Under the pieces are notes generated by a model that was not told where the DNA came from, made no database searches, and saw nothing but the letters and a program-made list of their open reading frames with translations. A stretch of DNA of 64,000 nucleotides from an uncultured Gammaproteobacteria bacterium (GTDB taxonomy: Bacteria; Pseudomonadota; Gammaproteobacteria; JASBUN01), in the NCBI GenBank assembly GCA_963849825.1, contig CAWKIK010000003.1, forward strand, positions 252,787-316,786. The letters run 5' to 3'. Shown in pieces: positions 1-64,000 of the stretch (position 1 is its first letter; each line of letters starts with the position of its first letter). Position numbers and translations under genes: made by a program.

Positions 1-44
1 GTCCGCCTTCGCCAGTCGGCAGGCACCAGCAGATCGGGAATGCC

Positions 45-1103
45 ATGACACGTATCGTGATCATCGACGACCAAGCGATCAGTCGAAAGCTGCTGGACAA
101 ACTGATCGGCACCATTGAACAATCCGCAGAGGTCCGGTCATTTTCGGATCCGATCGAGGCGCTGACCTGGATCGAACGAAACACGCCAGACCTCGTACTC
201 ACGGATTACAAAATGCCGAATCTCGACGGGATCTCGTTCACCCGGCTGTTCCGGCAGATCCCCTATTGCCTGGATGTACCGCTGGTCATGGTTACCTGTA
301 TCGAGGATCGCGAAATCCGCTACCAGGCGCTTGAGGCCGGGGCTACCGACTTTCTGACCAAACCCGTGGATCAAGTGGAATGCCGCGCCAGGTGTCGCAA
401 TCTGCTCACCATGCGCCGCCAGCAGCACATTATCAAAGACCGCAACCGTTGGCTCGAAAGCCGGGTCTCGGAAGCCACTGACGCGGTCCGCACGCGGGAA
501 CGGGAAACCTTGATTCGCCTCGCGAAAGCCGGCGAATACCGGGATGAGGAAACCGGCAACCACGTCTTGCGCATGGCACGTTATTCGCAACTGATCGCCG
601 AGGAGCTAGGCCTACCGGCGCAGGAAAGCAAGTCCATCGGCATTTCGGCTCCCATGCACGACATCGGAAAAATCGGTATTCCAGATGCGATCCTATTGAA
701 GCCCGGCAAGCATACGCCTGAAGAATTCGCCATCATGAAACGGCATACGTTGATCGGTTACGACATCCTCAAGGAAAGCCCGTCCAAATATCTACAGATG
801 GGCGCCACAATCGCCGTCGGCCACCATGAAAAATTCGACGGCAGCGGCTACCCTTACGGGCTGCGGGCCGAAGAGATTCCGCTTTGCGCGCGCATCGTCG
901 CCGTAGCGGATGTGTTCGATGCATTGACTTCCGTGAGGCCGTACAAGCACGCCTGGCCGGTACAAGATGCAGTCGCCTATCTACGCAAACAACGCGGAAG
1001 TCATTTCGACCCTGAGTGCGTGGACCGATTCCTGGCGCGACTGAACCGGGTTATGGATATCTATCGAGAACTATCGGACGAGCCAGCTCAACAGACTCAA
1101 TAA
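45..1103 (+). CDS. rpfG: Response regulator with HD-GYP c-di-GMP phosphodiesterase domain (RpfG-like)
   Basis: N-terminal REC domain (IIDD, LTDYKMP), HDIGKIG, HHEKFDGSGYP and RPYK motifs; adjacent to an RpfC-like gene. Confidence 0.85.
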   Translation: MTRIVIIDDQAISRKLLDKLIGTIEQSAEVRSFSDPIEALTWIERNTPDLVLTDYKMPNLDGISFTRLFRQIPYCLDVPLVMVTCIEDREIRYQALEAGATDFLTKPVDQVECRARCRNLLTMRRQQHIIKDRNRWLESRVSEATDAVRTRERETLIRLAKAGEYRDEETGNHVLRMARYSQLIAEELGLPAQESKSIGISAPMHDIGKIGIPDAILLKPGKHTPEEFAIMKRHTLIGYDILKESPSKYLQMGATIAVGHHEKFDGSGYPYGLRAEEIPLCARIVAVADVFDALTSVRPYKHAWPVQDAVAYLRKQRGSHFDPECVDRFLARLNRVMDIYRELSDEPAQQTQ

Positions 1104-1105
1104 TC

Positions 1106-3676
1106 ATGCGCGGCATCACGGACGTAAACCAGCGCGGCGGAGCATCCATACCAGTCGGGGACGACGAAGCTAGTCCGACGGTCGGCGGCGCGCGGGAACA
1201 GGACATCTTGCGCGTACTGCTGGTCAGTGCCGCGAGCGCCTATCTGCTTTTTTCCGTTCCCGACCATGCGCATTCCGGGGCGCTCACCATCACTGCCGCA
1301 GCGGCCGTTCTCGGTGCGATGGTTCTGCTCGCCTTCGGCATATTCCTGCCGCAGCAGTCGGTCCAACGGCGCATGTTTACGATCCTGTTCGATACAGTCG
1401 TTATCACTGGGGGTATGCAACTCGGCGGCGAAGCGGGCGCACCGCTGTACCTGTTTTACCTTTTGTCGGCATTCGGCAATGGCTTTCGGTTTGGTCTACC
1501 GTTTCTATATCTCAGCACTTCCCTCAGCCTGATCGGTTACCCGCTGGTGGTCATGGATTCGCCGTTCTGGCTCGCCCACATGCCGCTGGCGGTCGGCTTC
1601 TGGGTGGGGCTGGCCGCCCTGCCGGTGTATGTCGCAATCATGTTCAAGCGGCTGCACGGCACGATCAGACGCAGCGAACGCGTAACCAAGGAACAGGCCC
1701 GGTTTCTGATCGAAGCGGGGCTCGAATTGCGCCCGCCGCTCAATCGATTGCTGGGTGTAACCGATCTGCTGCGTGAGACATCCCTGAGTCGAGAGCAACG
1801 CGGATTCGCTGATTCGATCTGCGAATCGGCAAATTCTGCCGTGGCCGTAATGCACAATATCGTCGACTACGCCGCCATTGCAGGGGGGAAGCTCGATCTT
1901 CGCACCACGGAATTCGATTTGCACAACGTGCTCAATGGCGCCATTCGCCTGTTGCGGGACCAGGCAAACGAGCGCAGCATGAGCCTCGGTCTGCAGATCG
2001 ATCCGCAAACCCCGTATCAACTGATGGGCGCACCCGCACAGCTGCGCCAGGTCCTTTCCAACCTGATCAGCAACGCGATGGCCCTTGCCCGCTACGGACA
2101 ACTGGACGTACGCGTTCGACCGTTGCGTGCAAACGACAGCGGCACAATACTTCGGTTCGAGATCGAACAACACGGAAACGGCGAGGCGGCGCGCCTCCTT
2201 GTCCGGGTGATCGACCGGACCAAGCGGCAGGCGACGACGATCCCCTACGACGGCACCGCGCTGCGGGCAGTCGTCGCAGTCGAGTTGGTCAAGCTCATGG
2301 GCGGCACGATCGGCGTCGAGAAGCAAGAGGCCGATACGTCTACCGTGTGGTTTGAAGTGCCGTTCGGACCCAGCTCTGCCGCGTGTCTTTCAGCCACCTC
2401 GTTGCAGCACACGCGGGTCCTGCTGATTTCCGATGCGCGAAGCCCGAATATTGGAGTCGTGACGGGGTGTTTACGGGAATGGGGCGTGCAATTTGAAATC
2501 AACGACAGCGCCAGCGGAGCATTCGTGCGGGCCGAATCCGAATTACGGCGCAGCCACGCCTACCATGTGATCATCGTCGACAAATCGTTGATCGACATCG
2601 ACACCAGACAGTTCGCCCGTGCGCTGCGCAAGGTAACCAGTAGTGCCGACACCGCCTTAGTGCTCATTACCAGGGAAGACAACGATTTGGAGCATCGTTC
2701 ACTGCTCGAAGCAGGATATTCTTGCCTGCTTTCGTCCCCTGTGGACCAAAATCTGCTTTTCAACGCCTTGCATTCGGCGCCTATCGTGGAGCGGCACGGC
2801 GGCGAACGCATCGTGCCGCTGCGCCGACGCATCGATCGAACCCGCACTGCGCGCCGATCGCGGGTACTGGTAGCGGAAGACAATCCGACCAGTCAGAAAT
2901 TCATCGCCCGTGTCCTGGAGCGGGCCGGCCATGAAGTGGATCTGGTACACAACGGTGAAGAAGCGCTGGATGCATTGGAGTGCGGCGACTACGACCTGGT
3001 CATGCTGGATATGCATATGCCTGTTATGGACGGCGTGCAAACGGCCAAGCTGTACCGTTTCATTTACCCCAATAAGAACGATCTGCCGTTCGTCATGTTG
3101 ACTGCCAATACCACGACGGAAGCAAAATTGGAGTGTGAAGCAGCCGGCATCGAGACCTTTCTCACTAAACCCATCGAAGCAACCAGACTGCTGGAAATCA
3201 TCGAGTGCATTCTCGAGCGCCGCAGAGGCGGCGACCAGTCCGGGCTTCGCAATGATCGCGACCCGATGCGGCAATGGGAACGACCTGCTGCAACCGAAGT
3301 TTTCGACGGCGCGCCGATTCTCAATCTCGCGAGTCTCCAGGAGGTTGAGAGCCTCGGACACGGCAGCGATTTCTTTCACGAGCTCGTTCAGGGATTTATC
3401 CGGGACGGTAACGGACTGCTCGAAAAACTGCAGGACTCCCTGTCGCGGGAAGACTATGCGGATTTTCGCGATGCCAGCCACGCCTTGAAGGGCAACGCGG
3501 GCAGCATAGGCGCAGTAAAACTTTACAAGAGTTGCCTACAGGTGGAGCGCATGAGTCGTGCGGATTTCGAGCTGTTGGGAGTACAGACGCTGATCGACAT
3601 TCGCGGTGATTTGCACCAAGCCTGCACCGCGCTGATCGAATATTCCAAGAAGCTGGGAAACAACGCGAGCAATTGA
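1106..3676 (+). CDS. RpfC-like membrane hybrid sensor (TM-HisKA-HATPase-REC-REC-HPt) with degenerate kinase core
   Basis: RpfC-type TM region (GNGFRFG), REC domain VMLDMHMPVMDG, HPt HALKGNAGSIGA; H-box reads AGLELRPPLN; ATG at 1106 just after the rpfG stop. Confidence 0.8.
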   Translation: MRGITDVNQRGGASIPVGDDEASPTVGGAREQDILRVLLVSAASAYLLFSVPDHAHSGALTITAAAAVLGAMVLLAFGIFLPQQSVQRRMFTILFDTVVITGGMQLGGEAGAPLYLFYLLSAFGNGFRFGLPFLYLSTSLSLIGYPLVVMDSPFWLAHMPLAVGFWVGLAALPVYVAIMFKRLHGTIRRSERVTKEQARFLIEAGLELRPPLNRLLGVTDLLRETSLSREQRGFADSICESANSAVAVMHNIVDYAAIAGGKLDLRTTEFDLHNVLNGAIRLLRDQANERSMSLGLQIDPQTPYQLMGAPAQLRQVLSNLISNAMALARYGQLDVRVRPLRANDSGTILRFEIEQHGNGEAARLLVRVIDRTKRQATTIPYDGTALRAVVAVELVKLMGGTIGVEKQEADTSTVWFEVPFGPSSAACLSATSLQHTRVLLISDARSPNIGVVTGCLREWGVQFEINDSASGAFVRAESELRRSHAYHVIIVDKSLIDIDTRQFARALRKVTSSADTALVLITREDNDLEHRSLLEAGYSCLLSSPVDQNLLFNALHSAPIVERHGGERIVPLRRRIDRTRTARRSRVLVAEDNPTSQKFIARVLERAGHEVDLVHNGEEALDALECGDYDLVMLDMHMPVMDGVQTAKLYRFIYPNKNDLPFVMLTANTTTEAKLECEAAGIETFLTKPIEATRLLEIIECILERRRGGDQSGLRNDRDPMRQWERPAATEVFDGAPILNLASLQEVESLGHGSDFFHELVQGFIRDGNGLLEKLQDSLSREDYADFRDASHALKGNAGSIGAVKLYKSCLQVERMSRADFELLGVQTLIDIRGDLHQACTALIEYSKKLGNNASN

Positions 3677-3688
3677 CGGAACCTTAGA

Positions 3689-3922
3689 TCAGATACCGCT
3701 GTACTTCATCACCAGCATCACAACACCCACCAGGGTGCCTACGAACAGGGCGGTAAAGATCAAGCCTACGATGATGTACGCGGCCGGTCGGCCTTTGGTG
3801 AAATCCCGTTCGTGAGCGTGGCGACCCCGCACTCCAAACATCGCCGCAATTACGCTGGCGACCACATGTAGCAGTCCGACCTGTGCATCGCGATCTTTGT
3901 GCTGTTCGTTCGAATCCGACAT
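3689..3922 (-). CDS. DUF2970 family small membrane protein
   Basis: SVIAAMFGV...ERDF..G.P..YIIVG pattern with two hydrophobic segments. Confidence 0.75.
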   Translation of the reverse strand: MSDSNEQHKDRDAQVGLLHVVASVIAAMFGVRGRHAHERDFTKGRPAAYIIVGLIFTALFVGTLVGVVMLVMKYSGI

Positions 3923-3975
3923 CAGTAGCAATCCCCGAGCTGGAAAAAAGCAGGCGAATAGGTTCATTTGGCAAT

Positions 3976-5274
3976 TTAGCGCACGACTGCACCCGGATCC
4001 TCCAGACCGCGGGCCATGTCACGCCCGCGCTCAACGTCCACGCGCAGCAGTAACACCGCACCAACGGCAAATAATATCACGGTCGACAATAACGCGAGCC
4101 GGGAATCGCCGCTTTCGAGTGCCACCAGACCCATGAGAACCGGGCCCAGCACTGCGGCGAACTTTCCGAGCATGTTATAGAAGCCAAAGAACTCTCCGGA
4201 CTTGTCGCGCGGTATAAGCCGCGCATACAGAGAGCGGCTAAGTGCCTGGATTCCGCCCTGCACCAGTCCAACGATTGCCGCAAGCAGATAAAATTCCCTG
4301 GTGCTGGTCATGCCATGGGCCCAAGCGATTACCAGTATGTAGGCTGCTATGCAAATCAGCACTCCCCGCTTGGGGCCCATCCAACTGGCGAGATAACCGA
4401 ACAGCAGTGCGGACGGAAAGCCGACGAATTGGGTAAGCAACAAGGCGAGCATCAAATCGCGCACCTGGAATCCCAACGACAGCCCGTAATCGATCGCCAT
4501 TCTGACGACCGTGTCTACGCCATCGATATAAAGCCAATAGGCCAGTAGAAACAATGCAACCACGCGCAGTTTGCGCACGTGATGAAACGTGTCGCGCAAT
4601 TGGCGAAATCCGGCCCGAACACTTCCCTTCGCCGATGGCTGCCGTGCCGGCTCCCGGACCCACAGTGCCAGTGGTACTGTAAACAGCAGCCACCACAGGG
4701 CCACCAGAAGAAAACTCACTCGTACGCCGTCGGCGGCGTCGAGCAGGCCGAAGCGTTGCGGCTGAACTGTGAGCCATACACATACCGCGAACAAAAGTCC
4801 GCCGCCCAGGTAACCGAGCGCATAGCCAAGCGACGAAGCCCAATCCAAGCGTTCCTCTGGCACCAATGCAGGCAGCAGGGCGTCGTAGAAAACGTTCGCG
4901 CCCGCGAAACCGATCGCCGCCGTTGCGTACAGAATCACCGCCCACTGCCAGTCGCCCTTGTGGATGTAATAAAGACCCGCCGTGGCGGCGATTCCAAGAA
5001 CAGCAAAATACAGCAGGAAACGTTTGCGCGCGCTGGCCCGGTCAGCGATCGCGCCCAGGACGGGCGCCATCACCACAATCACCAGACTTGCCGCCGAGTT
5101 TGCAGCCCCAAGTCGAAAAGTACTCTCCGTAACCGGGACGCCGGCGCTCCAGAATTGTTTGAAGAATACGGGAAAGAACGCGGCCATGACGGCGGTCGCG
5201 AACGCCGAATTCCCCCAGTCGTACATAGCCCAGGCCCAAAGCGAACGGCGGCCCTGCGGCGCGGCGATCATCAT
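3976..5274 (-). CDS. MFS transporter, UMF1/Atg22-like family
   Basis: WAMYDWGNSAF, NVFYDALLP, QALSRSLYARLIP and EFFGFY motifs; about 12 TM segments. Confidence 0.85.
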   Translation of the reverse strand: MMIAAPQGRRSLWAWAMYDWGNSAFATAVMAAFFPVFFKQFWSAGVPVTESTFRLGAANSAASLVIVVMAPVLGAIADRASARKRFLLYFAVLGIAATAGLYYIHKGDWQWAVILYATAAIGFAGANVFYDALLPALVPEERLDWASSLGYALGYLGGGLLFAVCVWLTVQPQRFGLLDAADGVRVSFLLVALWWLLFTVPLALWVREPARQPSAKGSVRAGFRQLRDTFHHVRKLRVVALFLLAYWLYIDGVDTVVRMAIDYGLSLGFQVRDLMLALLLTQFVGFPSALLFGYLASWMGPKRGVLICIAAYILVIAWAHGMTSTREFYLLAAIVGLVQGGIQALSRSLYARLIPRDKSGEFFGFYNMLGKFAAVLGPVLMGLVALESGDSRLALLSTVILFAVGAVLLLRVDVERGRDMARGLEDPGAVVR

Positions 5275-5302
5275 GGCTTTGGCGGGACGGCGCGGATCAC
5301 GG

Positions 5303-6895
5303 CTACAAGCTCATGCCGTGTTCACGGGTAGCGTGAAATTCGATTTCCGGAGCCCGCTCCATCGCCAAGTCCAAATTCACCCGCGTCGGAGCCAGATAGG
5401 TGAGGTTACCGCCGCCATCAACAGCGAGATTATCGCGCGCCTTGGTACGAAACTGATCCAACTTGCGTGGATCCTTGCTGCTGACCCAGCGCGCAGTGGC
5501 GACATTCACCGCTTCGAAAGTACAGTCGACTCCGTACTCGTTCTTGAGTCGAAACGCCACCACATCGAATTGCAGAACGCCTACAGCCCCGACAATCAGA
5601 TCGTTGTTGCGCAAAGGCCGGAAAAGCTGCGATGCGCCCTCCTCGGAAAGTTCGACCAAACCCTTCTGCAACGCTTTCAACCTCAGGGGATCGCGCAAAA
5701 CCACGCGTCGGAACAGCTCCGGTGCAAAATTCGGAATGCCGGTGAATTGCAATACTTCGCCTTCCGTGAAGGTGTCCCCGATTTGTATGGTACCGTGGTT
5801 GTGCAAGCCAATGATGTCACCAGCCCATGCCTCTTCCACATGTTCGCGTTCACTTGCCATGAAGGTGATGGCGTTGGCGACTTTTACGTCGCGGCCGATG
5901 CGCACATGACGCATCTTCATGCCTTTGCTGTAACGCCCGGAACACACGCGCAGAAATGCGATGCGGTCGCGGTGCTGCGGATCCATGTTTGCCTGGATCT
6001 TGAAGACGAAGCCACTGAACTTGTCCTCGGCCGGTTCGACCGTACGATCGATGGTTTCCCGCCCACGAGGCGGCGGCGCCGTCTCGACGAAGGTATCCAA
6101 CAATTCCTTGACGCCGAAGTTGTTGATCGCGGAACCGAACAATACAGGGCTCAGTTCACCCTTGAGATACGCATCCTGATCGAACGCGTGGCTTGCACCG
6201 CGTACGAGTTCGATTTCCTCGCGCAGTTCACCAGCCACGCCGCCGAGAATTTCATCCAGCCGCGGATTGTCCAGGCCGTCGATGACTTCACCGGACTTGA
6301 TCCGCCCACCATGGGTCGCACTGAACAAATGCACGTTGTCGCTGTAAAGATGATACACACCCTTGAAACCCTTACCCATGCCGATCGGCCAGGTGACCGG
6401 AGCACAGCGGATCTTCAGCACGTCCTCGACCTCGTCGAGCAACTCGACCGGCTCGCGACCCTCCCGGTCGAGTTTGTTGATGAAGGTGACGATCGGCGTC
6501 GCCCGCAACCGGCAGACCTCCATCAGTTTGATGGTGCGTTCCTCAACGCCTTTGGCGGCGTCGATGACCATCAACGCGGAGTCCACCGCGGTGAGCGTAC
6601 GGTAGGTATCTTCCGAGAAATCTTCGTGTCCGGGCGTATCGAGCAGGTTCACCAATCGGTCCCGATAGGGAAATTGCATGACCGAGGAAGTCACCGAGAT
6701 GCCGCGCTGCTTTTCCAGCTCCATCCAATCGGAGGTAGCATGACGCGCCGCCTTGCGGCCTTTCACGGTTCCGGCAAGCTGTATCGCGCCACCGAACAGC
6801 AGCAGCTTTTCGGTGAGTGTGGTCTTGCCCGCGTCGGGATGCGAAATAATCGCGAATGTTCGCCGGCGTTGGACTTCCTTGGGTAACACGGACAT
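5303..6895 (-). CDS. prfC: Peptide chain release factor 3
   Basis: [43 protein letters not shown]. Confidence 0.97.
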
Positions 6896-6978
6896 AGAAA
6901 AACGGTCAGGGGATCGCTGCGAGGCCGCTATTGTATACGAAGTGCCGAGCCATGCGGGTCAATTGCAACCGCGTCCAA

Positions 6979-7443
6979 TCACAGGGGTAACGCCATAATA
7001 AGCGCGTCCTCCCGACCCCCTTTGGCGGGATAGTAGTTTTTACGAACTCCCACCTCGGAAAAGCCGACATGCTCATAGAGCGTCAGGGCCGCTATGTTCG
7101 AGGGTCGTACTTCAAGCAGCACCACTTCAACGTGCAGGCGGCGCGCCGACTCCACCAATTGCCGCAACATCATCCGCCCCAAGCCCTGCCGCTGGGAATG
7201 ACGATGCACGCACAGGTTCAACACGTGGGCTTCGCCGCCCCCGCTCGACATCACGCCATAAGCATGTATCGCGCCTTCGATCTCCAGCACCTGGCACAGG
7301 TATCCCACCCGCAGACAGTCTTGAAAAATCCCCCGGGTCCAAGGCTGCCGGTAACCCAGATGCTCGATCTCCATAATTGAATCCAGGTCGTCTTCGCACA
7401 TGCTGCGAAAGGCCGGCATCGAGCGGTCGAAAACGGCGCTCAT
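6979..7443 (-). CDS. rimI: Ribosomal protein S18-alanine N-acetyltransferase
   Basis: EAHVLNLCV, QRQGLG, LEVRPSN, RKNYY, EDALIM; ATGA overlap with the upstream gene. Confidence 0.92.
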   Translation of the reverse strand: MSAVFDRSMPAFRSMCEDDLDSIMEIEHLGYRQPWTRGIFQDCLRVGYLCQVLEIEGAIHAYGVMSSGGGEAHVLNLCVHRHSQRQGLGRMMLRQLVESARRLHVEVVLLEVRPSNIAALTLYEHVGFSEVGVRKNYYPAKGGREDALIMALPL

Positions 7444-8153
7444 TGCGGACTCCGCAGCAGTTCGCGGGCGATGCACAGGTCCTGCCACGCCTTGGCCTTG
7501 TCCTGAGGTGAACGCAACAGATAGGCGGGATGATAGGTCACCAGCACGGGCACATTCTCGGCTCCGAAGTGGTGAAACGCACCACGCAGGCGCGTCAGGC
7601 TGACCTGGGTATGAAGCAGATTATGAGCGGCGATTCGTCCCAGGGCGAGAATCAGCCTCGGCGCCACCAACTCCACCTGTCGGCGCAGATAACCAGCGCA
7701 TTGCTGTACTTCCGCAGACTCCGGATCGCGGTTGTTGGGCGGTCGGCACTTGAGAATATTGGCGATGTAAACCTGTTCACGTGCCAGACCGATCGCTCGC
7801 AGCATTTCGTTCAGCAATTGGCCGGCACGACCCACGAAGGGTTCGCCCTGGCGATCCTCATCAGCGCCGGGCGCCTCGCCGATGAGCATCAAGTCGGCGC
7901 GCACATCACCCGTTCCGAAGACGGTTTGGGTGCGGCTACGATGCAAATCGCAAGCCTCACAAGCGATGACTGCGCTACGCAGGGTGTGCCAATCGGCCTG
8001 CCCTACGGGTTGCGCGGACATCGGCGCCGGGCACTCGCCCGTCGGCGCAGACGCCGGGGGCCGTACCGTCGGCGCCCGGCTGCCTGGCAGGCGCTGTTCC
8101 CATACCTCGATATCCATCGCCGAGAGATAGGCTTGTCGTCGTGCCTCGTTCAT
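7440..8153 (-). CDS. Uracil-DNA glycosylase family 4 (Fe-S), with HolD/psi-like N-terminal peptide
   Basis: Cxx[31 protein letters not shown] motifs. Confidence 0.9.
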
Positions 8154-8176
8154 TCTGACCTCGCCCGCACCGTCTC

Positions 8177-9727
8177 CTATACGTCAGCTGCCTGCGGATG
8201 GGCTCTTTGCACCGGATACATGATTTTATTCAACGCATTCAGATACGCCTTCACAGACGCGGTCACGATGTCGGTGTCCGAACCCTGACCGTTGACAACC
8301 CGACCGCCTTTGGACAATCGCACTGTCACCTCGCCCTGGGAATCGGTACCGCTGGTGATATTGTTCACCGAATAGAGCAGCAATTCCGTGTCGCTGTGCA
8401 CGACACTGTCGATCCCCTTGAACGCCGCGTCCACCGGCCCGCCGCCGACACCTGCAGCCGCGTGTTCCTGGCCGTCGATGCTCAGCGTAATCTGCGCATT
8501 GGGCATTTCCCCGGTTTCGCTGCAAACCCGCAAAGCCACCAGTTTGATGCGTTCATTTTCCGCTTCGAGGCTGGTTTCGGTCACCAACGCTTGAAGATCC
8601 TCGTCGTAGATCTCGTGCTTCTTGTCGGCGAGGTCCTTGAAGCGCGCGAAAACGTCGTTGAGCGCTTCTTCGGAATCGAATTCGATACCGATCTCCTTCA
8701 AGCGTGTACGGAATGCGTTGCGTCCGGAAAGCTTGCCGAGAACCATGCGATTCGCGCTCCATCCCACGTCCTCGGCGCGCATGATCTCGTAGGTTTCCCG
8801 GCTTTTGAGCACCCCATCCTGGTGGATGCCCGACTCATGGGCGAACGCATTGGCGCCGACGATTGCCTTGTTGGGCTGTACTGGAAAGCCGGTAATGTTC
8901 GACACCAGACGCGAACTGGACACGATTTGCGTGGTATCGATATCCACGTCGCAGGGAAATATGTCCTGGCGTGTGCGCACCGCCATCACCACCTCTTCCA
9001 ACGCGGCGTTGCCGGCGCGTTCGCCGAGACCGTTGATGGTGCATTCCACCTGCCGGGCGCCATGCATCACAGCCGACAATGAATTGGCGACCGCCAACCC
9101 CAGATCGTTGTGGCAATGTACCGAAAATACAGCTTTGTCGGAGTTGGGCACCCGCTCGATCAGGTCGCCGATCAATCGCCCGAATTGCTCCGGTACGTTG
9201 TAGCCCACGGTATCGGGAATGTTCACGGTACGCGCACCCGCGTCGATTGCTGCTTCGATCACCCTGCACAGGAAATCGAGCTCCGATCTGCCAGCATCCT
9301 CGGCCGAAAATTCGACGTCGTCGGTGAACTGGCGGGCGCGCTTGACCGCGCGCACAGCCTGCTCAACGACTTGGTCTGGCTCCATGCGCAACTTCATTTT
9401 CATGTGGATTGGCGAAGTCGCGATGAAAGTGTGGATGCGCGCAGACGGCGCATCCTTGAGCGCTTCTCCGGCGCGATCGATGTCTTTGTCCAACGCCCGT
9501 GCGAGACCGCAAACCGTGCTGTACTGGACTGTCTTGGCGACCGCCCGCACGGCTTCGAAATCGCCCTTACTGGCGACCGGAAAACCGGCTTCGATGACGT
9601 CGACCCGCATGCGGTCCAGGGCCTTGGCGATACGCACCTTTTCCTCTTTTGTCATGGATGCGCCGGGGCTCTGCTCGCCGTCACGCATGGTGGTATCGAA
9701 TATGATGAGTTTGTCTTTTCCGCTCAT
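8177..9727 (-). CDS. leuA: 2-isopropylmalate synthase
   Basis: [38 protein letters not shown] and C-terminal regulatory domain. Confidence 0.96.
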
Positions 9728-9857
9728 AACCTTGTGCTCCGATCGCAGGCTCAGTTTACCTGAGGCCATACGCTGCGCAAACCGGCTGGGCCGGTACTCG
9801 TAGGGGGACTGCGGGTGCGTGATTTACCCTCGCCAGGGTATGCCGAGTATCTGCCCG

Positions 9858-9968
9858 TCAGGGCAGCAGTCGCAGCAGGGTGAGCAGAAGAAGGGAAACG
9901 GACAGGAGCGAGCCCGCCGCCGACTGGCGGTAATGATCCGGATCGATTTGGCAAATCGTTGCGTTCAT
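9858..9968 (-). CDS. Putative leu attenuator leader peptide (36 aa, MNATICQIDPDHYRQSAAGSLLSVSLLLLTLLRLLP)
   Basis: Translated by hand: ATG at 9968, TGA at 9858-9860, 10 Leu among the last 16 residues, 130 nt upstream of leuA. Confidence 0.75.
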   Translation of the reverse strand: MNATICQIDPDHYRQSAAGSLLSVSLLLLTLLRLLP

Positions 9969-10004
9969 CGGACTCGCAGGTACGGGGTTCAAGAAACTAT
10001 AGCG

Positions 10005-10838
10005 TTATTCGTCGTGCTTGCCAAGGGTAGGCGAAACTGCCTCCCGCTCGTGGTCGCCGGGATGGGCGTGGCGCATGCGTTTTCGTCGAACGCGTACCAG
10101 CCATTGCAGCGGTCCCGACAAGGCATAGGCGAAGAATACTGCGAAAATCACCTTGGGCGGATCGATCGCAATCAATATCAGCGCCAGGACAACCACCAGG
10201 ATTCCGAGATAAGGAATCCGGTCTTTTCGCTTCACTGTTTTGAAGCTGTGGTACAACACAGGGCTGACCATCAGCGCGCCGGCACAAATGGTGAGCACGA
10301 ACGCCGGTACCCACAACGCACTGCCCGACCAGCCGAGATCCACCGCAAGCCAGATAAAGGAAACCAACAATGTTGCCGCAGACGGGCTTGCGAGTCCGTA
10401 AAAATATCGCTTGTCCACTTTGCCGATTTGGACGTTGAAACGGGCCAAACGCATCGCTGCCATGGCAGCATAAAAAAATGCCGCCAGCCAGCCGATCTTG
10501 CCCCATTGGCCTCCGAGTTGGGCCATGCTGATCAACGACCACTTGTACATCACTAACGACGGCGCGAGCCCGAAGGACACCAGATCGGCCATGCTGTCGT
10601 ATTGGGCGCCGAACTCGCTCTGGGTGCCCGTCATGCGGGCCACTCTGCCATCGATACCATCCAGCAGCATGGCCACGATCACCGCGATCGCGGCGATATG
10701 AAACTTACCGCCCATCGCCGCGACGATGGCATAAAACCCGGCAAACAACCCGCCGGTGGTAAACAAATTGGGCAACAGATAGACGGCGCGCCGGCGACGT
10801 CTGGCCTCTATGATTTCTTCATCCATATTTTGGTCCAC
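10005..10838 (-). CDS. pssA: CDP-diacylglycerol--serine O-phosphatidyltransferase
   Basis: YLLPNLFT, DGIDGRVAR, FGAQYDSMADLVSFG, RLARFN. Confidence 0.92.
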   Translation of the reverse strand: MDQNMDEEIIEARRRRRAVYLLPNLFTTGGLFAGFYAIVAAMGGKFHIAAIAVIVAMLLDGIDGRVARMTGTQSEFGAQYDSMADLVSFGLAPSLVMYKWSLISMAQLGGQWGKIGWLAAFFYAAMAAMRLARFNVQIGKVDKRYFYGLASPSAATLLVSFIWLAVDLGWSGSALWVPAFVLTICAGALMVSPVLYHSFKTVKRKDRIPYLGILVVVLALILIAIDPPKVIFAVFFAYALSGPLQWLVRVRRKRMRHAHPGDHEREAVSPTLGKHDE

Positions 10839-10868
10839 GATGGGGCTGAGGTCCCTTTTGCGATATGT

Positions 10869-11519
10869 TCAATGCGCGGCGGCCATGCGCGCTGCCGGTA
10901 ACGGTTTACGCACCAGGGTACCGAGCAAGTCGGATCCGGCCCGAACGCGGTTGCCGGCGTGTATACCGACACGGGTGCCGGTAGGCAGAAAAATCTGCAC
11001 CCGGGAACCGAAGCGGATCATACCGCAACGCTGGCCCTGCCCGACACGTTCACCTGAATGAACATAGCAGCGTGGCGCACGCCACGATGAATGCCGGGTC
11101 ATCACCAGAACGATATCGTCAGCTTCATCGGTCTGGATCCACACCGCATAATTGAATTCGCCGTCGTCACCCTCGCGGTCCGCACCGGGCGCCCGGTGCC
11201 AACGCTGCACGACCTTGCCTTCCACTGGGCTTCGGATCGGGTACGCATCGAAGGGGCCCATGCGCAGCGCGATACGGACCGCATCCCGGTCCAGAAACGA
11301 ATCCCGGCTGTCGCCCGCAAATTCTACGGTGCCGTCCGCGGGGCTGACCACTCCCAACGGCGCGGCGGGTACTTCCCGGTCAGGATTACGGTACAAATAG
11401 CCACTGATCACTGCGAGGATCGCAAACGGGATCGCCGCCCATACTGCGATCATAACCAGCAGCAGCAATGCGATACCGGCAAAAACCAAAATGAAAATGC
11501 GACCTTCCCGTAAAATCAT
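10869..11519 (-). CDS. psd: Phosphatidylserine decarboxylase-like protein (divergent)
   Basis: SPADG and GMIRFGSRV cleavage motif, adjacent to pssA; other conserved motifs are eroded. Confidence 0.7.
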   Translation of the reverse strand: MILREGRIFILVFAGIALLLLVMIAVWAAIPFAILAVISGYLYRNPDREVPAAPLGVVSPADGTVEFAGDSRDSFLDRDAVRIALRMGPFDAYPIRSPVEGKVVQRWHRAPGADREGDDGEFNYAVWIQTDEADDIVLVMTRHSSWRAPRCYVHSGERVGQGQRCGMIRFGSRVQIFLPTGTRVGIHAGNRVRAGSDLLGTLVRKPLPAARMAAAH

Positions 11520-11577
11520 GTACTAATAAAACCGTTTTTTGCGAGCGGGGCGAGTGAAACTTGATGAGAGACTAGAC

Positions 11578-11622
11578 AAAAACGACGCGCCCGCCGAATC
11601 CGGTTGGATGGGGCGGGCGCGC
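11578..11622 (-). terminator. Rho-independent terminator after ilvC
   Basis: CGCGCCCGCC/GGCGGGCGCG stem followed by a T-run on the minus strand. Confidence 0.65.
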
Positions 11623-11643
11623 GGTTGCTAACGGAGGATCGGT

Positions 11644-13196
<1,553 letters not shown>

Positions 13197-13198
13197 GT

Positions 13199-14893
13199 TC
13201 ACACCAGGATCATCTCGTTTTGTCCCGCTCCGGACGGGATCATCGGATACACGTTCTCGTTCTGGTCGGTAATGAAGTCCAGGAACACCGCACGATCGCG
13301 AATCTTCATCGCCTCCTTGAGAGCACCTTCCACGTCGCTTGGTTTATCGATCAGGAAACCGGCGGCCCCATAGGCTTCCGCCAACTTGACGAAGTCCGGC
13401 AGGGATTCCATGTACGACATGGCGTAACGGCCCTGATAGAAAAACTCCTGCCACTGCCGCACCATGCCCAGATAACGGTTGTTCAAATTGATGATCTTGA
13501 CCGGCAGGGCGTATTGGCGCAGGGTCGAGAGTTCCTGGATGTTCATCTGAATACTGCCTTCGCCGGTCACGCAGGCGACGGTAGCGTCGGGAAATGCGAA
13601 CTGGACTCCCATGGCTGCAGGAAGCCCGAAACCCATCGTGCCAAGGCCCCCGGAGTTGATCCACCGGCGGGGCTGATCAAACTTGTAGAACTGCGCCGCC
13701 CACATTTGATGCTGCCCGACGTCGGAGGTCACATACGCGTCGCCCCCGGTCACCTCGTACAGCTTCTCCACCACGTACTGGGGCTTGATCACAGCGCTGC
13801 TGCGATCGTACTTGAGGCAATCCATGCTGCGCCATTCATCGATCTGTTTCCACCATTCGCGCAGAGCCTCGGGGTCCGGGCGCTGTTCTGTACTCTTCAA
13901 GGCCTTGGACAACTCCTTGAGCACCGCGCCAACCGAGCCGACGATGGGGACATCCACTTTGACGTTTTTCGAAATCGACGCCGGGTCGATATCTACGTGC
14001 ACGATTTTCGCCGTGGGACAGAATTTCGCGATGTTGCCGGTCACCCGGTCATCGAAACGCGCCCCGATCGCGATCAGCACATCGCAGTTGTGCATCGCCA
14101 AGTTGGCTTCGTAAGTGCCATGCATGCCCAGCATGCCAACGAACTGGCGGTCGGTAGCCGGATAGGCGCCGAGTCCCATCAACGTGTTGGTAATCGGGAA
14201 TCCCAGCTCGCGGGTGAAATCGATCAAGTGCTGAGACGCGTTGTCGAGAATGACGCCACCGCCGGTATACAGCATCGGCCGCTTGGCACTCAGGATCAAT
14301 TCCAGCGCTTTCTTGATCTGCCCCCCGTGTCCTTTGACGACGGGATTGTATGAACGCATCGACACTTTTTTCGGATAACTGTACTCGGCTCGGTTGGCGG
14401 TGACATCTTTGGGGATGTCCACCACCACTGGACCCGGGCGCCCGGTGGTCGCGACGTAGAACGCCTTTTTCACCGTAGTGGCAAGATCTTTGACGTCCTT
14501 GACGAGGAAGTTGTGTTTGACGCACGGGCGCGTGATGCCGACCGAATCGACTTCCTGGAACGCATCGTTGCCGATCAGACTGGTCGGCACTTGGCCGGTG
14601 AACACCACCAGGGGGATCGAATCCATATAAGCGGTGGCGATCCCGGTAACAGCGTTGGTAGCGCCGGGGCCGGAAGTGACCAGGACCACGCCTGGCTTGC
14701 CGGTGGCGCGGGCATAGCCGTCGCCAGCATGGGTAGCTGCCTGCTCGTGGCGCACGAGGATATGCTTGACGTCGTCCTGGCGGTACAGCGCATCGTAGAT
14801 GTGCAGTACGGCTCCGCCCGGATATCCGAAAACATATTCAACGCCCTCATCCTTCAAACAACGGACGAAGATCTCGGCACCGGTCAATTCCAC
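13199..14893 (-). CDS. ilvI: Acetolactate synthase III large subunit
   Basis: [38 protein letters not shown]; GTG start with AGGAG RBS. Confidence 0.95.
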
Positions 14894-14982
14894 AATCGGG
14901 GTCTCCTAAGAACGACGGGTTGCGCCGCCGTTGAGCGCCCGCCCAGAGGTCCTGGGCAGCGCTGGAAGCGCGGCGCAACGAC

Positions 14983-15005
14983 AAAAAACGCCCGCATAAC
15001 GGGCG
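14983..15005 (-). terminator. Intrinsic terminator within the ilvI 5' leader
   Basis: Minus strand CGCCCG-TTATG-CGGGCG-TTTTTT, 90 nt upstream of the ilvI start. Confidence 0.65.
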
Positions 15006-15031
15006 CCACGCGTGCTCAGCGTAATGGTGGA

Positions 15032-15060
15032 AAGTTACTGATCGCGGACGCAAACGTCAA
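15032..15060 (-). promoter_or_regulatory. Putative sigma70 promoter of the ilvIHC operon
   Basis: TTGACG-17 nt-TAACTT on the minus strand. Confidence 0.55.
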
Positions 15061-15214
15061 GAAAAAGGCTGCAACGAGGTCGAATTGCGGGTAAGCGCAC
15101 AACTCGAGCATAAGTTCGCCGGTTCCAACGCGCCGAATCTTGTGTTTGGCTTCTGCCTGCCGATAATACCTACGGAATCATAGGGGGATCACTCCATGAC
15201 GCGGAGCACAATCG

Positions 15215-15691
15215 ATGCATCGGACCGGTAGACTCATAATCGCGCTGTCGCTTGGACTGGCCGCCAGCCTCTGCCAAGCCCAGGTATACAAGTGGGTGGA
15301 TGCCGACGGCGTTACCCACTACAGCCAACAACCTCCAGAAAACGGTAGCGCCAAGGAAATGTCCGTGCCGCCCCCGGCGGCGGTCTCGATACCAGCCCGA
15401 ACTGCGGCTTCTCCGCAACCGGAATCCGGCACCGCGAGCCGGGAGACCAGCGAACTCAGTGACCAAATTCGTGCCCGCCGCGCGGAAGAGGAACGCAAGC
15501 AAAAACAAGCCGCGGAACAGCAAAAGGTCGCTTGCGAAGCGATGCGCAAGAACCTGGAAACGCTGCGCACCCACGCCCGGGTCAAGGTCGAGGAAAACGG
15601 CGCCAGCCGGATCATGAGCCCCGAAGAACAGGCCAAGGAGACCATCGACCTGGAAAAGCGTATTCAGGACAATTGCAGCACGCAGCAATAG
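15215..15691 (+). CDS. DUF4124 domain secreted protein
   Basis: Signal peptide followed by VYKWVDADGVTHYSQQPP; C-terminal coiled region with two Cys. Confidence 0.85.
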   Translation: MHRTGRLIIALSLGLAASLCQAQVYKWVDADGVTHYSQQPPENGSAKEMSVPPPAAVSIPARTAASPQPESGTASRETSELSDQIRARRAEEERKQKQAAEQQKVACEAMRKNLETLRTHARVKVEENGASRIMSPEEQAKETIDLEKRIQDNCSTQQ

Positions 15692-15813
15692 GATCGCCCG
15701 CGCAGTTACCACTCCCGCCACCTCCGCAGCGGGCCAGGCTGGCGAATTCGGGTCCAGACCGTCGACGATCGCCACCGGTTTGAGTTAAGTTTCACTCTTT
15801 ACCGGAGCCGACC

Positions 15814-16158
15814 GTGCCCTATCTCAGCATCACGACCAATCAGACGCCAACCGCAGCGCAGCGCGACAGCCTGCTGCGACACGCATCCACTTTGGTGGCC
15901 GAGCAACTCGGTAAGCCGGAACGCTACGTCATGGTCGATTGGCGGCCAAACCTGCACATGTTGTTTGCAGGCAGCGACGCGCCTCTGGCCTATTTGGAGC
16001 TGAAAAGCATCGGTTTGCCGGGCGCCGCCACGACAGCAATATCCGCCGCCTTATGCGCACTGATGAACGAACAGCTGGGAATCCCGGCCGACCGGATCTA
16101 CATCGAATTTGCCGACGCTGCTCGGCACATGTGGGGTTGGAACGGCGCCACATTCTAG
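15814..16158 (+). CDS. MIF/phenylpyruvate tautomerase family protein
   Basis: N-terminal catalytic Pro, LGKPERYVMV, LKSIG, RIYIEF...WGWNGATF. Confidence 0.9.
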   Translation: MPYLSITTNQTPTAAQRDSLLRHASTLVAEQLGKPERYVMVDWRPNLHMLFAGSDAPLAYLELKSIGLPGAATTAISAALCALMNEQLGIPADRIYIEFADAARHMWGWNGATF

Positions 16159-16249
16159 TTTCACGGCTCAAGCGGACGCATGGCGTCCAGCCGCTGAATT
16201 CCCGATAATAGCCAGATTCGACCAGTCATCCGCCGAGGGAACCCATCGC

Positions 16250-16516
16250 ATGAAAACCATCTTGTTCTGGCTGATTGTCATCGTGCTGGGCGCGGCGATA
16301 TTGTTTTATTTCAAACCGGAACTGTTCGACCGGGTGCGTGATCTGACCGGCAGCGCCAGCTCCAGCACCACGGTCTACAAGTGGCAGGACGACAAAGGCG
16401 TCTGGCACGTGACCGATGCGCCGCCCCCCAATGGGGTGAAATACCAGGAGCAGCAGTACTTGCACGACGCCAACGTGTTGCCGACGCCTGGCGGCGCCAA
16501 ACCAGCGCAACAATGA
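16250..16516 (+). CDS. Small membrane-anchored DUF4124 protein
   Basis: N-terminal TM segment, TTVYKWQDDKGVWHVTDAPP; ATG at 16250 with GAGG RBS. Confidence 0.7.
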   Translation: MKTILFWLIVIVLGAAILFYFKPELFDRVRDLTGSASSSTTVYKWQDDKGVWHVTDAPPPNGVKYQEQQYLHDANVLPTPGGAKPAQQ

Positions 16517-16575
16517 TCGGTTCGCCGCAGCACGCGAGCCATCCCACTCCATGAGTCCTCAGATGAAAGTACGCC

Positions 16576-18291
16576 ATGCGCATTAGTCAGTTTCCGCTCG
16601 CCACCCTCAAGGAGACACCCTCGGATGCGGAAGTCATCAGCCATCAGCTGATGCTGCGCGCAGGCATGATCCGAAAACTCGCCACCGGCATTTACACCTG
16701 GCTGCCACTGGGATTGCGGGTACTACGCAAGGCGGAAGCCATCATTCGCGAAGAAATGAACCGCTCCGGCGCCCTGGAACTGCTGATGCCCGCCGTGCAG
16801 CCGGCGGAGCTGTGGCAGGAATCCGGACGTTGGGAGCAGTACGGACCGGAGCTGCTGCGTTTGCGCGACCGCCACGAGCGTGAATTCTGTTTCGGTCCCA
16901 CCCACGAGGAAGTCATCACCGATTTCGCTCGCAACGAACTCAAGAGCTACCGGCAACTGCCGGTGACGTACTATCAGATTCAGACCAAGTTCCGCGACGA
17001 GATCCGCCCGCGCTTCGGCATCATGCGGGCGCGGGAATTTCTGATGAAGGACGCCTACTCGTTTCATCTCGATCAGTCTTCCCTGGACCAGACCTACCAG
17101 CTCATGTACCGCACCTACACGCGGATTTTCGAGCGCTTGCAGCTGCATTTTCGTGCCGTGCACGCCGACACCGGCAGCATCGGCGGCAACGTTTCCCACG
17201 AGTTTCATGTGCTCGCCGCTTCCGGTGAAGACGCCATCGCGTTTTCTTCCGCCAGCGACTATGCCGCTAATGTGGAACTCGCCGAGGCCCGGGCGCCAAG
17301 CGAGCCTCGCCCCGGGCCCGGTGAATCCATGCGAACGGTGGACACCCCCAATCAGCACACCATCGCCGAGCTGGCGGAGTTTCTGAAGGTCAAGCCGTCG
17401 CGGTGCGTCAAAACGTTGCTGGTGAAGGGCGCAGACGGCGGGCTGGTGGCAATGGTCGTGCGGGGCGACCATGAACTCAACGCCGTCAAAGCCGAGAAGT
17501 CGGCAAGCGTCGCCACGCCTTTGTGCTTCGCCACGGCCGACGAGATCCGCGACGCGGTGGGATGCGGGCCAGGCTCTTTGGGGCCGGTCGGACTGCCGCT
17601 GCAGGTAATCGTCGATCATGCCGCCGCACACCTGGGCGACTTCGTGTGTGGCGCCAACCAGGAAGGCCGGCACCTGACCGGCGTCAACTGGGTGCGGGAT
17701 CTGCCGCAGCCCCAGACGGCGGACTTGCGCAACGTGGTCGATGGTGATCCCAGTCCCGATGGTCAGGGACAGCTGAGCATCGCCCGCGGCATCGAAGTCG
17801 GTCACATTTTCCAGCTCGGCACGAAATACAGTGGGGCGCTCGGCGCGTCGGTGCTGGACGAGAATGGCCAGAGCCAAGTGATGACCATGGGCTGCTATGG
17901 AATCGGCGTCTCGCGGGTGGTGGCTGCGGCCATCGAACAAAACCACGACGAACGCGGCATCGTCTGGCCCGAGCCCCTGGCGCCGTTCCAGGTCGCGCTG
18001 CTGCCGATGAACATGCACAAGTCCGAACGGCTCCGCGCCGCGGTCGAGGATTTATACGCGCGCCTGACGGAAGCAGGCTTCGAGGTGCTGCTGGATGATC
18101 GCAATGTGCGGCCCGGCGTCATGTTCGCGGACATGGAATTGATCGGCGTGCCGCACCGCCTGGTACTGGGCGAGCGGGCCTTGGACGAAGACAAGATCGA
18201 ATACAAAGGACGCCGGGACAGCGAAGCAACCCACGTCGAAGCAGGGGGCATTATTGAGTTTCTGCGCCATAAAGCCGGGGCCACCAGTTGA
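16576..18291 (+). CDS. proS: Proline--tRNA ligase
   Basis: [50 protein letters not shown]; editing domain present. Confidence 0.97.
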
Positions 18292-18304
18292 CGATATAGG
18301 CGGT

Positions 18305-18907
18305 ATGAGCCGCTCACGTACCCACATCTGGCCAGCCATCTGGCTGCGATTGGCCGTCGCTGCCGCATTGACGGCTGTGGCGCTGGCCGCCGCGGCAGGC
18401 ACCCAGGAGCGCCCCGACGACGCGATGCGCACCTATCTCAAGCACGCGGTGCTGGATTCGAAGGCCTTCAAGGATCGGTTCCAGGGGGAGGTCTGGCTGA
18501 CGGACATGGCCCGTCGCCTGGCGCAAAAAATCCCGGACGGGCGCAGCCGGATCGAGCTGTTGAAACTGGTCCACGTAGAAGCGAGCCGGGCCGGACTGCC
18601 GCCGGAGTTGGTGCTGGCCGTCATCGACGTCGAAAGCAATTTCAACCGTTACGCGATTTCCTACGCCGGTGCCCGGGGCCTGATGCAGGTCATGCCGTTC
18701 TGGGTCGACGAGATCGGGCAGCCTGGCGATAACCTGTTCCACGTGCAAACCAACCTGCGCTTCGGCTGCACGATTCTCAAATACTATTTGAAGCAAGAAC
18801 ACGGCAACCTGCAGCGGGCGCTGGCGCGTTACAACGGCAGTATCGGCAAACGCTGGTATCCCGATCGCGTCTTCCAAGCTTTGTCGAGCCGTTGGTACCG
18901 GCAATAA
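18305..18907 (+). CDS. Lytic transglycosylase (SLT domain)
   Basis: LAVIDVESNF, ARGLMQVMP, ALARYNGS. Confidence 0.88.
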   Translation: MSRSRTHIWPAIWLRLAVAAALTAVALAAAAGTQERPDDAMRTYLKHAVLDSKAFKDRFQGEVWLTDMARRLAQKIPDGRSRIELLKLVHVEASRAGLPPELVLAVIDVESNFNRYAISYAGARGLMQVMPFWVDEIGQPGDNLFHVQTNLRFGCTILKYYLKQEHGNLQRALARYNGSIGKRWYPDRVFQALSSRWYRQ

Positions 18908-18933
18908 GCTGCGGGCGGTTCACGCCCCATGCC

Positions 18934-19221
18934 CTATACGGTGCTGAACCCGCTCAGGTCCTGAAACGTTGACTCCTGACAATCCACCGATTGCACTTTC
19001 GCCCCTCGCGGGCCCTCCCAGAGCCAGTCGCGCAGCTCATCCACAGCGGCGCGCCCGCCACAGGCCAGCACTTCGACACTGCCGTCGTCGAGGTTGCGGG
19101 CGAAACCGCTCAATCCCAACTCGCGCGCCCGGTTCCGGGTTGACCCGCGATAGAACACGCCCTGCACCAGGCCGCGTACCCGGCATCGTAGACACAGCTT
19201 GTCCGATTGGCTGGAATTCAC
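18934..19221 (-). CDS. acyP: Acylphosphatase
   Basis: [29 protein letters not shown]; GTG start at 19221. Confidence 0.9.
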
Positions 19222-19273
19222 AGATGCTTCCTTCGGCCGGCGATCGCCAGCTTTAGTGGCGGGCGACCCCCGC

Positions 19274-20041
19274 TCAGGGTAACTCGATGGTTGCCGATTG
19301 GCCGGCGCGCAATTCGCCTTCCTTCTGGACCGGAATCGCGACTTCCGCTTGGTAGCGGGGACCTTGGTCGGTGCGCTTGGGCTCGAGCCCAAGGTTGCCG
19401 ATTTTCCCCTGATAGGATCGCCCGTCGATCCTGATGTCCACGGTACTGCCCGGTTTGAGCTGCGCCAGCTGTTCCGGACTGACTTCCGCCCGTACCAGCA
19501 TTTCCTCGGAACTGGCCAAAACAAAAAGTGGCGTCGTTTGCAGGCGGCTGACCACCGTCTGGCCGGGTTGCACACGCCGCTGTAGTACGACCGCTGGGTA
19601 CGGCGCTTCGATGGTGCTGTATTCCAAGTCCAGCTTTGCCAATTCCAATTCCGAACGGGCGCGCTGGAAGTCGGCCTCGGCCTTCGTTAGCGCAATTTTG
19701 GAAAGCTGCAGTTCATGGGTGGACATGACCTGGCGCTCGAACAACTCCTGGTCCCGATCCAGCTCACGTTTGGCTTCCTCTAGCACATCCTTGGCGCTGG
19801 CAAGCTCCGCCTGGTCCTTGGCCACGCGGGCTTTGAACGGACGTTGGTCGAGCCGCAACAAGGGCTGTCCTTTACGCACTTTGGCACCTACGTCCACGAG
19901 TACCTGTTCGACGGTGCCGGAAACCGGCGTACTCAACTCGACGCGACGGGCCCAATCCAATTGGCCTTGCAGTTCAGCGGCTGTACTCGGCCCGATGTAC
20001 AAGGCCAACAGGGTTGCAAGTAATAGTCTCGTCTTATTCAT
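19274..20041 (-). CDS. Periplasmic adaptor (membrane fusion protein), short form
   Basis: Lipoyl half-motifs ([23 protein letters not shown]; IEAPYPAVV...VQPGQTV) flanking a coiled-coil hairpin; 255 aa. Confidence 0.85.
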
Positions 20042-20055
20042 TAACGGTCACCGGT

Positions 20056-21384
20056 TCATTGTGCGGGTGCATCGGCGGCGGCAGCCCCGGCTTGGAGCTG
20101 CGGTATTGGTTGCCCGAGCAGCGCTTCGAGCCGCGCCAGGGCCAGCGCCAGCTGGAAATCAACCTGCGCACTCTGATACCGGGCGGCGGAGAATTGCACC
20201 ATCGAATCGCCCAGGTCGGTACGCACGTCCAGTTCGTAGAGCGCGCGGCTTCGATCCAGGTACAGATCGCGATAATCGGTTTCCACCCGCGCCGCATCCC
20301 GGCGCGCACGCAGCACGTAGATTTCCTGCCAGACGTCGAGCACCGCTTGCCGAACGTCCAATTCCCGTTGCGCCCGACGGGCCGCTGCCCGCTTCATTTC
20401 CGCAATCTGGCGGGCGATTTCGGCACGCACGGCGCCGCCGGTATACAGCGGCATCTTGAACTTGATCCCGGCGCGCACCCGGTCACTGGAGCCCAGTTCG
20501 CGGGCATAATCCGCCGCTTCGACTTCGCCGGTTATGGTCGGGTACTTATCGGCCCTTGCTGCCTGCACGCGTTCGCGGGACGCCTCGACTTGGGCGCGCA
20601 ATGCCTCGAGTTCAGGATTGTGCGCCAATGCCAACTCTTGCAGACGCTCGACCTCGGGAAGCTTGCGCTCCAGATTCGGCAGGTCGGGTTGCACCAGCGT
20701 GGCCGGCAAAGACCCTGGACGATTCAATAGCGCTGCCAGCCGGGCCCGCGCACTGCGACGGCTCACGTCACTGGCATAACGCTTGCTGCGCACCTGCTGA
20801 TAAGCCGCCTGCGCTTCTAACACTTGAATATCGGATATCTTGCCCTGGGCCTTGCGATCGCGCTGGCGGTCGAATGCAACGTAAGCCGTGGCCATTGCCT
20901 CGTTGTCGCGGGCAAACGCCAGGTCGGCAAGTATCACGTCGAAAAAGGCTTGCATGATGGCGATGCGGCGCTTGGCCTGCGCGTCGGTGTACAACAGTTC
21001 GCTACCATGCAACGCGGAGTCGGCCGCGGCCAATGCCGAGCTGGTGCGGCCAAAGTCATAGAGACGCTTGCTGAGCACGAGACCGATTTTGCTGTCATTG
21101 TGGCCCTGATCCTCCACCCTGGGCGAAGGGTCGACCCATTGCAATCGACCCTCCACATCGGCATTCCAGTTGTCACTGGCATCCACGCCGTCGCGAATCG
21201 CCCGGGCCCGCTCCACCTCGGACTGCGCTTCCAGCACCTGGGGATGCTCAGCGTCCGCGAACGATAGGGCTTGCTCCAAAGTCAGCGGTTCCGGCAACGG
21301 CGCCGCGTCTGGCAGCGCGGCACGAAGATTCGTGCAGCCCAGAACCAGGAGCATTGCCAGGGAGAGTCGAGTCGATAGCGCCAT
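20056..21384 (-). CDS. TolC family outer membrane channel
   Basis: LTLEQAL, LYDFG, PLYTGG and two OEP repeats. Confidence 0.85.
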   Translation of the reverse strand: MALSTRLSLAMLLVLGCTNLRAALPDAAPLPEPLTLEQALSFADAEHPQVLEAQSEVERARAIRDGVDASDNWNADVEGRLQWVDPSPRVEDQGHNDSKIGLVLSKRLYDFGRTSSALAAADSALHGSELLYTDAQAKRRIAIMQAFFDVILADLAFARDNEAMATAYVAFDRQRDRKAQGKISDIQVLEAQAAYQQVRSKRYASDVSRRSARARLAALLNRPGSLPATLVQPDLPNLERKLPEVERLQELALAHNPELEALRAQVEASRERVQAARADKYPTITGEVEAADYARELGSSDRVRAGIKFKMPLYTGGAVRAEIARQIAEMKRAAARRAQRELDVRQAVLDVWQEIYVLRARRDAARVETDYRDLYLDRSRALYELDVRTDLGDSMVQFSAARYQSAQVDFQLALALARLEALLGQPIPQLQAGAAAADAPAQ

Positions 21385-21675
21385 GTCGAGTTATGATGTT
21401 ATCAGCGCTGGGGGCCATGCCGCCAGTGAGGTGCGCGATACTATGTCGGCATGGCTATCGAAGTGCCAGGGGGGAAGCCACAGCGGACGGACGCGCGGCT
21501 CGGTAGTGCGCAGTGTGGTTATGCACATAGGCAAGCGCACGCAGCGCCGTATGCTATCGGGCTGCGCCGACCGCCGGCCGCCCCGGATGCACTGCTAACA
21601 CCGCAGACCGGTCTTCGCCGCCGCGGCGGGGACGCCAACCGCCGCGACCGTCCGCCAACAACGAGGAGTACGTCC

Positions 21676-23064
21676 TTGAGGAACCTGCCCCTCAGGTCAC
21701 AGATACTGCTGGCGCCCGCCGCGACCATTTTCCTGATCATGGCGTTGATCGGCTTCACCATGGCGAAGCTGCTCGACATCAAGCAACAGAACGAAGCGGT
21801 TAGAGAATGGGTTAACGTCTGCTCCCATGCCCAAGGCGCGATCACCGCCGGCCAACGCATGTACGATATCGCCGGGCAGATGAGCGCCCGCGGCGGCAAC
21901 GTCGACGACGACCTGCACTTTAGCTATTTGGAGCAATCCCGTTCTCTTTCGGACAATTTCCGCTATCCGGAACTCGCCGGCAAACTTGCGCCCGACGTAC
22001 GGGCACAAATGGATCGGCAAATCCACGACGTGCGTTACCGCGATGATCTGGACCCGGTGGCCATACGCAACAGCATGCAGGAACTGCTGCCCGAACTGGA
22101 ACAAATCTATCGAAAGTTCTACGTTCAGAAGCGCACTGCCTACACGGACTATTACGACAACGTAAACGACATCACATCGCAGCTGGTGAGCGTCTCGCTA
22201 TATGTGCTCGCGATCGCAGTTTTCACCGGCATCGCGCTTTCCGTGTGGACCATCCAACGTACCAAAGGCCGGTTGGGTGCCTTGGCGCGCGACGCCAAGA
22301 AGATCTGCGCCGGCAATCTGGTGTCCCCTCCGGCGCCTGAACATGTCCGCGATGAAGTCGACGAACTGGCTGCTTGCATGTCCACCATGACGCAGCGGTT
22401 GCTCAATGTGGTGGCGAGCGAAAAAGTGTTGCAGGGCGCGGAAGACGAACGCAAGCGCATCGCCATGGATATTCATGACCAGACGCTCTCGGACATTACC
22501 AATCTCTCGCGCAACCTGTCCCAACTGCGCGGCGAGTCGGATTCGGAACAAAGGTCCCGTCACGTCGAAGCGCTTCAGGACGAGCTCGAAGACATCGCCA
22601 ACAACATGCGCCGCATCATAGACGACCTGCATCCGCAGACGCTGGATATCCTGGGACTGGAAAAGGCGCTGCGCTCGCACCTGGACAAGCGCTATAGCGG
22701 CGAGGGCATAGCCGAATATTTTCTGCACGTGGACCCGGATTCCGATACAGCCATGAGCGAATTCGAGCGTTTGTCGGTATACCGTATCGTATTGAACCTG
22801 ATCAACAACATCGCGCGCCACGCCCGCGCCACACGGTATGAAATCGACTTACGCCGCGACCGCCAGGGCATGACGCTGATCGTCGAGGACAACGGCACCG
22901 GTTTCGATTACGAGCAGGCGCGCCACAACGGCGGCCATGGACTGACCAATATTGAGGCACGTGCAAAAGCGATCGGCGCCAGTTTCCGCTGGGGCGCGTC
23001 GCGCTTCACGACCGGCACACGTTTCGAACTCAGGCTCGAAACCAAAGGAGGCCAACGTGACTGA
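21676..23064 (+). CDS. Sensor histidine kinase (HAMP + HisKA_3, NarX-like)
   Basis: Two TM segments, HAMP (DEVDELA), ERKRIAMDIHD, DNGTGF, GHGLTNIEAR; TTG start at 21676 after AGGAG. Confidence 0.85.
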   Translation: MRNLPLRSQILLAPAATIFLIMALIGFTMAKLLDIKQQNEAVREWVNVCSHAQGAITAGQRMYDIAGQMSARGGNVDDDLHFSYLEQSRSLSDNFRYPELAGKLAPDVRAQMDRQIHDVRYRDDLDPVAIRNSMQELLPELEQIYRKFYVQKRTAYTDYYDNVNDITSQLVSVSLYVLAIAVFTGIALSVWTIQRTKGRLGALARDAKKICAGNLVSPPAPEHVRDEVDELAACMSTMTQRLLNVVASEKVLQGAEDERKRIAMDIHDQTLSDITNLSRNLSQLRGESDSEQRSRHVEALQDELEDIANNMRRIIDDLHPQTLDILGLEKALRSHLDKRYSGEGIAEYFLHVDPDSDTAMSEFERLSVYRIVLNLINNIARHARATRYEIDLRRDRQGMTLIVEDNGTGFDYEQARHNGGHGLTNIEARAKAIGASFRWGASRFTTGTRFELRLETKGGQRD

Positions 23065-23791
23065 ACGCCACCCCATCGTGATCGCCGAGGACAATCCGCG
23101 CGACCGGGAATTTCTCGGCGCCAGCCTGGCAGACTTCGACCTGATCTATACCACCAATGGCCGCGAAGCCCTCGATGCGGCGCGCACAGGCGAACAGCCT
23201 TGGGTGATCAGCGATTTGCAAATGCCGGAAATGGACGGTATCCAGTTTGCGCGGGCGCTATGGCGGGACCGTCCAGCGGCCCGTATCGTGTTCTGGTCTC
23301 AGCACAAGGATGAAATATATGTCCGTGCCCTGACCGATATCATTCCGCCTGAGACCGTCTATGGGTACGTTTTGAAGAGCAACCCCGGCGAGGTACTGCA
23401 ACGGGCCGTGGAGGCGGTGTTCAAAGATTGTCAGTGCTGGGTGGATCAGAAAGTCCGGCCGGTCCAGGCGCGGGCCAACAAACCCGGCAGCGGAATCACC
23501 GACTTGGAATTCGAGGTACTGCTCGACATCGCCCTGGGGCTCACCGACAACGTCATTGCACGCCGCCGTTACCTGTCGCGGCGCGGCGTGCAGAGCCGCC
23601 TCAAGTCGCTGTACGCCAAGCTCGGTATTGATCAGGAACAACAGACCGCCGAGGAATTGGGAGAGGTGTTGAATATGCGCGCACGAGCGGTGTCCCACGC
23701 TCTGCGCCGGGGGTTGATCAACCAGTTCGAATTGGAGCAGGAGGAGGAGAAATTGCGCGCTTGGCTTACCCGCGAACGCCTGAACGGCTGA
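23057..23791 (+). CDS. NarL/LuxR-family response regulator
   Basis: IAEDN, SDLQMPEMDG, C-terminal HTH; GTG at 23057 after AGGAGG, overlapping the kinase stop. Confidence 0.85.
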   Translation: MTERHPIVIAEDNPRDREFLGASLADFDLIYTTNGREALDAARTGEQPWVISDLQMPEMDGIQFARALWRDRPAARIVFWSQHKDEIYVRALTDIIPPETVYGYVLKSNPGEVLQRAVEAVFKDCQCWVDQKVRPVQARANKPGSGITDLEFEVLLDIALGLTDNVIARRRYLSRRGVQSRLKSLYAKLGIDQEQQTAEELGEVLNMRARAVSHALRRGLINQFELEQEEEKLRAWLTRERLNG

Positions 23792-23800
23792 CTCACGCCG

Positions 23801-24349
23801 TCAATTGCTGCGCGACTCCTTGCGTTTTTCGCGCTTGTAGCGAGTGAACGGCTCCGTCTTATAGACGCCGTTGCTTGCGTACTCGCCCAGCCACATGAAC
23901 TCGTCCACCCCCGACGTCGCGCCCGTGTACCGCACGGTGAGATTGCCGTCGAGATCGAAGAACGCAAACACCGGCGTGGCGCCACGGTTGTGGGTCACAT
24001 CCGCAAAGAATGCCTTCTGATTGGTGACTTTGCCCTTCGGATCAGTGACTTCGGCAGTGCTCTCGATATCCATCGGAAATACCAGGAAGTGCTTCTTGTA
24101 GTACTCCTGCACCTCCGGCTGGTTCAGTACTGTCTCCTTCATGCGGTGGCAGAACGGGCATTCATCCTGTTCGAAGAAAATCACGATGCCCCGTTTGCCC
24201 TGCTGCCGCGCTGCCGCCAGCTCGCTGGTGAGATCGCCCAGGGTTTGATCGAAGAAATACTGGTCCGGGTTGCGGGGCGCCGCTGCCGCACCGGCAAGCT
24301 GCGCCAGCGCCAGCAATACCACTGCCAAGCCGAGTTTCAATATGGGCAT
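23801..24349 (-). CDS. Periplasmic thioredoxin-fold protein (SoxW-like)
   Basis: Signal peptide, FFEQDECPFCHRM, ATP cis-Pro motif. Confidence 0.75.
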   Translation of the reverse strand: MPILKLGLAVVLLALAQLAGAAAAPRNPDQYFFDQTLGDLTSELAAARQQGKRGIVIFFEQDECPFCHRMKETVLNQPEVQEYYKKHFLVFPMDIESTAEVTDPKGKVTNQKAFFADVTHNRGATPVFAFFDLDGNLTVRYTGATSGVDEFMWLGEYASNGVYKTEPFTRYKREKRKESRSN

Positions 24350-24598
24350 ATAAATATCCAGGTTAATCAAATCAATGGGTTGACCGCTTCTGCTAGTGTG
24401 CGGCCGCCATCCCCCGTACACAAGGTGCTTTAGCACAGTGAGACCATGGTAAAGAGCCGGATGTTGCGGCCGACCACCTGAAAATAGGCCGGCGGCGGGG
24501 CCCGGACAACGCCCGCGGCTATCGGTATACTTGGGCGCGCTACGGCATTGCCTAGGACAAAACGCGGCTACGCACCGCGCAAACGGGAGGGACCATCA

Positions 24599-25327
24599 AT
24601 GACCGTAATGTATGCGAAGGCGCTCGACTTTCATCTGGCTCGAGACGGGCGCCTGGCAGATCTGGGGCAATGGAATGAAGATATCGCCGAATCGCTGGCA
24701 CTGCGCGAGGGGATCGTGCTGACTGCCGAGCACTGGGAGGTTCTCAGTGTAATGCGCCTATTTTATCAGGAATACAACGTTTCCCCGGTACGCAAATTGC
24801 TCAAAAAAGCGATCGCGGATCGTCTCGGACCGGAGAAGGCAACCGATGCCTATCTCGATCAGTTATTCCCGGGCGATGTCCAGATCCAAGGCACGCGTAT
24901 CGCCGGAATCCCCGAACCTCTGCTCGACCAGGAACTGGAGCAGCATGCGTCGAAGGACGCTTTGCGCAACGACAGCGGCCCGGGATTGCAAACATTCGAA
25001 TTCGACGGCCAGGTTTATCAGACTCATGCCAGCGGCAATCTCGTGGATTCATCCGTGTGGAGCGAATCCCTGGGCCGCTACCTGGCCGAACGCGAAGGTA
25101 TCGAGCTCACGCCGGAACATTGGGAAGTCATCCGTTTTCTGCGCGGCTTCTATTTTCAATACGGCATCACGCCGATGGTGAAGTTGCTGGTCAAGCACAT
25201 GCAGGACCAGGACGGCGATGAGCGCATCAACGAATCTTTTCTCTACGAGCTGTATCCGGGCGGCCCTTCGCGTCAGGGCTCGCGAATTGCCGGACTACCC
25301 GAACCCCAAGGCTGCATCGATCCCTGA
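24599..25327 (+). CDS. Tandem two-domain TusE/DsrC-family sulfur relay protein
   Basis: Two repeats of W..(LA..EGI.LT.EHWEV...R.FY)...LY/FP.G...RIAG.P.P; the only Cys is in the C-terminal PQGCI. Confidence 0.85.
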   Translation: MTVMYAKALDFHLARDGRLADLGQWNEDIAESLALREGIVLTAEHWEVLSVMRLFYQEYNVSPVRKLLKKAIADRLGPEKATDAYLDQLFPGDVQIQGTRIAGIPEPLLDQELEQHASKDALRNDSGPGLQTFEFDGQVYQTHASGNLVDSSVWSESLGRYLAEREGIELTPEHWEVIRFLRGFYFQYGITPMVKLLVKHMQDQDGDERINESFLYELYPGGPSRQGSRIAGLPEPQGCIDP

Positions 25328-25340
25328 TTCAGCCTTGCGC

Positions 25341-25370
25341 TTGACAGGGCATTACGCTTGCCCGTAGATT
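25341..25370 (+). promoter_or_regulatory. Putative sigma70 promoter for riboswitch-btuB
   Basis: TTGACA-18 nt-TAGATT immediately before the riboswitch. Confidence 0.5.
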
Positions 25371-25377
25371 GACGCCC

Positions 25378-25600
25378 GCTTCAGGTGCTTCGCCGTCCGT
25401 CGGAAGGCGAAGTGAAACGGGAAGCCGGTGCGTCCGCTTGAACTTCTTGTGCGCTTGTCACGAGGCGTTCGCGGACAAACCCGGCGCTGCCCCCGCAACG
25501 GTAAACGAGTTAAAAGACGGCATATGCCACTGCACCGCAGGTGCGGGAAGGCGCCGCCTCAGGCACCGCCCCTCGTGAGCCCGGAGACCGGCCTGAAGCA
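25378..25600 (+). ncRNA. Cobalamin riboswitch
   Basis: AGGTG...AAACGGGAAGCCGGTG...CCGGCGCTGCCCCCGCAACGGTAA...GCCACTG...GGGAAGG...AGCCCGGAGACCGGCCT (B12 box) upstream of a TonB-dependent receptor. Confidence 0.92.
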
Positions 25601-25748
25601 GGGTCCGTGCGCGCAACGCCGCGGTCCGCGAGTGGGTACCGCGGCGGGCGGTGCAGCCGGGCCAGCATGATTGCTTCTCCCTGCCCTCCCCCCCAGCGGC
25701 ACCCTCCTATCAATGTGCGGGTGTGCACCAGTAATCACTGGGGGAATC

Positions 25749-27806
25749 ATGCAATACAAGTCTTTGGTCGCCGCCGCGGCAATCGCCGCAGGCGCAGCGC
25801 CCGTGAACGCCGAAACTGTTACTGAACCGGCGGTGATCGTCACCGCTACGCGTCTCGACAGCCATCGTCAGCAAGTGCCCGCGAGCGTCACGGTCATTAC
25901 CGCCGATGATATCGCCCGCAGTCCGGCCACCAACTTGGCGGAACTGCTGTCGATGGAAGCAGGGGTGCAGGCACGCAGCCTGTATGGCAACCAGGGCGCA
26001 CGGGCGACAGTTGATCTGCGCGGATTCGGCGTTACCGCAAAACAGAACACACTGATCCTGGTGGATGGCCGGCGACTGAACGACATCGATAATGCCGCCA
26101 TCGATTTCACGGCCGTTCCCTTGGACGATATTGCACGAATCGAAATCATCCGCAGCGGCGGTGCGGTGCTCTACGGCGACGGCACCGCGGGCGGCACCAT
26201 CAACATCGTCACCAAACGCGCCGCCGGCACCAAGATGTCCGGAGAATTGGCTGCCAATGCAGGCAGCTACGCCACCCGCGGCGCGCAAGCGCGCATATCC
26301 GGCGGTTCGGGACTGTTTACTGGCCGCCTGCACACCAGCTTTCTGCAGTCCGACGGTTACCGCGACAACAACCAGCTACTGCAACGCAATGTGCAAGGGG
26401 ATCTGCGCTGGCTCGGCGACCAGGGTGAGCGATTCCTGCGTTTTGGTCTCGACTCCCAGTCCCTTGGGCTGCCAGGCGAACGGCTGGTCGACCCGAGCAT
26501 CGGCCTGAACGAACTGGAAAACGACCGACGCGGCACCGGCAACCCTAATGATTGGGGCAAACAACGGGGCGCTTACGTGACCGCCGGAGTCAGTCGCTAT
26601 CTGTCCAACGACGCCGAGCTGGTCATCGACGGCGGCGTGCGCCGCAAGCAGCAGGAGGCCTTCTTCGACGATTATGACGGCTACCCGCCGTTTTATCCGC
26701 CGGGCACATTTGCACGCTACGTGGACTCCACCCTGGATACCTGGTCGCTGACGCCGCGGCTGACAGTACCCCACGGTGTCGGAGGTCAGCATACGTTGAT
26801 CGCGGGACTGGACTTTTATTATTCCCAATACGATTCGGATCGCGGCCAGACTTCCCGGACCGCGCCGATCCATCACCTCGATGTACGTCAGCGCCGTCTC
26901 GCAGTGTATGTGCATGAGTCGGCTGCGTTGGACGAGCGCACGCACTTCACTGCTGGCGCGCGCATCCAGCGCGTCACCTTGGACTCCGAGGACCGTTACG
27001 ACCCTGCGGCGCCGGGACAACCGTTCGGCGGCAACGAGGCGGCGTCGCTCAAACGTAGCGATACCGAACCGTTACTGGAGCTGGCGCTGCGTCGTGAATT
27101 GACCTCAGCTTGGTCGAGCTTCGCCAAGCTCGAGCGCAGCGTGCGTTTTGGCACCATCGATGAGATCTTCGAAACCGATCCGCGCACCTTTGCGTTGGAA
27201 TTCTCGCCTTTGGAGCCGCAAACCGGCAACCACCTCGACATCGGCGCCGAATACCGCAACGGCACCGAGCAATTCAGCGCGGGTGTGTATTACATGCGGC
27301 TGAAAAATGAGATCCACTTCGATCCGACCACGTTCACGAATATCAATTTGGACCCGACCCGGCGCTACGGCATCGAACTTCGGGGACAGCATGCATTCAA
27401 CGCCCAGTGGAAGTTGACCGCCAACTACACCTACGCGCGCGCTCAGTTCCGCGAAGGCGCCAATGCCGGCAATGACGTTCCACTGGTTCCCCGGCACAGC
27501 GCCACACTCGGTGTGCAATGGCAACCGCGCAGCGACCTGCTGTTGTCGCTACTCGGACGCTACGTCGGTGAACAGCGCTTTGACAACGATCAGGCGAATA
27601 CCGCCGACCGGATTCCAGACTTCGCCATGGTCGATGTACTGCTATCCAAGCAGCACAAGGATTGGCGTTTTGAAGCCCGGGTCAACAACGTGTTGGATAA
27701 ACGGGCCTACGACACCGGCGTAGTGAGCACCACCACCCCCGGTCGCTTTGCTGCCTACCCGCTTCCTGAACGCAACCTGAGCCTAACGGTGCGCCGTCGC
27801 TTTTGA
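25749..27806 (+). CDS. btuB: TonB-dependent receptor, probable cobalamin transporter
   Basis: Signal peptide, VIVTATR, plug domain (LILVDGRR, IARIEIIR...VLYG), C-terminal F; preceded by the B12 riboswitch. Confidence 0.8.
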   Translation: MQYKSLVAAAAIAAGAAPVNAETVTEPAVIVTATRLDSHRQQVPASVTVITADDIARSPATNLAELLSMEAGVQARSLYGNQGARATVDLRGFGVTAKQNTLILVDGRRLNDIDNAAIDFTAVPLDDIARIEIIRSGGAVLYGDGTAGGTINIVTKRAAGTKMSGELAANAGSYATRGAQARISGGSGLFTGRLHTSFLQSDGYRDNNQLLQRNVQGDLRWLGDQGERFLRFGLDSQSLGLPGERLVDPSIGLNELENDRRGTGNPNDWGKQRGAYVTAGVSRYLSNDAELVIDGGVRRKQQEAFFDDYDGYPPFYPPGTFARYVDSTLDTWSLTPRLTVPHGVGGQHTLIAGLDFYYSQYDSDRGQTSRTAPIHHLDVRQRRLAVYVHESAALDERTHFTAGARIQRVTLDSEDRYDPAAPGQPFGGNEAASLKRSDTEPLLELALRRELTSAWSSFAKLERSVRFGTIDEIFETDPRTFALEFSPLEPQTGNHLDIGAEYRNGTEQFSAGVYYMRLKNEIHFDPTTFTNINLDPTRRYGIELRGQHAFNAQWKLTANYTYARAQFREGANAGNDVPLVPRHSATLGVQWQPRSDLLLSLLGRYVGEQRFDNDQANTADRIPDFAMVDVLLSKQHKDWRFEARVNNVLDKRAYDTGVVSTTTPGRFAAYPLPERNLSLTVRRRF

Positions 27807-28676
27807 GGCATCGATCCCCTGGAGCTGTTCACACAGCAAACGGGCGCCGTCGAGCAAGCGCGCGCTCGGTCTTTGCAGCAGATCCGCCGGCACGTAGAAC
27901 AAGTGCCGATTGCGCACGGCTCGCAGCTGCGGCCAGACGCCCCAGCGCGCCAGCGGCGCGTCGTCGCCGGAGCTCCGGCCGGCGACCATGATCTGTGGGT
28001 CGCGGGCCAGCACCGATTCCACACTGACGTGTGGCGCACTGTTTGCCAGATCGGCGAATACGTTCCTGCCTCCACAGAGGGAAATGACCTCACTGATGAA
28101 TTGCGTGCCGTTGACGGTGATCAACGGCTCACCCCATACCTGATAAAACACCGACAACGGTTGTCGGCGTCCGAATTCCTTGCCGAGGTTTTTTTGCCGC
28201 CGCCGAAATTCGGCGGCGGCATCCTGCGCCGCATTCTCGTGGCCGGTCAAGCGGCCGAGACGCTCCATGGTAAGCGCAATGTCGTCCAGGCGCTTCGGTT
28301 CGCTGACGAAGACCGCAATACCGGTGGCGCGCAAGCGGGCCACCAGACGCGGCGGGGAGCCGCTCTGCCACAGCAACACCAGATCAGGGCGCGCGGCCAG
28401 CAGCCGTTCAAGGTCGACGTGGGTGGCGCTTCCTACCCGGGGCAATTCCCGGACGGCAGGAGGGTAGTTACTGAATCGGTCGACACTGACCAGACGGTTG
28501 CCGGCGCCGATGCTGAAAACCAATTCGGTCAAGCCCGGCGCCAGGCTAACGATCCGCTGCGCGGGACGCTGCAGCTGTACGCGGTAACCGGCGTCGTCGC
28601 GCACCGCGATTCGCCCGGCTGCGACGGCGCCGCAGCTCAGCGCGCAACACGCCAGTGCCAAGAGAGTTCGCAACAT
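27783..28676 (-). CDS. btuF: Cobalamin-binding periplasmic protein
   Basis: RIVSLAPGLTELVF, LCGGRNVF, RPSARL; two Cys as in BtuF; adjacent to btuB. Confidence 0.8.
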   Translation of the reverse strand: MLRTLLALACCALSCGAVAAGRIAVRDDAGYRVQLQRPAQRIVSLAPGLTELVFSIGAGNRLVSVDRFSNYPPAVRELPRVGSATHVDLERLLAARPDLVLLWQSGSPPRLVARLRATGIAVFVSEPKRLDDIALTMERLGRLTGHENAAQDAAAEFRRRQKNLGKEFGRRQPLSVFYQVWGEPLITVNGTQFISEVISLCGGRNVFADLANSAPHVSVESVLARDPQIMVAGRSSGDDAPLARWGVWPQLRAVRNRHLFYVPADLLQRPSARLLDGARLLCEQLQGIDASKATAHR

Positions 28677-28732
28677 GGCGTGCTATTCTACGGCATGCAT
28701 TGCAGACTCCCTAGCGAGGGCGGCTGAACGTC

Positions 28733-29173
28733 ATGGCGCAACCGTTCTGGAAACACAAAATTCTTGGGGAATTGAGCCGCGCGGAGTGGGAAAGTCTCTG
28801 TGACGGCTGCGGCCGTTGCTGCCTGCACAAGCTCGAGGATCTGGATACCGGCGAAATACACTACACGCGCGTCGCCTGCCGGCTGCTCGATCTGCATACG
28901 TGCCGATGCACCGATTACACTCGACGCACTGCTCGCGTCTCGGACTGTGAAGTACTGTCTCCCGCGAGCGTCGAAAACCTGTCCTGGTTGCCCGTGACCT
29001 GTGCTTATCGCCTGATATCCGAAGGTGCGGATTTACCGGCGTGGCACCCGCTACAGAGCGGCGATCCGGAGACGGTGCACGCCGCCGGAATCTCGGTTCG
29101 GAACCTGGCGGTGAGCGAAGTGGATGTGGACGATCTCGAGGATTACCTGCTGGACCGTTCCCTCGCTGAGTGA
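28733..29173 (+). CDS. ycgN: YcgN family (UPF0260) cysteine-cluster protein
   Basis: [30 protein letters not shown]. Confidence 0.9.
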
Positions 29174-29240
29174 CTCTTGGCAGCGGCGCCCCGCTTTCGG
29201 CACGATTGGTCGGCATCGACGGAATCGGTGACAGCACTGC

Positions 29241-29903
29241 TCAACCGGTTTCGCCGCCCATTTTGCTTGCGCGTTCTGCGGCGGAATGGTCCGGGGCATG
29301 CAGGCTGCCGGCATGGAACAACAACTGCGCCCTGGCTTCCACTCCCCTACCGTGAACCGCAACGCGACTGACGCCGGCATACGGCACATGGATACGATAG
29401 GCGCGATCCAAAGGTGCGGCCAACACACCGCCGATCACCATACGCATGACACCGGCGTGCGTGACCAGCAACACCCGGCGACCGGCATGTGTAGTCAACA
29501 GCGATGCCCAAGCCGACAGTACCCGATCACAAAATTCCTGCAAAGGCTCGGCTCCGGCCGGTCGCTCATGGAGCGGGTCACGATAGAAAGCAGCTACCGT
29601 TCCGGGCGCCTGCGCTTCGATTTCGTCCTTGGTCATGCCTTCCCACGATCCAAAACCGACCTCTTTGAACCGTTCCTCGAAAGACAGCGGAATCCCGCGC
29701 GCATCGGCGAGCCACTGCGCGAAAGCCTGACAACGTCGTAATGGTGAACTGACGATCGCGTCCCAGGCAACGTGATCCCCGACTGCCTCGCGCATCTGTT
29801 GCCAGCCGCGCTCGGTCAACGGATCGTCCTTCTGACCGCGATATCGGCTGCCGCCCTGCGGCTCGCCGTGACGCAGCAAATCGACTTGCGTAACTGCATT
29901 CAT
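29241..29903 (-). CDS. Histidine phosphatase family protein (CobC/alpha-ribazole phosphatase-like)
   Basis: LLRHGE, SSPLRRC, EVGFGSWEG, VTHAG; next to cobalamin uptake genes. Confidence 0.75.
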   Translation of the reverse strand: MNAVTQVDLLRHGEPQGGSRYRGQKDDPLTERGWQQMREAVGDHVAWDAIVSSPLRRCQAFAQWLADARGIPLSFEERFKEVGFGSWEGMTKDEIEAQAPGTVAAFYRDPLHERPAGAEPLQEFCDRVLSAWASLLTTHAGRRVLLVTHAGVMRMVIGGVLAAPLDRAYRIHVPYAGVSRVAVHGRGVEARAQLLFHAGSLHAPDHSAAERASKMGGETG

Positions 29904-29913
29904 GCCAGAAGCT

Positions 29914-30463
29914 TCAATCCTTGTGAGATACGACTGTCCGACCGTGATCGGCGTGGGACAGATACAGTGCCAGTCCGATCAGCGCAATGCCCGCGGCACG
30001 ATATAGCAGCTCAAGCGCGGAACCGAATCGCACCTCCACTGCGTATTCAAAGAACTTGACGATCAAGATCATCAACACGACTTTTCCCAGGCGCGCTTTA
30101 AGATCGTCGAGGCTTTCGATGACCAGCACTTTTGAGGAGGTTTCCGCGCCCGCCGCTTGATCGATCTTGCTGATGAACAACTCGTACAAACCCAAGGCAA
30201 AAATCCGCATCACCGTCGCTAACAAATAGCCGTCCACGATTTCGACCACATGCGTGACGGTGCTGGCCCGCATTTGTTCCCGCGCCTGGTCGGTCAAGGC
30301 CGGCGAAGCATAATCGATCAGATGGACGATCATGTAGTAGGCGTCGACGGTGGCAATATAAAACATTGCCAAGCCGGTGAACAAACTCGCCACCACCGCA
30401 GCGATGACCACCAGGCGACTGCGCCAAAGTAAGGATTCGAACAACTTTTTCGATGCGTTGCAC
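29914..30463 (-). pseudogene. YqhA (UPF0114) family membrane protein with apparent N-terminal frameshift
   Basis: FESLLWRSR, VDGYLL, GLYELFISKID, SLDDLKARLGKV motifs; natural-looking start GTG-CAA-CGC-ATC-GAA is out of frame by one extra A. Confidence 0.6.
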
Positions 30464-30525
30464 AGTGAGGCTGGCGACCACAAAGGGGGCCGATCGCCCG
30501 TCCACGGACCACGTTATCGATGCAC

Positions 30526-30558
30526 CAAAGCAAAAGGGCCCTCCAGGGGCCCTTTGCC
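30526..30558 (-). terminator. Rho-independent terminator after the LysM gene
   Basis: GCAAAGGGCCCC-TGGA-GGGCCCTTTTGCTTT on the minus strand. Confidence 0.7.
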
Positions 30559-30583
30559 GACCGACCGGGCTGGAATTTTGTAA

Positions 30584-31237
30584 TCAGCGCCCCAGGTAGG
30601 CGCGATCGGAGTCTTCCATCTGGCCGATGGTCCACGCACCGCGGGTTTTGGCGTGGCGAATCGCAGCATCGACGTCGGCCGAAGCCGGCGATGCATCGAT
30701 CGCGAACTGCTGGCCAGGGAAAATCAGGTCCGCATCTTTGATCTTATCGGCATTGGTTTTATAGATCAGCGGCCACTGATAGGGATCAGAGTAGATTTCC
30801 GGTTTGCCGGAGATTTTCCACAAGCTGTCACCCCGCACCACCTTGTAGCTACCTGAATTGCTGGAGGAAGACTTCTTGAAGCGCAGACCGCGATCCATCT
30901 GCTGCTCTTTCTGATATTGCTCGACTGCCAGATTGGCCTGATCCTTCGCCTTGTTCGCCTTCTTGACGGCGTCTTCGTATTTGCCCTCCTTGTAGTCCTT
31001 TTCCGCTTCCTTCAGGAACTTCTCTGTATCGCGCCAGATCCAATTGTTTTCCTTGGCCTTGGCGAGTGCGTCTTTGGCGTCGGCTATGGCCTTCTCGGCC
31101 GCTTGCGCGTCGGGTCCCGCCTGTTTTGCGGCGGTAGGCTCGGCTTCCGGTTTCTGCTGCTGTTGTGCGCAGCCGGCAACCATACCCATGGACAATACGA
31201 TGATCCCCAGAGTGGTCAGGCGAGAGAGCGTATTCAT
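30584..31237 (-). CDS. LysM-domain lipoprotein with N-terminal SoxK/DUF4398-like helical domain
   Basis: Lipobox VAGC; YKVVRGDSLWKIS...WPLIY..N...I.D.DLIFPGQ LysM domain; WIWRDTEK helical hairpin. Confidence 0.85.
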   Translation of the reverse strand: MNTLSRLTTLGIIVLSMGMVAGCAQQQQKPEAEPTAAKQAGPDAQAAEKAIADAKDALAKAKENNWIWRDTEKFLKEAEKDYKEGKYEDAVKKANKAKDQANLAVEQYQKEQQMDRGLRFKKSSSSNSGSYKVVRGDSLWKISGKPEIYSDPYQWPLIYKTNADKIKDADLIFPGQQFAIDASPASADVDAAIRHAKTRGAWTIGQMEDSDRAYLGR

Positions 31238-31389
31238 TGTTATTGACTCCAAAGCTACCGGTTTGTCTTATGAATTAATGCCTTACGTTAGGCGCGTAAG
31301 TGTTATGCAAGCTAACACCCCACTTGCGATACTGTCAAGGAATAATAGCTAAGTCCCTTCGAATTGTGAACAATTTCGTGTTTGCGGCG

Positions 31390-31698
31390 TCATTGCCCAG
31401 GATGCTCGATGGCTTTCTCGCGCGCTGTCAGCGCTTGGCGCTTGGCGGACAACGCATCTGAACGAGCCCGCTTGTACTCGCCCAACTCCAACGCCTTCTG
31501 CGCACGTTCAAGCATCTGCTGTGCAAGTTCGAATTCCGAGGGCGAGCGTTGCGGCGCACCGGCATCCTTTGCTGCCTGAATCGCCTGGCGGGCATCGCTC
31601 ATTTCCTGAACCGGCGCCACGGAGCATGCGCCCAAGAGTACAAGCGCCAGCGCCAGCAGCCGCAAAATTGCAGTAAATCTGATATGTTTCACCATCAT
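31390..31698 (-). CDS. DUF4398-domain lipoprotein
   Basis: Lipobox LGAC, APVQEMSDARQAIQAA..AGA motif. Confidence 0.8.
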   Translation of the reverse strand: MMVKHIRFTAILRLLALALVLLGACSVAPVQEMSDARQAIQAAKDAGAPQRSPSEFELAQQMLERAQKALELGEYKRARSDALSAKRQALTAREKAIEHPGQ

Positions 31699-31770
31699 CT
31701 AGCGTGAAACCGTCAGCCCGATTACGACCACACTCGGTCCCCATTCCCATAATCGATTGCGCCAGACTAA

Positions 31771-33149
<1,379 letters not shown>

Positions 33150-33161
<12 letters not shown>

Positions 33162-33857
33162 TTCGCCGCGGCCGAGCACTTCGCGCACGAACGGCACGGT
33201 CAGGCGGCGCTTTGCCGCCAGTGATTCGCGATCGAGGCGTTCGAGCAAGGCAAACAAGGCGGGCAAGTCGCGGCGATAGTGGCGCAGCAGATAACGCCCA
33301 GCGTCGTCGCTCAATTCCAGTCCCTTGGCGCTGGCGTGGGCGCGAAGTACGGACAGCTTCTGCTCGTCGTCGAGGGCAACGAGGCGAAACACCGCGCTCA
33401 ACGACAAGCGCGACACCAGATCGGCAAGCTGCAGGCCGCATTCCGAAGGCGGGGCAGCCGCGCTGACCACCAACTTCGCGCCATGTTCCAAGACACCGTT
33501 GACCAAGCCAAACAACGCCCTTTCCCAGGACGATTGGCCGGCGACGAAATCGATGTCGTCGATGCACACCAAGTCGGTTTCCTCCATTCCCTTGACCATA
33601 TCCACCGACAGCCCCGCCGACTCCCCCAGCGGCACATAGGCAACCGTGTGGTCGCGGATCGCCGCATGGTGGCAGGCCGCCTGCAGCAGGTGGCTGCGGC
33701 CGGTACCCGGGGTTCCCCAGAGGAACAGCAAGGACGGTTCCCGGCCGCTGGCACAGGCCAGCGCCGCCGCCACGGCGCCGGCATTGGGGCCTGCATAGAA
33801 ATTTTCGAACCGGGCATGTTCCGGCAATTCCAACCCCAGCGGCAACTGCGCGCCCAT
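33150..33857 (-). CDS. hda: DnaA regulatory inactivator Hda
   Basis: QLPLGL clamp-binding motif, GTGRSHLLQA, DLVSRL, RRLTVPFVREVL. Confidence 0.93.
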
Positions 33858-33873
33858 GGATCCCCCGCGCCGG

Positions 33874-34938
33874 TTATTCCGGCTTCGAACCTTCGTAGAG
33901 ATCGCTACGCAGATAATGAGCGTGGCCGTGCCGCAATAGCACCGCCATCACCGCCGCAACCGGTAATGCCAACAACACCCCGACGAAGCCGAACAACTGG
34001 CCGCCGGCGAGCACCGCGAAAATCACGGCGACTGGATGCAGGCCGATCCGGTCGCCTACCAGCCAGGGCGTGAATAGCGCGCTTTCCAACACCTGCGCCA
34101 CGCCGAACACGGCCAATACCGGCAACAGATCCACCCACGTGTGCGTCTGTACCAGCACCGCGGTGCCCGCCGCCAACACGCCGAGGATGAACCCGAGGTA
34201 GGGCACGAAGCTCACCAAGCCTGCGAGCATACCGATCAGCAGCGCCAGATCGAGTCCGACCAGCCAGAGGCCTACGGAATACACTACACCCAAGGCCAGC
34301 ATCACCAGAAACTGACCGCGTAGGAATGCGCTCAAAGTCCGGTCCGACTCCCGTGCGATCTGCACCGCTTTGTCCTGCATGGAACGCGGTAGTAGTTCCC
34401 TAATTCGCGCTACCAGCAGATCCCAATCGCGCATCAGGTAGAAGCTCACCACTGGGATCAACAGCAAATTCGCCACCCAGGCAACCACGGCGGCGCCGGA
34501 AGTGGAAACCGCCTTGATGACTTGCGCCGCGATGCCGCCGGCCTTCTGCCAGTGTTCGCGCAGCGCGTCGTGCAGTGACTGTAGATTGAGGTCGCCGACT
34601 TCGACGCCGAAGGTATGTTGCACCCACGGCACCGCGTTATGCTCAATCCAGTCCAGATACGCTGGCAGTCGCGCGATCAGATGGGCGATCTGCGACTCGA
34701 TCAGCGGCACCAGTAGCAACACCACCAGCGCCAATACCCCGAACAGGCCGGTGAATACTACAATCACCGACCAGGTGCGTGAGAGCCCCGCCGTCTCGAG
34801 CCGATCCACCAGCGGATCCCCGAGATAGGCGATGAGCGCGGCCACCAGAAACGGCACGAACACCGGTGCCAGCAAGTACACCAATGCGGCGCTCAGCAAC
34901 AGCAGCGCGAGCAACAACCATTTTTGTGAGTCACTCAT
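33874..34938 (-). CDS. AI-2E family transporter (PerM-like)
   Basis: AYLGDPLVDRLE, FLRGQ, SFVPYLG, GLHPVAVIFAVLAGGQLFG. Confidence 0.88.
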   Translation of the reverse strand: MSDSQKWLLLALLLLSAALVYLLAPVFVPFLVAALIAYLGDPLVDRLETAGLSRTWSVIVVFTGLFGVLALVVLLLVPLIESQIAHLIARLPAYLDWIEHNAVPWVQHTFGVEVGDLNLQSLHDALREHWQKAGGIAAQVIKAVSTSGAAVVAWVANLLLIPVVSFYLMRDWDLLVARIRELLPRSMQDKAVQIARESDRTLSAFLRGQFLVMLALGVVYSVGLWLVGLDLALLIGMLAGLVSFVPYLGFILGVLAAGTAVLVQTHTWVDLLPVLAVFGVAQVLESALFTPWLVGDRIGLHPVAVIFAVLAGGQLFGFVGVLLALPVAAVMAVLLRHGHAHYLRSDLYEGSKPE

Positions 34939-35495
34939 CCTCGGCTTGCCGAACGCACGCGCAGGGCGCGCATCCCCCAGGTCCAGACATACCCTGCACC
35001 GCTCAACACGACGGTGATCGTCACCGCCGCAATCAGCAGCCGCAGGCCGAACTCCGGCAGCGGCACCGCGCCTTGATCGAACATCACTGCCATCACCAGC
35101 ATGATCTGCAGCAGTGTATTGAGCTTGCTGATCCAACTCGGCTTGGCACGCACCTTCTCGACCCGGTAGTAATACGCCAACCCACCGAAGACAATAATGA
35201 CGTCCCGGACCACGACCGCCACCAACAACCACAGCGGTACCAGCCCGAGCCAGGTCAGAACGACGAAACACGACACCATCATCGCTTTGTCCGCTAGCGG
35301 ATCGAGCCACCCGCCCAGCGGGGTGATCCAGCCGTAACGGCGCGCCAGCTGACCGTCGATGGCATCGGAGGCACCGGCCACGGTAAACAGCAGCAACGCG
35401 GCGGCGAATTGGCGTTGCGCCAGCAGGATCACCACCGGAACGATCAACAATATGCGCAATGCGCTGATGAGATTAGGAATATCCTGGCGCTTCAC
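34935..35495 (-). CDS. CDP-alcohol phosphatidyltransferase family (PgsA-like)
   Basis: IPNLISALR, SDAIDGQLAR, GGWLDPLADK, RD. Confidence 0.88.
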   Translation of the reverse strand: MKRQDIPNLISALRILLIVPVVILLAQRQFAAALLLFTVAGASDAIDGQLARRYGWITPLGGWLDPLADKAMMVSCFVVLTWLGLVPLWLLVAVVVRDVIIVFGGLAYYYRVEKVRAKPSWISKLNTLLQIMLVMAVMFDQGAVPLPEFGLRLLIAAVTITVVLSGAGYVWTWGMRALRVRSASRG

Positions 35496-36562
35496 GGCAC
35501 GAGTCGGAAATGCAGTTCTGCGGAGGAGGCGCTACTGTCGACCGGCGAGCCGGGATCATTGGCCGCCGGCGCCACCGCCGCCAAGCGACTCCAGAGGGCG
35601 AGCGTGCGCTGCAGGCGCTCCGCGGAACCGCGCACCGACAGTTCGAAATATGCCTGGTCGCCGGTAACGGACACCAGCCGTGCCGCGCTGACCAGTTCCC
35701 GCGAGCGTAGAAAGGTCGACAGACCGGCATAATCGTCCAGTGTGCGGACATCATCGATGCGCACCCGAACCTGGTCCAGGGCGCCGGTCGCGTCCGGCCG
35801 CTCGGCATAGCGAGCCGACAGAGTATCGGCCAGACCGTCGGCCCCGGCCGCTGTCGCTGCGGCGAGATCTTCCCCGCTGGCATTCCACTGCCGTGGCTGG
35901 CCGCGATCGTACAGGTTCCAGCGGCTGCTCCAACCGCCACTCTGGCGCTGCAGGCGGCCGATCAGTATGGCATCGGCCTGATATCGTGCAGAGGCGGACA
36001 GCACGTCGTCGAAAAATCCGCCCCAGATATCGGCGAAGCGCACCTTGGACTGATCCTCCAGATCCTGTAACGGCAACATCACCGGCACGGCCCGCGCACG
36101 CGCCGCCTGGCGGAACGCCTGCCCGGCCGGCGCCGTGTCGTCGGCGCTGACCAACCGCCGGTCGGCGCCGTCTTGGATTGCCAGCCACACCAGTGTGGTC
36201 GGCCGCTCGCTGCCCCAGACCGGAAGGCCCCGCTGGCGCAACATCTGCTCGACCGCCGCGGGATCGAACCGCACGTGCAGTTCCAGGCCGTCCGGCGTGG
36301 TGAGATAGCCATACTGTTGTACGATGCGATCCACGGCGCCGGCGCCATTGGGCAGGTTTTGGTCATTCGCCGCCTGCCGCGACCCGGTCGCGCGCACGAC
36401 CACTTCGCGCAAGGCTTCAGTCAGGGCGCGGTCGCGTTCCGCCGCCGACTGATCGGCTACCGGTACCCGAACCTCGTACAGGCCGCCGACCTGGGACGCT
36501 GCGCCAGCCGGCGGCGCGACGACCGAGAGCAATAACCCCAAAATGAACCAATATCGAATCAT
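35492..36562 (-). CDS. DUF2066 domain periplasmic protein
   Basis: LYEVRVPV..QS, L.V.FDP, PVWGSERP..LVW, LPLQDLED; typical purM-divergent position. Confidence 0.85.
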   Translation of the reverse strand: MIRYWFILGLLLSVVAPPAGAASQVGGLYEVRVPVADQSAAERDRALTEALREVVVRATGSRQAANDQNLPNGAGAVDRIVQQYGYLTTPDGLELHVRFDPAAVEQMLRQRGLPVWGSERPTTLVWLAIQDGADRRLVSADDTAPAGQAFRQAARARAVPVMLPLQDLEDQSKVRFADIWGGFFDDVLSASARYQADAILIGRLQRQSGGWSSRWNLYDRGQPRQWNASGEDLAAATAAGADGLADTLSARYAERPDATGALDQVRVRIDDVRTLDDYAGLSTFLRSRELVSAARLVSVTGDQAYFELSVRGSAERLQRTLALWSRLAAVAPAANDPGSPVDSSASSAELHFRLVP

Positions 36563-37018
36563 GAGTCACTTTCACGCATAGTGGCGCCCTACCCGGGCGA
36601 ATCGGCCTTCTTCCACCCGGCGACGGCTACGCGCCGTGCTGTACGCGCGCTCCCGCCAGCGGATTTCCCGCCACAGCCGCACGACGCGGCGGGGCGGAGG
36701 CGTGTAAAATAGCGAAGCTCGCGGACCAGGTCTCGTTATTGTTGGCGCACCGACACGCCGCAGCCTTGCCGCTTCGAGGGCTCATCGAGACGAGCGCCGG
36801 TCGGCGAATACCACGCAGCGAAGGCAAGACTGCAGAATGGCAGCCGAAGGAATGAATGCATGTCGTAAGCGGTGCCCTGTTTTTCCATGCCGCCGCGGGT
36901 TTCTCCGTTCGCCGGCTCCATCGGGTCCGCTCGCACGCCGCCCCGGCGATCAGGCCCTTTTCAATCAGGCAGTACAGTACCATATCCTCGAAACCGTCCA
37001 CCACGCCAGGAGCATCCT

Positions 37019-38086
37019 GTGAGCAAGTCCTCGGATTCCATATCACCACCAACCGGCGCCGGTTTGCGCTACAGCGACGCTGGCGTCGACATCGACGCGG
37101 GCAACCGCCTAGTGGAACGCATCGGACCCATCGCGCGCCGCACCCGCCGTCCGGAGGTCCTGGGTGGTCTGGGCGGATTCGGGGCATTGTTCGAGTTGCC
37201 GCCGGATCGCTACCGGGAACCGGTGCTGGTATCGGGCACCGACGGCGTCGGCACCAAACTCAAACTCGCGATGCAGTTGCGGCAGCACGATACCATCGGC
37301 ATCGACCTGGTGGCGATGTGCGTCAACGATCTGATCGTCCAGGGTGCCGAGCCGCTGTTCTTCCTCGACTACTACGCCACCGGCAAATTGGACGTGGAGG
37401 TGGCCGCGCAAGTGGTCGCGGGCATCGGCCGCGGCTGCGAGCTGGCCGGCGCCGCGCTGGTAGGCGGCGAGACCGCGGAGATGCCGGGGATGTATGAGGG
37501 CGGCGATTACGATCTGGCGGGATTTTGTGTCGGCGTGGTGGAAAAAAGTCGCATCATCGACGGCACCAAAGTGGCCCCGGGCGACGTGCTGATCGGACTC
37601 GCTTCCTCCGGACCCCATTCCAATGGCTATTCGCTGGTGCGCAAGGTTGTGAACGTGAGCGGCGCAGACCTCGACATACCGTTTGGCGGATCGACCCTGG
37701 GTCAGACCCTGCTCGCGCCGACTCGAATCTACGTTAAATCCATCCTGGCGCTGCTGCAGGCAGTGGACGTGCACGCAATCGCACATATCACCGGCGGCGG
37801 ACTGCCCGAAAACCTGCCCAGGGTCATGAGCGCCGGCACAGTCGCCTTGATCGATCGCAATCGCTGGCAGCGGCCACGGATCTTCGACTGGCTGCAGGAG
37901 CAGGGCCAAATCAGCGACGCGGAAATGTACCGCACCTTCAACTGCGGGATCGGCATGGTGGTGTGTGTGGGCGCCGATCACGCCGAACGCGCCCTGGCCG
38001 AATTACGGCAGGCCGGTGAAGATGCAATGATCATCGGCGCGATCGAGCGCAGCGAGCACGGGGAGCCGCGGGTCGAAATCCGCTGA
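37019..38086 (+). CDS. purM: Phosphoribosylformylglycinamidine cyclo-ligase
   Basis: [42 protein letters not shown]; GTG at 37019 after AGGAG. Confidence 0.96.
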
Positions 38087-38095
38087 CAGCACGCC

Positions 38096-38791
38096 ATGTC
38101 CAGCGCGCAGCAAAAAGCCGCGTCCCGGCCGCGTATCGTAGTACTGATCTCCGGGAGCGGCAGCAACCTGCAGGCCATCATCGACGGCCTCGCGTGCGAT
38201 GCCAACCAGGCGCAGATCGCGGCGGTGATCAGCAATCGCGCAGATGCATTCGGCTTGCAGCGCGCAGCGCGCGCCGGCCTGCATGCCATAGCGATCGAAC
38301 ATCGCAATTATGTCGGCCGCGACGCATTCGACGCTGCACTTCGCGCCGAGATCGACGCCCATCATCCCGACCTCGTCGTACTGGCCGGATTCATGCGCAT
38401 ACTCGGAGCTGCGCTGGTCGACCACTATCGGGGGCGCATGATCAACATCCATCCCTCGCTGTTGCCGCGATTCCGCGGCCTCGATACCCATGCGCGGGCG
38501 CTGCGGGAGGGCGTTCACGAACACGGCGCCAGCGTCCATTTCGTCACCTCCGAACTCGACGGCGGACCGGTGATCGCTCAGGTGCGGATCGCGGTCAACG
38601 CAGGCGACACACCGCACGATCTGGCGAGCCGCGTGTTGGCACAGGAACACCGGCTCTATCCGCTGGTGATCGGCTGGTTTGTACAAGGCCGGTTGCGCCT
38701 TTGCGACGGCAAACCCGAACTCGATGGCCGCGTTCTCTCCACACCCTATCAATTACGCGCGGACACCGGGGAAGTCGGCGCATGCAATTGA
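38096..38791 (+). CDS. purN: Phosphoribosylglycinamide formyltransferase
   Basis: ISGSGSNLQA, LAGFMRIL, NIHPSLLP, LDGGP, EHRLYP. Confidence 0.96.
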   Translation: MSSAQQKAASRPRIVVLISGSGSNLQAIIDGLACDANQAQIAAVISNRADAFGLQRAARAGLHAIAIEHRNYVGRDAFDAALRAEIDAHHPDLVVLAGFMRILGAALVDHYRGRMINIHPSLLPRFRGLDTHARALREGVHEHGASVHFVTSELDGGPVIAQVRIAVNAGDTPHDLASRVLAQEHRLYPLVIGWFVQGRLRLCDGKPELDGRVLSTPYQLRADTGEVGACN

Positions 38792-39519
38792 GGAACTGGA
38801 CATTGACGGTACTGGTCTTATGTGCGACGCAGTCGACCGGCGCCGCGCAACCGGTGGCCGCTACGCCACCCGCTCCGCTGCCGGAATTCCAAGCCCACTA
38901 CAGCGCGTATAAAGGCTCACTGCGGATCGCCGAATCGGTTGTGCGTCTGCAGCGCAGCGGCTCGAAGTTCGTCTACAGCAGTGTCACCGAGCCAGTGGGG
39001 CTGCTCGCCCTGTTCCGCCATGACGAAGTCACGGAACGCAGCGTTTGGCAGCTACACAACGGCGGTATCAGACCACTGGAATACCAATATGTGCACAAGC
39101 GCAGCGACAAGGACCGCAACGTCGGCCTGGTGTTCGATTGGCAGCACGGTGAAGTCGCCAACACGGCCAAGGGCCACACCTGGACCATGGACGTCCCCAA
39201 GGGCACACAGGACAAATTCTCGGTGCAGTTGGCCGTCATGCTCGACCTGCAACGGGGCGACGGACCGCTGCGTTACGACGTCGCGGACGGGGGCAAGCTC
39301 AAGCAGTACCGATTCCGACGTTTAGGAACCGAGCACGTGCAGATCAAGGCGGGAGAATTCGAAACCGTGAAACTGCAGCGGCTTCGCCGCCAGGACAACG
39401 AACGGGAAACCTATTTCTGGTGCGCGCCGGCGCTGCACTATCTGGTGGTACGCCTGGAGCACATCGAAGAAGACGGCAGCCAGTTCTATATGGAACTCGA
39501 CCGCATCGAGCGCCTGTAG
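38782..39519 (+). CDS. DUF3108 domain exported protein
   Basis: Signal peptide, F.A.Y, FDW, G.QD..S, WCAP.L.Y; usual purN neighbour. Confidence 0.75.
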   Translation: MQLRNWTLTVLVLCATQSTGAAQPVAATPPAPLPEFQAHYSAYKGSLRIAESVVRLQRSGSKFVYSSVTEPVGLLALFRHDEVTERSVWQLHNGGIRPLEYQYVHKRSDKDRNVGLVFDWQHGEVANTAKGHTWTMDVPKGTQDKFSVQLAVMLDLQRGDGPLRYDVADGGKLKQYRFRRLGTEHVQIKAGEFETVKLQRLRRQDNERETYFWCAPALHYLVVRLEHIEEDGSQFYMELDRIERL

Positions 39520-39535
39520 TCACGCGCGGTCTGAG

Positions 39536-40546
39536 TCAGGGCAGTGATTTGTCGTGACCGGTGAAATCGGTGGTGCCTGAATCGGGCCTGCTGCGGCCGC
39601 TGGGACGGTTCTGACGCTTCGAGTGCAGTTCTGCGCGCGTGAAGAATTTCTGATCCATGATTTCGAGGAAACAGCGTGCCTGGGGCGACACAAATTGCCC
39701 GCGGCGCATGACTACGCCATAACTGCGCTTTGGAAAATAGCGATTGAGCGGGATCGCCGCCAGCGCTTCATTGCCGGTCAGGCAAATACTGGTCACGATT
39801 GACACCCCCAGACCCATCGCAACGAACTTTTTGATCACTTCCCAACCGCCGGCCTCCAGCACCACGTCGTAGCTCAGGCCATGCTGATGAAACACCAGAT
39901 CGACGATGTGCCATGTACTGAGATGACGAGGCGGTAATATGAGCCCGCAAGGACTGATGTCTTCCAGGGTGACGCTTTTGCGCTTTGCCAACGGATGATC
40001 GACTGACGTGATCAGCATGGGTTCGTAATTGAAGATAGGCGCGTAGACGATATCGTCCGGCACATCGATCATCGAACCGACCGCGAAATCCACTTCGCCG
40101 CCGCGTAACATCTTGAGTCCGTCGCGACCGGTGACGTTATGCAAGTGCACTCTTACCTGGGAATACTCGGCGGTAAAACGCTGCAGGAATTCCGGCAGCA
40201 GGTACAAAATGGTCGACTCACCGGCGGCGATATCCAGGCTGCCGCCGTTGACGTCGCCGAGACGGGACGCGAACAACTCAGGCAGGTGGTCCATACCCTC
40301 CACCAAAGGCGCAGCGGTTTCGAGCAGGATTTGGCCCGCCGGGGTCAACTCGATCCGCGGACCGCGCCGTTCGAACAACATGGTCTGCAGGTCCTGCTCC
40401 AGGCTTTTGATCAACAGCGAGACCGATGGCTGGCTCAGGAACAAGCGTTCCGCCGCCTTGGAGATGCTGCCGGTCTGCGCAGCCTGACAAAATGCGCGCA
40501 ATTGCCGTAAGCGATTGTGACGACCTGCGGTTTCTGAGCGCGCCAT
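39536..40546 (-). CDS. LysR-family transcriptional regulator, divergent from aceA
   Basis: LRQLRAF...SISKAAERLFLSQPSVS HTH and LysR substrate-binding domain. Confidence 0.9.
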   Translation of the reverse strand: MARSETAGRHNRLRQLRAFCQAAQTGSISKAAERLFLSQPSVSLLIKSLEQDLQTMLFERRGPRIELTPAGQILLETAAPLVEGMDHLPELFASRLGDVNGGSLDIAAGESTILYLLPEFLQRFTAEYSQVRVHLHNVTGRDGLKMLRGGEVDFAVGSMIDVPDDIVYAPIFNYEPMLITSVDHPLAKRKSVTLEDISPCGLILPPRHLSTWHIVDLVFHQHGLSYDVVLEAGGWEVIKKFVAMGLGVSIVTSICLTGNEALAAIPLNRYFPKRSYGVVMRRGQFVSPQARCFLEIMDQKFFTRAELHSKRQNRPSGRSRPDSGTTDFTGHDKSLP

Positions 40547-40565
40547 CGTGGCTCCGTAAGCGACC

Positions 40566-40580
40566 ATTGCTACAAACAAT
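40566..40580. promoter_or_regulatory. Candidate LysR binding site (T-N11-A with dyad)
   Basis: ATTG-CTACAAA-CAAT between the lysR and aceA starts. Confidence 0.4.
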
Positions 40581-40692
40581 AGTGCATATTGATGAATCAA
40601 CCTAGTCAAATAGTGCCTTCTTCCATAGCCTGTAATGGACAATCCGGCCGCAATAGGCGGCGCGAATCCGCGCGACTTTACGGAGGAACACG

Positions 40693-42027
40693 ATGACCAA
40701 CCACCAGCAGGCGCTGCAGCAGCAGGCGCAGGAACTGAACCGAACCTGGCAAACCGAAAGCCGCTGGCGCGGCGTACGACGCGGCTATGAAGCCGCCGAT
40801 GTGGTGCGCTTGCGCGGTAGTAAGGCAATCGAATACACCCTGGCCCGGGACGGCGCCGACAAGCTTTGGCGTCTGCTGCAGGAGGAACCCTTCATCAACG
40901 CGCTCGGTGCCCTCACCGGCAATCAGGCCATGCAACAGGTTCGCGCTGGCCTGAAGGCTATTTATCTGTCGGGCTGGCAGGTTGCAGGCGACGCCAATGT
41001 CGCTGGCGAAATGTATCCGGATCAATCGCTCTATCCGGCCAACTCGGTGCCCGCGGTGGTTCGTCGAATCAATAACACGCTGATGCGCGCCGATCAGATC
41101 CAGCAAATGGAAGGCCAGGGCGACATCGACTGGTTCGCGCCGATCGTCGCCGATGCCGAAGCGGGTTTCGGCGGCGTTCTGAACGCATTCGAACTGATGA
41201 AAGCGATGATCGAGGCCGGCGCCGCAGGGGTGCACTTCGAAGACCAACTGGCCTCAGCGAAGAAATGCGGTCACATGGGCGGCAAAGTACTGGTGCCGAC
41301 CCAAGAAGCAATTCAAAAGCTCAATGCCGCGCGGTTGGCGGCGGACGTCATGGGTGTACCCACCTTGTTGGTAGCCCGCACCGATTCGGAAGCGGCGAGC
41401 TTGCTGACTTCTGACATCGACGAATATGACCGCCCGTTCTTGACCGGGGAGCGCACGTCGGAAGGCTTTTTTCAGGTGCGCAACGGTATCGATCAGGCCA
41501 TCGCCCGCGGTCTGGCCTACGCGCCTTATGCCGATTTGGTGTGGTGCGAAACCGGCAAACCGGATTTGGCATTCGCGCGTCGCTTCGCGGAGGCGATTCG
41601 CAGTGAATATCCCGATCAATTGTTGGCGTACAACTGCTCGCCATCGTTCAATTGGCAGCAGAATCTCGGCGACAAGGAGATCGCCCGCTTTCAAAAGGAA
41701 CTGGCGGCAATGGGCTACCGGTTCCAGTTCATCACCCTGGCCGGTTTCCATGCGCTGAATTACAGCATGTTCAAATTGGCGAAGGGCTATCAGCAACGTC
41801 AGATGTCGGCGTACGTGGAACTGCAGCAGGAAGAATTCGACGCCGAAGCCGACGGCTACACCGCGACCCGGCATCAGCGCGAAGTCGGTACCGGCTATTT
41901 CGATGCAGTGAACAACGCCATCACTGGCGGCCGCTCAAAGCTGGGTGCACTGAGCGGTTCCACTGAAGAGGATCAATTTTCGAACTCAGCGTCGGGGAAG
42001 GCGCCCGCTTCCGCCGCGGCAAACTGA
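40693..42027 (+). CDS. aceA: Isocitrate lyase
   Basis: [11 protein letters not shown] signature, [25 protein letters not shown]. Confidence 0.97.
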
Positions 42028-42170
42028 CTTGCAAAGTCAGCGCAGGTGCGGCCCGCGCGGCGGGCGGGCGCGCCGGCGCGCATATCCGCATTGGGTCCTG
42101 GGTTGGTCTGCGGGTGCTATATTCGGGGTATTCATGCAGGCCGTGAAGCAACTTCCCAGGGAGACAAGCT

Positions 42171-43508
42171 ATGATGCAGCACGCCGTAGTCGATATCCGC
42201 AGTCAGAAGCGCCAGGACACCGTTACGCTCATCCACAACGGGACCGGCCGCAAAATCGAGTTGCCTCTGCTCAGCGGTTCGCACGGCCCCGACGCGATCG
42301 ATATCTCACGCCTGACTCGGGAACTGGGGCTGTTGACTTACGACCCCGGTTACATGTCCACGGGTAGCTGTCAAAGCGCGATCACCTTTATCGATGGTGA
42401 GGAAGGAATCCTGCTGTATCGCGGCTATCCCATCGAGCAGTTGGCGATGCACAGCAGCTATCTGGAAGTGTGTTATTTGCTGCAATACGGTGAATTACCC
42501 AGCGCCCAGGAACTCGATCATTATAAACAGAGCATCAAGCGTCACAGCATGGTGCATGAAGGCTTGCGCCACTTCTACAACGGCTTCCATCACGACGCCC
42601 ATCCAATGGCGATGCTCGCCAGCGTGGTCGCTGCTTTGTCTGCCTTTTATCACGACTCACTGGACGTCAACGATCCTGTCCACCGCGAAATGTCTGCGCA
42701 CCGGCTGGTGGCGAAAATGCCGACCATAGCCGCTCAATGTTACAAATATTCCATCGGCCAGCCGTTCATGTATCCGGACAACTCGTTGGGCTACGCGGAA
42801 AACTTTCTGCGCATGATGTTCGCCGTGCCTACCGAAACCTACGACGTGAGTCCGGTAGCCGCCCGCGCGCTAGAGTTGATTCTCATCCTGCACGCCGATC
42901 ACGAACAAAATGCCAGCGCGTCCACCGTGCGATTGGCGTCCAGTTCCGGTGCCAATCCATTCGCGTCCATTGCCGGCGGCATCAGCTCGCTGTGGGGGCC
43001 GGCCCACGGTGGCGCCAACGAGGCGGTCATCCACATGTTGCAATCCATCGAATCGGTCGAAAATGTTCCGGCGCTCATCGCCCGGGCCAAGGACAAGAAC
43101 GACCCGTTCCGCCTCATGGGCTTTGGTCATCGCATTTATAAAAACTACGATCCTCGCGCCAAAATCATTCGCGGCGCCTGTCACGAACTACTGGGCGAAT
43201 TGGAAGCCGAGCAACGCGATCAACCACTGTTCGAAATTGCACTCGAACTGGAGCGCATCGCGCTGGAAGACGACTATTTCCGCGACCGCAAGCTGTACCC
43301 GAATGTCGACTTCTATTCCGGATTGATACTCAAAGCGCTGGGAATCCCGTTGAACATGTTCACGGTGGTATTTGCGATGGCGCGCACGGTCGGCTGGATC
43401 ACCCAATGGCAGGAAATGATGGACGATCCAGACTACCGCATTGGACGGCCACGTCAGTTGTATGTGGGTTCTCCGCCGCGCGATTACATTCCGCTGGATC
43501 GACGCTGA
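42171..43508 (+). CDS. gltA: Citrate synthase (type II)
   Basis: [38 protein letters not shown]. Confidence 0.93.
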
Positions 43509-43951
43509 ACATTGCGGACGTGCGGCCATCGGCACTCACCTCTGCGCGGCGTATGGCCCCTCGGCGCCATGTGCGGTTGCGCCATAGGTGAGGTTGGCAT
43601 CAGCACAACCATCATCAGCCGCCATGCGCTGGTCGCAAATATCGCGCCGCGCCAAACTTTGTGGGATCCAACAGACGGCCGGGTTATCCGGGGCGCCGAG
43701 CCGTGGGCGCTTTTAGGCATTGTCACCAGCGATAAAGCAGTGGTGCCGATCAATCCTGCAAGTACGCCTTTGCCATCATCCGCACGCTGACTGCTCCTGT
43801 GTGCTGCGCCCCTGTGTGAAGCGGGCATCGAGCATGCACCAACACACGGCCCGCGCCATCGGCGCGTGCGCAGCTCCAGGCGGCCACACAAGCTTTGGAC
43901 GGAGAATAGACGGCAGCGTTCGGCCGCGATCAAGGCCGCGCTGAACATTGC
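43503..43951. repeat. 13-bp direct repeat CGCTGAACATTGC (43503-43515 and 43939-43951) flanking a 423-bp segment with no recognisable gene
   Basis: Exact repeat read directly from the sequence; the copies overlap the gltA stop and the dcd stop. Confidence 0.8.
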
Positions 43952-44538
43952 TAGCGGGGGTCTTTGCCGATGCGGCTCGCCACGGCGCCGTGCTGATCAC
44001 GGTATTTGGCATCAGCGCGCTTGTTGTATGGGCGTGCTGCAGGCCCGGACATGGTTTCGAAATTAATGGCACCGATGGTCATACCCGGGCGCAACGCCAG
44101 AGGCAGTTTGCCGCTGTTGTAGCACTCCAGCACGATCTGACCTTCCCAGCCTGGATCGATCCGGTGGGCAGTAACGTGCACCATCAATCCAAGCCGCGCC
44201 AGACTCGAACGCCCGTCGAGCCAGCCGACCACATCGTCGGGTAAACCGATGGACTCCAGAGTCACCGACAGTGCCAGTTCCCCGGGATGCAAGAAGAACG
44301 CGTCGCCCTCGGCCAGTTGCAGTTCCTGACCCATGATCCGGTCGATGGCCAGATCGACTTCGGCGCGCGGGCCACTGAGATCGATGTAGGGCGCGGCGTG
44401 ATCGTTGAACACCCGGAACCGGTTACCGAGCCGAAGATCGACACTGACGCCGCTGATACGGTCACTGCCCGGTCGAGGCTCGATGCGAATCCGTCCCTCA
44501 TCCATGAGCCGCTCGATATCGCGATCACACAAGCGCAT
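43951..44538 (-). CDS. dcd: dCTP deaminase
   Basis: [36 protein letters not shown]. Confidence 0.96.
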
Positions 44539-44684
44539 GCCCCAACCTCATTCGTGATTCGTCAGTGAACAATAATGCCGATGCGGGTGACCCGACGGGC
44601 CGGACTATCAAAAACCGGGGGTTATTATGCACGAACGGGCGGAGAACATCCCGCCCGTTCGTTATGCTGGGTTGGCTCTGCAGA

Positions 44685-45776
44685 TCAATTGTTCTGAATG
44701 ACGATCTGCGGAAATTTGGCGGCGTGGTTCTTGCTCTGCAGCGACAGCTTGGCTGCCGTGCGGCGGGCGATCTCGCGGTAGATTTCCGTGATCCGACTGT
44801 CGGGATCGGCGACCACACTGGGCTTGCCGTTGTCGGTCTCTTCCCGAATGTGGATATCCAGCGGCAGTGCACCGAGAAAGTCGACGTCGTATTCCTCCGA
44901 CATGCGCTGGCCGCCGCCTTCACCGAAAATATGCTCTTCGTGTCCGCAGTTGCTGCAAATGTGGATCGACATGTTTTCGACGATGCCCAATACCGGCACC
45001 TCCACCTTTTCGAACATCTTCAGACCCTTCTTGGCGTCCAGCAGGGCGATATCCTGGGGCGTGGTGACGATCACGGCGCCGGACACCGGCACTTTCTGCG
45101 CCAGGGTCAACTGTGTGTCGCCGGTGCCGGGCGGCATATCGACGATCAGATAATCGAGGTTGGTCCAATTGGTGTCTTTGAGCAGTTGCTCCAACGCCTG
45201 AGTGACCATCGGCCCACGCCAGATCATGGGTGTATCTTCATCGATCAGGAAGCCGATCGACATGGCCTGCAGATCGTAGCTGACCATGGGTTCCAGACTC
45301 TTACCGTCGGCGGACTCCGGCTTGCCCGATACGCCCAGCATACGCGGCTGGCTCGGTCCGTAGATGTCGGCGTCCAGGATGCCCACATTGGCGCCCTCGG
45401 CGGCCAGGGCCAAGGCCAAGTTGACCGCGGTGGTGGACTTGCCGACACCGCCCTTACCCGAAGCCACGGCGATGATGTTTTTCACGCCTTCAATGGTCTT
45501 GATGTTCTTCTGCACGACGTGGGAATCGATTTTCCAACTCACATCGACGTCTGCCGAATCGACCCCATCGATGGCGGTAATCTTTTGCTTGAGCGCTTCG
45601 CCAAGCTTGTCCTTGAAGCCCTTGGCCGGATAACCTAGCACGACCTTCACGCTCACCTTGCCGCCGTCGACGTTGATGTCCTTGATGCACTTGCTGGACA
45701 CCAGATCCTTGTCGAGGTGGGGATCGATATAGCCTTTGAGGGCCTCTTCCACCTGCGCTTGGGTAACGTTGGACAT
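44685..45776 (-). CDS. apbC: Fe-S cluster carrier ATPase ApbC/Mrp
   Basis: SGKGGVGKST, DADIYGPS, WRGPM, DMPPGTGD, ENMS..CxxC. Confidence 0.95.
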   Translation of the reverse strand: MSNVTQAQVEEALKGYIDPHLDKDLVSSKCIKDINVDGGKVSVKVVLGYPAKGFKDKLGEALKQKITAIDGVDSADVDVSWKIDSHVVQKNIKTIEGVKNIIAVASGKGGVGKSTTAVNLALALAAEGANVGILDADIYGPSQPRMLGVSGKPESADGKSLEPMVSYDLQAMSIGFLIDEDTPMIWRGPMVTQALEQLLKDTNWTNLDYLIVDMPPGTGDTQLTLAQKVPVSGAVIVTTPQDIALLDAKKGLKMFEKVEVPVLGIVENMSIHICSNCGHEEHIFGEGGGQRMSEEYDVDFLGALPLDIHIREETDNGKPSVVADPDSRITEIYREIARRTAAKLSLQSKNHAAKFPQIVIQNN

Positions 45777-45998
45777 ACAGACAACCTCCTCATGAGCCCG
45801 CGTTGCTGCGACGCAAGCCAGCCTAAACCATAGTAAATCGATCAGGTATTATACACAAAACTTCCGGGGCGCGTAGTATTTCATAAACATGCGATAAACA
45901 CTAAGATGTTCAGCCTTTCACCGATTGGGCTGCCTTACGTCCCGTCACTGCGCCAAGCCGTTGTCGATCAAAGACTTTAAACTGGAATCCTCTGACCC

Positions 45999-48083
45999 AT
46001 GAGCACCTCCGCGCGCCGCCGTATTCTCGTCACCAGTGCCCTGCCCTATGCCAACGGCAGTATTCACCTCGGCCATCTGGTGGAATATTTGCAGACCGAT
46101 ATCTGGGTACGATTCCAGAAAATGCGCGGTCATGAATGCCACTACGTCTGCGCCGACGACACCCATGGCACGCCCATCATGCTGCGCGCCGAACTGGAAG
46201 GTATTACCCCGGAACAGCTCATCGACCGGGTGCATGCCGAACACTCCGCCGATTTCGCGGCATTTCATGTGGATTTCGATAATTATTATTCCACCAACTC
46301 GACCGAGAATCGCGACTTGGCGCGACAGGTCTACATCCGCTTGCGCGACGCCGGGCTCATCGAATCGCGGGTGATCGAGCAATTCTACGACCCGCAAAAA
46401 AACATGTTCCTGCCGGACCGGTTCATCAAGGGCGAATGTCCGAAATGCCACGCCACGGATCAGTACGGCGATGGCTGCGAAGTATGCGGCACGACCTACA
46501 CCCCGACCGACCTGCTCAATCCGTTTTCGGCCGTGTCCGGCGCCACGCCGGAACGGCGGGAATCGGAACACTATTTCTTCAAGCTCAGCGAATGCGGCGA
46601 CTTCCTGCGCCAATGGATGCAAACGGGTGGCCGCGACCAGGCGAGCCCCCTGCAGCCCGAAGCGCTGAACAAGATGGACGAGTGGTTCGCGGCCGGCCTC
46701 AAGAACTGGGACATTTCCCGGGATGCGCCCTATTTCGGCTTCGAAATTCCGGACGCGCCGGGCAAGTACCTCTACGTCTGGCTCGATGCGCCGATTGGCT
46801 ATATGGCTAGCTTCAAGAATTTGGCCGACCGTGCGGGATTGGATTTCGACACTTGGTGGAAGGACGGTGCCGAACCGGAGTTGTATCACTTCATCGGCAA
46901 GGACATTTTGTATTTTCACGCCTTGTTCTGGCCGGCGGTGCTGCATTTCGCCGGTTTCCGGACTCCGGACCGTATCAACGTCCATGGCTTCCTGACCGTC
47001 AACGGCCAGAAGATGTCCAAATCCCGCGGCACCTTCATCACCGCCCGCACCTACCTCGAGTTCCTAGATCCGGAGTATCTGCGCTACTACTTCGCCGCCA
47101 AGCTCAACGAGCGGGTCGAAGATCTGGACTTGAATCTGGAAGACTTCATGGCGCGGATCAACAGCAATCTGGTGGGCAAGTACATCAATATCGCCTCGCG
47201 TTCGGCGGGTTTCATCAGCAAACGCTTCAACGGACAGCTGTGCGCGGAACTGGACGCGGAAGGCGAAGCATTAGTGCAACGTCTGCAAGCGCAAGCGGAA
47301 CCGCTGGAGGAACTCTACGAACAACGCCGCTTCAGCGAAGCGGTGCGCACGATCATGGATCTCGCTGACGCAGCAAACGAATACATCAATGAGACAAGAC
47401 CCTGGGAAGTGGCCAAACAGGACGGGGCTGAACGCCGTCTCCACCAACTGTGCAGCAGCAATCTCAACGTCTTCCGCCTGCTGACGCTGTATCTAAAGCC
47501 GATCATGCCGGTACTTGCCGAACGTGTAGAGCAATTCCTGCGCATTTCGCCGCTGATCTGGGAAGACTGCAGCAAGCGCTTGGGCAGTCACCGCATCGAG
47601 ACCTATAAACATCTGGCCAAACGTGTTGAAGCGGCGCAGATCGAAGCCATGCTTGAGAAGAACCGGCTCGAAACCGAACGAAGCGGCGAAGCGACGCAGT
47701 CCCAGGCAAGGCACGGCGAGCACCAACAGAACGAACGCGTGATTCCACCGATCGCAGACGCCATCGGGATCGACGATTTCGGAAAAATCGATCTGCGGGT
47801 GGCCCGGATACTCCGCGCCGAACATGTCGAAGGCGCCGATAAACTGCTCAAGCTCACGCTCGATATCGGCAGCGAAACCCGCACGGTATTCGCGGGCATC
47901 AAAAGCGCGTATGAACCTACGCAACTCGAAGGCCGCCTCACGGTTATGGTTGCGAATCTGGCGCCTCGCAAAATGCGTTTCGGTGTCTCAGAGGGCATGG
48001 TACTGGCGGCCGGCGCCGGCGACGGTGGTGTGTTCGTGCTACAGCCCGATCACGGAGCGCAGCCCGGAATGCGGGTTAAATAG
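45999..48083 (+). CDS. metG: Methionine--tRNA ligase
   Basis: [11 protein letters not shown], Zn knuckle, KMSKS, C-terminal tRNA-binding OB domain. Confidence 0.97.
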
Positions 48084-48195
48084 GGCGCCGAACGGTTTTG
48101 CGTGCGATACGTCCAAAGTGCAGATTCACGCTTGCGGCGGCGCGGGAATGTTATGATTCGGGCTGGAAATTGAAGCCGAGCAAGCGCGCGCCGAT

Positions 48196-48777
48196 ATGAG
48201 CGAATACGCCCTGATCCTGGTCAGCACCGTCCTGGTCAACAATTTCGTGCTGGTGAAGTTCCTAGGCCTGTGCCCATTCATGGGCGTCTCGCGCAAGCAG
48301 GAAACCGCCATCGGCATGTCGCTGGCGACGACCTTCGTACTCACATTGTCATCGATCAGCAGCTATCTGGTGGACCAATATCTCTTGGTGCCATTGGGCC
48401 TCGAGTACCTGCGCACGATCAGTTTTATCCTGGTCATCGCCGCGGTGGTGCAGTTCACCGAAATGGTGGTGCACAAGACCAGTCCGTTGCTGTATCAGCT
48501 GCTGGGCATATTTCTGCCGTTGATCACCACCAATTGTGCCGTGCTCGGCGTAGCGCTACTCAACACGCAGGAAAAGCACGGCTTCCTGGAATCTGCGATC
48601 TACGGTTTCGGTGCTGCGGTAGGTTTCTCGGTGGTACTGATCCTGTTCGCCGCCATACGCGAACGGATCGCGGTCGCGGATGTTCCCGAAGTGTTCAGGG
48701 GCAACGCCATCGCTCTCATTACCGCCGGTCTGATGTCGCTGGCGTTCATGGGCTTCTCGGGCCTGGTGAAAGGCTGA
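48196..48777 (+). CDS. rsxA: Rnf/Rsx electron transport complex subunit A
   Basis: [28 protein letters not shown]. Confidence 0.95.
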
Positions 48778-48832
48778 CATCGACGCGCTGAGCTGTACTT
48801 GTTGCACGGAGGCGTCTTAAGCGACACGAACC

Positions 48833-49417
48833 ATGTTGACGGCAATTCTTGCAATCGCGGGCCTCGCCGCGCTATTCGGCATTCTGCTCGGGTATGCGGC
48901 GGTTCGTTTCCGCGTCGAAAGCGACCCTGTGGTCGATAGAATCGACGCACTACTGCCCCAGACCCAGTGCGGTCAGTGCGGCTACGCCGGCTGCCGCCCG
49001 TATGCCGAGGCAATCGCCGGCGGCGCCGCGGACATCAACTGCTGTCCGCCCGGTGGCGACAGCACTATCGTCGCGTTGGCCGACCTGCTGGGTCGTGACC
49101 CCAAGCCCCTGGACCCGGAACACGGTGAATCACAGGAGCAGAAGTTGGTCGCCGTAATTGATGAGCATATTTGCATCGGCTGTACATTGTGCATTCAGGC
49201 TTGCCCGGTGGACGCGATCCTGGGCGCCGCAAAGCACATGCACACCGTGATCGAAGATGAATGCACCGGCTGCAAATTGTGCGTGGCTCCATGTCCGGTG
49301 GAATGTATCTTTATGGTGCCGGTCAAAGAGGATATCGGCGAATGGAAGTGGCCTTACCCAGCAGAGTCCGCCGCCGCGTTTGGACGCCGGGCCGACAGAT
49401 TGAGTTCCGGTGCGTGA
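48833..49417 (+). CDS. rsxB: Rnf/Rsx subunit B
   Basis: [13 protein letters not shown], two CxxCxxCxxxCP ferredoxin motifs. Confidence 0.95.
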
Positions 49418-49462
49418 CCCGGCACCTCGACTGCTACGGTCATTACCAACCGCGCGCCCGCA

Positions 49463-51139
49463 ATGAAGATTGATCCGACACAATTGTATTCGTTTCCCGG
49501 CGGCCTGCGTCTGGACAGCCATAAGCGCGAATCCGTCGCTCGCCCCATCGGCCGCGCACCGATCGCACCGCGTCTGATACTGCCGTTACAGCAGCATATC
49601 GGCACTCCCGCGGATCCTTGTGTCGAGCCCGGCGAGCAGGTCCTGAAGGGGCAAGTGCTGGCGTATGCCGACGGCTACGTGAGCGCGGCAGTACACGCAC
49701 CGACATCCGGAACCATCGTCGAAATCGCCGATCACGCGGTTCCCCATCCCTCCGGCCTGGCCGCGCGCTGCATCGTATTGGAACCCGACGGACAAGACCG
49801 TTGGCTCGCCCGCCCGAAACCGGAATCCGACTACACAACTTTGAACCCGAGCGCCTTGCGTAACCGGATCCGCGAGGCCGGTATCGTGGGACTCGGTGGA
49901 GCGGGTTTCCCCTCGTTCATCAAGCTCAACCCGGGGACCCACCACAAAGTCGAGCTATTGGTTTTGAACGGCGCCGAATGCGAACCTTATATCAGCTGCG
50001 ACGACATGCTGATGCGCGAGCGGCCCGATGAGATCGTTCGCGGTCTGCAGATCATGCGCCACGCGCTCCAGGCCGCGGATTGCGTCATCGGCATCGAAGA
50101 CAACAAACCCGAAGCGTGCGCAGCGCTACGCGATGCGGTCGCGAAGATCGATCCCAGCATCGATGTCATTCAAGTGCGCACGCGATATCCGGCCGGGGGT
50201 GAAAAACAGCTCATCCAAGTTCTCACCGGGCGTGAAGTGCCCAGTCAAGGTCTGCCCTTGGATGTGGGAGTCGTCTGCCACAACGTCGCCACCGCAGCAT
50301 CCGTATACCGCGCCCTGGAGCGCGCGGAACCGCTGATTTCGCGGATCGTCACCGTCACGGGGGCAGGAGTGAGGGAACCGCAGAATCTGGAGGTGCTGAT
50401 CGGCACGCCGTTCCGCGACGTGATCGAGCACTGCGGCGGTTACACGGACGATCGCAAGCGCCTCATCATGGGCGGACCGATGATGGGATTCGCCCTCGAC
50501 ACCGACACCGTGCCGGTCATCAAGACCAGCAATTGCATTTTCGTGGCCGGCCATGCCGAAGCGCCCGAGCCACAACCGGCGTTGCCGTGTATCCGCTGCT
50601 CGGCATGCGCCGACGCCTGTCCGGCGCAGTTGCTGCCCCAACAACTTTATTGGTACAGCCGCGCACGGGAATTCGACAGAACGCAGGATTACCACCTGTT
50701 CGATTGCATCGAATGTGGCTGCTGCGCCTATGTCTGCCCGAGTCACATCCCTTTGGTGCAATACTTCCGTTTCGCCAAGACTGAGATATGGGCTCAGGAA
50801 CGGGATAAACGCAAAGCTGATCTGGCTCGCGTACGGCATGAACTTCATCTTGAACGTATCGAGCAGGAAATGCGTGAAAAAGAGCAACGCATGCGTAAAA
50901 AAAAGGATGCGCTCAAGTCCACGGAAGCCGCAGCGGACAGCCAGGATCTCAAAAAGGCGGCCATCGAAGCGGCATTGCAGCGCGCCAAGGCCAAGCAGAC
51001 ACAACGCCCGGACGCAGCACACACGGGCGAAAACCTCAACGCGGAACCGCCCGCAGAAACGTCCGATGTCGACGTCCATCGCAGCGGCGATTCCCAGCCT
51101 GCGGCGGACGCCACAAAAGTCGACAATAACGAACAATAA
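49463..51139 (+). CDS. rsxC: Rnf/Rsx subunit C
   Basis: GLGGAGFP, NGAECEPY, GGPMMG, CIECGCCAYVCPS. Confidence 0.95.
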   Translation: MKIDPTQLYSFPGGLRLDSHKRESVARPIGRAPIAPRLILPLQQHIGTPADPCVEPGEQVLKGQVLAYADGYVSAAVHAPTSGTIVEIADHAVPHPSGLAARCIVLEPDGQDRWLARPKPESDYTTLNPSALRNRIREAGIVGLGGAGFPSFIKLNPGTHHKVELLVLNGAECEPYISCDDMLMRERPDEIVRGLQIMRHALQAADCVIGIEDNKPEACAALRDAVAKIDPSIDVIQVRTRYPAGGEKQLIQVLTGREVPSQGLPLDVGVVCHNVATAASVYRALERAEPLISRIVTVTGAGVREPQNLEVLIGTPFRDVIEHCGGYTDDRKRLIMGGPMMGFALDTDTVPVIKTSNCIFVAGHAEAPEPQPALPCIRCSACADACPAQLLPQQLYWYSRAREFDRTQDYHLFDCIECGCCAYVCPSHIPLVQYFRFAKTEIWAQERDKRKADLARVRHELHLERIEQEMREKEQRMRKKKDALKSTEAAADSQDLKKAAIEAALQRAKAKQTQRPDAAHTGENLNAEPPAETSDVDVHRSGDSQPAADATKVDNNEQ

Positions 51140-51180
51140 CCGCAGAATGATCCGCTCAGCCGGACCCCAGACAGCCGACC

Positions 51181-52212
51181 ATGTTATTTCCCCGCGCCAG
51201 TTCGCCGCATCTGCAACCAGGCACCAGCGTTTCGCTGGTGATGCGCCGCGTACTGTATGCATTGGTGCCGGGCGCGCTGCTCTGCATCGGGCTGTTTGGA
51301 TGGGGGGTATTGGTCAACCTGCTGCTCGCCAGCGCTACCGCGCTGCTGAGCGAAGCAGCCATGCTGCGGCTGCGCCGGCGCAAGATGTCCTTGTTCTTAT
51401 CCGATGGCAGCGCCCTTGTAACGGCAGCGCTGCTGGCCTTGGCGCTCCCGGCGCTGGCCCCGTGGTGGCTGACAGTGGTTGCTACCGGCTTCGCTGTGAT
51501 CATCGCCAAGCATCTCTATGGAGGGCTCGGCTACAACCCGTTCAACCCCGCCATGATCGGCTATGTGGTGGCGCTGATTTCGTTTCCGCTGCCCATGACC
51601 CAATGGGTTACGCCTCACGCCCAGCAGCATCTGGATTTCGCGCAGACGCTCTCGTATCAGTTCAGCGGCCGCCTGCCCGGCTCCGAAACCGTAGACGCGG
51701 TGACGGCGGCCACGCCCCTCGACGCCGTCAAGACCGAACTTGGTCAGCGGCATACCATCTCTGAAATCCGCGAGGGCAGCGCCGTGTTCGGAACTTTCGG
51801 CGCTGCGGCCTGGGAATGGGTAAGCCTGGCGTTTCTCGCCGGTGGCGTGTGGATGTTGTACATGGGCGTAATCCGATGGCACATCCCCGCGGGCATGCTC
51901 GCCGGACTGCTGGTCTGCGCGTTGAGCTTCTATTTGTTCGATCGCGACGGATATCCTTCACCGATATTCCATGTGTTCGCAGGTGGCACCATGCTCGGGG
52001 CGTTTTTCATCGCCACTGACCCTGTCACGGCCAGCACCACAGATCAGGGACGGCTCATCTACGGCGCGGGAATTGGTGTACTGACCTATATCATCCGAAC
52101 CTGGGGAGGCTATCCCGACGGCGTAGCGTTCGCCGTATTGTTGATGAACATGGCCGTTCCCACGATCGACTATTACACCCAACCTCGTGTATTTGGCGCC
52201 GGCAAAGAGTAG
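51181..52212 (+). CDS. rsxD: Rnf/Rsx subunit D
   Basis: SSPH, GGLGYNPFNPAM, TAATPL FMN site, ATDPVT, GGYPDG. Confidence 0.95.
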   Translation: MLFPRASSPHLQPGTSVSLVMRRVLYALVPGALLCIGLFGWGVLVNLLLASATALLSEAAMLRLRRRKMSLFLSDGSALVTAALLALALPALAPWWLTVVATGFAVIIAKHLYGGLGYNPFNPAMIGYVVALISFPLPMTQWVTPHAQQHLDFAQTLSYQFSGRLPGSETVDAVTAATPLDAVKTELGQRHTISEIREGSAVFGTFGAAAWEWVSLAFLAGGVWMLYMGVIRWHIPAGMLAGLLVCALSFYLFDRDGYPSPIFHVFAGGTMLGAFFIATDPVTASTTDQGRLIYGAGIGVLTYIIRTWGGYPDGVAFAVLLMNMAVPTIDYYTQPRVFGAGKE

Positions 52213-52220
52213 TTCGCACC

Positions 52221-52889
52221 ATGAAGCAGATTGTCACATCGACAGTGCTATTGGCCTTGTTCGCCATTGTCGGGACCGCGCTGGTCGCTTTCACTTACGA
52301 CCGCACCGTCGATCAGATCGCCGAAAACGAACGCGAAGCCCTGCTGGACAGTCTGCATGCCATCATCGACCCCAAGGAGTACGACAACGATATATTTGCC
52401 GATACCATCGAGCTGCGCGGACCGCAGCTACTGGGTACGACGGATCCGGTTACCGTATATCGCGCTCGCAAAAACGGCAAACCGGTAGCGGCCGTCCTGT
52501 CACCCATCGCGCCCGACGGCTACAACGGCGCCATCAAGCTGCTGGTAGGTATCTACTACGACGGACGGATTGCCGGAGTACGGGTGGTTTCGCAGAATGA
52601 AACCCCCGGACTGGGCGACGCGATCGAAACCCAGAAATCGGACTGGATCACCGCGTTCTCCGGAAAATCGCTCGGCGATCCCGGCAAACGCGGTTGGGCC
52701 GTAAAAAAGGACGGCGGTGAATTCGACCAGTTCACCGGCGCTACTATTACCCCACGGGCGGTGGTAAAAGCCGTGCGTTCGGCTTTGATATACTTTCGCG
52801 AACACCGCGAGCAATTGTTCAAGGCGCCGGCCGAGGACTTGCCTTTGAAGGTCCCCGCCGCCGGCGGCCCGGGCGCCACCAAGAAATAG
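52221..52889 (+). CDS. rsxG: Rnf/Rsx subunit G
   Basis: APDGYNG, ETPGLGD, FDQFTGATIT FMN site. Confidence 0.95.
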   Translation: MKQIVTSTVLLALFAIVGTALVAFTYDRTVDQIAENEREALLDSLHAIIDPKEYDNDIFADTIELRGPQLLGTTDPVTVYRARKNGKPVAAVLSPIAPDGYNGAIKLLVGIYYDGRIAGVRVVSQNETPGLGDAIETQKSDWITAFSGKSLGDPGKRGWAVKKDGGEFDQFTGATITPRAVVKAVRSALIYFREHREQLFKAPAEDLPLKVPAAGGPGATKK

Positions 52890-52898
52890 GATCGATCA

Positions 52899-53588
52899 AT
52901 GGCCGAAAGTTACGCCGATATCGCAAAAGACGGTTTGTGGCATAACAACCCAGGGCTGGTGCAGCTACTGGGTTTGTGTCCTCTACTGGCTGTGACCGCC
53001 ACATTGATCAATGGCCTTGGCATGGGACTGGCCACGACAGCGGTGCTGGTTGCATCCAACGTCACAGTATCTGCGATCCGCAACGTCGTGCGCAGCGAAA
53101 TCCGAGTGCCGGTGTTTGTCCTGGTCATTGCATCGTTCGTAACGGCGGTCGAGCTGGCTATGAACGCTTATCTGCATGAACTGTACAAAGTGCTCGGCAT
53201 TTTCATCCCACTGATCGTCACCAATTGTTCGATTCTCGGCCGCGCCGAGGCATTCGCCTCCAAAAACAATATTCCGCGCTCCTTCCTCGATGGTTTGACC
53301 ATGGGGCTGGGCTTTACCGGTGTATTGGTGGTATTGGGCGCGATGCGCGAACTTGCGGGAAATGGCACCCTGTTCGCCAAAGCCAACCTGATGTTCGGAG
53401 ACGCTGCCCGACATCTTCTCGTCCACGTGATCCCGAACTACGACGGTTTCCTGTTGGCAATACTGCCGCCAGGCGCTTTTCTCGGCCTCGGCTTCCTGAT
53501 CGCATTCAAGAACGTGATCGACCGTCGGGCGCAACGGCGCGCAGTGCAGAGCGTCGGTGTCGGCGTGCCGGCACCGCAGGCGACCTGA
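52899..53588 (+). CDS. rsxE: Rnf/Rsx subunit E
   Basis: [27 protein letters not shown]. Confidence 0.95.
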
Positions 53589-53612
53589 ACTGCCCGCATT
53601 TCAAGTACGACG

Positions 53613-54248
53613 ATGAATTCGCAAAAGCGCGCCGAAGTCTTTCGTCGCTTGCAGAACGAGAATCCTACGCCTACCACCGAACTCGAATACGGCAATCCTT
53701 TCCAGCTACTAATTGCGGTGATGCTTTCAGCCCAGGCCACTGATGTCGGCGTCAACAAAGCCACGAAGTCGTTGTTCCGCAGAATCACATCACCCTCCGC
53801 AATGATCGACCTGGGCGAAGCAGGACTGAAGGAGCACATCAAGACCATCGGCCTGTTCAACACCAAAGCTAAGAACATCATCAAAGCCTGCCAGCTTCTG
53901 CTTGAGCGCCACGACGGACATGTGCCGACCGAGCGCTCGCAATTGGAAGCGCTGCCCGGAGTGGGACGCAAGACCGCCAACGTGGTCTTGAATACGGCCT
54001 TCGGGCACTCGACAATCGCCGTCGACACGCATATCTTCCGGGTCTCGAATCGGACCGGCATCGCGCCGGGCCGCAACGTACGGGAAGTGGAAGCCAAATT
54101 GGAAAAGTACGTTCCCGACACGTACAAGAAGGACGCCCACCATTGGCTGATCCTGCACGGCCGTTATGTATGTGTGGCGCGCAAGCCCCGCTGCGGCGCC
54201 TGCGTGATCGAAGACCTGTGCGAGTACAAGCACAAGACCACCGATTGA
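53613..54248 (+). CDS. nth: Endonuclease III
   Basis: LSAQATD, LPGVGRKTANV HhH motif, AVDTH, C-terminal CxARKPxCxxCxIxxxC. Confidence 0.97.
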   Translation: MNSQKRAEVFRRLQNENPTPTTELEYGNPFQLLIAVMLSAQATDVGVNKATKSLFRRITSPSAMIDLGEAGLKEHIKTIGLFNTKAKNIIKACQLLLERHDGHVPTERSQLEALPGVGRKTANVVLNTAFGHSTIAVDTHIFRVSNRTGIAPGRNVREVEAKLEKYVPDTYKKDAHHWLILHGRYVCVARKPRCGACVIEDLCEYKHKTTD

Positions 54249-54302
54249 TCGCCCGCCGATCGTAGTCTATAGAACTCGAAGCAGATATCGATGCGCTCCG
54301 AG

Positions 54303-54481
54303 TTGTTTACTCCAGACCGCACTCAAATTCGGGCATTCTTTTGCCGGGGGCTGGGCGGTGATGCAGACGCTGCGGAGCATCAAATAACTGAATGCATTGA
54401 GAAATTGCTTGCGGATCCAGCGGAAAACGGCGTGCCGGTCGATGCGCGGGATACGTCGAGTGTTTGCAGCGTCTGCGGTAG
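54303..54481 (+). pseudogene. Degraded DUF1841-family gene remnant (internal deletion plus frameshift)
   Basis: LFTPDRTQIRAFF (N-terminus) joined to AEHQITECI...NGVPVDA, then after a frameshift YVECLQRLR-stop (C-terminus); located directly after nth. Confidence 0.55.
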
Positions 54482-54639
54482 AGAATTTAAGCTGCAGTTC
54501 GCTCAGCGACGACGAACTTTTCCCCAATGCCACTGTCCTAATGCGTACGGATCGGCGGCTGCCTCTACATGGACGTCGCGTTCCGGCGCAAAACAAACAA
54601 CCGCTGTCATCTTAATCGGATTATTGGAGGCTAGTCACC

Positions 54640-54978
54640 ATGTCAAAAAACAATTCCTATTCGCCGTTGGCCATCGCCGTAGGCGCTGCATTCGCTACCT
54701 CGATGATGGGTAGTGCAGTCGCCAACGCAACTGACAATCCCTTTGGCATGACCGAACTCAGCCATGGCTACCAAGTGGCCGATGCCAAGGGCAAAGGCAA
54801 GGAAGGCACCTGCGGCGCCAACAAGACCAGCGTGGACGAAGCAAAATCGGGCAAGAATATGGCCGAAGACACGCAAGCCGGCATGTCCATGGGTAGCGGC
54901 AATACGGAAGACGGCAACGGCGCCATGGACTCCGACGGCAAGAAAACACCGGAAGGCAAGTGCGGAGGCAACAAGTAG
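54640..54978 (+). CDS. HvfA/oxazolin-type secreted RiPP precursor (EGxCG motifs)
   Basis: Signal peptide, NPF...L..GY.VA, EGTCG and EGKCG; GGAGG RBS; upstream of DUF692. Confidence 0.85.
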
Positions 54979-54985
54979 GTCCGCA

Positions 54986-55852
54986 ATGGCCTGCATGAAC
55001 GACGCAGTGCATTGCGTTGCAGGCGCAGGACTCGGTTTGCGGCGGGCCCTATTGGGCCCGCTGGCCGACCTTCCCCATGACCGCGTCGACTTCATGGAAG
55101 TCGCGCCCGAGAACTGGATCGGTGTGGGCGGAGCGTTGGGACGCAAACTGCGCACTTACACCGAGCGTTATCCGTTCGTCTGTCACGGCTTATCCTTGTC
55201 ACTCGGAAGCCCGGCGCCACTGGATACCGTTTTGCTCACCGACATCAAGCAGTTTTTGAATCAGCACGGCATCCGAAAATACAGTGAGCACCTGTCTTAT
55301 TGCAGCGATGCGGGACATCTGTACGACTTAATGCCAATACCGTTCACTGAAGAAGCCGTCGGATATGTCGCAAGCCGTATCCGGCAGGTGCAGGATACGC
55401 TGGGCGAACGCATCGCGGTCGAAAACATCTCCTACTACGCCGCGCCCGGACAAGAGATGTCGGAAATCGATTTCACCAACGCGGTGCTGCGAGAAGCAGA
55501 CTGCGAGCTGCTGCTGGACGTCAACAATATCTATGTCAACAGCGTCAATCACGGCTATGATCCGTTCGCGTTTCTGGCGGCCGTACCAATGGACAGAGTC
55601 AGCTACATCCACGTCGCCGGGCACGAGCAGTACGCCGATGGCTTGTTGGTCGATACCCATGGCGCCGAAGTCATGCCCCCGGTGTGGGCATTGCTGCAAC
55701 AAACTTACCGACATTGTGGCGTAGTACCCACGCTGCTGGAACGCGACTCGAATTTGCCATCGCTGCCCCAACTCCTCGACGAAATCGACGCCATCCGCAA
55801 CCTTCAGCGCGATCAGGAACGCAGCCGAAGTGCAGGAAGTTGCCATGGTTGA
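54986..55852 (+). CDS. DUF692 multinuclear non-heme iron oxidative enzyme (MNIO, HvfB/BufB-like)
   Basis: [55 protein letters not shown]. Confidence 0.92.
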
Positions 55853-56618
55853 AGCATCTGGATTCATGCGCACGCAACGGGCGTTTGCCGCGCATATCCG
55901 CGACCCTCAGCGCAACGGGGCGCCGGCGGACGTCGAACCGCAGCGCATGGCCGTTTACCGCGAATTGTTCTTCAACAATATCGAAGGTTTTCTGTCATCT
56001 GGTTTCCCGGTGCTGCGAAGCCTCTATGAAGCTGCCGATTGGCGTCATCTGGTACGCTGCTTTTTCGCTCTACACGATTGCGAAACACCATATTTTTCGC
56101 AAATCGACCGGGAATTTCTGCGTTATTTGGAACACGAACACCGCCCGTGCAGCGCCGATCCTTCGTTTCTGCTGGAACTGGCGCATTACGAATGGGTGGA
56201 ACTTGCACTGCAGACCGCCGAGGATCCAGTGATGCCGCCGCATCTCGATGCAGACGGCGATCTGCTCAGCGGCGTGCCGGTGTTGTCGCCGCTGGCCTGG
56301 CCACTGGCGTACCGCTTTCCGGTACATCGCATCAGCGCTACATTTAGACCGCCACATCCAAGCGCTGAGACCACCCATCTTTTGGTACTGCGCAACACGC
56401 GTGACGAAATTCATTTTCACGAAATCAGTGCGGCGACGGGGCAGCTGCTGTCGCGCATGCGGGAAAATCCTCGTGCTGCGGGCAGGGAACTGCTGCTGTC
56501 CATCGCTACTTCGATGGAACACCCGAATCCGGAATCCATTATCCAAACCGGGCACCACATTTTGCAGAAGCTTCGCAAACAGGAAGCCCTGTTGGGCACT
56601 GTTCCCCGGATACCCTGA
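55845..56618 (+). CDS. DUF2063 MNIO partner protein (HvfC/BufC-like)
   Basis: [43 protein letters not shown]. Confidence 0.88.
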
Positions 56619-56683
56619 TGCGAGACGCCGCTCGAGGCGGGATTTTCGGCATTGCGCGCGCCAAGACGGCGCAGTCGCCGGCC

Positions 56684-57646
56684 TCACACCCCGGGCATGC
56701 GCTGGCACGCCCAGGGCAATTGCGACAAATCGACGTTTCCGCCGCTCAATACAACCGCGATCCGTTTACCGCGGGCGATTTGCGGATGTTCAATCAATGC
56801 CGCCAGAGGGACCGCGGCCGAAGGCTCGATGACGATTTTCATGCGCTCCCACACCAAGCGCATGGACGCGGCGATACCTGCCTCGCTGGCCGAAACAATA
56901 CGCTCGACGTAGCGCTGGAGGATCGGAAAGGTAAGCGCGCCTACATCCGCCCGCAACCCGTCCGCGATCGTCTGCGGATCGTTCGCGCATACGCGGGTTC
57001 CTTGTTCGAGGGACCGCTTGGCGTCATCCGCTCGCGCGGGTTCGGCGCCCACCAGCGCCACCCGGGGCGCACGGCCCGCCACCGCGACTGCAATCCCGCT
57101 CAACAGGCCTCCGCCACCGACCGGGGCGATCAACAACTCCAGGTCCTGAACCTGTTCGAGAATTTCCATTCCCACAGTGCCCTGCCCCGCAATCACGCGC
57201 GGATCGTCGAATGGGTGCACCAGCGTACCACCGGTTCTCTCGACCACGGCGGTTGCGGTCGACTGGCGGTCGGCCAGACTCGATCCGCACTCGATTACCT
57301 GTGCGCCATAATCGCGCACGGTCTGGCGCTTTACACCGACCGCATTGCGGGGCAGTACGATGTGGGCGGGAATGCCATTGAGTTGCGCAGCCAACGCGAG
57401 CGCCGCGCCATGGTTCCCGGAAGAATGGGTCACCACGCCACGCGCGGCTGTATCGGCGTCGAGGCTCCGCACGGCATTACAAGCGCCACGAAACTTGAAT
57501 GCGCCGCCGCGCTGAAAGTTTTCGCATTTGAAAAACAACTCCGCTTCCAACAAACGGTCGAAATAGCGCGATCGCAGGACCGGTGTGCGATGAATCTGCG
57601 TGCGTATGCGACGATATGCATCTTCGACATCTTCGAATTCGATCAC
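56684..57646 (-). CDS. PLP-dependent serine/threonine dehydratase (serine racemase-like) family
   Basis: KCENFQRGGAFKFRGA, SSGNH, GQGT, PVGGGGL, EPS, SGGN; GTG at 57646 after GAGGGA. Confidence 0.88.
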   Translation of the reverse strand: MIEFEDVEDAYRRIRTQIHRTPVLRSRYFDRLLEAELFFKCENFQRGGAFKFRGACNAVRSLDADTAARGVVTHSSGNHGAALALAAQLNGIPAHIVLPRNAVGVKRQTVRDYGAQVIECGSSLADRQSTATAVVERTGGTLVHPFDDPRVIAGQGTVGMEILEQVQDLELLIAPVGGGGLLSGIAVAVAGRAPRVALVGAEPARADDAKRSLEQGTRVCANDPQTIADGLRADVGALTFPILQRYVERIVSASEAGIAASMRLVWERMKIVIEPSAAVPLAALIEHPQIARGKRIAVVLSGGNVDLSQLPWACQRMPGV

Positions 57647-57928
57647 GGCGGATGTCCCTCGTGTACTTGAAGCTCCGTTCGACGATCGTGATCGCAGGGA
57701 TCGAATCGGCGGTGCTTTGACTCCAGATTGGGTGTTCGACATTCGGGCTCGCAATCAGTCGGGATGATAGCTGGTTGCGAATTGAAAGTCAGTTTGCAGA
57801 AGGGTGGCATGCGCCGTTCATGGAGGCCGGAAACGAGATCCGTTCGATCGTACGCCGGCGCTGGACTGGGTGCTCGAGTTTTGATTTTCCGCTTGGGAAA
57901 GCGCGAAATTTCGTCGACTGCAGAGGGG

Positions 57929-59128
57929 TCAGGTGCGCGCGCCCAGCACATCTTGTACTTGACGGGCGATCGTCAACTCTTCGTTCGCCGCTACCGTCCA
58001 GACGGCGACACGGCTGCAGGGTTGGGACAGTTTCGAAGCAGCCTGTTCGTTCGCTTCCTGATCAAGCTCGATTCCCAACCACTTACTGGCCGCGCATACG
58101 CGCGCGCGGACGGAGGCCGAGTGCTCACCGATGCCGCCGGTGAATACCAGCGCGTCCAAGCCGCCCAAGGCGGCGGCCATGGAACCGATGCCGCGAACCA
58201 GCCGATAGCAGAAAAATTCCACCGCGCGCTCGGCGCGGGGGTCGTTGCTGTCCAATAACACACGCATGTCCGCACTGATTCCGGACACGCCCAACAGGCC
58301 GCAATGATTGTAAAGCAAGTCCGTGAGTGCGGAAGTATCCAAACCGCACTGATCGAGGAGATGCAGGATCGCCCCCGGGTCGATGCTACCGCAGCGCGTT
58401 CCCATCAAAAGCCCATCCAAAGTCGAAAACCCCATGCTGGTGGCGACTGAGCGACCGTCGCGGATCGCGCACAGGCTGGCGCCGTTACCCAAGTGCGCCA
58501 CCACCAATCGCGAAGGTAAGGGAGCGCGGGCAATTCTTGGCAACGCGGAGACTATGTATTCGTAAGACAAACCGTGGAACCCGTAGCGCATCAGTCCCTG
58601 GTCGCGATATACCGCAGGTAACGGCAGCATGCGCGCCACTTCAGGCTGTGTCGTATGGAACGCCGTATCGAAACATGCAACCTGCGGTAATGACGGTGCA
58701 ATTTCGGCGACGGCGCGAATCGCCGCCAAATTATGCGGCTGATGATGAGGCGCCAACGGCGAGAGCCGCTCGAGTTCATCGATCAGCGCCGCATCGACCA
58801 TGGCGGCCTGGGCGCGACTGCCGCCATGCACGATGCGATGTCCGACACCAACCCATTTAAGGCCAAGATCCTGCGACTTGACCCATTCAAGGATATGGTC
58901 GATCGCTGCGCGATGATTTGCGACCGTAGAAGCGTCGAGTTCTTGTTGCCGTTTCGTGCCGTCGCCCAGAGACACTTGAAAGCCGGGTTCGCGTCCGACG
59001 CCGGAAATCTGCCCACGAAATAGCGCATCCACGACAAGCGTCTGTCGACGCAGTGCGAAGGCGGCAAACTTTACGCTGGAAGAACCTGCGTTGAGTACCA
59101 GGACGCCCGGCGTCACAGCAATGTCCAA
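57929..59128 (-). CDS. ackA: Acetate/propionate kinase
   Basis: LNAGSSSVK, GHRIVHGG, FDTAFH, YGFHGLSY, HLGNGAS, FTGGIGE, NEE. Confidence 0.92.
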   Translation of the reverse strand: MDIAVTPGVLVLNAGSSSVKFAAFALRRQTLVVDALFRGQISGVGREPGFQVSLGDGTKRQQELDASTVANHRAAIDHILEWVKSQDLGLKWVGVGHRIVHGGSRAQAAMVDAALIDELERLSPLAPHHQPHNLAAIRAVAEIAPSLPQVACFDTAFHTTQPEVARMLPLPAVYRDQGLMRYGFHGLSYEYIVSALPRIARAPLPSRLVVAHLGNGASLCAIRDGRSVATSMGFSTLDGLLMGTRCGSIDPGAILHLLDQCGLDTSALTDLLYNHCGLLGVSGISADMRVLLDSNDPRAERAVEFFCYRLVRGIGSMAAALGGLDALVFTGGIGEHSASVRARVCAASKWLGIELDQEANEQAASKLSQPCSRVAVWTVAANEELTIARQVQDVLGART

Positions 59129-59143
59129 GATATCAACGGCAAC

Positions 59144-59617
59144 CTAACGCACCACCATGACCGGACAAGAGGCCATGCTGGTGATTTTGTGCGCAACGCT
59201 TCCCAATGCCAGGCCGTGCAACCCTGTCAGACCCCGAGTCCCGATCACAATGAGATCCACGCCTTCGCGCCGAGCCGCGTCATCAATCGCCTTGGCCGCA
59301 TCTCCGAACGCCGCGAGTCGCCTCACCCGCTCGACCTTACGCTCCGTCGCCGTCCGCTCCGCTTCCGAAAGTATCTGGTCGGCCAACTCCTCACCGACCC
59401 GGCGATACATCTTTCGTGCCGTGTCATCAACGCGTCCTTCGAGATCAGCCCGCATGGGACCCAACTCGATTGCGTGAAACAGCACCAATTCGGAGTGGCA
59501 CCGCCGCACCAATTCGAACGCGGCCTCCAGCGCCCGCTCTGCATGAGCCGAACCGTCAACCGCCACCAATACTTTGCGGAAAACGCCGGATGGAGCCGAC
59601 TCTTGTTGCGGATCCAT
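59144..59617 (-). CDS. Universal stress protein
   Basis: KVLVAVDGS, DLIVIGTRG...LGSVA...CPVMVV. Confidence 0.9.
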   Translation of the reverse strand: MDPQQESAPSGVFRKVLVAVDGSAHAERALEAAFELVRRCHSELVLFHAIELGPMRADLEGRVDDTARKMYRRVGEELADQILSEAERTATERKVERVRRLAAFGDAAKAIDDAARREGVDLIVIGTRGLTGLHGLALGSVAHKITSMASCPVMVVR

Positions 59618-59630
59618 CGTGCACCCGTAC

Positions 59631-61376
59631 TCAGACGAACTCTTTATATTTTTCCAAAAACCGCACCGGCGGTCGGAGCGCGTCGCGACGGAACGGCTCG
59701 CCGAGCTCGCGGGTACACATGATCTCGAGCACGGTGGACTTGCCGTCCTCCTGATCCTTACATGCTTTTCGGAATGCATCCCCCACGTCACCAATTTGAT
59801 CCACGGTGATCCCTTGCGCACCCATGGATTCGGCTATTTTCGCAAAGCTCGGGTTGTCGAGATTGCTGCCGACGAAACGGCGTCCGTAGTAGTCCACTTG
59901 ATTCTTCTTTTCCGCGCCCCATTGACGATTGTGGAATACCACAGCCGTGGTCGGGATTCGCTCACGGACACCAGTCAATGTCTCCAACATGCTCATGGCC
60001 CACGCACCGTCGCCGACATATGCCACTGCGGGCCGGTCCGGAGCCGCGACCTTTGCACCGATGATCGTCGGATAAGCGTAGCCGCAGTTTCCGAAACTCA
60101 TGGCCGCGAACATGCTTTTGGGCCGCTTGAAACGCAAGTAGCTGTTGGACACCGAACAGATATTGCCGATGTCGGTGGAAACCATGGCGTTTTCGGGCAT
60201 GGCATTTTCCAGTTCCCGCAGCACCTGCCGCGGGTGCAGAAAATTGCTTTCCTCGCCGACTTCGACGCTCCAGTCATCCTTCTCCTGGGTCCATTGATCC
60301 AATTCGGTTTCCCAAATCTTCTGCTGGCGGGTGATCTCTTCGCGTCGCTTTTCGCTGTTGTCGTCGGCCACCAGCTTCTTGTCGGCCAAGCGCTCCAACA
60401 GGTCGATCGCCACCGCCTTGGCATCGCCGTTGATCCCGACCGCGATTTCCTTGACCAGACCGAGCATGCGTGCATCGATATCCACCTGGATGATCTTCGC
60501 TTTCTTCGGCCAGTAGTCGACTCCGAACTGGGGCAAGGTGCCGAAGGGACCCAGGCGTGTACCCAGGGCCAGCACCACGTCGGCCTGCGAAATCAGATTC
60601 ATGCCCGCCTTGGAGCCCTGATATCCGAGCGCGCCGCACCAAAGGGGATGGCCACACGGGAATGCGTCGTTGTGCAGATAGCTGGTCACGACCGGCGCAC
60701 CGAGCCGCTCGGCCAATGCACGGGTTTCATCTACCCCGTCCGCGGTGACGACGCCGCCCCCGGCCATGATGACCGGGAACTTGGCTTCGGCCAGCAGATC
60801 CGCTGCCTGTCGGAGGCTGCGGTGGCCGCCACTCGGCGCATCGATCCGAATCGGTTTCGGGATCGTCGCGTCGATTTCACCATAGAAGTAATCGCGAGGG
60901 ATGTTGAGCTGCGTCGGCCCGTGTTCAAGTAAAGCCCGATCGAAGGCGCGCGCAGTCAGCTCCGCCATACGCGCCGGGTTGTTCACGTGGGCCTGATATT
61001 TGGTAATGGACTCGAATATCGACAGTTGCTCGGCTTCCTGGAAACCTCCGAGCCCCACTCCCATGGTACCGGTCTCGGGCGTGATCATCACCACGGGGGA
61101 ATGCGCCCAGTAGGCCGCGGCAATCGCGGTAACGAAGTTCGTTATACCCGGACCGTTTTGGCCGATGCATACACCCTGGCGGCCGCTGACACGGGAATAG
61201 CCATCGGCCATGTGCGCAGCACCTTGTTCGTGTACGACGGGGATGAACCGAATACCGGCCGCGGGGAACAAATCCAGTGCGTCCATGTAGGCGGAACCGA
61301 CAATGCCGAATACGTCCGTAACACCCTGCGCCACGAGGGTCTCGACAAACGCTTCGCTCGGAGTCATGCGCGCCAT
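59631..61376 (-). CDS. xsc: Sulfoacetaldehyde acetyltransferase (ThDP-dependent)
   Basis: MTPSEAFVE, FGIVGSAYMD, QNGPGITN, SFGNCGY, GDGAWAMS, WGAEKKNQ, ELGEPFRRDA. Confidence 0.93.
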   Translation of the reverse strand: MARMTPSEAFVETLVAQGVTDVFGIVGSAYMDALDLFPAAGIRFIPVVHEQGAAHMADGYSRVSGRQGVCIGQNGPGITNFVTAIAAAYWAHSPVVMITPETGTMGVGLGGFQEAEQLSIFESITKYQAHVNNPARMAELTARAFDRALLEHGPTQLNIPRDYFYGEIDATIPKPIRIDAPSGGHRSLRQAADLLAEAKFPVIMAGGGVVTADGVDETRALAERLGAPVVTSYLHNDAFPCGHPLWCGALGYQGSKAGMNLISQADVVLALGTRLGPFGTLPQFGVDYWPKKAKIIQVDIDARMLGLVKEIAVGINGDAKAVAIDLLERLADKKLVADDNSEKRREEITRQQKIWETELDQWTQEKDDWSVEVGEESNFLHPRQVLRELENAMPENAMVSTDIGNICSVSNSYLRFKRPKSMFAAMSFGNCGYAYPTIIGAKVAAPDRPAVAYVGDGAWAMSMLETLTGVRERIPTTAVVFHNRQWGAEKKNQVDYYGRRFVGSNLDNPSFAKIAESMGAQGITVDQIGDVGDAFRKACKDQEDGKSTVLEIMCTRELGEPFRRDALRPPVRFLEKYKEFV

Positions 61377-61393
61377 CTTGCAACCTCCTTACA

Positions 61394-62968
61394 TTAAGAA
61401 TTGGATCCGCTCGCTGTTCTGGCCTTGGCCGAAGCGGATTCGGTGGAAAACTGAGCGGCGAGTTTCAAGCGTTGAATCTTGCCTGAAGGGCCCTTTGGCA
61501 AAGATTCCACCTGCATGATTTTTTTCGGTGCTTTGTAAGGCCCCAAACGTTCGCGACAGAACGCTTCAAGCTCCTCGGAAGAGCAAATCATGCCCGGTTT
61601 CAACGCCACACACGCCATGACCTCTTGCCCGTAATGTGGATCGTCCAAAGGAAACGCCGCCGCCTCGAGCACAGCTTCGTGCTGATACAACACGTCGTCG
61701 ATTTCACGCGGTGCGATGTTTTCACCGCCCTTGATGATCAGCTCTTTGATACGGCCGCTGATGAAAAAATAGCCGTCTGCATCGCGATAGGCGAGATCTC
61801 CGGAATGAAGCCAGCCGTCCCGATCAAGGGCCTGGGCCGTCGCCTCCGGATTCTTATAATAGCCCTTGGTGACGTTATCGCCACGCACCAACAGTTCACC
61901 GACCTGACCGTCCGCCGCATCTTTACCCGACTCGTCGACGATTTTGACTTCATTTCCAAACGGAATACCCGGCGAACCGTAACGCGGCGGTACCGGTGGT
62001 AATGGATTGGAAAGAATTTGTGCTGCGGTTTCCGTCAGACCCATGGTCTCGACCATCGAAATGCCAAAACATTCCTCGAATGCGCGGTGAACGGATGGCG
62101 AGAGCGGCGCCGACGCCGACCTGCCGAACCGCAATCTCGCCAGCGTTTCCTTGCTGGGTCGACCGCCGTCCTGTTCCGCGCGTTCCAACAAATAGGAAAT
62201 GATGGTGGGCACGACGCTGAACCACGTACATTGGTAACGGTCGATCAACTGCCAGAACTGGGAAGAACTGTAACGACGCGGCATGACTACACTGCCGTGG
62301 CTGACGAGCGGACCCATCACGGTCACCATCTCGCCGTTGATGTGATAGATAGGCAATACACAAAGCGCACGATCCGCCGCCGTCAAGCCATGGGCCTGGG
62401 TGCAGTTGCGGCCGCCCGCTATGGCGTTTCTATGTGACATCAACACGCCTTTGGGGCGCCCCGTGGTGCCCGAGGTGTAAATCAAAATGCCCACGTCGTC
62501 CGGTTTCGGAGTCGGCAACGCCGAGACTCCGGCTGGTGCCTCGATCCGCGGCCACGCCGGCCCGCTGTCCGTATCGGTATCGATCACGATGAGCCGTTGT
62601 GCGGCCGAGTCGATCAGGGCGCCAAATTTCTCCCGGTATTGTTGCGACACGAACAAAACTTTGGTGTCCGAATGGTCCAATACGTAAGCCAGTGCATCCG
62701 GACCAGACAATGCGTTGAGCGGCACCACAACGCGCCCGCTGTACATGGCGCCAAGAAACAGCACCGTGCTCCAAAGTCCGTTATCGAGCAGGAAGGAAAT
62801 TTTTTCACCAGGGGCGACGCCAAGCGCATGCAGCCGAAGTCCGATGTCCTGGAGCAACTCGCGCAGTTCGCGCACGCGCAATTCCTGACCGGTCTCCGGA
62901 ATGATCAGATAAATCGCATCCGGGTCCGACTCGGCCCACGTATCGATCAACGAACGAATGGTGTCCAT
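61394..62968 (-). CDS. sauT: Acyl-CoA synthetase, probable sulfoacetate--CoA ligase
   Basis: YTSGTTGRPKG, GRSASAPL, ETMGLTE, GDL, LPKGPSGKIQR; lies between sauS-like and xsc (alternative GTG start at 63007). Confidence 0.75.
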   Translation of the reverse strand: MDTIRSLIDTWAESDPDAIYLIIPETGQELRVRELRELLQDIGLRLHALGVAPGEKISFLLDNGLWSTVLFLGAMYSGRVVVPLNALSGPDALAYVLDHSDTKVLFVSQQYREKFGALIDSAAQRLIVIDTDTDSGPAWPRIEAPAGVSALPTPKPDDVGILIYTSGTTGRPKGVLMSHRNAIAGGRNCTQAHGLTAADRALCVLPIYHINGEMVTVMGPLVSHGSVVMPRRYSSSQFWQLIDRYQCTWFSVVPTIISYLLERAEQDGGRPSKETLARLRFGRSASAPLSPSVHRAFEECFGISMVETMGLTETAAQILSNPLPPVPPRYGSPGIPFGNEVKIVDESGKDAADGQVGELLVRGDNVTKGYYKNPEATAQALDRDGWLHSGDLAYRDADGYFFISGRIKELIIKGGENIAPREIDDVLYQHEAVLEAAAFPLDDPHYGQEVMACVALKPGMICSSEELEAFCRERLGPYKAPKKIMQVESLPKGPSGKIQRLKLAAQFSTESASAKARTASGSNS

Positions 62969-63010
62969 GTTCTTTGCCTCAGCCACATCGCTTCCGATAC
63001 GGTCCACGCG

Positions 63011-64000
63011 CTATTGCGGACCCAGCCCGTATTTTGCCCAATGCTTCGCGAAGAGTTCGGACTCCGTCGGTTCGTCCGGGGGTATGGTTCTGGCGATGCG
63101 CGTGATGTTCAAAAAATGGCGATAGTTGAGATTGTCGGAGATGCTGTTGCCGCCCCAGGTTCCACAGCCCATGGAGAGCGAAAACGGCAGCCCATTGTCG
63201 AAGCTGCCTCCGGTGGCGAAGCAATGCGCCTGATTGACGATGACTCGGCACACGGGCAACTCGAGTCCCAGGCGCACGGGCTGGGCGTCGTCGCTCGAGT
63301 ACAGGCCGACCGAATGACCGGCGCCCTTGAACTCGAGAATGCGACGCGCAGTGGCTACAGCAGCGTCGAAATCGGCGACCCGATACACCGCCAACACCGG
63401 CGATAGCTTCTCGTCCGAGAACGGGTGGTCGGGTCCGATTTCGTTTTCCGCCACCAGCAGTAAACGCGCTGCATTGAATTCCGGGCGCACCAGACCCGCG
63501 ATGGAAGCAATGGCCGCAGCGGACTGCGCCACGATCTCCCGATTCAGGTGTCCATCGATCCACATTGATTGCTGCAGACGCTGTTTTTCCTCCACGTCCA
63601 GCAGCACGCCGCCTTGCTCGCGCAACGCCGCCATCAGGCGTTCATACACCGCGTCGAGCACAACCAGGCTGTTCTCCGACGAACAGCTGGTGGCGTTGTC
63701 GAACGTCTTCGATGCGGCAATTTTCTGCGCTGCGGTCTCCAGGTCCGCCGATACGTCGACGATCACGGGAACATTGCCGGCACCGACTCCGATTGCGGGG
63801 GTTCCACTGCGGTATGCGGCGCGGACATTACTCTGCGATCCGGTCGCAACGATCAGATCGACCTGCGCCATCAGTTCCTGGGTGAGCGCCTTGCTGACGG
63901 GCGCGGGAAGATGTTGCACCAGGTCCTCAGGTGCACCGACGCGGCGCAATTCACCGCGCATCAGTTTGACCAATTCCTCGCATACCACCTGCCCTTTGGG
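63011..64000 (-). CDS. sauS: Acylating sulfoacetaldehyde dehydrogenase (5' end outside window)
   Basis: GVGAGN, SKTFDNATSCSSEN, EKLSPVL, SLSMGCGTWG; frame is open to the window edge. Confidence 0.8.
   Translation of the reverse strand, partial: PKGQVVCEELVKLMRGELRRVGAPEDLVQHLPAPVSKALTQELMAQVDLIVATGSQSNVRAAYRSGTPAIGVGAGNVPVIVDVSADLETAAQKIAASKTFDNATSCSSENSLVVLDAVYERLMAALREQGGVLLDVEEKQRLQQSMWIDGHLNREIVAQSAAAIASIAGLVRPEFNAARLLLVAENEIGPDHPFSDEKLSPVLAVYRVADFDAAVATARRILEFKGAGHSVGLYSSDDAQPVRLGLELPVCRVIVNQAHCFATGGSFDNGLPFSLSMGCGTWGGNSISDNLNYRHFLNITRIARTIPPDEPTESELFAKHWAKYGLGPQ

Follow-up and report, generated by a model that had tools for sequence, protein, structure and literature searches.

A family-4 uracil-DNA glycosylase with a psi-like N-terminal peptide in the holD position of a gammaproteobacterium: a putative, still enzymatic form of the clamp-loader subunit psi

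The annotated genome of E. coli K-12 carries the gene of the psi subunit of DNA polymerase III (HolD) at the head of the gene order holD-rimI-yjjG-prfC. In the stretch of 64,000 nucleotides from an uncultured gammaproteobacterium that was analysed here (hereafter the window), a similar order is found, and the position ahead of rimI is occupied by a gene for a uracil-DNA glycosylase (UDG). This locus raises the question of whether its product, referred to below as UDG-psi, is an ordinary repair enzyme or the psi of its host, and whether it could be both at once. A preliminary description of the same DNA had noted at 7440..8153 a family-4 UDG (UDG4) with psi-like termini in the holD slot, had given the E. 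coli gene order as it stands in the K-12 annotation, and had proposed an active glycosylase that joins the clamp loader, canonical psi being its degenerate descendant. The observation was confirmed in every particular, and the interpretation is supported overall by genome content, profile similarity, complementary distribution and intermediate forms. The features of the locus are the following.

7440..8153, minus strand: coding sequence of UDG-psi, 237 aa and a TGA stop (list of open reading frames and sequence)
8088..8153, minus strand: residues 1-22 of UDG-psi, psi-like N-terminal peptide, presumed docking element for the clamp-loader collar (PF03603, hhalign)
7992..8087, minus strand: residues 23-54, variable and flexible Pro/Ala-rich linker (alignment, low pLDDT)
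7443..7991, minus strand: residues 55-237, family-4 UDG core with a C-terminal helix, DKAKAWQDL, common to psi (TIGR00758)
6979..7443, minus strand: rimI, ribosomal protein S18-alanine N-acetyltransferase (TIGR01575, 6.2e-35)
5303..6895, minus strand: prfC, release factor RF3, in third place in the conserved holD-rimI-prfC-type order (Pfam GTP_EFTU and RF3_C)
8177..9769, minus strand: leuA, 2-isopropylmalate synthase, the upstream neighbour (Pfam HMGL-like and LeuA_dimer)

The homologues of UDG-psi begin at the same methionine in the family alignment, and a GAGG can be read in the sequence 5 nt ahead of the ATG. Upstream, 23 nt separate the end of leuA from the start of UDG-psi. Downstream, the TGA stop of UDG-psi (7442-7440) overlaps the in-frame ATG of rimI (7443-7441) in an ATGA at 7443-7440, which bears out the translational coupling to rimI, with prfC beyond, that had been described. 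The rimI frame is also open farther 5′, from a GTG at 7488.

UDG-psi is a full member of the family-4 UDGs, and the intact core ascribed to it is present with all of its motifs and its four cysteines. It matches the NCBIfam model TIGR00758 (UDG_fam4) with 220.4 bits (cut-off 125.3), PF03167 over residues 79-226 (4.5e-40, 137.4 bits against a cut-off of 24.3), and the Thermus thermophilus UDGA 1ui0 at 6.3e-46 with all motifs aligned. The core comprises the cysteine ligands of a 4Fe-4S cluster (C65, C68, C136, and C152), motif A (GEAPG, 92-96), N132, and motif B (HPAYLLR, 208-214). The four cysteines, GEAPG and HPAYLLR show no variation across 30 homologues with 57-88% identity, and in a wider set of 110 relatives, made up of the protein itself and 109 loci, C65, C68, C152, E93, N132, and H208 are kept throughout (110/110), C136 being kept in 102 and replaced by Ser in the other eight. 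Such near-invariance of the catalytic and Fe-S residues argues for a working enzyme and for selection on its activity. In an AlphaFold2 model (mean pLDDT 81.9, pTM 0.73), a short helix at the N-terminus (residues 3-12) is followed by pLDDT values below 50 at residues 31-45 and by a compact core. This core superimposes on 1l9g with a Z of 25.6 and an rmsd of 2.3 Å over 185 residues (VIA-align), and in Foldseek it matches 4zby at 1.7e-21 and 1ui1 with a TM of 0.89. Three further genes of the UDG superfamily are present in the same genome, one of UdgX type (TIGR03914, 245.8 bits) and two weakly family 4/5-like, and none of the three matched as a classical family-1 enzyme. Since a family-1 Ung match is missing and the other UDGs are of UdgX type or weak, UDG-psi may be the main uracil glycosylase of this organism.

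The N-terminus of the protein leads in another direction. Apart from UDG, no family other than PF03603 (DNA_III_psi) recurs in the UDG-psi alignment. It matches UDG-psi itself at E 0.0072, residues 4-24 on profile positions 2-22, a match that covers the N-peptide only and that misses the gathering score (17.0 bits vs 22.2). Among 30 members of the UDG-psi family, 19 are matched at E<=1, the best at 5.7e-6, and in one intact UDG-psi, at locus L023, the match extends over profile positions 2-106 with 22.4 bits. The motif of the N-peptide occurs in its strict form in 88 of the 109 related loci and as close variants in 18 more (106/109), two of the three exceptions being cut by a contig end. The Pro/Ala linker of the preliminary description is evident both in the composition of residues 23-54 and in the low pLDDT of residues 31-45, and its length and sequence vary among the aligned homologues; in relatives from the Burkholderiaceae, LxExGLxPxWVRR is followed by a Pro/Ala linker of 130-180 aa. 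When the N-terminal 30-mer was compared with the PDB by phmmer, there was no match at E<=10. In the ESM Atlas, residues 1-30 obtained scores of 0.85 and 0.82, which, being below 0.9, count as a lead only; PF03603 is found on 16% of the members of the second cluster. N-terminally extended UDG4-like proteins also occur in other classes of the phylum, and their N-motifs matched the psi peptides at 3-28% in two alphaproteobacteria-like groups and at 48-73% in a third group, which hints at a possibly older origin of the arrangement.

Profile-profile comparison connects UDG-psi with psi along both of its parts. An alignment of canonical psi (A2) was assembled from short psi genes, 14 in all, that PF03603 had detected in further genomes of the class, and was compared by hhalign with the alignment of the UDG-psi family (A1); class denotes here the Gammaproteobacteria of GTDB, Burkholderiales included. 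Searched against the PDB, A2 retrieves E. coli psi (8giy_F at 2e-13, 3sxu_B, 1em8_B, and, at 0.013, the 27-residue peptide 3gli_O). The comparisons of A2 with A1 gave the following probabilities, E-values and aligned columns.

Whole alignments: 98.6%, E 6.8e-16, 87 columns, all in the core
N-peptides alone: 97.9%, E 5e-13, 20 columns
Cores alone: 97.6%, E 4.3e-12, 88 columns
Cores, with a stricter A2 of 11 sequences, three that still read HPxxLL being removed: 95.7%, E 9.6e-9, 85 columns
Cores, with the psi columns reversed as a control: 0.7%, E 0.08, 12 columns

The profile check of N-peptide and core against HolD that had been proposed at the outset was thus positive for both parts, with a reversed control close to zero. 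The blocks matched between psi and UDG-psi are LLxxMLxAIGL, an ILxxG strand, and (H)PxxLLxxPxxKxxxWxxL. Of these, LLxxMLxAIGL and ILxxG, together with HPAYLLR, are common to UDG4 in general. The N-peptide and the K...W helix were not found in the solved UDG4 enzymes of Thermus, Thermotoga, and Sulfolobus, and it is therefore these two elements that tie the UDG-psi family specifically to psi. Single sequences gave less. E. coli HolD and UDG-psi share three colinear HSPs in BLASTP (E 0.049, 0.13, and 0.12), which are not significant. In the last of these the HolD C-terminus, ...NPTARAALWQQIC, is aligned with a 13-letter stretch of UDG-psi; the psi-like C-terminus claimed earlier agrees with the K...W helix within the matched hhalign block. 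When E. coli HolD alone was set against A1, hhalign reached 8.4%, over the N-peptide only, and the A1 profile searched against the PDB matched UDGs alone, with no psi chain at E<=10. As judged from the profile alignments, the N-peptide and the core of UDG-psi are each homologous to psi at the level of sequence.

Structural similarity to psi, also anticipated in the preliminary description, was found in one direction and lost its specificity in the other. In the fold search with the model of UDG-psi, E. coli psi (3sxu_B) comes 19th (Z 6.4, rmsd 3.2 Å, 101/102 residues, 17% identity), directly below the rows of the UDG superfamily; no other named protein of similar size from outside the UDGs ranks higher. 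In the reciprocal search, the modelled canonical psi (pLDDT 75.7) retrieved E. coli psi first, with a Z of 9.8, but the UDGs, at Z 5.5-6.3, were tied with CheY-like receiver domains and Argonaute MID domains. The predicted folds are thus modestly similar and compatible with a common origin, without being discriminating, and the case for a link with psi rests on profiles, synteny and distribution.

If UDG-psi is the psi of its host, the genome might be expected to hold chi and no second psi, and the content of the assembly, which is 100% complete, agrees with this check. Over the whole genome, the sole match of PF03603 at E<=10 is the N-terminus of UDG-psi, and the sole match of the A2 psi profile in all six frames is the UDG-psi core (E 8.6e-9, profile positions 54-133); the three UDG paralogues gave no match to A2. 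The gene of chi, holC, lies on the same contig at a distance of 10.8 kb (PF04364, 4.5e-45). Its product is 33% identical to E. coli chi, and its F60, the equivalent of E. coli F64, is invariant in 20 chi sequences; according to an excerpt of one report, F64 sits in the chi:psi interface (PMC4636137).

The position of the gene is conserved too. In the 30 best UDG-psi loci, which come from 30 genomes spread across many GTDB families, rimI is directly downstream on the same strand in all 30, and leuA is upstream in 28. In a set of 20 short psi-type loci (L007-L022, L024-L026, and L032), rimI is downstream in 17, the exceptions being L019, L020, and L024, and leuA is upstream in seven. These common neighbours place both types of gene in one orthologous position. 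Among the relatives of UDG-psi are Thiohalobacterales, Thiothrix, Chromatiaceae, Methylococcales, Steroidobacteraceae, Woeseiaceae, Ectothiorhodospiraceae, Nevskiales, and Arenicellales, and, within the Burkholderiales, Paraburkholderia, Caballeronia, Trinickia, Pandoraea, and Mycoavidus. Names are borne by 24 of the 120 homologues listed, and all of these are "uracil-DNA glycosylase" or "DNA polymerase," psi being used for none; a cluster look-up supplied no further names.

The distribution of the two types was surveyed in an even sample of 400 genomes of the class, 304 of which match the A1 profile at E<=1e-10. The 150 top-ranking rows of this profile each stem from a different genome, and in 138 the match begins at model position 8 or before, which means that the N-peptide is included; the other 12 lie in longer frames of 228-327 aa. 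Strong UDG-psi genes, defined by E<1e-60, are present in 283 of the 400 genomes, and psi-like genes, defined by a PF03603 match beyond the N-peptide in short frames, together with two pseudomonad-like long forms, in 29, the overlap between both sets being 0; these figures come from related genomes, with cut-offs picked after the data had been seen and lists transcribed by hand. The complementarity of holD and UDG-psi that had been predicted for the rimI locus is therefore observed, with psi-like genes in 0/283 strong genomes and rimI next to both types (30/30 and 17/20). Chi (PF04364) is detected in 337 of the 400 genomes, in 270/283 with a strong UDG-psi and in 14/29 with a psi-like gene; since its match is missing in 13 of the former and 15 of the latter, the link with chi is imperfect. 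The counts over 400 genomes take in four that are flagged as unpublished (G037, G115, G260, and G270), and no claim depends on these.

Once translated, the PF03603-positive loci form a graded series that runs from intact UDG-psi to psi of the E. coli type. Its steps are the following.

Intact UDG-psi: L023, L031, L033, and L034
GEAPG altered or cysteines lost: L027/L028 and L035
Short forms in which VTYDTAYLLRTPKDKRKAFEDL or HPSHLL persists: L020, L026, L012, L018, and L014
E. coli-type psi: L007

YLxxMGIxxW and KxxxW are kept across the whole series. Family-4 UDGs are also known from archaea, Thermus, and Thermotoga. It is not plausible that two catalytic motifs and an Fe-S site would be regained in identical form, and canonical psi is therefore most simply seen as the decayed descendant of an enzyme of the UDG-psi type; the graded intermediates thereby support the earlier suggestion that psi is a degenerate UDG4.

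The reading that we prefer, with a probability of about 0.62, is that UDG-psi is the psi (HolD) orthologue of this organism in an ancestral and still enzymatic form, i.e., a UDG tethered to the clamp loader, as its sequence relationships suggest. For the broader proposition that psi began as a clamp-loader-tethered, active Fe-S UDG4, that it is still so in most lineages of the class, and that E. coli-type psi is a pseudoenzyme relic, we would give even odds. The N-terminus of E. coli psi docks in the collar of the DnaX complex, as stated in an excerpt of a review (PMC3290774), and the N-peptide of UDG-psi (residues 1-22) would dock in the collar of tau3-delta-delta′ in the same way. The Pro/Ala linker would then give reach to the UDG core, which is predicted to excise uracil and would probably also hold chi, via a surface that psi has inherited. 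Chi, which binds the SSB tail, would bring the glycosylase near SSB-coated DNA. With a docking peptide, a linker, and a UDG core in one chain, a working uracil glycosylase would sit on the clamp loader, and uracil at the fork, or just behind it, could be removed or sensed. The likely benefit would be that misincorporated dUMP or deaminated cytosine is promptly cleared from nascent or SSB-exposed DNA; an alternative benefit would be the early sensing of template uracil. A conceptual objection is that a UDG acting on the single-stranded template at the fork could make harmful abasic sites.

Among the alternatives, the one that survives best keeps the clamp loader and leaves out chi: UDG-psi would dock by its N-peptide as a chi-independent repair tether, and chi would serve other partners such as a YoaA-type helicase. 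The strong homology of the N-peptide (97.9%) suits this reading as well, 13 of the 283 genomes with a strong UDG-psi have no detectable chi, and E. coli chi does form a separate complex with YoaA, according to excerpts of two reports (PMC4636137; PMC9826845). We nevertheless consider it unlikely, since chi accompanies UDG-psi in the remaining 270, the core is homologous to the chi-binding core of psi, the K...W helix is invariant in both families and absent from the UDG4 of Thermus and Sulfolobus, and the residue of chi that corresponds to F64 is invariant.

A second alternative, which we rate as slightly less probable, holds that UDG-psi is an ordinary repair UDG4 whose N-terminal extension has another role or none, that its likeness to psi reflects ancestry only, and that the organism has no functional psi. 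The names borne by relatives (24 among the 120 listed), which never include psi, the sub-threshold match to Pfam psi, and the confinement of psi to some gamma-proteobacteria stated in an excerpt of a review (PMC3290774) would all be in keeping with it. However, the peptide is conserved across proteins of about 58% identity in which the adjoining linker is not, it recurs in 106 of the 109 related loci, it matches the very segment by which psi contacts the clamp loader, and it belongs to residues 1-55, which are missing from the solved UDG4 enzymes; the absence of any overlap with psi-like genes (0/283) also speaks against an ordinary enzyme. That UDG-psi would be a psi-type adaptor only, its glycosylase fold serving as a scaffold with catalysis absent or irrelevant, is very improbable given that the catalytic and Fe-S residues are kept in 110/110 relatives (C136 in 102/110), which points to selection on activity, and that no family-1 Ung was seen in a genome where UDG-psi may be the main uracil glycosylase, even if psi evidently remains functional in lineages without the catalytic residues, so that the scaffold role can stand alone, and even if vaccinia UDG has, in an excerpt of one report, a catalysis-independent role in replication (PMC1936997), the processivity role of D4.

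As the clamp-loader-tethered enzyme that we favor, UDG-psi can be set beside several known systems. With psi (HolD; PF03603; 1EM8, 3SXU, 3GLI, and 8GIY) it has in common the N-peptide YLxxMGIxxWxxR, a core that includes the C-terminal K...W helix, the gene slot before rimI, and the co-occurrence with chi, the two distributions being mutually exclusive; UDG-psi differs by being about 100 residues longer and by its complete UDG4 active site and four-Cys cluster site, which are missing in canonical psi. With UdgA (Thermus thermophilus 1UI0, Thermotoga 1L9G, and Sulfolobus 4ZBX) it shares the fold (Z 25.6; TM 0.85-0.89), the motifs, and the Fe-S cysteines, at 40-43% identity in structural alignments. 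Unlike the solved UdgA enzymes, UDG-psi has 55 extra N-terminal residues, a C-terminal DKxKAWxDL helix that is unconserved in them, and a fixed position in a leuA-X-rimI-prfC cluster. In eukaryotes, UNG2 binds PCNA and RPA at replication foci, and an archaeal family-4 UDG binds PCNA. The logic would be the same, namely uracil excision tethered to the replication machinery by a short N- or C-terminal peptide; these tethers address the sliding clamp or RPA through PIP-type motifs, whereas the peptide of UDG-psi resembles the clamp-loader-binding segment of psi.

A long, "cryptic" psi of pseudomonads was reportedly described by Jarvis et al. in 2005. Excerpts of a later study indicate that this long psi has, like UDG-psi, a conserved extreme N-terminus, a disordered stretch, and a C-terminal globular core, and that its disordered N-terminal region binds ssDNA (El Houry Mignan et al., 2011; PMC3197488). 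One locus of this type was seen here, L036, upstream of rimI, and its core is a degenerate psi fold without the UDG motifs, in contrast to that of UDG-psi. Viral UDGs (vaccinia D4 with A20, and gamma-herpesvirus UNG) also provide cases of a uracil glycosylase as a replicase component, as outlined in excerpts of two reports (PMC1936997; PMC5934625), and vaccinia D4 appears in the fold list of UDG-psi at a Z of 9.2. The viral enzymes are family 1-like, have other partners, and act as a processivity factor, whereas UDG-psi is a putative accessory subunit of the clamp loader; the recruitments are independent in evolution. A full-text literature search found no paper linking psi or HolD with a UDG, subscription-only articles and about 1.7 million PMC articles being outside its scope.

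According to an excerpt of a review, alpha-, beta-, and gamma-proteobacteria all have chi genes, but psi genes are confined to gamma-proteobacteria (PMC3290774). The occurrence of chi without psi leaves open how chi is linked to the clamp loader elsewhere, and UDG-psi is a candidate for this link in about 70% of the sampled genomes of the class. If the proposed reading is true, the old puzzle of chi without psi would be explained, and the annotation would change for a very large family with more than 8000 matches, whose named members among the 120 listed are called UDG or "DNA polymerase." Psi would become a clear case of an enzyme turned scaffold. The bacterial replisome would possess a uracil glycosylase of its own, in the form of an Fe-S repair enzyme within the replicase, and would thereby have a bacterial counterpart of the association of UNG2 with PCNA and RPA and of the UDG subunits of viral replisomes.

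The gene for the chi subunit of DNA polymerase III lies on the same contig as the gene encoding UDG-psi, the protein that joins a psi-like N-terminal peptide to a family-4 UDG (UDG4) core, at a distance of 10.8 kb and about 3.3 kb ahead of the start of the window:

C3:249042-249452 of the genome itself (G000), holC

A similarly loose linkage of holC and UDG-psi, about 11-21 kb, recurs elsewhere (e.g., in genomes G273, G119, G083, G160, and G184). Within the class sample, 29 genomes carry a psi-like gene, and for 15 of them the chi model PF04364 had no match at E<=0.001; a further 53 genomes were chi-positive with neither a strong UDG-psi match nor a detected psi. These models probably miss divergent forms of chi or cryptic forms of psi.

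The same genome carries other members of the UDG superfamily, among which no family-1 Ung-type match was seen. They lie at three loci (L004, L005, and L006) and comprise a UdgX-family protein (TIGR03914, 245.8 bits) and two weak, family 4/5-like proteins; the first of these loci is at:

C1:230417-230872 (L004)

UDG4 homologues from other classes of the phylum (L187-L200; frames of 220-365 aa) also bear an N-terminal extension, with conserved motifs such as YLREIGVQTP, LLxFYxxxGVDxALxExPxDRF, and YLExxGVxxLxGD followed by a linker. Their similarity to the psi peptides is weak (3-73%, hhalign), and rimI was absent within about 700 nt of these loci. These other classes possess chi and have no known psi. 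An alphaproteobacteria-like group among the homologues reads PWRPPGNR instead of KCRPPNNR, a replacement that removes two cluster cysteines.

In six Burkholderiaceae loci (L133, L141, L155, L165, L170, and L173), a very long Pro/Ala-rich linker of about 130-180 aa lies between a putative docking-type peptide, LxExGLxPxWVRR, and an intact UDG4. The third cluster cysteine (C136) is replaced by Ser in 8/110 aligned UDG-psi relatives, all of which keep the other three cluster cysteines and every catalytic residue; decay may be at an early stage in these proteins, or their cluster may be ligated differently. One intact member of the UDG-psi family is matched by the Pfam psi model:

C1:4371557-4372333 of genome G385 (L023), UDG-psi of 268 aa (22.4 bits, profile positions 2-106)

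This match extends into the UDG core, and the curated psi model therefore detects core similarity in some members of the family.
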